From: an uncultured bacterium
Lineage (GTDB): Bacteria > Arandabacterota > Arandabacteria > Arandabacterales > Arandabacteraceae
Direction: 5' to 3'
Length of the DNA: 32,083 nt
NCBI GenBank assembly: GCA_964356335.1
Contig: CAYHHI010000039.1
Span: forward strand, 1 to 32,083
Part shown: positions 1 through 32,083 of the stretch, piece after piece
Layout of the letters: every line of letters starts with the position of its first letter
Position numbering within the stretch: the stretch's first letter is position 1
Program-made: the position numbers and the translations under genes
The notes under the pieces: generated by a model
Database searches by the model: none
What the model was told of the DNA's origin: nothing
The model's input: only the letters and a program-made list of their open reading frames with translations

Positions 1-38
1 AAGCCGCTGATTCTCATCCTTCATCTCCACGAAAATAC

Positions 39-66
39 TTGACCAAAAATGATAAGGGAGTATATT
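39..66 (+). promoter_or_regulatory. sigma70-like promoter of the porin gene: -35 TTGACC (39-44), 16-nt spacer, -10 TATATT (61-66)
   Basis: Hexamers read directly from the sequence; 5/6 matches at each hexamer with spacing 16. Lies about 45 nt upstream of the AGGAGG RBS (101-106) and ATG 112. Confidence 0.5.
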
Positions 67-111
67 GTTTTGAGCAATTGGTAATTGTACAGGCAATGAA
101 AGGAGGTTCCA

Positions 112-1209
112 ATGACTAAGTTCTTGGGCGTGTGGTTGGCGGCCGCGTTGGTGCTGGGGAGTGTTTGCTATGCGGCAGATGTTGAGGTGGGCGGACTGAT
201 ACAGGCTCAGTATGTATCGGAACAGAATCCGAAGGGTGACACCTCAACTTTCGGTACCAAGGCCGCGAGGGTCAAGGTTTCCTCAAAGTTGACCGGCCGG
301 ATTTCGGCTCAGGCAACCTTCGAACTCGCCCGCGAGCCGAATACGCTCGAGGCGATGCTGGACTATACTTTCTCCAAGCGGGCGACCATGCGCGTTGGGC
401 AGTTTGTGGTGCCATTTGGTTTAGAGACGCAGATGTCCAACTTCGATCTCGAGGTCACCGAGAGATCGCAGGTGATCTCTCACGTCTGGAACAATAAGAA
501 TACAAACTCGCCAAGCGCCTATATCAGAGACGTCGGTGCGATGTTCACCGGCCGCTACAAGTTCTTTGAGATGAAACTCGGTACGGTCAATGGCGTGGGC
601 TATAACTATGCCGAGGACAGCGAAGTGGCCAGCGTTTTTCCCAAGTGGGGCAAGGACAACGATAATCACAAGGACATCGTGGCTAGGTTCGGTGCCGGCA
701 TTCCGATGTTCGCGGGCCTGGGCTTTTCCATCTATGAGGGCAAGTGGCCGGAGAAGGCAGTGTGGGCAGTTAAAGACGACAAGGGCAAGGACAGGTGCGT
801 GGTCAAGGCTCGGGACAGGAAAGCCATGGGGCTCGATCTCTTCCTTGACACAGGAAAGCTCTTATTCCAGATGGAGTATGTCCGGGGCGAGGGCCAGATG
901 GTGGCAGATTACTGGAAAGATAAGACGCCTGAGGATTCGCTGAAGACTGCCTGGTCCTCCGACAAGTATGGCGGCTATTACATAGTCCTTGGTTACAGGG
1001 TCACGCCGCTCATTGAGCCCGTGTTCAAGTATGACACGTACGATCCCAACAGAGACAAGGGAGACGACATACTGGCGGATATGTGGGTGGGACTCAACCT
1101 CAACTTCGAAGGGAAGGCGAGGCTCCAGACTATCTATCGCATCCGTGGCGAAGAGCCAAAGAGCATTGACAACAACCAGGTAATAGTCCAGGTATCGGGT
1201 AAGTTCTAG
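112..1209 (+). CDS. outer-membrane beta-barrel porin (phosphate-selective porin O/P-like), signal peptide, C-terminal Phe
   Basis: Strong RBS AGGAGG 5 nt upstream of ATG. N-terminal signal peptide (LAAALVLGSVCYAAD). Alternating amphipathic beta-strand pattern rich in Gly/Tyr. Terminal residue Phe, typical of OMPs. Confidence 0.7.
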   Translation: MTKFLGVWLAAALVLGSVCYAADVEVGGLIQAQYVSEQNPKGDTSTFGTKAARVKVSSKLTGRISAQATFELAREPNTLEAMLDYTFSKRATMRVGQFVVPFGLETQMSNFDLEVTERSQVISHVWNNKNTNSPSAYIRDVGAMFTGRYKFFEMKLGTVNGVGYNYAEDSEVASVFPKWGKDNDNHKDIVARFGAGIPMFAGLGFSIYEGKWPEKAVWAVKDDKGKDRCVVKARDRKAMGLDLFLDTGKLLFQMEYVRGEGQMVADYWKDKTPEDSLKTAWSSDKYGGYYIVLGYRVTPLIEPVFKYDTYDPNRDKGDDILADMWVGLNLNFEGKARLQTIYRIRGEEPKSIDNNQVIVQVSGKF

Positions 1210-1352
1210 TCGATTTCGCCGGGGGTCGCCCTGATCTGCGGCCCCCGGTCCGAACGCGCAAGAGGCTGCATATTGACATGACTGGATTCCCTGCGATGGG
1301 ATGTCCCGAAAAACGCCTAAGGGGGCCGCTTACCGGTGCCGAAGGAAGTCCC

Positions 1353-1742
1353 ATGAAAAGGATGAGATCCCGTCTCTCAAGCCAGGCCGGCTTTACGCTT
1401 ATCGAGTTGATGGTCGTGGTGATAATCATCTCAATCCTCGTTGCGATGGCCATAGCAAACTACATAAGGATGCAGGAGCACGCCAAGAAGACCTCATGTG
1501 TTTCCAATCAGCGGAATATCTATCAGGCGGCGACCATCTACGCATCGGACCACAAGGTTGATGATGGAGAGATGGGTGTTGAGGATCTCCTCGCGGAAAG
1601 AGCTGTGCCCCGAGGCCTTTGCGAGTGTGCCTCAAGCAAGGACAGCAGCTTCGACGATTATACCATAGTCTGGCTTGACGGGCTTCCGCGCGAAGTCAAA
1701 TGCGATATCAAGGGTGACAAGCACCTCTGGCATCATCATTAG
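1353..1742 (+). CDS. prepilin-type N-terminal cleavage/methylation domain protein (type IV pilin or T2SS pseudopilin-like), orphan
   Basis: RBS GAAGGAAG before ATG 1353 (internal Met of the track ORF 1278..1742). Class III leader MKRMRSRLSSQAG followed by FTLIELMVVVIIISILVAMAIANY (G|FTLIE with Glu+5). Four Cys in the C-terminal half (possible disulfide D-region). Confidence 0.8.
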   Translation: MKRMRSRLSSQAGFTLIELMVVVIIISILVAMAIANYIRMQEHAKKTSCVSNQRNIYQAATIYASDHKVDDGEMGVEDLLAERAVPRGLCECASSKDSSFDDYTIVWLDGLPREVKCDIKGDKHLWHHH

Positions 1743-4700
1743 GATCCGCCCGCTTTCTGCCTGGCCTCAGTTATGTTCTTCTTTATGTCTGGGTTCCCTG
1801 GATTCAACTGAAGAGCTTTCTCCCAGATACGGACAGCTCTCTGGTACTCGCCTTTCTCGGCGAGTACGATTGCCAGGTTGTTCATGGCCTCGAGATGCGT
1901 GGGGTTGATCCTCAGGGTCTTCTCATAGTACTTCTGGCCTTTGTCCAAATCATTCTGAAGCAGCCAGGTAAATGCGATGGCGGCCAAGGCCTCGGCATTG
2001 TCGGGTGAGGCCTTGAGGACAAATTCCAGGTCGCGGCGTGCATCTTCGAGGAGGCCTCTCTGGATGAAGCAAAGGGCCCTCAAGTGGTGAGCCCTTGCAT
2101 TAAGGGGCTCCAAGGAGAGCACCTCGGCGACGGTCCTGCTTGCATCATCGGGGTTACCAAGGTCAAGTTCCCCCTCCGCCTCGAGGAGGAAAGCCGGAAC
2201 ATAGTCGGGATTGATCTCGATCGCCTTTCGCAGAAGGGCAACACAGGCAGCCGCATCATGAGTCCTCTCAAGGGTTGCCAGATTATAGAATGCCCGGTAG
2301 CTCTCGGGGTTTTCCTCCACGGCCCGTCTTGCTGCGGTTATGGCCTCCTCGAATCTGCCGCCCTCGGCCAGGGCTCGTGAGAAGGAAATGTAGAAGTCTG
2401 ACAATCTCAATCCAAAGATGCCGTTCTCGGGGCAATTGCTCTTGGCTGTCTCAAGATGGATGGCCGCCTCACGGAACTTGTGGTCTCTCGCAGCGACAAG
2501 TGACTTGAAATAGCCACGTCTCGCAGTCATACCCCTGTGCAGACTGTCGTAAGCCACGTCATACTCAACGGTGCCCTCGTCGAGATTGGCAATCATGGAC
2601 ACAGGCTCTTCGCTTGCCGAATCAAGCCCGAGGAGCGACTGGACCATATCTTGCCCCACAAGTTCCTTGGGTGTCCGGTAGAGGAGGGGAGAGGTATTCC
2701 TCGTGTTCATACGCACCTCACCCGCCCAGGCCAAAAGAGCTTCCCTACCCATCATATAGCATGTGAGCAGGCCGATATCATCTGTGATGCCGAGCCGCAG
2801 CAGGTCATCCTTGACGCCAGGTGCGGCGATTCTCCGCATCAGGGGCTCAGGCTGGATTTTCATGGGCTGCAGACTGGCGACAAGCAACAGTTGGGTTCCG
2901 CCTCCCCACCATAGACCCACATGCGGGAAATAGTAACTAAACTCCTTGGCGATTGATTTAAAGCCGTCTTCTGAGAGGTCGTCAAAGCTTACGACCTGCG
3001 AAACTATTCCACCCGGTCGAAGCCGGGCGCGGGCATTCCGCACGAATTCATCGGGGACCATGGGTTGCTGGCAGATTATCACGTCATACTGCTCCCTGGA
3101 TAGGAGGAGATAATTTGAGGGATCGCATGACAGGAGGCTGAGCCTTGCATCTTGGAGTGCCCCACGATTATAGAATGCGAAGTACCGAGAGGCTTTCACA
3201 ATCGCCGGCACGGGCTCGACGCAATCTATCTGGGTGCCCTCGTAAGCTTCGATTGAACTGATGGTTATCCCGGTGCCGAGTCCTGCGACCAGTACTCGCT
3301 TGGGGTCCCGGTGAAGGAGCATGGGGATGTGAGCGGTGAGCACCTGGGTTGTGACGTCTTCAGACGTGGAAGCGATGGTGCTGCCATTGACTCTCAGAAA
3401 GAGGGCGTCGGGTGATCTCAGAACGGAAATCGCCCGGTCGCGATCCTCTTCGTAGAAAATCACTTCTGCAGCTGAAAGCGCAGCTTTCAGATTCTTAAGA
3501 TCCAGGTACCTTTCCGGATGGATGTAGATGCCGCTGGTGATGATCCCTTTGTTCCAGACAGGTGCGGTGACGTTCAGGGCCAGGGAGATGACTACAAGAG
3601 CGGCCGCAAGCATGAGCCTTGACCAAAAACGTCTTTCCGAAGAAACGATATGCAGGGCACCTGCGACTATGGCAAGCCACGGAATCACCATCAGGGCTCT
3701 TCCCGTCGTGAGGCCAGACGTGGGCACTGCGAGGCTCGTGAGGAACGCAAGCAACGCACCCAAGATGACCACTGATGTTGTAAGTCCCAGCACCCTGGGG
3801 GACGTCGAGCGTCTTGAATCGATTACTCTAACCGCCAGTGGAAACGTGCTGCCCATCAAGAGACCGGGGAGGAAGATTACCAGGAAGCAAAGCGCGAAGT
3901 ATGCGAAGACCACACCATGCCACTCAGGGGACTGGAGACGCGGGGCGAGGCTGAAAAACCTCAAGAAAGCAAAGGGCAGATTGTTGACATAGAGAAATGG
4001 GATGAGCCAAACGATACCCGTGACAGCGGAGGTGGTGCCTAGCCAGTAAGGACCTTCTCTTGAGCTCCGGGCGAGCCTTGCTGATATGCCGGATCCTAAC
4101 GCAAGGGCGGCGAAATAGACAACGAGCGCCGCGGCTGCCATGTACACGGTTTTGCCTGCCACCTGGGAAAGCAAGCGCGCCCAGATGACCGCGCACACGA
4201 CGCCTGAGAAGATGTAAACAAGGTATGCGATAATGTGGAAGGACTGGCCGGCACGGAGAACTGCACCGTCCGGTTTTTCGCTTTCACCAGACGGCGATTG
4301 GTCTTCGTCAGGTTGAAGGCCATTCGATGCATGCTTACTGAGTATGGCAACAAAGCCCATGACAGAAATCAGAAGTGCTGCACTTCCGAGAGCACCTCTT
4401 GCGCCAATATAGGGCATGAGCGCAAAACCTGAGATCGCTCCCCCAGTCGACGCCCCTATACAAAGCATTGAGAAGAATCGATCGCCGGCTTGCGGGGCAT
4501 CCCCGTACCGTCCGAGCAGACTCCAGCCGAGGGAGAGCGTTGCTCCCAGGAGGAAGGCTGGGACAAAGAGCACAGCGAATACAAACACGGCACCGACCAG
4601 CGAAGACACCGTGGAGCCGTGAAAGCCCCCGCATACGGCGCTATAGGGGCCTTCAAGCCTCGAGAGGAGAAGGAGGGCCACAAATGCTGAGGCGCCCCCC

Positions 4701-4957
4701 CCGATTTGGAGGAAGCCAAAGGTCGTGAAAGATCTCGCTATCCTGTCCCCTCTTCGCCCGGCGTAGAGATTGCCCAGAAGCAAACCCAGAAGCAGGGCGC
4801 AGACGACACGAGCATCGTGCAGCGCCTGGCTCCCAAACACGGGTGGGAGCATGCTCGTCCAGGCCGATTGAAATGTGACGAGCGCGAAACCGCAAATCAG
4901 GATCGCCAGAAGCAAGTACGGTGTCGAACCAGATGTCTTTGATCTCAAAAGGTCCAC
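1739..4957 (-). CDS. large polytopic membrane protein with spermidine-synthase-like (polyamine aminopropyltransferase fold) domain and C-terminal TPR repeats
   Basis: 1072-aa ORF with GTG start preceded by GGAGGAG (5-nt spacer). About 14 hydrophobic helices in the N-terminal 600 aa. Central Rossmann/SpeE-like segment (VLVAGLGTGITISS...DVIICQ). C-terminal tandem TPR-like repeats (AEALAAIAF..., AMNNLAIVLAEKGEYQRAVRIWEKALQLNP). Confidence 0.85.
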   Translation of the reverse strand: MDLLRSKTSGSTPYLLLAILICGFALVTFQSAWTSMLPPVFGSQALHDARVVCALLLGLLLGNLYAGRRGDRIARSFTTFGFLQIGGGASAFVALLLLSRLEGPYSAVCGGFHGSTVSSLVGAVFVFAVLFVPAFLLGATLSLGWSLLGRYGDAPQAGDRFFSMLCIGASTGGAISGFALMPYIGARGALGSAALLISVMGFVAILSKHASNGLQPDEDQSPSGESEKPDGAVLRAGQSFHIIAYLVYIFSGVVCAVIWARLLSQVAGKTVYMAAAALVVYFAALALGSGISARLARSSREGPYWLGTTSAVTGIVWLIPFLYVNNLPFAFLRFFSLAPRLQSPEWHGVVFAYFALCFLVIFLPGLLMGSTFPLAVRVIDSRRSTSPRVLGLTTSVVILGALLAFLTSLAVPTSGLTTGRALMVIPWLAIVAGALHIVSSERRFWSRLMLAAALVVISLALNVTAPVWNKGIITSGIYIHPERYLDLKNLKAALSAAEVIFYEEDRDRAISVLRSPDALFLRVNGSTIASTSEDVTTQVLTAHIPMLLHRDPKRVLVAGLGTGITISSIEAYEGTQIDCVEPVPAIVKASRYFAFYNRGALQDARLSLLSCDPSNYLLLSREQYDVIICQQPMVPDEFVRNARARLRPGGIVSQVVSFDDLSEDGFKSIAKEFSYYFPHVGLWWGGGTQLLLVASLQPMKIQPEPLMRRIAAPGVKDDLLRLGITDDIGLLTCYMMGREALLAWAGEVRMNTRNTSPLLYRTPKELVGQDMVQSLLGLDSASEEPVSMIANLDEGTVEYDVAYDSLHRGMTARRGYFKSLVAARDHKFREAAIHLETAKSNCPENGIFGLRLSDFYISFSRALAEGGRFEEAITAARRAVEENPESYRAFYNLATLERTHDAAACVALLRKAIEINPDYVPAFLLEAEGELDLGNPDDASRTVAEVLSLEPLNARAHHLRALCFIQRGLLEDARRDLEFVLKASPDNAEALAAIAFTWLLQNDLDKGQKYYEKTLRINPTHLEAMNNLAIVLAEKGEYQRAVRIWEKALQLNPGNPDIKKNITEARQKAGGS

Positions 4958-4997
4958 GGTATCTCCTCCGACTGGGATCTGTGACTGCCAATGCCTG

Positions 4998-5027
4998 ATT
5001 ATAAGTGTGCCAATGGGTGACTGTCAA
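4998..5027 (-). promoter_or_regulatory. consensus sigma70-type promoter for the 1739..4957 gene: -35 TTGACA (5027..5022), 18-nt spacer, -10 TATAAT (5003..4998)
   Basis: Both hexamers are perfect consensus when read on the minus strand. About 40 nt upstream of the GTG start. Short direct repeats GTGACTG/GCCAATG (4981-4993 and 5007-5023) bracket the -10. Confidence 0.6.
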
Positions 5028-5182
5028 ATCCTTGGGCTGTCCTGTCCGCTCAAGGGGTGCAGTGGAGGCAGATGTGAGTCCTGCACGGCGCTGGCCGGTG
5101 AAGAAGCCTGCCGACAGGGGAGGGTAACGAGAAAGTACCGAGAGGATAACGAGAGGGTGAGGGGAGTGAGGGATAAAGACGA

Positions 5183-5203
5183 GGGGCCCGCGAATGGGGC
5201 CCC
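5183..5203 (-). terminator. GC-rich hairpin (GGGGCCC-N7-GGGCCCC) immediately downstream of the radical SAM gene
   Basis: Perfect 7-bp GC palindrome with a 7-nt loop, 19-39 nt after the stop at 5222. Followed on the minus strand by TCGTCTTTATCCC (modest U-tract). Confidence 0.45.
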
Positions 5204-5221
5204 TTCTCTCGAAGCACATGC

Positions 5222-6583
5222 TTAAACGGCAGTTGCCACTGACTTCTTGGCTTCGTCTTCCTTCTTTATGTGGTCTCTGAGGCTTTCCGCGTATCTGTCC
5301 ATGTCTGGAGCCAGGCTGGTCACAAGCGTCTCAGCTCCAGGATGGGTCGGGTGGGCACCGGTCTCTTTGATCACCTCCCGCAGGATGTGCGGATTGTCTA
5401 TGAGCATGCAGGGCATGCGGTGATCCTGGTTAAAGGGTTGCTTGGCCTGGATGCTCTTGAAGAGCGGCGAGTTGATGACGTCCTTGAGTTTCCTCTGCTT
5501 AATGTTGTCGACCGCGAAATGGCAGAACACGCAAGGCTCGACATCGCCATGGCAATTGATGTGGAGATATCTTCTGCCGCCCGCAATGCAGCCCCCGACG
5601 TAATCGCCGTCATTCCAGAAATCGGCGATAAAGATCGGTCGGGTGGCCCTGAACTCCCGCACGCGCTGGCCGACTTTAAGCCTCTGCTCGGGTGTGGGCA
5701 TCAGGGTCACATCAGGCTTCCTTCCGATGGGGATGTAAGTGAAGACCCAACCCAGGAAGCAGCCCCGCTCGACCCATTCGTCGATGAACTCATCGCTTGT
5801 GACGAAATCCGCATTCTTGGAGGTAACTGTCAGGGAGAAACCGAACAGGCCCTTCCGCTTATTGAGGCTTTCCATTGCCTGGGTTATCTTCTTGAAGGTT
5901 CCCTCGCCTCTCCGCTCGTCGGTCTCTTTCTCGAAACCCTCCACACTGATACACGGGATCACATTGCCCAGGTTCACCAGTTTCTCGCACATGGCATCAT
6001 CCAGCAGCGTGCCATTGGTATAGACCTGGAAAATGCAATCGTCGTGCTTCTGGAAGATATCCAGGAGGCCATCCCACACGAACGGCTCACCGCCAGAAAC
6101 GATATAGAGGTAGATGCCGAGTTCCTTCCCTTCCGTAATGATCCTGTCGAAAACTTCGAATGGAAGATCTTCATTTTTTGTATAATTGCCGGCGTAACAT
6201 CCGTAGCACTTAAGATTGCATCTCATGGTGGGACTGACAACCAGAAGGGAGGGTGGGTAGAACCCTTCGCTCTTGGCGATCCGGTGCCTCTTGTTGGGGG
6301 CGATAAGCCCTTCCTTGACGATCAAGTTGCGCAAGAACTTGTTGCGGGCCTTCGGGTTTATCTCCCGCAGGAACCTCAGAGCAAGCTTGCCGCCGGGGTG
6401 GCCGGCCTCGAATTTCTGACGCGCGCTCCGTATGACCCCGGACCAGTACTCGTTCGTGGTTATCCTTTCCACGACGGATACTACCCTGAGGAGTGCATCC
6501 TCGGAGCCATGGGAGGCTATGCGCGCCATCTTATCGAAGGCGCTCTCGATCGTTTTCTCTTCGATGCGGTCTACTATGTTCAC
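5222..6583 (-). CDS. radical SAM enzyme with Cys-rich C-terminal region (possible auxiliary Fe-S cluster) and ~130-aa N-terminal helical extension; function unknown
   Basis: CNLKCYGCY (CX3CX2C) and VSGGEPF motifs. C-terminal Cys pattern GGCIAGGRRYLHINCHGDVEPCVFCHF consistent with an auxiliary 4Fe-4S domain. Start reassigned to GTG 6583 (GGAGGTGA SD 7 nt upstream; promoter at 6634-6661 lies downstream of the track ATG at 6667). Confidence 0.85.
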   Translation of the reverse strand: MNIVDRIEEKTIESAFDKMARIASHGSEDALLRVVSVVERITTNEYWSGVIRSARQKFEAGHPGGKLALRFLREINPKARNKFLRNLIVKEGLIAPNKRHRIAKSEGFYPPSLLVVSPTMRCNLKCYGCYAGNYTKNEDLPFEVFDRIITEGKELGIYLYIVSGGEPFVWDGLLDIFQKHDDCIFQVYTNGTLLDDAMCEKLVNLGNVIPCISVEGFEKETDERRGEGTFKKITQAMESLNKRKGLFGFSLTVTSKNADFVTSDEFIDEWVERGCFLGWVFTYIPIGRKPDVTLMPTPEQRLKVGQRVREFRATRPIFIADFWNDGDYVGGCIAGGRRYLHINCHGDVEPCVFCHFAVDNIKQRKLKDVINSPLFKSIQAKQPFNQDHRMPCMLIDNPHILREVIKETGAHPTHPGAETLVTSLAPDMDRYAESLRDHIKKEDEAKKSVATAV

Positions 6584-6633
6584 ATTATCACCTCCTCTCC
6601 TTCTCAAAATCCGGACATGAAAACTCGCTTCGA

Positions 6634-6661
6634 ATGATACAGCAGTCCTCTTGGAAGTCAA
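6634..6661 (-). promoter_or_regulatory. sigma70-like promoter for radical SAM gene: -35 TTGACT (6661..6656), 16-nt spacer, -10 TATCAT (6639..6634)
   Basis: Read on minus strand; 5/6 matches at each hexamer. Positioned about 50 nt upstream of GTG 6583. Confidence 0.5.
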
Positions 6662-6772
6662 CCTCAAAATGAGGTCTTACCCACAAACTGTGTTGGTGCC
6701 GGCGGAGTTGACGGGGCACGGCAAACCTGGGCGTGTGCATGATGGCCGCCCGGCTCTATCGACCTCGCTGGC

Positions 6773-6801
6773 TTGACAATCATGCCGGACACACATACTA
6801 T
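6773..6801 (+). promoter_or_regulatory. sigma70-like promoter for HAD gene: -35 TTGACA (6773-6778), 17-nt spacer, -10 TACTAT (6796-6801)
   Basis: Perfect -35, 5/6 -10, optimal spacing. 25 nt upstream of ATG 6826 with GAGGT RBS between. Confidence 0.55.
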
Positions 6802-6825
6802 CAGTTCAATTGAGGTACTGAAACG

Positions 6826-7542
6826 ATGGAAGGCAATGCGGAGGCGCAAAGGCGCCCGTCAGATGTCGTAGTATTCGATTTCGATGGCACCATCGCCGAT
6901 ACCATGCCCTTTCTAGTGGACCTGGCTGCCCGGCTCTTGACTACGACGTACGGCATGTCAGATGCGGAGGCAAGGCAGGCCTATATTGACACCACGGGCC
7001 TTCCCTTCTGCAGGCAGATCGAGATCATCTTCCCAGACGACACGCTCAACGCGGCCGCGGTCGAGGAATTCGAAGCCGAAAAGCGGCGTCACCTCACCGA
7101 ATTCAAGTTCTTTCCCGAGGCTCTGCCCGTCGTCGCCGAGATCAGGCGGCACGGCTTCAAAGTCTGTCTGTCAAGCGGGAACGTGGAGAGCATCATCTCG
7201 GAGCTCCTGAAGGCCAGGGGGCTTGCGGTCGATCTGGTTATGGGCTGGCGGCCGGGCTTTGAGAAGGGACCTGATCACTTCCGACTCGCTGCTCAAACCT
7301 TCTGTGTACCCATGGAGAGCCTAATCTTTATCGGCGACAGCCTCAAGGACGGCCTGGCGGCGAAGGAAGCAGGCGTAAGATTCATAGCCAAAGCGGGTCT
7401 GGTAAGTCGTGCCAAGATCGAGGAGGTATTGCCTGGGACATCCATCGTGGCTTCGCTTGTGGAGGTTTTGCCGCTTTTGGGCATAAATACAGCCCGAGAG
7501 GCACTCGGTGGAGCCGCTTCCTCCCGAGCTTCTACGAATTAG
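6826..7542 (+). CDS. HAD-superfamily hydrolase (subfamily IA, phosphatase-like)
   Basis: Motif I VVVFDFDGTIADT (DxDGT). Motif II CLSSGN. Motif III/IV K...IGDSLKDGLAAKEAG. Confidence 0.85.
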   Translation: MEGNAEAQRRPSDVVVFDFDGTIADTMPFLVDLAARLLTTTYGMSDAEARQAYIDTTGLPFCRQIEIIFPDDTLNAAAVEEFEAEKRRHLTEFKFFPEALPVVAEIRRHGFKVCLSSGNVESIISELLKARGLAVDLVMGWRPGFEKGPDHFRLAAQTFCVPMESLIFIGDSLKDGLAAKEAGVRFIAKAGLVSRAKIEEVLPGTSIVASLVEVLPLLGINTAREALGGAASSRASTN

Positions 7543-7795
7543 GCAGCAGGTCCACTACCCTCTGGATCACATTGCCTTCGAACACGAAAGCGACCCTGTC
7601 GGCGAAATAATACCAGGTCTGGACCTTTCCGTGCCTTAAGGTCTCGTCCGGTCTACCGTAAATCCTTGCTACTGAGTACTGCAGGCTCGCTTCGCCGTGC
7701 TCGCCGGCGACCTTGCTTGCGAAGTCACGATCTCTTGTGATCTCCACCATGTCTTGTCTCACCTCACGGAGCCACACGCAGTCGAGCCAAGGCAT
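7532..7795 (-). CDS. hypothetical small protein (87 aa)
   Basis: ATG-initiated ORF convergent with and overlapping the HAD gene 3' end by 11 nt. Weak RBS; no recognisable motifs; could be non-coding. Confidence 0.3.
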   Translation of the reverse strand: MPWLDCVWLREVRQDMVEITRDRDFASKVAGEHGEASLQYSVARIYGRPDETLRHGKVQTWYYFADRVAFVFEGNVIQRVVDLLPNS

Positions 7796-8017
7796 GGGGC
7801 TTACTCTTTCAGACTGGTACTAGCATACCACAGGCATGTAGCAAAAGTCAAGGTTTATCATAAATGCGGAGTGCGGCATTGAAGCTTGTCTCGCGAAGTG
7901 GTAAGGTCTCATTCGTACCGTGGAGGGTCGCACAGGGTCGCTACGACGGGCAAGATTGCCCACAGGTATCCTGGGAAGTCGACCAGGGCCAGCAAGATAG
8001 CTAGGGCATTGGGGATC

Positions 8018-9796
8018 ATGAATCGCAAGCACACGCTTACCTTGGTCGCCCTCTTAGGCTTTTATTGTATTTCTTACGTGATTCTCACATATCCCTTGAT
8101 ATTGAGATTCGGATCATGCTTCATCGGGGACAAATGGGATGCGTGCATCTTCGCATGGAATGTCTATAACTTCACGGACAGCATTCACCACGGCGTGAAT
8201 CCCTTCTTCACGGACAAGATATTCTATCCGTTCGGGGCCAGCCTCATCCTGCACGTATATGCTCCTCTATATGGCATCGTCGGACTCTTGACGGGCAATT
8301 GCGGCCTTGCCCTGAATGTCACCACATTCGCAAGTTTCGTGCTCTCAGGAATCGGGGCTTACCTCTTGTGCAACTACTATGTGAGGAATGGTCCGATATC
8401 AGCGCTCGCGGGTTTTGTTTTCGCCTATTGTCCATACAAGCTGGTTCATCTTCACGGGCACTACGATCTCATCCTGACCGCCGGCATCCCCTTCTTCATC
8501 CTCTTCTTTGTCAAGTCCTTCAAACAGACAGAGGGTCACAGGCTACCGGAGCTGGCCGATAGAAGGTCCTTCACAACCGCATTGGGGTTCTTCGGCCTCA
8601 CCGTGCTTTCGTGCTACTACTATGCCTTCTTCCTGATCGTCTTTGTCATTCTGTACTTTCTTTACTGGGGTGCCCGCGTATACGATATCAATCTATCCAA
8701 GAAGAAAGCCCTCAGGTACATCCTTATCGTCATCATTTTCTCAACCCTGATAGACAACATTTTCAAGTTCATTCACTTGGACAGGACCGGCGTAGCTACA
8801 AACGGCTTGGCCGGAAGCAGCGACCTATTTGCATTTCTTGTTCCGTCCGCCTATAGCAGATTCTTGGCATTCGATGCGGTCCGCCACATCAAGTTCGATA
8901 TCTTCCGGGTGAATACGGTCGAGACCACCGTATATATCGGCTACACGATCCTCGTCTTCGCCATAGCCTATTTTGTGACAAAGCAACATCGGAACGAAAA
9001 GCCTGAGACCAAGATGCTGTCATACATGGTAGGATGCTTCCTTGTTCTTGCGATGCCCAAAGTCCGCATCCTGGATGAGACCATTTTCAGTCTTCCGACC
9101 GCTCTCGTCCACTACATCCCATTGATCAACAATTTCAGGGCGCCCTACAGGTATTCGATAATGATAATGCTCTTCCTGCCGATCCTATCCGGTCTCTTTC
9201 TCAAAAGGTATGTTCTCGCGTCGATACCAAGACGTCTGCACTTTCTCTTCGTATCAGTTCTGATTCTTTTTCTCTTCATAGAATACATGCAGAAGGACTA
9301 TCCGATGGTCTGCAGGTATGAGGTGCCGAGGATTTACGACCAGCTCGCATCTAAGGAGGATGGCGTCCTATTGGAGATCCCATTTGGACTGAGAGATGGG
9401 TTCAGGAGACTGGGAGACGAAAGGACGGTCGAGCTGTACTACCAGACGATCCATCACAAGAAGATCCTGGCGGGAGTGATATCACGGCGCAGCCGGCGGC
9501 TTTTCAATCGCTTCCGGCAGCAGCCGTTGGCCTGGGACCTTATCAAAATGCAGGAAGACTCGTCATGGACGCCGGCAGCCCCTAATCGGGAAGAGGTGAT
9601 TGGTTTCCTGAACACATTCAACGTCAGGTACATACTGGTTCACCCAGAATACAGAAATGGCCGCATCGAACACCTGATTGAAGGCGCTTTCTCGGATTAC
9701 ATCACGGAGAGAGCCGAGATTGATGGATTTGCTCTGCTGACCCTCGGGCACGAGCCCCTGGGCTCTCGGGAATCGAATTCGCGGGGGCAGTTATAG
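8018..9796 (+). CDS. polytopic integral membrane protein, GT-C-fold glycosyltransferase-like (unassigned family); lower GC than flanks
   Basis: At least 12 hydrophobic helices with a C-terminal soluble domain of about 150 aa. Start moved to ATG 8018 (MNRKHTLTLVALLG...) because the 44-aa upstream extension begins with TTG and is non-hydrophobic. Codon usage visibly AT-richer (TTT/ATT/TAT/AAA) than neighbours. Confidence 0.75.
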   Translation: MNRKHTLTLVALLGFYCISYVILTYPLILRFGSCFIGDKWDACIFAWNVYNFTDSIHHGVNPFFTDKIFYPFGASLILHVYAPLYGIVGLLTGNCGLALNVTTFASFVLSGIGAYLLCNYYVRNGPISALAGFVFAYCPYKLVHLHGHYDLILTAGIPFFILFFVKSFKQTEGHRLPELADRRSFTTALGFFGLTVLSCYYYAFFLIVFVILYFLYWGARVYDINLSKKKALRYILIVIIFSTLIDNIFKFIHLDRTGVATNGLAGSSDLFAFLVPSAYSRFLAFDAVRHIKFDIFRVNTVETTVYIGYTILVFAIAYFVTKQHRNEKPETKMLSYMVGCFLVLAMPKVRILDETIFSLPTALVHYIPLINNFRAPYRYSIMIMLFLPILSGLFLKRYVLASIPRRLHFLFVSVLILFLFIEYMQKDYPMVCRYEVPRIYDQLASKEDGVLLEIPFGLRDGFRRLGDERTVELYYQTIHHKKILAGVISRRSRRLFNRFRQQPLAWDLIKMQEDSSWTPAAPNREEVIGFLNTFNVRYILVHPEYRNGRIEHLIEGAFSDYITERAEIDGFALLTLGHEPLGSRESNSRGQL

Positions 9797-10126
9797 GGGT
9801 CTCGCGGGGCGCAGCCATCACGAAAGGCCGAAGCGGGGGCTGGGTCGCAGGCGAATGTAGTTCTGAGCCGAAGATCAGCCCCGCAAGGCCGAACCATCGG
9901 GGTCTTGCCGTCGGGGTCTTCATGCCTCAGGCAGCGGCAGAAGCGCGGCTGCGTGTGCGGAACACGCCAATTCGGACATTGCGGCGCTCATGAGGAATCC
10001 AGGCGATGCCGATAAGGCCATGGAGTCTTGACATCGGCCTGCGGCACATATAGGCTTTGACCTGTTGGGTCTCATTGCTTGACAAAGGCTGTTGTCGCGC
10101 GCTCAAGTCGCGACGAACCGGCGAGA

Positions 10127-11134
10127 ATGCCCAAGGAGGCGAGCTTGGCTGAAAAAGTGCTTGTCACCGGAGGGGCGGGTTATGTCGGGTCGGTGGCGGG
10201 GACCCGCCTCCTAGAACTGGGCTACAAGGTCGCCGTCTATGACAATCTTTCCACAGGCCATAGAGAGGCCGTCCCACACGGGGCCGAGTTTAAGGCCGGT
10301 GACCTCGCGGACCGCAAGCGGCTTGGCGAAGTCATCGGTTCCTTCCAGCCTGATTTCGTGATGCACTTCGCGGCAAGTGCCCTGGCCGGGGAATCCTACG
10401 AGAAGCCGCTTGCTTACTACCAGAACAATGTTGGGAACGGGTTGAACCTTGTGGAGGGGATGGTCGCCGGCGGCGTAAGGTCCATAATCTTCTCGTCTTC
10501 ATGCTCGGTCTACGGAGAGCCCAAGACAGTCCCCATAACCGAGGAGGAACTCAAGAATCCCATCAATCCCTATGGCAAGACGAAGCTCGCGTTTGAGAAT
10601 CTGCTTGAAGATTGTGATAACGCGTATGGGCTCAAGAGTGTCTGCCTGAGGTATTTCAATGCGGCAGGTGCGAGCGCCACGCTGGGAGAGGACCACGATC
10701 CCGAGACCCATATAATTCCTAATGTTTTGCGCGCTGCCCTGGGGTCTCGGCGAGAGGTCGAGGTCTTTGGTGACGATTATGCTACGGCGGATGGTACATG
10801 CGTACGTGACTATGTGCATGTCGAGGACCTGGCTCAAGCCCATGAGAAGGCGCTCGCGGTCTTGAGGCAGGGCCGATCTGAGCGCATAAACCTTGGGAAC
10901 GGCAATGGCTTCTCGGTACTCGAGGTGGTGAAGGTCTCAGAGAAGGTCAGCGGCAAGCGCATACCCTTTAAGGTTGTCCCGAGGAGGAAGGGGGACCCTG
11001 CCACGCTGGTGGCAAGCGCAGCCAGGGCAAAAAACGTGCTCGGCTGGAGGCCGTCCTATACCTCGCTTGAGGCCATAATTGAGAGTGCGTGGCGGTGGCA
11101 TAAGGAGCATTTCTATGGATACAGAGGTAGATAA
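10127..11134 (+). CDS. galE: UDP-glucose 4-epimerase
   Basis: VLVTGGAGYVGS Rossmann motif, SSSCSVYG, YGKTK (YxxxK) catalytic motif, overall GalE-like length. Start ATG 10127; alternative TTG 10145 has AAGGAGG 5-6 nt upstream. Confidence 0.9.
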   Translation: MPKEASLAEKVLVTGGAGYVGSVAGTRLLELGYKVAVYDNLSTGHREAVPHGAEFKAGDLADRKRLGEVIGSFQPDFVMHFAASALAGESYEKPLAYYQNNVGNGLNLVEGMVAGGVRSIIFSSSCSVYGEPKTVPITEEELKNPINPYGKTKLAFENLLEDCDNAYGLKSVCLRYFNAAGASATLGEDHDPETHIIPNVLRAALGSRREVEVFGDDYATADGTCVRDYVHVEDLAQAHEKALAVLRQGRSERINLGNGNGFSVLEVVKVSEKVSGKRIPFKVVPRRKGDPATLVASAARAKNVLGWRPSYTSLEAIIESAWRWHKEHFYGYRGR

Positions 11135-13253
11135 GGTCGACGATCTCGCCGCACTCAAGAAGGCCAGGAAGTGCGTCTTGATTGAAGCCGAATGCGGGAG
11201 TCTTGCCGGCGACGAGGAGCCTTCCTGGGAAAGATGCCTTTCCTGTGCATCCGGTCAAGGCTTGCTGGCCTCCCCTGATCGGGCCAACCCTGAGCTCTTC
11301 AGAATCGCGCGAGACGTCCGGCTGAGGAACTGGCAGCTTGAACGCTGGAACCGCCGCATTGGTCTCTTGCTTGAGATCTTGAATCTCGTTCAGAGCGCCC
11401 GCGACCTTGAGACAACGCTTCGGATAATCCTTACCTGCGTCACATCGGGCTACTCGATCGGCTTCAACCGGGCTTTCCTTTTTCTGATCGATGAGGGCAA
11501 GGTGTGTCTCAGAGGTGCGATTGCGGTGGGACCTGCGACCAGGGAAGAAGCCCATGAGATCTGGAAGAACATAGAGGAGACTGCTCACAGTCTCGTGGAC
11601 ATAGTCTCTGCCTCAGGGATGGGTGGGAGGCGGGGTGATGCAGAACTGACCCGCTTGGTGAGGAGCATAAGTATAGATCTTGGTGAGGGAGGCTCCCTCC
11701 TCGTACAATGCATGGCAAAAGGGGAGGCCGTGATCAGTGACCCCTCCATGCTCCCTCGCCGTGACGCGCTTTCTATTCTTAATCTTCAGGCATTTGTCTG
11801 TGCGCCCATCGTGACTGCTGGAAAGTCTATCGGCCTGATTGTCGCTGACAACTTCATAACAGGTGAGTTGCCCGCTGAGGAACAGGTCACCCTGCTTAAG
11901 GCTCTGGCCGGTCAGGTTGGGCAAGCGATTGCCAACGCGACGCGCCACGAGGATGTCCAGCGGCGGCTTCAGGAGCTCTCGACCCTCACCGAAGTGAGCA
12001 AGGGGATTCTATGCACCACCGATCTCGAGACTGACCTCTGTCTTGTTGCGCGCATCTCAAGTCAGGTTCTGAATGCGCGAGGAGCGGTCCTGAGGCTGGT
12101 TGACGATGAGACGGGAGTGCTGGCCTCCAAGGCCATCTATGGTATCTCGATTGGCGAGATGGGCGGGCCTTCAGAGGAAGGCGCTCAGGCGATTGCCGAG
12201 GATGTCCTCAAGAAAGGCGAAGCGGTACTGATCAACGATACCCAGACTTATGTGGCGTTGGATACCGGCCTTGCGCGGAGGAAGAACCTCATCTGTGTTC
12301 CTCTCACGAAGGGCGACAGGGCGATTGGCACGCTCACTGTCTTCGACAAGATCCACGTCGAGTCGCTTGGCGACGAAGGTTTCGGGCACGACGACCTGCG
12401 GTTCTTGACGGTGCTTGCCGGGCAGGCTGCGATCGCCATTGAGAACGCCAAACTCTTTGACAACCTCAAGAAGACCGAAGCCCGAATCCAGGAACTCCAC
12501 CGGCATCTCTTGCGCTCAGAAAGGCTCGCTGCTCTGGGGGAGCTCTCCTCCCAGGTGGCGCACGAAATAAGGAATCCCCTCACCGCGATCGGCGGGTTCG
12601 CACGGTCAATCGCAAGAAAGATGGAATCCAGTGATCCCAACTTGGCTTACATCGAGATCATAGTAAAGGAAACGGAGCGGCTGGAACGCATCCTGACGGA
12701 GCAGCTCTGCTTTGCCAAACTCTCGCCTCCCGAGTTCAAGATGGAAGACATCAATAAGGTGATCATTGAAACCACAAGCCTCTTTGCCGAGAAGCTCGCG
12801 GCGAAGACCGCCCAGCTCGTGACCGACCTCGCGGGCGACCTCCCCGGGCTTCACATCGATGCAGACAAGATCAAGCAGGTTTTCATAAATCTCCTCCAGA
12901 ACGCGATCGAAAGCATTCCGGAAGGGGGGCGAATCGAGGTCTCGACCAAGAAAGTCGAGTGGACGGTTGAGGTGCGGTTTGCCAACAACGGGCCTCCAAT
13001 TCCTCGCGAGATGCTTGATAGGCTATTCGTTCCCTTTGCGACGACCAAAGCCGGCGGCTCCGGCCTGGGGCTTGCCATAGCCTATGAGATTGTCTATGAA
13101 CATGGGGGAACCATTGATGTCAAGAGCGAGGCAGATCGGGGCACGACATTCGTCATAACTCTTCCGCTTGCAGTTGAGGGGGAGAGGCGCAGAGGCCCCG
13201 TGGATCGAAGAAGTGCTATGCGTGACAGAAGAAGATACGGTAGAATTGGGTGA
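11115..13253 (+). CDS. cytoplasmic sensor histidine kinase with Cys-rich N-terminus and two GAF-like domains (HisKA + HATPase_c)
   Basis: AAGGAG RBS 7 nt before ATG 11115, overlapping galE 3' end. H-box HEIRNPLTAIGGF, N-box LLQNAIESIPEGG, G-boxes GSGLGLAIAYEIV. No N-terminal TM segments. N-terminal CX7C...CX2C. Confidence 0.9.
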   Translation: MDTEVDKVDDLAALKKARKCVLIEAECGSLAGDEEPSWERCLSCASGQGLLASPDRANPELFRIARDVRLRNWQLERWNRRIGLLLEILNLVQSARDLETTLRIILTCVTSGYSIGFNRAFLFLIDEGKVCLRGAIAVGPATREEAHEIWKNIEETAHSLVDIVSASGMGGRRGDAELTRLVRSISIDLGEGGSLLVQCMAKGEAVISDPSMLPRRDALSILNLQAFVCAPIVTAGKSIGLIVADNFITGELPAEEQVTLLKALAGQVGQAIANATRHEDVQRRLQELSTLTEVSKGILCTTDLETDLCLVARISSQVLNARGAVLRLVDDETGVLASKAIYGISIGEMGGPSEEGAQAIAEDVLKKGEAVLINDTQTYVALDTGLARRKNLICVPLTKGDRAIGTLTVFDKIHVESLGDEGFGHDDLRFLTVLAGQAAIAIENAKLFDNLKKTEARIQELHRHLLRSERLAALGELSSQVAHEIRNPLTAIGGFARSIARKMESSDPNLAYIEIIVKETERLERILTEQLCFAKLSPPEFKMEDINKVIIETTSLFAEKLAAKTAQLVTDLAGDLPGLHIDADKIKQVFINLLQNAIESIPEGGRIEVSTKKVEWTVEVRFANNGPPIPREMLDRLFVPFATTKAGGSGLGLAIAYEIVYEHGGTIDVKSEADRGTTFVITLPLAVEGERRRGPVDRRSAMRDRRRYGRIG

Positions 13254-13339
13254 GGGCGGCTGAGAATTTTCGATATAGGCAAACCCTGGAGATCGAAAGG
13301 CGTCGGCCAGACGGCAGAAGAGTCTGACGGGAGGACGAT

Positions 13340-13696
13340 ATGGCGAGAGTCCTGATAGTAGACGATGATGCGAGCCTGCGCATCCTTTATTCAAGAGAGC
13401 TTGCCGATGAAGGCTATGAAGTCAAGAGCGTATCATCCGGAAAAGAAGCCATAGATAGCATCGGCGCCGAGAGACCTGACGTCGTGATCCTCGACATAAA
13501 GATGGAAGGCATGGACGGGCTTTCGGTGCTTGATGAGATCATGAAAAGGGACAAGACCATACCTGTCGTCTTGAACACGGCATATTCAACTTTCAAGTCG
13601 GATTTCACAACGTGGAGCGCGGATGCCTACGTCGTCAAGTCAAGTGATTTGACGGAACTCAAGGAGACAGTCAGACAGATACTGCAGTCGGTATGA
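13340..13696 (+). CDS. single-domain response regulator (CheY-like receiver)
   Basis: LIVDDD acidic pocket, phospho-acceptor in VVILDIKMEGMDG, conserved T/K later (LNTAY...K). 118 aa with no output domain. Confidence 0.9.
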   Translation: MARVLIVDDDASLRILYSRELADEGYEVKSVSSGKEAIDSIGAERPDVVILDIKMEGMDGLSVLDEIMKRDKTIPVVLNTAYSTFKSDFTTWSADAYVVKSSDLTELKETVRQILQSV

Positions 13697-13758
13697 ATGC
13701 GCGCCGATTACGTTTCGCTTGACACGCAAAACCCATCAAGATAACTTCGAAATGTGAT

Positions 13759-13834
13759 GTCGCGGTAGCTCAGCTGGTAGAGCACAGGACTGAAAATCCT
13801 GGTGTCCCCGGTTCGATTCCGGGCCGCGACACCA
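13759..13834 (+). tRNA. tRNA-Phe (anticodon GAA), CCA encoded
   Basis: Cloverleaf folds by eye: acceptor GTCGCGG/CCGCGAC, D stem GCTC/GAGC, anticodon stem CAGGA/TCCTG with loop CTGAAAA, T stem CCCGG/CCGGG with TTCGATT, 3' ACCA. Confidence 0.9.
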
Positions 13835-13841
13835 CCTTAAC

Positions 13842-13914
13842 GCTGGTGTAGCTCAGCTGGTAGAGCAGCGCACTCGTAATGCGCAGGTCAGCGGTTCGAT
13901 TCCGCTCACCAGCT
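13842..13914 (+). tRNA. tRNA-Thr (anticodon CGT), no encoded CCA
   Basis: Acceptor GCTGGTG/CACCAGC, D arm GCTCAGCTGGTAGAGC, anticodon stem GCGCA/TGCGC with loop CTCGTAA, T arm AGCGGTTCGATTCCGCT, discriminator T. Confidence 0.9.
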
Positions 13915-13919
13915 TCATT

Positions 13920-16673
13920 TTGAGGCCAAGCAATTTGATTCGCGTTGCTTTCTTCATACTGCTGGGTGTGGTTGCTGCCTTTGCTGTCCTCTCTGTGAAG
14001 ATCATAGGCGAAGACGAGTTATGGCTCGTCGGCGAGGGCGACCAGGTAAGAGAGCTGCAAGGCGGCGTGAACCTCGTAAGGCCGTTTGCCGCGATAAGAC
14101 GATATGACCTCAGGGCGCGGTACGCCATGACCGGCGAGGCCGGACTCCGCATCCCTCTCAAGAAGGGTGAGAGTGCCAATCTTGATTGTATTCTTGAGGC
14201 GCGCCTTGAGAGAGACAAGATCAAGGCTCTGGACCGCGAATACGAGGGGAGGATACTCGAGAGGCTCCTCAGGCCCCTCCTCGGGAGAGAAATCACAGCG
14301 GCCCTGCGAGCCAGTCCCGACCCCAAGGAAGTCTCCCTTGATTCAACAGGCGCCGGTGTTAGAGCACGCCTCAATGCGGCGACCGAGCCCCTGGGCATCG
14401 AGATCACCTCGGTGGATCTCAAGAATCTGGAGGTGTCGAGTGCCCTGCCGCCGGGGCTCACCCGGACCGAGGGCCTGAAGGTCTTCATCCTGGGTTTTGA
14501 CGGCTACGACTGGATGCTGGCCGATCTTATCTCTGAGACGCATAGCCTCCCCAACATCGACCGAATCAGGCGCCAGGGCTCCTGGGGGAATCTGCGGTCG
14601 ATTGAGCCCCTTGTCTCTCCGCTTATCTGGACGACGATTGCAACCGGAGTGACCCCGGACATCCACGGCATCACCGACTTCCTGGTCAAGGATGAGAGGA
14701 CAGGAGCAGAAATCCCGGCGACAAGCACGATGCGGAGGGTTCCTGCGATATGGGACATCGCCTCTTTGCTGGGGCTCCGCTCCGGCTTCGTGGGGTGGCT
14801 TGCGACCTATCCTGCCGAGGAGGTCGAGGGCTTCATGGTAAGCGACCGGGTTGCCTACCATATGTTCGATCCGGGGTGGCATGGCGGCAGAGAAGAGACT
14901 CCCGCCGAGGGCCTCACTTACCCGCCGGAGCTCGTGCGGGAAATCCGGCCGCTATTTGTCGAACCCGAAGATGTAGCCAAGGAACTCGCCATTTATATAA
15001 ATGGGCCTGTGGGAAACCTCAAGAAACAATTCGATCCTCTCGACCCTGTGAGCAACTTGAGGCTCATCATCTCAGGCTACGCTACCTATGAGGGCATAGT
15101 GAAGAAGTTATATCCTGCTTCAAGACCCGATCTGGCTGGCGTCTATTTTGAGTTCACAGACAGTGCCTGCCACCTTTTCATGAGATACATGGCGCCCCCA
15201 ATGCTTGGAGTCACCCGCGAAGAGGCTGAGCGGTACGGTGACGGAATTGCCGCCACATATCTTGAGGCAGACCGAATCTTGGGCGAGGTCATCGAGATGA
15301 TGGACGACAAGACGGTGCTCATAGTTCTTTCCGACCATGGGTTCAAATCGGGCGACATGCGGCCGATGAGCGACTCGAGGATTGGTATCGGGCAGGCGAT
15401 CTCCTGGCACAGGCTGAATGGCGCGATCGCCCTCTATGGCCCAAGCATCAAGCGGGGATACCAGATCGGTGATGCAAGTGTCCTGGACATTGCGCCCACC
15501 GTGCTTCATATCGCAGGACTTCCCGTTGATAAGAAAATGCCGGGCAGGGTGCTCTCTGATGTGCTTGAAGATTCCTGGGTGAAGGCCCATCCCGTGCGGT
15601 TCACAGCCCAATACGATTCCCTGATCACTGGCGAGGGCGGGGTTTCAGGCGGCCCTTCACCTGCCGATCAGGCGCTCAAGGACAAGCTTCAGTCGCTTGG
15701 ATACGTTGCCGGCGGCAATGCTTCGCTGGTCAACATGGCCAACTTCTATCACAAGAACGGGCGCTTCGCCGAGGCCATCGAAATATGGAAGAAGCTGGTC
15801 GAGCAAGATGCGAATGACATGGGCGCAAGGACCGGACTGAGTAACGCTTACTTCGAAGTGGGCAAGGTTGACAGCGCGATCGCCGGGCTCCACGCGGTGC
15901 TCCATAGGGATGCCCGCAACATGGAGGCCCTGAGGAGTCTGGCCACCGTCCTCGTGCGGCAGGGCAAGGGGCAAGAGGCCTTGAGACTTGCTGATGACGC
16001 GCTCAAGATTGACCCAGGCGATGGGGATTCGCATTTCAATCGGGGTCTCGCTCTGGAGCTCGTCGGTAAAAGGGAGGAAGCCGCCGAGGAGTACCGGCAG
16101 GCAGTGCGCTTCGCTCCTGACCTCGCGGAGCCCTATGCCAATCTCGCCCAGATGTATACGGACAAGGGCCAGGCGAAAGATGCTCTTGCCGCCGCCGAGA
16201 AAGCGGTTGATCTCGCGCCAGGCAAACCCGAGATGCATTGTGTTCTAGGCCAGGCATTTGAACTCAATGGCAGGCCCGAAGAGGCCCTCAACCATTACAT
16301 GACGTCGCTCAGGTTGGATGCCCATTTTGCTCCTGCATATATCGGTGCATGCGGCGTGCTGCTTGCGCAGGCTAAAACCGATAGCGCCCTCGCGCTTTCC
16401 GATAGGGCCCTCAAAACATCATCGCAGTACGGCCAGTATCTGCATAACCTGAAGGGCATGGCTCATCTTGCCCGGCGCGAGACTGGGAAGGCAGCAGAGG
16501 AGTTCGAGGCTGCCCTTCGTGCTGACGGCACCTTCTTACCCGCACGCATCAATCTGGCCAGAGTCTATATCGCCCAGGGGAAGACTGCAGAAGCCAAGCG
16601 AGAGCTCCAGGCTGTTCTCGCGGTCCAACCGGCCAACCAAGAGGCACGTGCCATGCTTCAGGGTCTGCGGTAG
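13920..16673 (+). CDS. membrane-anchored multidomain protein: N-terminal TM helix + SPFH/band-7 (HflC-like) domain + type I phosphodiesterase/nucleotide pyrophosphatase (alkaline-phosphatase superfamily) domain + C-terminal TPR repeats
   Basis: TM RVAFFILLGVVAAFAVLSV. HflC-like segments (LRIPLKKGES..., ARLNAATEPLGIEITSVDLKNLEV). NPP-family motifs VFILGFDGYDW, SPLIWTTIATGVTPDIHGI (Thr nucleophile), LSDHGF. At least 7 TPR-like repeats in the last ~330 aa. Start codon uncertain (TTG 13920 or TTG 13935) and abuts tRNA-Thr. Confidence 0.85.
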   Translation: MRPSNLIRVAFFILLGVVAAFAVLSVKIIGEDELWLVGEGDQVRELQGGVNLVRPFAAIRRYDLRARYAMTGEAGLRIPLKKGESANLDCILEARLERDKIKALDREYEGRILERLLRPLLGREITAALRASPDPKEVSLDSTGAGVRARLNAATEPLGIEITSVDLKNLEVSSALPPGLTRTEGLKVFILGFDGYDWMLADLISETHSLPNIDRIRRQGSWGNLRSIEPLVSPLIWTTIATGVTPDIHGITDFLVKDERTGAEIPATSTMRRVPAIWDIASLLGLRSGFVGWLATYPAEEVEGFMVSDRVAYHMFDPGWHGGREETPAEGLTYPPELVREIRPLFVEPEDVAKELAIYINGPVGNLKKQFDPLDPVSNLRLIISGYATYEGIVKKLYPASRPDLAGVYFEFTDSACHLFMRYMAPPMLGVTREEAERYGDGIAATYLEADRILGEVIEMMDDKTVLIVLSDHGFKSGDMRPMSDSRIGIGQAISWHRLNGAIALYGPSIKRGYQIGDASVLDIAPTVLHIAGLPVDKKMPGRVLSDVLEDSWVKAHPVRFTAQYDSLITGEGGVSGGPSPADQALKDKLQSLGYVAGGNASLVNMANFYHKNGRFAEAIEIWKKLVEQDANDMGARTGLSNAYFEVGKVDSAIAGLHAVLHRDARNMEALRSLATVLVRQGKGQEALRLADDALKIDPGDGDSHFNRGLALELVGKREEAAEEYRQAVRFAPDLAEPYANLAQMYTDKGQAKDALAAAEKAVDLAPGKPEMHCVLGQAFELNGRPEEALNHYMTSLRLDAHFAPAYIGACGVLLAQAKTDSALALSDRALKTSSQYGQYLHNLKGMAHLARRETGKAAEEFEAALRADGTFLPARINLARVYIAQGKTAEAKRELQAVLAVQPANQEARAMLQGLR

Positions 16674-16824
16674 CAGAAGCATCGGCAAGCCTCACAGAAG
16701 AAACTCCCTCAATGAACTATCTTCAAAGAAATCTCCTCAATCAATTCTCCTCAAAAGAGCTAATGCCCCTAACCTGGTCTGCCGAACTACGGTCGGGGCG
16801 CGGCTCGTAAACGGAGGTGTAGAG

Positions 16825-17073
16825 ATGATGAAGAAACGCCCGACCAAGAAGCAGTGGACCAACATGGACTATGTGAAGCCCATGGTAAAGAGTGCCTGGC
16901 AGGGTATGTACACGTGCTGGACTAACCCTGCGATGTGGTCAGACCAGGTAGTGTACAGAACTCTCAGGCAGGTTGGCGGCAAGCCATACACTGCCCGTGA
17001 CGTGCGCTCCATAATCAGGACCTACTGCAAGGTGATGAGGGAGCAGGTCAAGAAGTCGATGGTTTGGATGTAA
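16825..17073 (+). CDS. hypothetical small basic protein (82 aa)
   Basis: GGAGGTG SD 5 nt upstream of ATG 16825 (internal Met of track ORF 16468..17073, whose upstream part overlaps the preceding gene). Followed by a strong hairpin terminator. No recognisable motifs. Confidence 0.55.
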   Translation: MMKKRPTKKQWTNMDYVKPMVKSAWQGMYTCWTNPAMWSDQVVYRTLRQVGGKPYTARDVRSIIRTYCKVMREQVKKSMVWM

Positions 17074-17115
17074 GAACCCAAGTTCGTTGGTAAGGACGAG
17101 CCGCGATGACAACTC

Positions 17116-17147
17116 GGGGGGAGTCAGCTCGAACGAGTGACTCCCCC
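17116..17147 (+). terminator. intrinsic-terminator-like hairpin downstream of the small ORF
   Basis: GGGGGAGTCAGCTCG-AA-CGAGTGACTCCCCC: about a 14-bp stem with one bulge, then TTCGTACTAATCT. Confidence 0.5.
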
Positions 17148-17184
17148 TTCGTACTAATCTGACGGAAGAAACGAAAGGCCTCAT

Positions 17185-17712
17185 GTGAAAGGCATAAGAA
17201 TCATTAGAAGTGGAATCTCAGTCTATGAGGTCGAGGTTGATCTGGGCAGGTACTCGTGTCTCACAACCGCCGAGATAAGTGGGTTCAGAACGAAGCTGCT
17301 CCGGCTGTTTCCTTCTCTCAGGAAGCATGAATGCTATGCGAGCGAGGTCGGAGGTTTTGTGAGAGAGCTCGATCGAGGCACAGACCTGGCTCACGTCATG
17401 GAACATATCATACTCGAGCTTCTGAAGATGGCGTCGAGATCGCGCAGGCGATTCACGGGGTGGACGAGAAAAAAAAGCAAGAATCATGTCATACACTTTC
17501 AGGCTCCGGATGCCCATGCAGCGCGGGAGGCGGCACTGGGGGCCATAGAGGTGATCGAGGGGATCATAGGAGGAAACAGGGTCAACGCCCAGATGCTGAT
17601 CAAAGAGATCAGGAACTCAAAGGACGGAAGCGTTAAGGAAAAGAGCGGAAAGAACAAGACGGGAAATAGCAGGAGCGTCAAGGCTGAGAGCCCAAAACAC
17701 AGAGTGCTTTGA
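17185..17712 (+). CDS. stand-alone cyanophycin-synthetase N-terminal-domain-like protein with Lys/Ser-rich C-terminal tail
   Basis: GTG start. Segment LFPSLRKHECYASEVGGFVRELDRGTDLAHVMEHIILELLKMAS aligns by eye with the CphA N-domain (LPSLVEHFCS...RGGFLERV.EGT.MGHIVEHIALELQELAG). Lacks ATP-grasp/Mur domains. Low-complexity KEKSGKNKTGNSRSVKAESPKHR tail. Confidence 0.6.
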   Translation: MKGIRIIRSGISVYEVEVDLGRYSCLTTAEISGFRTKLLRLFPSLRKHECYASEVGGFVRELDRGTDLAHVMEHIILELLKMASRSRRRFTGWTRKKSKNHVIHFQAPDAHAAREAALGAIEVIEGIIGGNRVNAQMLIKEIRNSKDGSVKEKSGKNKTGNSRSVKAESPKHRVL

Positions 17713-17731
17713 ATCAACGGGGGGTAGCCAG

Positions 17732-18181
17732 TTGCGACTGAAAGTGAGTTTCATTGGTTTTTCGGGGTCGAGGGCGAGGAGCGTCATAGAGTCAATTGAG
17801 CAAGCCTCGTCGCTTTCGCTCGAGGCGACAGTCACCAAGGATGCACGCAGTTGTGAGGAAGGTCTTGCAGGCGGGTTTGATGCCGTATTCCTCACGGCCG
17901 AAGTGGGTTACAGGTGCTTGAGCCTCGTCGTGGGCAAGATCCGAAGGGAGAACAAGCGGATTCCGATTGTTCTCACCTATGGTGCGGAGCCGAACGGTAA
18001 GGCATTCGAGCTTGCATCGAAATACGATTGCTGGCTCTTCAGTGAGATGGACCGCCTGAAGAGGGGACTGACTCCCCAGGAGGTCGGAGAGGCGCTCAGG
18101 GCGAGGCAAGAAGATGATAAGATCAAATCACGCCTCATGGAGGTCTCACTCCGCTCAGGTCCCTGCTCCACCGGCGACTAA
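17732..18181 (+). CDS. hypothetical protein with degenerate receiver (CheY-like) fold
   Basis: TTG start 20 nt after the previous stop. beta-alpha pattern with DAVFLTAEVG and IPIVLTYG resembling receiver strands 3 and 4, but lacks the N-terminal acidic pair. Co-directional with the CphA-N-like gene. Confidence 0.5.
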   Translation: MRLKVSFIGFSGSRARSVIESIEQASSLSLEATVTKDARSCEEGLAGGFDAVFLTAEVGYRCLSLVVGKIRRENKRIPIVLTYGAEPNGKAFELASKYDCWLFSEMDRLKRGLTPQEVGEALRARQEDDKIKSRLMEVSLRSGPCSTGD

Positions 18182-20037
18182 GGCAGGCGGTGCCTGAGAA
18201 AATCGATCAGGTTGGTTTTTGTGTTGGTGGACGCCTTTCCATCGAGCAAATCCTGGACATACGCATCGAGATAGGAAGTACTTATCCTCTGAGCTTCGAG
18301 AATTCTTCTTGCCGCCTCGTACGAAGCAACGAAGAATGGGTCCCTCTCAAGACAGTCAAGATAGGCGGTGAAGGCTTGAAGCCTATTGCCTTCCTCGTCT
18401 TCGATCGCACCGATCTGGAAATAGGTCCCTGCGGCGGAAGGGTCCAGGCTGAGCGCATGCTGGGCGAGCCTTCGCGCCTCCGGTCGGTTTCCGGCGAGCC
18501 TCTCCACATAGGCCTTGTTTGCTGTGATCGCCGGCATCTCGTACCTGGAAATGCCGAGGAAATCCACGTTTGAGAGGACGCCCGCAGCGAGAACGACGCC
18601 ACAGGACAGAGCCAGTTTCGGCAAGTCCCTTGACGCAGTGTATCGGAGCAGCATCTCCACGCCATAGGCGGCGAGAGGGATAAGAAACACCACGCCCGGA
18701 AGTCTGAAGCGCTCGCAGACGAAGAAGCCAATACCGACTGCGAAGAAACTTGCGAAGCCCAACACCAGGATGAGAGCCCTGCGATTTGCTCCGAGGACGC
18801 TCACAATGCCGGCAGCGGCAAGGGGAAAAATGATACCAAAATTCAAGGCCGGCAAGAAGAGCCGCTTCCATGCCGATCTGCGCTCGGCTATATCGGCATT
18901 GTTATTGATCTGGGTTCGGGATACTGAGATGAGGGCCTTTCTGCCCAAGAGCCTGAGCCAGCGGCCGGGCTCGCTCGTCGCGAAGCGGATTGCCTGGTCC
19001 GCGAAAAAATCCGAACGCTGTTTGCCCGAAAGCCGCAGCCTGTCTGCTTCTATCCTTACGCGGTTCGCTTCCCCGAACCTGAAGGGATCCATGCCATCGC
19101 TCGCCCGGTTGTTCCCGACGAAGAGATTTACCCCGAAGCTTGATGTGACCGGGATCGCGTCACCCGATATGAGATAATTGTGAGCGAGGCTTGCAAGAAT
19201 GGGCACAAGGAAGCCCGCAATCAGGGCCATAGCCCCTATGAATCTCCGGCCCTTTTCGAAGAGAAGATTGAGCACGAGCAAGCCCGCCATCACGGTTGCA
19301 CCGCTCCACATCAGAGCGCTCACGGCGAACATGGTGCCGCTCGCGGCCAGGTTCTGCATGCGGTGCCGCCGAAGCCAGCTTCGAGCACCCAAGAAGATGG
19401 CAGCCTCGCCCGCCGCAAGTACCGTGAAGAACGCGATGCCTGCCCAGTACAGGTTGGCAGCATACGGCAAGGATTTCCCCTGGAGGAGACCTGCAAGATT
19501 CCTCAAACCCGGGGTCGCATACATAAGAGCCAGAACGCCAGCAAGGCCAAGCGCAGGCACAAAAACGTGTGATGTTTCGGGTCCATCACGTTCCATGAAT
19601 AACAGGGTTCCGACCAGCATGAAAGTCATGAAGATGGTGGCAGGAACGATCTCACCGGCGAAATAGTAAAAGCTCCAGTAGAAAGTCATGCCGAAACCAG
19701 CGGCCAGAGCAGTCCAATTCGAGAAGAGCCGCCGTGAAATCCGGCCCAAGAGGAGGACGTTCAGGGAAAGAAATACGCCCTGACAGACTGCGACCATCAG
19801 CTTGCTCCAACCGGAAAGCCAATAGAAAAGCCCCACAAATGCCGGGTAGAGCGCGCTCAGGAAAAAGGGTTGACCCGCAGGAATCCCCCTGAGGAGTTGC
19901 TTTGCCTCGAGGTCGTAGACCAGGGGATTTGCGACAAGATACTTAAAGAAAGGCTGGCTTCGCGTCTGGCTGACGTAGATCAGGAAGAACCCAAAGGCAA
20001 GGAGCGGCGGTAGGCAAAAGAGCCACCTGTTTTTCAT
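18178..20037 (-). CDS. GT-C-fold membrane glycosyltransferase (GT39/ArnT/DUF2723-like) with C-terminal TPR domain
   Basis: 619 aa. About 11 TM helices in the N-terminal 480 aa. C-terminal TPR-like repeats (AQHALSLDPSAAGTYFQIGAIEDEEGNRLQAFTAYLDCLERDP). Architecture typical of PMT/DUF2723 proteins. Confidence 0.75.
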   Translation of the reverse strand: MKNRWLFCLPPLLAFGFFLIYVSQTRSQPFFKYLVANPLVYDLEAKQLLRGIPAGQPFFLSALYPAFVGLFYWLSGWSKLMVAVCQGVFLSLNVLLLGRISRRLFSNWTALAAGFGMTFYWSFYYFAGEIVPATIFMTFMLVGTLLFMERDGPETSHVFVPALGLAGVLALMYATPGLRNLAGLLQGKSLPYAANLYWAGIAFFTVLAAGEAAIFLGARSWLRRHRMQNLAASGTMFAVSALMWSGATVMAGLLVLNLLFEKGRRFIGAMALIAGFLVPILASLAHNYLISGDAIPVTSSFGVNLFVGNNRASDGMDPFRFGEANRVRIEADRLRLSGKQRSDFFADQAIRFATSEPGRWLRLLGRKALISVSRTQINNNADIAERRSAWKRLFLPALNFGIIFPLAAAGIVSVLGANRRALILVLGFASFFAVGIGFFVCERFRLPGVVFLIPLAAYGVEMLLRYTASRDLPKLALSCGVVLAAGVLSNVDFLGISRYEMPAITANKAYVERLAGNRPEARRLAQHALSLDPSAAGTYFQIGAIEDEEGNRLQAFTAYLDCLERDPFFVASYEAARRILEAQRISTSYLDAYVQDLLDGKASTNTKTNLIDFLRHRLP

Positions 20038-20189
20038 GGGGACACAATACTAAATTCCATTACTGGGACACAATACTAAATCGTACTCAGTCCGGCGCGT
20101 TGACCCGCGCGGGAGTGGTCCTGGAGCAGTGCACGAACACCGAAGGCGCGAGGATAAGTACCGCGGCCCGAATTTAGTATTGTGTCACC
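20038..20189. repeat. three copies of a 15-18-bp motif GGG(G)ACACAATACTAAAT in the GT39/glmM divergent intergenic region (two direct at 20038-20055 and 20065-20081, one inverted at 20172-20189)
   Basis: Exact 15-bp core GACACAATACTAAAT found three times. Copies 2 and 3 form inverted repeats flanking a 90-bp GC-rich core. Copy 3 overlaps the -35 region of a TTGTGT-N18-TATAAT promoter-like element (20180-20209). Confidence 0.7.
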
Positions 20190-20244
20190 GGATTTACATC
20201 ACCTATAATTGGGGAAAGTGCGGCTTTGTGCCGAGGAGTGCAGT

Positions 20245-21603
20245 GTGGGCAAGTCTCAGCTCGTCATAAGTGTCTCAGGCGTGAGGGGCCTCGTGTTTGA
20301 TCCCTTGAGCCCCGAGGTCTGCTCGCGCTTTGCCGCTGCCTTCGCAAACATGTTGGGAGGCGGCACCTACGTTGTGGGCAGGGACACGCGGCCTTCCGGA
20401 GAAATCCTGGAGATGGCGGTGATTTCAGGCATCCGAGCGGCGGGCGGGAGCGTTATCGCCGTCGGAATATCGCCGACCCCGACCATCCAGCTCGCGGTCG
20501 AACACCACCGGGCAAAGGGCGGTATAGCCGTCACCGCAAGCCACAATCCTGCCGAGTGGAATGCCATGAAGCTGATATCGGGGGCGGGCACTTTTCTTGA
20601 GAAGCAAGATGTCGAACGTATCACAGAGGTCTTCAGATCAGGCATTTCATGCTATGCGGCCTTCGATGGGGCGGGCAAGTTGAGCGATGACAAAGACGCC
20701 GGCCGCCGCCACATGGACAAGGTTCTTGGCATCAGATTCCTTGACGCGAGCGCAATAGCAGCGCGGCGCTTCAGAGTCGCGGTTGATTGCATCAATGGGG
20801 CTGCAAGTGTCGTCATACCCGAGATGCTCGAGGATAGGCTTGGGTGTGAGGTCTTCCCCATTGCCTGTGAACCGAGCGGTGTCTTCAAGCGCAGCCCCGA
20901 GCCGCTTCCGGAAAACCTGGCCGAGCTCTCGGAGGTGATTAGGGCCAAGAATGCCGACATCGGTTTTGCCTTTGATCCGGACGGGGACCGACTGGCTCTG
21001 GCTGACGAGAAAGGTAATCCCATAGGGGAGGACTACACGCTTGCGATCTGTGCAGACACAGTCCTCAAGAGAGCAAAGGGTCCAGTGGTCACCAATCTGT
21101 CGACTTCGATGGCTGTTGAAGACATCGCCCGCAGGCACGGTGTGAACCTTTACCGGACGCCTATCGGCGAGGCGAACGTGGTCGCCAAAATGAAAGCCGT
21201 GGGAAGCATCGTCGGCGGCGAAGGTAACGGCGGGGTGATCCTGCCGGAGGTGCATTACGGGAGAGATGCTCTTGTCGGCACAGCCCTGGCCCTGCAGGCC
21301 CTGCTTGAAAGCGGCACCATCTTCTCGGAAATGATGGTGAACTACCCCCAATATGTTATAGTCAAACAGAAGGTTTCGTTTGATAAGATGCCTGATTTTG
21401 ACCGGATCACTGCACTGGTTGGGGAACGGTTCCCCGGAGCCAGGTTTAATCTTGAAGACGGCGTCAGAGTGGACTCTGACAGGGGCTGGCTTCACATAAG
21501 GAAATCTGGAACTGAGCCCGTGATCCGGTTTATAGCCGAAGCTCGAGATCGTGCTCAGGCGCTCGCCTTGATCGACGAGGCCAAGAGCGTGATCGGACAC
21601 TGA
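20245..21603 (+). CDS. glmM: phosphohexomutase, phosphoglucosamine mutase-like
   Basis: GAGGAG SD 6 nt before GTG 20245. FGTSGVRG-like ISVSGVRG. Active-site GIAVTASHNP (phosphoserine loop). FDPDGDR metal-binding loop. Immediately upstream of glmS. Confidence 0.8.
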   Translation: MGKSQLVISVSGVRGLVFDPLSPEVCSRFAAAFANMLGGGTYVVGRDTRPSGEILEMAVISGIRAAGGSVIAVGISPTPTIQLAVEHHRAKGGIAVTASHNPAEWNAMKLISGAGTFLEKQDVERITEVFRSGISCYAAFDGAGKLSDDKDAGRRHMDKVLGIRFLDASAIAARRFRVAVDCINGAASVVIPEMLEDRLGCEVFPIACEPSGVFKRSPEPLPENLAELSEVIRAKNADIGFAFDPDGDRLALADEKGNPIGEDYTLAICADTVLKRAKGPVVTNLSTSMAVEDIARRHGVNLYRTPIGEANVVAKMKAVGSIVGGEGNGGVILPEVHYGRDALVGTALALQALLESGTIFSEMMVNYPQYVIVKQKVSFDKMPDFDRITALVGERFPGARFNLEDGVRVDSDRGWLHIRKSGTEPVIRFIAEARDRAQALALIDEAKSVIGH

Positions 21604-21616
21604 GGAGGATCCTGAC

Positions 21617-23449
21617 TTGTGCGGAATAATCGGCTACGTCGGTAAAAAGGATGTTGTACCCCTTCTTGTTGACGGGCTAAAACGGCTCGAGTACAGGGGC
21701 TACGATTCAGCTGGAATAGCGATCCATGCTGACGGCAAGATCAGGATTGAGAAAGTCTCAGGCAAGATAAGCGCCCTCGAGGCTCGCCTTGCCAAGGTTG
21801 ATTTTAAAGGTACGAGCGGCATCGGACACACGCGGTGGGCCACCCATGGCGAGCCCACGACTGTCAACGCTCATCCCCACTGCGACTGCCACGCCAGAGT
21901 CGCTGTCGTCCACAACGGCATAATAGAGAACTACAGCCTCCTCAGAGATCTGCTCATAAAGGAGGGGCACACCTTCACGAGCGAGACTGACACCGAAGTC
22001 CTGGCACATCTCATCGAGAGATTTCATGAGCGCGGCAAGCCACTGGAAAAGGCTGTGAAGGCTGCTCTCGGCATGGTGCAGGGAACCTACGGCCTCGCTG
22101 TGATCTGCGCTGATGAGCCGCAGAAGATAGTCGCGGCGAGGAAAGGGAGCCCGCTTGTGCTGGGGATAGGGTCTGATGAGAACTTCGTCGCATCAGATGT
22201 TGCTGCCATCATGTGCCACACGCGAGACGTGGTCTACATGGACGATGGCGAGGTGGCCGTGGTTACACCCGACGGTTTCACTACGGTAACCAGCGATGAC
22301 CAGGAAGTCATAAAGGAAGTCGAGAAGATCACATGGAGCCTCGAGATGGCTGAGAAGGGCGGGTTTGCCCATTTCATGCTCAAAGAGATCTTCGAGCAGC
22401 CCACGAGCATACGTAACGCCCTTGCCGGCAGGATCCTCCTCGATTCCGGCCGCGCGCATCTTGGCGGCTTGAATCTGACCGATGAGGAAATAAGAAACCT
22501 ATCGCGGATCATCATCACTGCCTGCGGCACCTCTTGGCACGCCGGCCTGATAGGCGAGTACATGCTCGAGGAGTATGCCAGGATTCCGGTCGAAGTGGAA
22601 TACGCCTCCGAGTTTCGCTACCGTGACCCGGTGCTCGATCCGAGTGTGCTTGTCGTGGTGATCAGCCAGTCAGGCGAGACAGCCGACACGCTTGCCGCAA
22701 TGAGAGAAGCCAAGCAACGTGGCTCAAAGGTGCTTGGGCTCTGCAACGTCGTGGGAAGCACGATCGCAAGAGAAGCCAATGGGGGAATCTATCTTCACGC
22801 GGGCCCTGAAATCGGCGTGGCTTCAACCAAGGCCTTCACCTCCCAGGTCGTAGTGCAGATGCTCCTCACGATGCGTCTGGCCGGCATCCGCTTTGGCCAG
22901 TTCGCTGCCGGTCCCAGGATAGCGAGAGCTCTCCTCGAGCTGCCAAAGCAGGTCGAAGGCATCCTCATGAAGAGCGAGCAGATCAAAGAGATCGCCGTTG
23001 AGTACTCGGGCCACAACAATTTCCTCTATCTCGGCAGGGGCTACAATTTCCCTGTGGCCCTGGAAGGAGCGCTGAAGCTCAAGGAAATAAGCTACATCCA
23101 TGCCGAAGGCTATCCTGCCGCCGAGATGAAGCACGGACCGATAGCCTTGATTGATGACAAGATGCCGGTGGTCGTGATCGCCGTAAGGGACAATGCCTAC
23201 GAGAAGATCATGGGAAACGTGGAAGAGGTCAAGGCACGAGGTGGAAGGGTGCTCGCGATAGCAAGTGAAGGCGATGAGGAGATTGCCAAGAAGGCTGATC
23301 ATGTGATTTACATACCGGCGACTCTGCCTGCGCTCACCCCAGTCCTGTCCGTTATCCCGCTTCAGGTGCTGGCATACCACATAGCGGTCATGAGAGGGTG
23401 CAATGTAGACCAGCCCAGGAACCTGGCAAAAAGCGTGACCGTAGAGTGA
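21617..23449 (+). CDS. glmS: glutamine--fructose-6-phosphate aminotransferase (isomerising)
   Basis: TTG start giving MCGIIGYVG (Cys1 Ntn nucleophile) with GAGGAGGA SD. Two SIS domains. C-terminal KSVTVE. Confidence 0.95.
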   Translation: MCGIIGYVGKKDVVPLLVDGLKRLEYRGYDSAGIAIHADGKIRIEKVSGKISALEARLAKVDFKGTSGIGHTRWATHGEPTTVNAHPHCDCHARVAVVHNGIIENYSLLRDLLIKEGHTFTSETDTEVLAHLIERFHERGKPLEKAVKAALGMVQGTYGLAVICADEPQKIVAARKGSPLVLGIGSDENFVASDVAAIMCHTRDVVYMDDGEVAVVTPDGFTTVTSDDQEVIKEVEKITWSLEMAEKGGFAHFMLKEIFEQPTSIRNALAGRILLDSGRAHLGGLNLTDEEIRNLSRIIITACGTSWHAGLIGEYMLEEYARIPVEVEYASEFRYRDPVLDPSVLVVVISQSGETADTLAAMREAKQRGSKVLGLCNVVGSTIAREANGGIYLHAGPEIGVASTKAFTSQVVVQMLLTMRLAGIRFGQFAAGPRIARALLELPKQVEGILMKSEQIKEIAVEYSGHNNFLYLGRGYNFPVALEGALKLKEISYIHAEGYPAAEMKHGPIALIDDKMPVVVIAVRDNAYEKIMGNVEEVKARGGRVLAIASEGDEEIAKKADHVIYIPATLPALTPVLSVIPLQVLAYHIAVMRGCNVDQPRNLAKSVTVE

Positions 23450-23476
23450 GTTTGCCGGGAACGGGGGATAGCAGCA

Positions 23477-23869
23477 TTGGAAAAGTGGAAGATAGAATCG
23501 GCTGATGCTCCACAGGCCCTCGGCCCATATAGCCAGGGAATAGCTTCTCGTATAGGCACCTACATTTTCGTTTCGGGACAGATCGGCATTGACCCTGCGA
23601 CTGGCTCACTGGTCGGAGACATGATTGCGGCACAGACCGAGCGGGCCCTTAAGAACGTGCTCTCAATAGTCGAGACGGCCGGCGGAAGCAAGAACTCCAT
23701 AGTCAAGACAACGGTATATCTCAGACGGCTTGAGGATTTCGCGGCCATGAATGAAGTCTATTCGAAGATCTTGAGTGCGCCCTATCCTGCGCGGGCATGC
23801 GTAGGGGTGGCCGATCTTCCCAAGGGAGCTCTGGTTGAAATAGAGGCAATCGCGGTTCTTGAGGGGTGA
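23477..23869 (+). CDS. ridA: RidA/YjgF-family reactive-intermediate deaminase
   Basis: 130 aa. APQALGPYSQG..., VFVSGQIGIDP, ...ARACVGVADLPKGALVEIEAIA - canonical RidA motifs. Confidence 0.9.
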   Translation: MEKWKIESADAPQALGPYSQGIASRIGTYIFVSGQIGIDPATGSLVGDMIAAQTERALKNVLSIVETAGGSKNSIVKTTVYLRRLEDFAAMNEVYSKILSAPYPARACVGVADLPKGALVEIEAIAVLEG

Positions 23870-23901
23870 CGGTGGGCACGGCAAGATCAGACGGGAAGGG
23901 T

Positions 23902-24948
23902 ATGACAAAGAAGGGTATCCGGCTGACCCAGATGGTCAAGTGTGCGGGTTGAGCATCCAAGATAGGTCCGGGTGACCTGCACAAGATCCTGAGCGGACTC
24001 AAACTCGAGAGGAGCCCTAATCTCATCGTGGGCAGTAACACCCTCGATGACGCGGCCGTATATCGTCTCGCACCCCATCTTGCGCTGGTGTCCACGGTTG
24101 ATTTTTTCACCCCGGTCGTGGATAGCCCCATTGCCTTCGGCAGGATAGCCGCGACCAATGCCATGAGTGACATATATGCGATGGGTGGAAGACCCATTCT
24201 TGCCTTGAACATACTCTGCTTTTCGGAAGAACAAGTTCCCAACGAGATCGTGCGCCGGATCTTGAAGGGCGGCGAGGAGAAGGTGAGGGAGGCAGGAGCT
24301 TTCCTGGGCGGCGGCCATTCGATCCAGGACAAGGAACTGAAGTATGGCTTATGTGTTACAGGCATTGTGAGGCCCGATCGGGTCGTGCGGAACTCAGGGG
24401 CGAGAGTAGGCGACACGCTGATTCTAACCAAACCGCTTGGCATCGGGCTCATGACGACGGGCATGAAGCATGGACTGCTCAAGGCTTCGGCGATTCGCAA
24501 GGTGACCCGCGTGATGGAAGACTTGAACTGGCGTGCATCCCAGGCCATGATGAAGGTAAGAGCAAATGCCTGTACGGACATAACGGGCTTTGGTCTCCTC
24601 GGGCACGCGCTTGAGGTTGCCGAGGCAAGCAGAGTTGCGCTTGAGATTGACTTTGCCAGAGTTCCCGTCATGAGCGAAGCCTACGATATGCTCGAGGCGG
24701 AAGCCATACCAGGCGGGCTCTGGGCCAATAAGGATTTCGTGCGCTCCAGCGTCACCTCAAAGCAGGTGGCGGATCGCGAGCTCAACATCCTGTGTGATCC
24801 CCAGACCTCGGGAGGGCTGCTCATCTCTGTTGATAGCACCAAGGCAGACAGGCTCATGACCCTCCTCGTGCGAGCCGGAGTCCGCGCGGCGAGGCCCGTC
24901 GGAAAAGTGCTTGCAAAAGGTGAGGGGCATATTATAGTTAAGAAGTGA
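23902..24948 (+). CDS. selD: selenide, water dikinase (selenophosphate synthetase), selenocysteine-containing: in-frame TGA at 23950-23952
   Basis: ATG 23902 is in frame with the track ORF 24028..24948. The upstream translation MTKKGIRLTQMVKCAGU*ASKIGPGDL matches the SelD N-terminus (E. coli IRLTQYSHGAGCGCKI), with TGA at the Cys/Sec position. Downstream AIR-synthase-like fold (DDAAVY, ATNAMSDIYAMGG). Confidence 0.85.
23958..23991 (+). promoter_or_regulatory. candidate bacterial SECIS stem-loop 6 nt downstream of the selD UGA
   Basis: Outer stem CAAGAT/ATCCTG (5 of 6 pairs). Inner stem AGGTC/GACCT with apical loop CGGGU about 17-21 nt after the UGA. Confidence 0.4.
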
Positions 24949-24962
24949 CAATGCGAGAGCGG

Positions 24963-25059
24963 GGGAATGGATGGGTTCTGGTGGACCTCAAGGACTTCAA
25001 ATCCTCTGTCGGGTGCTCATAACATCCGAGGTGGGTTCGATTCCCACACGTTCCCGCCA
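24963..25059 (+). tRNA. selC: tRNA-Sec (anticodon TCA), about 97 nt, GCCA 3' end
   Basis: Hand fold: acceptor GGGAATG(G)/(A)CGTTCCC (7 bp + terminal mismatch). 6-bp D stem GGGTTC/GGACCT with 4-nt loop TGGT. Anticodon loop CTTCAAA identical to E. coli selC. Long variable arm (CGGGTG/CATCCG stem). T arm GTGGG-TTCGATT-CCCAC. Discriminator G + CCA. Sits 15 nt after selD. Confidence 0.65.
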
Positions 25060-25074
25060 TAACGGGGGTACAAG

Positions 25075-25584
25075 TTGAAGCCTGGCTTGGTCTTTCTCTT
25101 GAGTGGGATAGCGATTCTCTTTCTTGCCTCCTCGCTGATGGCGGACGATCGAAGTCACGAGATCGACAAGTCCGATTTCCCCGACACCTCCTCAGTCACA
25201 CCCGGCTCCTTCGTGGGCATCCGTCCGGGCTTCAGCCTCGAAGAAGTGCCGAAGCTCAAGCATTCTCCGATGAAGAGCGTCCTCTTCTCTGCCGTTGTCC
25301 CTGGCTTGGGGCAGGCAGATAACGGCAGATGGGCAAAGGCCTCTGCCTTCGTCGTCGTAGGTTCGCTTCTTCTTTCGAAGATTGCTGTCGAATCAGACAG
25401 GGCGGATAGGTATCTCCACCTTGCGAGGAATGGCCCCATCGAGGAGTTCGATGCGAACTACCACGACTACTCCAGCCATTTCGACAGAAGAGACAGATAC
25501 GTCTGGTGGGCTGTCGCTTTCTGGATCTACAACATGTTCGACGCTTACATAGACGGTCATCTCTTCGGCTTCTCACAGCAGTAG
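25075..25584 (+). CDS. secreted/membrane protein, DUF5683-like
   Basis: TTG start with GGGGGT SD. Signal peptide. Motif SAVVPGLGQADNGRWAKASAFVVVGSLLL resembles the SAxxPGxGQ-xxxW(K) core of a family I recall as DUF5683 and as concentrated in Bacteroidota/FCB-group lineages (family name and taxonomic association from memory). Confidence 0.6.
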   Translation: MKPGLVFLLSGIAILFLASSLMADDRSHEIDKSDFPDTSSVTPGSFVGIRPGFSLEEVPKLKHSPMKSVLFSAVVPGLGQADNGRWAKASAFVVVGSLLLSKIAVESDRADRYLHLARNGPIEEFDANYHDYSSHFDRRDRYVWWAVAFWIYNMFDAYIDGHLFGFSQQ

Positions 25585-25623
25585 GCAATCCTTTCTCACG
25601 ACAACTACCAAGGGAGGCTTCAA

Positions 25624-26235
25624 ATGGTGGCGCAGAAGTCCGGCAAAAAGGCCAAGAAGGACACTCTGAAAGAATGGCTCAAGTCGATCATTATTGCGCT
25701 CGTCCTGGCGCTCTTGACGCGAGCAACAGTCGTTCAGGCCTTCAGAATACCGACATCGTCAATGGAAGAAACGCTTCTGGTCGGAGATTTTCTCCTCGTC
25801 AATAAGTTCATCTATGGCTCCAAGATACCCTTTACCGAAATCAGACTCCCCAAGGTGAGAGCGCCGAAGCGGGGCGACATCATAGTTTTCAGGCATCCCA
25901 CCGAGGGCAAGGATTTCATCAAGCGGTGCATCGGGCTTCCGGGAGACACGATTGAGTTGAGGAATGATGTGGTTTACGTGAATGGCGCCGCTCAGAAGGA
26001 ACCCTATAAGACCTTGCGCGGCTTCGGAGGCCAGATGTCCAACTTCGGCCCCGTCGTTGTGCCGGAAGGCAATATCTTCATGATGGGAGACAACAGGCAC
26101 AACAGCTATGACAGCCGTGCGTGGGGGGCCCTGGACATGCACTACATCAAGGGCAAAGCCATGGTGATGTATTTCTCGTGGAATAAGCAGACGCACCTGC
26201 CAAGGTGGACAAGGATAGGCAAGCTGATTCACTGA
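25624..26235 (+). CDS. lepB: signal peptidase I
   Basis: GGGAGG SD. N-terminal TM anchor. Catalytic Ser box PTSSMEETL, Lys box KRGDIIVFRHP, box E GDNRHNSYDSRAWG. Confidence 0.9.
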   Translation: MVAQKSGKKAKKDTLKEWLKSIIIALVLALLTRATVVQAFRIPTSSMEETLLVGDFLLVNKFIYGSKIPFTEIRLPKVRAPKRGDIIVFRHPTEGKDFIKRCIGLPGDTIELRNDVVYVNGAAQKEPYKTLRGFGGQMSNFGPVVVPEGNIFMMGDNRHNSYDSRAWGALDMHYIKGKAMVMYFSWNKQTHLPRWTRIGKLIH

Positions 26236-26256
26236 CAAGGCTTCGCTCGAGGGATC

Positions 26257-28056
26257 GTGGACCAGAGACTGATACGCAATTTCTGCATAATCGCGCATAT
26301 AGATCATGGCAAGTCCACGCTTGCCGATAGGCTCCTTGAGCTCACCAGGACCATCTCCCCCAGGGACATGCGGGAGCAGGTCCTTGATAACATGGACCTG
26401 GAGCGCGAGCGGGGAATCACCATAAAGAGCCATGCCATAACGATGGCGTACCGGGCAGCCGATGGCGACGTTTACGAGCTCAATCTCATAGACACGCCAG
26501 GGCACGTGGATTTCACCTATGAGGTATCGCGAAGTCTTGCGGCCTGCGAAGGAGCCGTTCTCCTCGTGGATGCTTCCCAGGGTGTCGAGGCTCAGACCAT
26601 AAGCAACCTCTACATGGCATTCGACAAGGATCTCACTATTGTTCCCGTTGTGAATAAGATCGACATGAAGGGTGCGAGGGTGGATGAGACCAAGACCCAG
26701 ATCTGCGATCTTCTCGGGGTGGGGAAGGATGAGATCCTTGAGGTCAGCGCCAAGGAAGGCACGGGTGTCGAAAGGCTCCTTGAGTGGATGATTGAGAAGC
26801 TGCCGCCGCCGGACGGAGACCAGACTGCAAAACTGCGGGCCCTGATATTCGATTCACAGTTTGACCAGTATCGGGGAGCGGTCGCTTATGTGCGGGTCTT
26901 CGAGGGCACCTTGAGGGCGGGCATGAAGGTGAGGCTCTTCTCGGGTGAGAGCGTCTATGAGGTGATGGAGGTCGGGATCTTCAGGCTCGGCATGTTCGCG
27001 CGGAGCGAGCTCTTTGCCGGTGAAGTCGGCTATATGGTCGCAGGCATCAGGAACATAATTGACGCCAACGTGGGCGACACGGTGGTCGAGGCCGATGACC
27101 CTAGCCCCGTGCAGATTCTCGCCTACAGGAAGATGAAGCCCATGGTCTATAGCGGTATCTATACAACCAATGGGGAGAGCTTCGGTTTCTTGAGGGATGC
27201 CCTTTTGAAACTCAGACTCAATGACGCCTCACTCACATATGAGCCCGAGACCTCGCAAGCCCTGGGCTTCGGCTTCAGGTGCGGCTTCCTTGGGCTCCTC
27301 CATATGGAGATCATCCAGGAGAGACTGGAGAGGGAGTATAACCTCAATCTCATTGCGACGGTACCCAGCGTAAGGTACGTGGTCTATCTCACCGATGGGA
27401 CATCCATGGATGTTGAGAATCCCTCGTGCGTGCCGGAACCTCACTTCATCGAGCGCATAGAAGAGCCTTATGTTCTGGCTCAAATCGTGACCCCGATGGA
27501 GTACATTGACTCCATAATGCGCCTCGTCAAAGAAAGGCGGGGCAGCTATAAGCAGTCGGAGATGCTTGATTCCAATCGCACCGTCATAACCTGTGACCTC
27601 CCCATGGCCGAGATCCTTGTGGATTTCCACGACAAGATAAAGTCACTGACGAAAGGCTATGCATCGTTCGATTATGATCTCAGCGGCTACAAGCCTTCCA
27701 ATCTTGTGAAGCTCGAAATCCTCATCAATGGTGAGCCGGTGGATGCCCTCTCCGTGATTACTCACAAGGACAAAGCTTACAGGTTGGGCAAGCAGATTGC
27801 CGAGAAGCTGCGGACGCTGATTCCCAGGCAGCTGTTTCAGGTTGTGATCCAGGCTGCGATCGGCTCGCGGGTGATCGCAAGAGAATCTGTAGCGCCCCTC
27901 AGGAAGAACGTCACAGCCAAGTGCTATGGCGGTGACATCACCCGCAAGCGGAAGTTGCTGGAGAAGCAGAGGGAAGGCAAGCGCAGGATGAAGAGCGTGG
28001 GTCGTGTGACGCTTCCCCAGGAAGCGTTTCTCTACATGCTCAAAGTGGATAGGTAG
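26257..28056 (+). CDS. lepA: translation elongation factor 4
   Basis: IRNFCIIAHIDHGKSTL G1 motif, DTPGHVDF, NKID. Full-length EF4 with conserved C-terminal domain (...GGDITRKRKLLEKQ...). Confidence 0.95.
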   Translation: MDQRLIRNFCIIAHIDHGKSTLADRLLELTRTISPRDMREQVLDNMDLERERGITIKSHAITMAYRAADGDVYELNLIDTPGHVDFTYEVSRSLAACEGAVLLVDASQGVEAQTISNLYMAFDKDLTIVPVVNKIDMKGARVDETKTQICDLLGVGKDEILEVSAKEGTGVERLLEWMIEKLPPPDGDQTAKLRALIFDSQFDQYRGAVAYVRVFEGTLRAGMKVRLFSGESVYEVMEVGIFRLGMFARSELFAGEVGYMVAGIRNIIDANVGDTVVEADDPSPVQILAYRKMKPMVYSGIYTTNGESFGFLRDALLKLRLNDASLTYEPETSQALGFGFRCGFLGLLHMEIIQERLEREYNLNLIATVPSVRYVVYLTDGTSMDVENPSCVPEPHFIERIEEPYVLAQIVTPMEYIDSIMRLVKERRGSYKQSEMLDSNRTVITCDLPMAEILVDFHDKIKSLTKGYASFDYDLSGYKPSNLVKLEILINGEPVDALSVITHKDKAYRLGKQIAEKLRTLIPRQLFQVVIQAAIGSRVIARESVAPLRKNVTAKCYGGDITRKRKLLEKQREGKRRMKSVGRVTLPQEAFLYMLKVDR

Positions 28057-28076
28057 GTGCTGGGAGCAGGTGCCTC

Positions 28077-29303
28077 TTGTGTGAAGGACAGCTATTCCGG
28101 CGCCCAGAGCCGGGCGGTTCTCGCTTGAAAGGCAACTGCCGCGTTCAGAAACAGGGCATCTACGTTCACATCCCGTTCTGTCTTGCCAAGTGCAGGTACT
28201 GCGATTTCAATTCCTTTCCGAGCAGGCAGGGTGTTCCGGATGCCTATATCGATGCCCTGCTTGGAGATCTTGAGAACGAGGCTCGCAGGTGGGATGCGGA
28301 GAAGAAAGGCGCTTTTGCTTCAATCTATTTCGGCGGAGGCACGCCGTCGCTCCTGGAAGTTGACCAGATGGCAACCATCATCACCTCTTTGAGAAACGCC
28401 TACTCCATGGAGGCGGATGTCGAGGTGACAGTTGAGTGCAATCCCGCGACCGTCAATCTTACCAAACTTGCAGCATATCGCGATCTTGGGGTGACCAGGC
28501 TCTCTATCGGGGTTCAATCCCTGTGTGGAGACGAGCTCGAGAGTCTCGGCCGAATCCACAAGGCCGCCGATGCCCTTGAAGCTCTCGAGGCAGCCCACGA
28601 GGCAGGTTTCGCTAACCTCAGCGCGGATGTGATGCTCGGAATCCCGGGTCAGGGACTTGCGAGTCTGGCCAAGACCCTGGATGGCATCGCCAGGCACGTT
28701 ACCCACGTGTCAGTTTACATGCTCACCCTTGAACCCGGCACCCCGCTCCACATTATGGCTGCTCGCGGCGCGGTCGAGTTACCTGACGAAGAGATCGTGA
28801 CGGATCTTTACGAACATGCGCGTCATATCCTGACCCAGAAAGGATTCTCACGCTACGAGATATCCAATTACTGCCTGCCTGGCTACGAGTGCCTCCACAA
28901 TGACATCTACTGGCAGAGGGGAAACTACGCTGGGCTGGGCGCAGGAGCTCATTCTCACCAGGACGGCTGGCGATATTCAAAGATGAGAGATGCCTGGGCC
29001 TATATGAAGATTGCCTCTCGATCCGGCGAAGTGATCGACCTTTCTGAGAATCTTACTGCTGACGAGATGCTTCTTGAGGACCTGATGCTGGGTTTGAGGA
29101 CCGCAAGAGGCGTAGATCTTGATTATCTCGCTTCGCGCTATGGGATGGGCTCTGACCGGGTTCCTCATCTCGTGGAACATCTCCTCAAGGAAGGCCATCT
29201 TGTCAAGAGAGGCAACTATGTGGCACTTTCTCCAAGAGGCGTTCTGGTGCATGATGCCATCTCTCAGGCTCTCGCATCCGCCGTATCTGCCATCTGGTCC
29301 TAA
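28077..29303 (+). CDS. hemW: radical SAM heme chaperone HemW (HemN-like, oxygen-independent coproporphyrinogen-III oxidase family)
   Basis: YVHIPFCLAKCRYCDFNS radical SAM motif. HemN_C-like tail. Position directly after lepA as in Firmicutes. N-terminal start uncertain (TTG 28077 or TTG 28114). Confidence 0.85.
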   Translation: MCEGQLFRRPEPGGSRLKGNCRVQKQGIYVHIPFCLAKCRYCDFNSFPSRQGVPDAYIDALLGDLENEARRWDAEKKGAFASIYFGGGTPSLLEVDQMATIITSLRNAYSMEADVEVTVECNPATVNLTKLAAYRDLGVTRLSIGVQSLCGDELESLGRIHKAADALEALEAAHEAGFANLSADVMLGIPGQGLASLAKTLDGIARHVTHVSVYMLTLEPGTPLHIMAARGAVELPDEEIVTDLYEHARHILTQKGFSRYEISNYCLPGYECLHNDIYWQRGNYAGLGAGAHSHQDGWRYSKMRDAWAYMKIASRSGEVIDLSENLTADEMLLEDLMLGLRTARGVDLDYLASRYGMGSDRVPHLVEHLLKEGHLVKRGNYVALSPRGVLVHDAISQALASAVSAIWS

Positions 29304-29406
29304 TTCGCGGTAAAGACTGGCGGTTAGGAGCCGATACTAGACCCAAGGGACGCAATCATCTGCAAAGATTAGGGAGCACATTCTGACTCCGTTTGGGAGG
29401 AAAAGT

Positions 29407-30393
29407 GTGACAACTGGAAGGGCGAGGTGCGGACGTGTGTCGAGGGGTGTTCTCACGTTTCTCCTCTTGCCTCTATCATGCGTCTTGCTCTGGGTTGCGG
29501 TTGCCCCAGCCTCTCAGACCATCAAGGTCGCGGTCGTTGAAAGCCGACACCTCAAGCCGTATGAACTCGCCAAGGAGGGCTTCAGAGAAGGGATGGAAGG
29601 CAAGGGCTTCGACATCCAGTTCGTGCAGTATGTCCTTGAATCTGATTCTTCCCCGCCTCCCGATCTTGCAATCTTCGTGGACGAGAATGGTGCGGGCATA
29701 GTCCTTGCCCTTGGCACTGATGCCGCGAGGGCCGTGAAAGGAGCAGATCTCAAAGTACCTTCAGTCTTCTCGATGGTCTCTGAGCCCGGCCAGAGCGGTC
29801 TCTTGAATGATAATGCCGACGACGGGACTCCGATGACAGGTGTGTGCCTGGATGTGCCCGTCAGGGAGCAGTTTGCATCGCTCCTGGACGTTGTGCCGAC
29901 GGCGCAACGGATCGGTGTCATCTATAATCCCGACGAGAGCCAGTTTATCGTTGACGAGGCACAGAACACTGCGAACAGAATGAATCTTGGGCTTGTGACC
30001 TATCCTGTCTTTAGCGAGGCTGAGGTCTCAAGCGCCTTGAACGCTTTGAGGCCGAGGATCGATGCTCTGTGGCTGGTGAGCGACAGGATCGTGCTCACGA
30101 CGCAATCCCTCCAGTATGTGTTCCTCTTTGCGTTCCAAACCAATCTTCCTTTGATGGGACTTTCCGATCACTTCGTCAGGATGGGAGCGCTTTTCGCTGT
30201 CGGCCCCGACTACCAGGACATCGGAAGGCAGTCGGGTGAACTCGCGGCTCAGATGCTCACCGGGAGAAACGCGGCCGAGATTCCCGTTGCATCTCCCCGG
30301 AAGGTGATGCTCTCCCTGAATCTCAGGACTGCCGAGATCATCGGCCTGAGAATCCCGGAAAACATAGTTAAGAAGGCGGCCACGATCTATTAG
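29407..30393 (+). CDS. periplasmic solute-binding protein of the ABC_sub_bind (PF04392-like) family, orphan
   Basis: GGGAGG SD 6 nt before GTG 29407. Signal peptide LTFLLLPLSCVLLWVAVAPA. IKVAVVES..., GAGIVLALGTDAA, RIGVIYNPDES, GALFAVGPDYQDIGRQSGELAAQMLTGRNAAEIPV match the family pattern. No permease or ATPase genes adjacent. Confidence 0.65.
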   Translation: MTTGRARCGRVSRGVLTFLLLPLSCVLLWVAVAPASQTIKVAVVESRHLKPYELAKEGFREGMEGKGFDIQFVQYVLESDSSPPPDLAIFVDENGAGIVLALGTDAARAVKGADLKVPSVFSMVSEPGQSGLLNDNADDGTPMTGVCLDVPVREQFASLLDVVPTAQRIGVIYNPDESQFIVDEAQNTANRMNLGLVTYPVFSEAEVSSALNALRPRIDALWLVSDRIVLTTQSLQYVFLFAFQTNLPLMGLSDHFVRMGALFAVGPDYQDIGRQSGELAAQMLTGRNAAEIPVASPRKVMLSLNLRTAEIIGLRIPENIVKKAATIY

Positions 30394-30575
30394 GCGCATC
30401 CCGCATTGATCGTAGCCGGGGAATTCTGGCTTCGAACAGGATTGCCATCCCTCAGGGCACTTCGTATGCCACTCACGGGCGAGCCTCATTTCCACCCGCA
30501 GGCGAGGCTTGTGCTGGTTGCCTGCCGGGCGATCGCGTAGGCGGGTGAGCACAATCCGGCCGCGCCGGCTTTTCG

Positions 30576-30603
30576 CTTGACATCGCCGGCGAGGCCCTAT
30601 TAG
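30576..30603 (+). promoter_or_regulatory. candidate promoter for grpE: -35 TTGACA (30576-30581), 16-nt spacer, -10 TATTAG (30598-30603)
   Basis: Perfect -35, 4/6 -10. Followed by TTGGCACTCCCCTTTGT, which weakly resembles sigma54 -24/-12 and the CIRCE left half but lacks a palindromic partner. Confidence 0.35.
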
Positions 30604-30676
30604 TTTGTTTTGGCACTCCCCTTTGTATCGAAAGAGCTAACGCGGTATCTGGCAAGACGAGGAGGGCGGCGTCAAC

Positions 30677-31384
30677 GTGCTAACTGATGACGATTTCGAG
30701 GGTGAGCATGAAGGAATGCGGCGTGATAGTGGGGAGCGAGCCCATCGCGGACGGGCCTCTAAGGACGATGCGCACAGGGCGCATAGTCACGGGGAGCAGG
30801 CTTCGCATGAACAAGTGCCGAGGCAACACACGGATCAGGTTCATGAAGTCGACGAGCGCGGGCAAAGGTCTGAGGAGTCAAAGAAGCAGGTTAAACACTC
30901 AAGGAAAGATCTCGAAAAGCATGTCGAGGAGATGGTCTCCGAACTCGATGCCCTCAAGGCCGCGCTTGAGGAGACCAAAGATCGGTACCTTAGAGCGCTT
31001 GCCGACTTCGACAATTACCGAAAGAGGGTGGCCAGGGAAAACGAGGAGCGCACCCGATGCGCCAATGAGGATATTATAGGGCGCCTGCTTGAGGTCGTTG
31101 ACAACATGGAACGTGCCTTTGAAGCATCAGCAGAGGCGAGAGATTTCGAGGGGCTGAGGAAGGGGATAGAGCTCACCTATCTCAACCTGAAGGAAGTCCT
31201 CACCAAAGAGGGGCTCTGCCCCATAAAATGTCTTGGTGAAAAATTCGATCCAAATTATCATGAGGCGATCATGGCTCTGGACAAGGAGGGTGCCCAGCCC
31301 GAGAGGGTGATCGAGGAAGTCCAGAAAGGATACACCCTGAACGGGCGCGTGATCAGACCCAGCAAGGTTGTCGTCTCCAAGTAG
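30677..31384 (+). CDS. grpE: nucleotide exchange factor GrpE with ~80-aa His/Arg/Glu-rich N-terminal extension
   Basis: GAGGAGGG SD upstream of GTG 30677. Coiled-coil then RALADFDNYRKR motif. C-terminal beta domain ...YTLNGRVIRPSKVVVSK. Confidence 0.88.
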   Translation: MLTDDDFEGEHEGMRRDSGERAHRGRASKDDAHRAHSHGEQASHEQVPRQHTDQVHEVDERGQRSEESKKQVKHSRKDLEKHVEEMVSELDALKAALEETKDRYLRALADFDNYRKRVARENEERTRCANEDIIGRLLEVVDNMERAFEASAEARDFEGLRKGIELTYLNLKEVLTKEGLCPIKCLGEKFDPNYHEAIMALDKEGAQPERVIEEVQKGYTLNGRVIRPSKVVVSK

Positions 31385-31516
31385 ACGGACCGCCCGATCC
31401 CCGTCGGTTGTGGGAGTGGGAGGGGACGCGCGGGGAGAGTATGAGGGGAGCTGGATCAGGATGTGGAAGGGGGAGTGCGACGGAGAGGACAGGGGGTTCA
31501 CGCAGGGCCACAATGA

Positions 31517-32083
<567 letters not shown>

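Follow-up and report, generated by a model that had tools for sequence, protein, structure and literature searches.

Selenophosphate synthetases (SelD; selenide, water dikinase) of the selenocysteine (Sec) type, encoded by genes with an intragenic SECIS element, have been known since the 1990s. In the bacterial Sec-SelD proteins of Aquifex aeolicus and Haemophilus influenzae, Sec lies in the motif G-U-A-[AS]-K-[ILMV]-G-P and the SECIS directly follows the UGA codon; the A. aeolicus structures 2yye and 2zod were solved with Cys at the Sec position. The corresponding residue of Escherichia coli SelD (3u0o) is Cys17, in the sequence GAGCGCK, and E. coli selD needs no SECIS. The E. coli selC gene is presumably not adjacent to selD. 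The title of a 1996 paper by Guimaraes et al. reportedly asks whether selD is autoregulated. Among the selenoprotein families of prokaryotes, SelD (the 'SelD' family of Zhang et al. 2006) ranks second in how widely it occurs.

The bSECISearch model of Zhang and Gladyshev describes the bacterial SECIS (bSECIS) as a hairpin whose loop has 3-9 nt and whose stem has 4-16 bp, with a UGA spacing of 16-37 nt and a minimum free energy (MFE) of <= -7.5 kcal/mol; one of the first two loop nucleotides is a G, usually followed by G or U (PMC13188914). The Sec tRNA is encoded by selC, which is among the signature genes of the Sec-decoding trait (PMC1273633). In bacterial tRNA-Sec (Rfam family RF01852) the anticodon is UCA, the acceptor and T arms are arranged 8/5, the D stem has 6 bp and the variable arm is long.

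We have analyzed a stretch of 32,083 nucleotides of DNA from an uncultured bacterium (the window), in which selD very probably encodes a full-length Sec-containing SelD, with UGA codon 17 read as Sec by means of a downstream SECIS and with selC adjoining. This reading is based on the observed family membership of the product, the position of the UGA, the conservation of both UGA and hairpin, the tRNA gene and the normal stop function of UGA at other sites of the window. The features referred to below are the following.

23902-24948, plus strand: selD, Sec17 included (selenide, water dikinase/selenophosphate synthetase), from the TIGR00476 match and the alignment with E. coli SelD.
23950-23952, plus strand: UGA codon 17, predicted to be read as selenocysteine, aligned with E. 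coli Cys17.
23963-23979, plus strand: candidate SECIS upper hairpin with a 6-bp stem and a 5-nt loop, from the bSECIS constraints and comparative pairing.
23958-23991, plus strand: possible SECIS lower tier, 23958-23963 pairing with 23986-23991.
24028-24948, plus strand: truncated selD ORF of 306 aa starting at GTG 24028, from the automated ORF list.
24911-24938, plus strand: tentative candidate for an internal selC promoter (TTGCAA, 16 nt, TATAGT), from a consensus scan.
24963-25059, plus strand: selC, tRNA-Sec gene with anticodon UCA, from ARAGORN and Rfam RF01852.

The selD frame comprises 348 codons, from ATG 23902-23904 to the TGA stop at 24946-24948, and the TGA at codon 17 is the only one within it. 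The only other in-frame start codons upstream, GTG 23866 and GTG 23872, come right behind an in-frame stop. Close relatives start the gene with ATG or GTG 13-16 codons 5' of the TGA, and the N-terminal peptide M-T-x-K-G-x-R-L-T-Q-M-V-K-C-A-G is kept. Since both the start position and this peptide are shared with the close relatives, we take ATG 23902 as the start of selD; this is the start that the initial annotation had proposed, its coordinates are correct, and the alignment with E. coli SelD begins at residue 1.

Profile searches were carried out with the full-length product, with Cys put at codon 17. The SelD equivalog profile TIGR00476 matched with 384.7 bits (cutoff 125), its positions 1-310 corresponding to residues 7-314 of the product, and NF002098 gave a score of 350 (threshold 299). 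Because the TIGR00476 match begins at residue 7, the 42 codons that are lost from the gene calls belong to the SelD family as well, and they are thus not the stretch lacking similarity to SelD homologs that would have spoken for a start at 24028. The alignment with E. coli SelD runs from end to end (1-335 against 1-333, E = 2.4e-74), with conservation of Lys20 and of the Asp-rich ATP/metal motifs; C-A-G-U17-A-S-K20 of the product pairs with G-A-G-C17-G-C-K20 of E. coli, which has Cys17 where UGA/Sec is found here. The A. aeolicus protein (2yye; E = 5.6e-73) reads S-G-C-A-A-K-V-G-P-G-D-L in the same region. D67, N86, D90, D226, the TKPLG motif and DPQTSGGL, which are Asp/Asn/Thr ATP-metal motifs of the AIR-synthase-like kind, are invariant among 31 homologues. 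The product is thus, judged by its sequence, a member of the SelD family with the AIRS plus AIRS_C fold, and is predicted to synthesize selenophosphate. It shares fold and family with the A. aeolicus and H. influenzae proteins, has Sec at the same spot of the same motif and an intragenic SECIS candidate directly after the UGA, and does not differ from them in kind.

A cysteine, Cys14, is found three residues ahead of Sec17, giving a C-x-x-U arrangement (C-A-G-U; 23941-23952, plus strand). Among 102 Sec-type SelD sequences a Cys at position -3 was present in 22, a Cys at +2, as in the C-G-C of E. coli, in 9, and neither in 67. Cys14 could act as a resolving cysteine that forms a selenenylsulfide with Sec17.

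The state of codon 17 was read from the DNA of the window and of 160 retrieved loci; 138 of these sequences could be classified by pattern and 23 could not. Among the matches listed, the contig search gave relatives at <=53% identity, and closer ones were obtained from metagenomes and by exact-protein look-ups. The codon was TGA in 114 and TGT or TGC in 24 of the 138 classifiable homologous sequences, which come from many phyla; since the ranking of the surveyed loci went by how closely they resembled a Sec-type query, 114/138 overstates how frequent Sec-type SelD is in general. The proposal that the TGA occupies the conserved Cys/Sec position of the glycine-rich loop is thereby borne out: it falls on E. 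coli Cys17, is followed by the conserved Lys20, and is shared by most of the classifiable sequences.

Downstream of the UGA, the candidate hairpin consists of the 5' arm UAGGUC (23963-23968), the apical loop CGGGU (23969-23973) and the 3' arm GACCUG (23974-23979). Its loop of 5 nt, its stem of 6 bp and the G at loop position 2, followed by another G, are all within the bSECIS limits, and the 16 nt between UGA17 and the apical loop (23953-23968) equal the lower bound of the allowed spacing. Stem, loop, G and spacing thus agree with the bSECISearch model (PMC13188914), while the N1-N2 pair that closes the loop in the pattern is here C/U and unpaired, the family consensus being C-G. The best structure containing the stem has a predicted energy of -8.3 kcal/mol, and the upper stem alone -6.2 kcal/mol. 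The MFE structure of the 48-nt segment is a competing one, of -9.2 kcal/mol, and the folding energy of this single sequence is not better than that of dinucleotide shuffles (z = -0.37 and +0.54). A scan of 23880-24060 against Rfam at E <= 10 gave chance matches to unrelated families and no SECIS family. Folding of a single sequence can therefore not support a SECIS by itself, and comparative tests were used.

These tests bear on a different reading, in which the hairpin is a by-product of the codons for G-P-G-D-L and the functional SECIS lies elsewhere or takes another fold, such as an alternative register (B, pairs 17-33 to 23-27) or a longer structure. The non-significant z-scores are in line with it, as is the fact that register B is paired in 66% of the cells and that the models of the lower tier conflict with one another. 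Yet when 101 distinct Sec-type sequences were aligned without gaps, the proposed register (A) was paired in 81% of the cells, above every control with the 3' partner slid (25-53%) and stronger than register B. Compensatory cells numbered 19 against 5.3 +/- 2.0 in shuffles, with none of 500 shuffles reaching that value, statistics that are not true probabilities since the sequences are related, conserved codons make up much of the stem, and the structure tested was derived from one of the compared sequences. Pair 18-26 (U18-A26) becomes G-C or C-G where the Asp is replaced.

Further evidence against a mere coding by-product comes from Cys-type genes with similar peptides, represented by 17 distinct control sequences. 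In the same columns these genes were 28-61% paired, versus 72-86% for Sec-type genes, and the mean local fold of nt 10-36 was -4.4 kcal/mol as compared with -8.2 kcal/mol in the Sec-type (p = 2.5e-5). Sec-type genes keep the wobble positions of the stem fixed, contrary to the codon bias of the genome: the stem Gly codon is GGU in 48/54 Sec-type and 2/6 Cys-type genes, GGU making up 17% of the Gly codons in the window, and the stem Ile codon is AUA in 34/44 and 4/10, respectively, AUA making up 26% of the Ile codons. Within the clade, 10 of the 122 degenerate selD codons that are invariant at the amino acid level are invariant in nucleotide sequence too, and four of these ten are K20, G22, P23 and D25 (post hoc binomial tail 4.5e-4). 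Taken together, the by-product reading is improbable, and the upper hairpin is well supported, by comparison of sequences, as the SECIS of this gene. The initial annotation had placed a two-tier hairpin with the apical loop CGGGU at SECIS distance from the UGA; distance, loop and upper stem hold, and their conservation is specific to Sec-type genes.

The lower tier, on the other hand, did not fare equally well. It is paired in 72.7% of the cells, versus 23-52% when slid, and has 35 compensatory cells against 15.3 +/- 8.3 in shuffles, with some covariation from wobble to wobble, so that the covariation is modest; in the present sequence it makes the predicted fold no more stable, the two-tier model having an energy of -5.4 kcal/mol. 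Whether a lower tier is part of the SECIS is therefore uncertain. An RNAfold model of a lower tier that includes the UGA was rejected, its comparative support being no greater than that of shuffles.

A further element of Sec decoding is found just downstream, as selC starts 14 nt past the selD stop. ARAGORN called 24963-25059 as tRNA-SeC with anticodon UCA, and RF01852 matched with 71.7 bits (gathering score 47) over model positions 1-91. In the predicted fold the T stem has 5 bp and the D stem 6 bp, the variable arm is long, G73-CCA is encoded, and the acceptor stem has eight positions, i.e. seven pairs and a G.A mismatch at the eighth. The anticodon, the 8/5 arrangement, the D stem and the variable arm are thus shared with bacterial tRNA-Sec, from which this gene is set apart by the mismatch and by the 14-nt gap to the 3' end of selD. 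The adjacency of the two genes was observed in 9/9 clade loci reaching beyond the stop of selD (L081-083, L087 and L161-165), with gaps of 2-15 nt, and this selD-selC module is kept down to ~60% SelD identity. The module sits among housekeeping genes, whose order is kept in the clade: glmM/glmS, sometimes cstA, RidA, selD, selC, DUF5683, lepB, lepA and a hemN-like gene. Searches for selA, selB, selU and other selenoprotein genes found none in the 32-kb window, and neither selA nor selB was found within +/-10 kb of selD in clade relatives.

The tRNA-Sec gene was absent from the observations of the initial annotation, which had suggested that a search be made for Sec machinery in the genome; the presence of selC answers part of that check, and strengthens the view that the organism is a selenium utilizer.

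Gene calling does not recover this selD. The automated ORF list begins the gene at GTG 24028, as had been pointed out before, and the public gene call for this contig (P0122) is the same 306-aa product, in which the catalytic N-terminal loop is missing. Relatives at 58-99% identity in the protein database are essentially all called with 306-329 aa, at 88-94% query coverage, and these shortened calls begin at M/V-G-P-G-D-L just past the position of the TGA or further downstream; the GenBank protein MGQ9810901.1, named SelD, has 327 aa and begins MGPGDL. Full-length calls in the protein database appear only at ~50% identity, with G-C-A-[AS]-K at the site.

That automated callers give precisely the 306-aa ORF, and that TGA is an ordinary stop in this genome, would also fit a TGA that arose by nonsense mutation or assembly error, in which case selD would be a pseudogene or encode a 306-aa protein starting at GTG 24028. 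This is very improbable. Identical TGA codons occupy the same position in 114 sequences, and a private nonsense mutation or sequencing error is ruled out because the codon is common to so many of the classifiable sequences. Moreover, the 16 codons 5' of the TGA are conserved at the protein level and fit the SelD profile, the truncated product would be without the catalytic loop with Sec/Cys17 and Lys20, and a dedicated tRNA-Sec gene adjoins selD. The preferred reading thus remains a full-length gene with Sec at codon 17.

Of the well-delimited genes of the window, 7/22 stop at TGA, among them glmS, lepB and selD, and a scan of the window for TGA read-through gave no second interrupted gene, the candidates being neighbors in the same frame or unconvincing as coding sequence. 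A genome-wide reassignment of UGA to Trp (code 4) or Gly (code 25), with codon 17 as a sense codon other than Sec, finds some precedent in uncultured lineages, and the contig is from a clade of metagenome-assembled genomes (MAGs), but it is scarcely credible and is excluded because TGA is a normal stop in these 7/22 genes, at positions consistent with homologues, besides which no further gene in the window requires UGA read-through and the tRNA with the UCA anticodon has Sec architecture and not the fold of a Trp or Gly tRNA.

With Sec at codon 17, expression of selD would proceed as follows. Translation from ATG 23902 would reach UGA 17, where the SECIS hairpin on its 3' side, formed by the codons for K-I-G-P-G-D-L, would recruit a complex of SelB and Sec-tRNA(Sec), the tRNA being supplied by the selC gene beyond the selD stop. 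Sec would then enter the chain at the catalytic site in the N-terminal glycine-rich loop, after which the ribosome would read on to 24948. It follows logically that selD expression would be Sec-dependent and autoregulatory, as the initial annotation had put it, since SelD makes the selenium donor for the translation of its own codon 17; the output of SelD would be needed for the production of SelD, a positive feedback.

A consensus scan indicated sigma-70-like hexamers within the final 40 nt of selD, the pair stopping 24 nt short of selC, although the number of such pairs in the region is not above chance. In 10 clade sequences (alignment A3) TTGC.AA and ATTATAGT are invariant. The invariance extends to the two Ile wobble positions and to the TT of a codon whose residue is L, F or V. 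Three of the 10 nucleotide-invariant selD codons mentioned above lie within codons 335-345 (post hoc binomial tail 1.7e-3). On these grounds it is possible, albeit doubtful, that the clade has a fixed selD-selC module in which the final 40 nt of selD also serve as a sigma-70-like promoter for tRNA-Sec. An internal selC promoter in the coding sequence of selD is a reasonable hypothesis, modest in scope. If true, the C-terminal peptide KVLAKG.G.IIV would be held under constraint by the promoter, along with its synonymous sites, selD would hold two nucleic-acid signals, the SECIS at its 5' end and the tRNA promoter at its 3' end, and the supply of tRNA-Sec would be uncoupled from the UGA17-dependent translation of selD.

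Public calls for relatives place ORFs on the tRNA-Sec gene as well, either by over-extending the DUF5683 ORF across it or by calling an ORF of 42 aa there. The selD-selC module thereby carries a second annotation artefact. The over-called ORFs, from the public calls, are these.

L161, 10965-11585: ORF called over tRNA-Sec.
L164, 10997-11614: ORF called over tRNA-Sec.
L165, 10930-11058: ORF called over tRNA-Sec.

Some other features of the window were recorded in passing. The nearest named lineages to its LepA are candidate division KSB1 and Latescibacteria, at ~62-64% identity. A CheY-like response regulator (~13340-13696, plus strand) lies directly 3' of a GAF histidine kinase, and genes for tRNA-Phe(GAA) and tRNA-Thr(CGU), separated by an 8-nt spacer, are found at 13759-13914 (plus strand); the position of this pair 5' of a TPR/phosphodiesterase gene is kept across the clade (L162-L164). 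On the minus strand, a radical SAM/SPASM-domain protein (5222-6667 and 4653-5219) adjoins a large TPR/spermine-synthase-like protein (1739-4957), neighbors that could represent a peptide-maturase context. Three ORFs of some size, 7886-9796 (plus), 17732-18181 (plus) and 18178-20037 (minus), had no match in Pfam. The minus-strand one among them, of 619 aa and with faint TPR matches only, is kept in position in all clade loci. At the end of the window dnaJ follows grpE and runs off the end (~31529-32083, plus strand), and since dnaJ occupies this region the minus-strand ORF 31610-32083 is probably no gene.

A Sec-type selD with its SECIS is an ordinary, well-known kind of gene, and the present finding leaves the understanding of selenium biology unchanged. 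Its main value is practical, as it fixes the annotation of a gene whose calls are truncated in this contig and in dozens of relatives. For the organism itself, the corrected selD call together with the adjoining tRNA-Sec gene marks the lineage as a selenocysteine user, and the corrected selD flags the possibility of other UGA-interrupted genes in the genome.

Follow-up and report, generated by a model that had tools for sequence, protein, structure and literature searches.

The stretch of DNA analysed here (32,083 nucleotides, hereafter the window) carries, all on the forward strand and separated by short gaps, a row of genes in the order glmM (archaeal-type model), glmS, ridA, selD, selC, a gene for a DUF5683-family membrane protein, lepB, lepA and hemW. 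Between the stop codon of selD (24946–24948) and the TTG start at 25075 lies a gap of 126 bases, which is occupied by a tRNA gene flanked by 14 and 15 nt (Table 1). ARAGORN calls this gene as tRNA-SeC, with the anticodon tca at position 35, and the Rfam family tRNA-Sec (RF01852) covers it from 24963 to 25055 over the full length of the model (1–91 of 91), with 71.7 bits (E = 5e-13; gathering score 47). In a permissive Rfam scan of the region 23800–25300, tRNA-Sec is the sole significant family (E > 1 for the other matches), and it is also the tRNA-Sec model that is retained within the tRNA clan for this locus. The original prediction, made from the sequence alone, had placed a tRNA-Sec of about 97 nt in the 126-bp gap and had proposed a covariance-model search as a check; both the position and the length are borne out, and the score is well above the threshold. 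In contrast, its warning that tRNA-Sec often escapes tRNA scanners is not borne out at this locus: two ordinary tools found selC readily and with no special settings, so that the annotation is correct but routine.

Table 1. Features of the selD–selC locus, with positions in the window and, for parts of the tRNA, numbering from its first nucleotide.
Feature	Position in window	Strand	Description	Basis
selD (selenide, water dikinase)	23902..24948	+	348 codons including the Sec codon	TIGR00476, NF002098
In-frame TGA of selD	23950-23952	+	codon 17, in the active-site motif KCAG-U-ASKIGPGDL	translation
SECIS-like hairpin	23964..23978	+	AGGUC-CGGGU-GACCU, 5-bp stem, 11 nt after the UGA	read in the sequence
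Promoter-like TTGCAA-16 nt-TATAGT	24911..24938	+	within the selD 3' end; 24 nt separate it from the start of the tRNA	
selC (tRNA-Sec)	24963..25059	+	97 nt including the encoded CCA	ARAGORN, Rfam RF01852, covariation
selC acceptor stem	24963-24969 with 25049-25055		tRNA positions 1-7 / 87-93; 7 standard pairs including U6.G88	
selC eighth acceptor position	24970 / 25048		G8 opposite A86; non-standard pair	
selC acceptor-D linker			A9-U10; 2 nt	
selC D arm	24973-24988		11-16 / 21-26; 6-bp stem GGGUUC/GGACCU, 4-nt loop UGGU	
selC anticodon arm	24990-25006		stem 29-32 / 40-43, 4 Watson-Crick pairs; loop 33-39	
selC anticodon stem top	24990 / 25006 (A28.C44)		A28.C44 and C27.U45 above the 4 Watson-Crick pairs	
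selC anticodon TCA	24997..24999	+	UCA, reads UGA; in the 7-nt loop CUUCAAA (24995-25001)	
selC extra arm	25009-25029		47-53 / 61-67; 7-bp stem, 7-nt loop	
selC linker between extra arm and T stem			G68	
selC T arm	25031-25047		69-73 / 81-85; 5 bp (25031-35 with 25043-47), loop UUCGAUU	
selC discriminator and tail	G25056		G94 (G73), then CCA	
DUF5683-family membrane protein gene	25075..25584	+	TTG start 15 nt past the tRNA, GGGGGT ahead	PF18935, 43.7 bits

Several other features of the window were recorded along the way. Two further tRNA genes, tRNA-Phe(GAA) and tRNA-Thr(CGU), stand 7 nt apart at 13759–13914 (+), each scoring about 72 bits on the Rfam tRNA model. The phosphoglucosamine mutase gene at 20209–21603 matches the archaeal-type model TIGR03990 (499 bits for a cut-off of 439) and its score on the bacterial glmM model stays under the cut-off (235 for 447 bits). 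Two ORFs, of 636 aa at 7886–9796 (+) and 619 aa at 18178–20037 (–), are devoid of any NCBIfam or significant Pfam match, the second having a sub-threshold TPR match. The product of 1739–4957 (–; 1072 aa) combines a spermidine-synthase-like domain with C-terminal TPR repeats, and that of 13920–16673 (+; 917 aa) an SPFH/Band 7 domain, a type I phosphodiesterase domain and TPR repeats. Finally, a radical SAM/SPASM gene (5222–6667, –) is overlapped by an antisense ORF of 455 aa (5270–6637, +), family matches being found for the minus-strand product only.

All the hallmarks listed in the original prediction, i.e., a UCA anticodon in the same CUUCAAA loop as in E. coli, a D stem of 6 bp closed by a loop of 4 nt, a long extra arm and a GCCA end, can be read in the sequence. 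The proposed cloverleaf thus stands in each of its listed details, but it has to be completed by two departures that had gone unmentioned, G8.A86 and A28.C44. Eight residues (25048–25055) separate the T stem from G25056, seven of them in Watson-Crick or GU pairs and the eighth in the G.A juxtaposition, and it is this number of residues between T stem and discriminator that sets the bacterial 8+5 tRNA-Sec apart from 7/5 tRNAs (PMC5330540). According to Itoh et al. (2013, PMC3711452), the nucleotides of the base triple C15, G20a, G48 show full conservation among bacterial tRNA-Sec, where the extra stem has 6–9 bp; the three nucleotides are present in selC (C24978, G24983 and G25030), as are the D-/T-loop partners U16/U59 and G19/C56, and the 7-bp stem of its extra arm falls inside the published range. 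Across an alignment of 18 tRNA-Sec, the G48 equivalent and the discriminator G73 (G25056 in the window) are invariant, C15 and G20a are nearly invariant, and the anticodon loop CUUCAAA varies at its last base alone. The window features that we tested agree with a canonical bacterial tRNA-Sec, save for the eighth acceptor pair, which is not of the Watson-Crick type; selA and selB are absent from the window.

For comparison with E. coli, we used a selC reference sequence that is 100% identical to the annotated tRNA-Sec of E. coli genomes. The window tRNA shares with it the UCA anticodon in an identical loop, the eight acceptor-helix positions and 5-bp T stem, the 2-nt linker between acceptor and D stems, the 6-bp D stem with its 4-nt YGGU loop, the long extra arm, G73 and the encoded CCA. 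Nevertheless, the two are only 53.6% identical in sequence, E. coli has C-G and the window tRNA G.A as eighth acceptor pair, the loop of the extra arm is short in E. coli and has 7 nt in the window, and the anticodon stem of the window tRNA is topped by A.C, a further difference from E. coli. In that species, selC stands alone and SelD carries Cys instead of Sec. With the crystal structure of the Aquifex aeolicus tRNA-Sec (PMC3711452), the window copy has in common the residue counts of the 8+5 fold, the nucleotides of the C15:G20a:G48 triple, the D loop U16-G18-G19-U20, the T-loop partners U59 and C56 and an extra stem in the 6–9 bp range. It differs from the Aquifex tRNA in that no nucleotide is bulged out of its D or anticodon stem, its acceptor-D linker is AU rather than UU, and its anticodon stem consists of four Watson-Crick pairs with A.C and C.U in addition, instead of 6 bp.

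The gene immediately upstream of selC encodes a selenide, water dikinase. Its reading starts at the ATG in 23902, preceded by GGAAGG, and its product, searched with C in place of U, reaches 384.7 bits on TIGR00476 (cut-off 125) and 350 bits on NF002098, likewise above the cut-off. The original prediction had described this selD as Sec-containing, and an in-frame TGA, the only one between 23902 and 24948, is indeed found within its active-site motif. The Sec/Cys position of SelD is a TGA in 67 of the 80 loci from genomes and, when the window and 159 fetched loci are taken together, in 139 of 160 sequences, the other 21 having Cys codons. The SECIS-like hairpin downstream of the UGA is identical in three relatives (L001, L081 and L082), and its stem co-varies in distant loci, e.g., AAGUCC/GGACUU in L031. 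Over the 33 nt after the UGA, the mean folding energy is −9.7 kcal/mol for Sec forms against −3.4 for Cys forms (Mann-Whitney p = 9e-10), in a comparison uncontrolled for G+C. The minimum free energy (MFE) fold of the 61 nt following the UGA in the window misses the hairpin and is unremarkable (z = +0.5); similarly, the single-sequence fold of selC is no more stable than shuffled sequences (z = −1.5), as is usual for tRNAs. Since single-sequence thermodynamics is uninformative for both segments, we relied on covariation and comparison instead. Judging from the in-frame UGA and the conserved, co-varying hairpin downstream, the SelD of the window is a selenoprotein, as in most of its relatives. 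As in other Sec-containing SelD with an internal bacterial SECIS, it combines an active-site UGA with a short hairpin bearing a G-rich loop, and we see no notable difference from these systems, the window hairpin being short (5 bp). In a scan of the window for ORFs reading through TGA, we recovered selD and trivial same-frame adjacent genes, and no other convincing selenoprotein gene. Among the fetched loci, L039 has a Cys-form selD (TGC) with a strong hairpin at the SECIS position (GGGUCC-GGC-GGACCU, −11.1 kcal/mol, at about 6000–6040), which may point to a recent change from Sec to Cys.

The fold of selC was examined comparatively by surveying 80 selD loci of species-representative genomes and 80 from metagenomes with ARAGORN and a covariance model (R1). 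This survey yielded 18 tRNA-Sec genes (window copy excluded), which, along with the window copy and an identical contig (L161), score between 87 and 108 bits on R1, while true tRNA-Ser genes at other loci reach 29–44 bits. Because R1 and ARAGORN return exactly the same set in the 80 genome loci, no tRNA-Sec was missed there by ARAGORN. When the hand-drawn cloverleaf was imposed on nine sequences, 97.4% of the cells were paired and 16 of the 30 pairs showed compensatory changes; none of 500 shuffles was equally good, and controls with a slid structure had 42–54% of their cells paired. All six pairs of the D stem are kept in 9/9 sequences, three of them with compensatory changes, and in the extra arm such changes affect five of the seven pairs. 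With 18 sequences, RNAalifold recovered the same cloverleaf independently (22 of 29 pairs compensatory).

The two unusual juxtapositions were followed in the alignment of 18 tRNA-Sec (A3), i.e., 17 non-E. coli sequences and that of E. coli. At 8:86, G.A is found in 16 of these 17 non-E. coli sequences, which belong to several phyla, L001 having C.A and E. coli C-G, and A86 is common to all 17. The pair 28:44 is A.C in the window, L001 and L081, A-U in L083, G.U in L141 and mostly C-G elsewhere. Both departures being common to relatives, they are best seen as lineage features and are unlikely to represent decay or defects. Where the selC genes of relatives differ from that of the window, pairing is kept, as in the replacement of U6.G88 by U6-A88 or of A28.C44 by A28-U44. 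The 3' end is more variable: CCA is encoded in the window, L001 and L083, and the tRNA-Sec of L081 (1781–1877), L154 (5013–5109) and L159 (1556–1652) are devoid of it, with TT or AA after the discriminator.

The selD–selC order is kept in close relatives, a check that the original prediction had called for. In all three close relatives in which the contig extends past selD (L001, L081 and L083), selC lies 1–21 nt downstream of a TGA-containing selD, and the tRNA is 91–97% identical to the window copy for a SelD identity of 65–68%. In the closest genome locus (L001, 66% SelD identity), selC follows selD by 1 nt within the same order of nine genes, from glmM to hemW; the distance is 21 nt in the metagenome contig L081 (68%) and 13 nt in the metagenome contig L083 (65%). 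A DUF5683-family gene is again the downstream neighbour in L001 and L081. L082 (82% SelD identity) ends inside selD and was left out of this comparison of selC positions. Further away, L141 (45% SelD identity, 87% tRNA identity) keeps glmS-selD-selC. Over the whole survey, selC falls within the fetched flanks at 18 of 160 selD loci: directly downstream of selD in six (L001, L081, L083, L141, L154, L159), directly upstream in six (L005, L007, L018, L038, L092, L121), about 4.3 kb downstream in three (L035, L066, L075) and 3.4 kb upstream in one (L085), the remaining two entering the total only. In L035, one of the three loci with the 4.3-kb spacing, a family search confirmed the order selD-selA-selB. 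Within the lineage, the selD–selC arrangement is thus conserved, and comparable ones recur elsewhere. A physical link between selC and genes of the Sec machinery is shared with selABC operons and selD-selA-selB-selC clusters, from which the window differs in linking selD and selC only, amid unrelated housekeeping genes; clustering of selC with sel genes has already been published (PMC5330540, PMC1794560). Family scans of the large ORFs of the 32-kb window found neither selA nor selB, the sole SelB-like match coming from LepA, whose GTPase domain scores 71 bits for a cut-off of 242. The "compact selenium module" of the original prediction therefore holds as a statement of position, limited to selD and selC, which may also be coupled in function, e.g., through a shared transcript.

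The two non-canonical juxtapositions, G8.A86 and A28.C44, and an MFE no better than that of shuffles could be taken as signs of a tRNA-Sec pseudogene in decay, or of the degenerate remains of a tRNA-Ser/Leu-like gene that merely resemble selC. We regard this as very improbable and largely refuted, given a tRNA-Sec score that exceeds the Rfam gathering score by 25 bits, a tRNA that stays 91–97% conserved, with differences that keep the pairing, where SelD is only 65–68% identical, and an adjoining selD that requires UGA decoding. Moreover, the G.A juxtaposition at 8:86 is lineage-wide, as seen above, and neither the retention of the tRNA-Sec model within its clan nor the low scores of real tRNA-Ser genes on R1 favours a tRNA-Ser/Leu origin, a point on which the original prediction had asked for a check. 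Allo-tRNA and selC*-type tRNA-Cys with a UCA anticodon are classes described in the literature. A tRNA of this kind, resembling tRNA-Sec without serving Sec, would insert Ser or Cys at UGA, and the UCA anticodon and long extra arm, which are common to such tRNAs, as well as the lack of selA and selB in the window, would fit with it. Here, however, several traits of canonical bacterial tRNA-Sec argue against it, namely a 3' acceptor strand of eight residues combined with a 5-bp T stem, a 6-bp/4-nt D arm, G73 and the C15/G20a/G48 nucleotides (PMC3711452, PMC5330540); in addition, the adjoining selD has a UGA followed by a SECIS-like hairpin, and the same type of tRNA occurs in a complete selD-selA-selB-selC cluster (L035). 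Hence, there is only a slight chance that the gene serves an amino acid other than Sec.

According to a third reading, selC would mainly be an integration site marking the edge of a mobile island, as in enterobacteria. Its appeal comes from general knowledge, selC being a classic insertion site of genomic islands in E. coli. Yet, the last 20 nt of the tRNA have no second copy in the window when up to 4 mismatches are allowed, no integrase was seen in family scans of its large ORFs, and the flanks are made of housekeeping genes (glmM, glmS, ridA and selD on one side, lepB, lepA and hemW on the other) that keep the same order in L001. The reading of the locus as a genomic island with an attachment site was rejected on the absence of a repeat of the tRNA end in the window and on these syntenic flanks, and we give it practically no weight. 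It is instead very likely, from sequence and comparative evidence, that 24963–25059 is a functional bacterial selC, separated by 14 nt from the stop codon of the Sec-containing selD that precedes it, on the chromosome of an uncultured Gram-negative bacterium.

The way in which such a gene would work follows the established bacterial Sec pathway. SerRS would charge the tRNA with serine, using its long extra arm and G73, SelA would convert Ser to Sec on the tRNA with selenophosphate provided by SelD, and SelB would bring the Sec-tRNA to UGA codons with a SECIS hairpin downstream, among them codon 17 of the neighbouring selD; for this, the genome must carry selA and selB outside the window. Within the tightly packed same-strand array, selC would be transcribed either along with selD or from a promoter in the 3' end of selD, and the tRNA would then be released from the transcript by RNase P and by 3' processing or trimming. 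Considering the flanking gaps of 14 and 15 nt and a scan of 23500–26000 in which no terminator-like site was found on the plus strand, selC is probably made from a polycistronic transcript with selD. The promoter-like sequence at 24911–24938 is a possible, if weakly indicated, selC promoter: a scan with a sigma-70-like consensus found one site for 1.1 expected by chance, and its hexamers are kept in L001, L081 and L083, but within coding sequence.

Translation of selD needs Sec-tRNA-Sec at codon 17, so that co-transcription would create a self-reinforcing circuit. The complete proposal, in which selD and selC form one transcription unit, the tRNA-Sec is cut from the 3' end of the selD mRNA within such a circuit, and G8.A86 perhaps contributes to the exclusion of EF-Tu, is tentative, and we would sooner doubt it than adopt it as it stands. 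The last element, namely that the conserved eighth pair G8.A86 might help to exclude EF-Tu, is speculation. If selD and selC are indeed co-transcribed, the selenophosphate synthetase and its tRNA would rise and fall together, both depending on the selenium supply.

Overall, the present locus adds little beyond a good annotation: tRNA-Sec genes, Sec-containing SelD and the grouping of selC with other sel genes were known before. The very tight linkage of selD and selC (1–21 nt in the lineage) may reflect co-transcription and autoregulation. For the organism, a probable annotation error in selD is corrected, since automatic gene calling would truncate the gene at the TGA (the mechanical ORF starts only at 24028). 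More broadly, the presence of selC points to this uncultured lineage as one that decodes selenocysteine, and other UGA-containing genes in the same genome may be selenoproteins.
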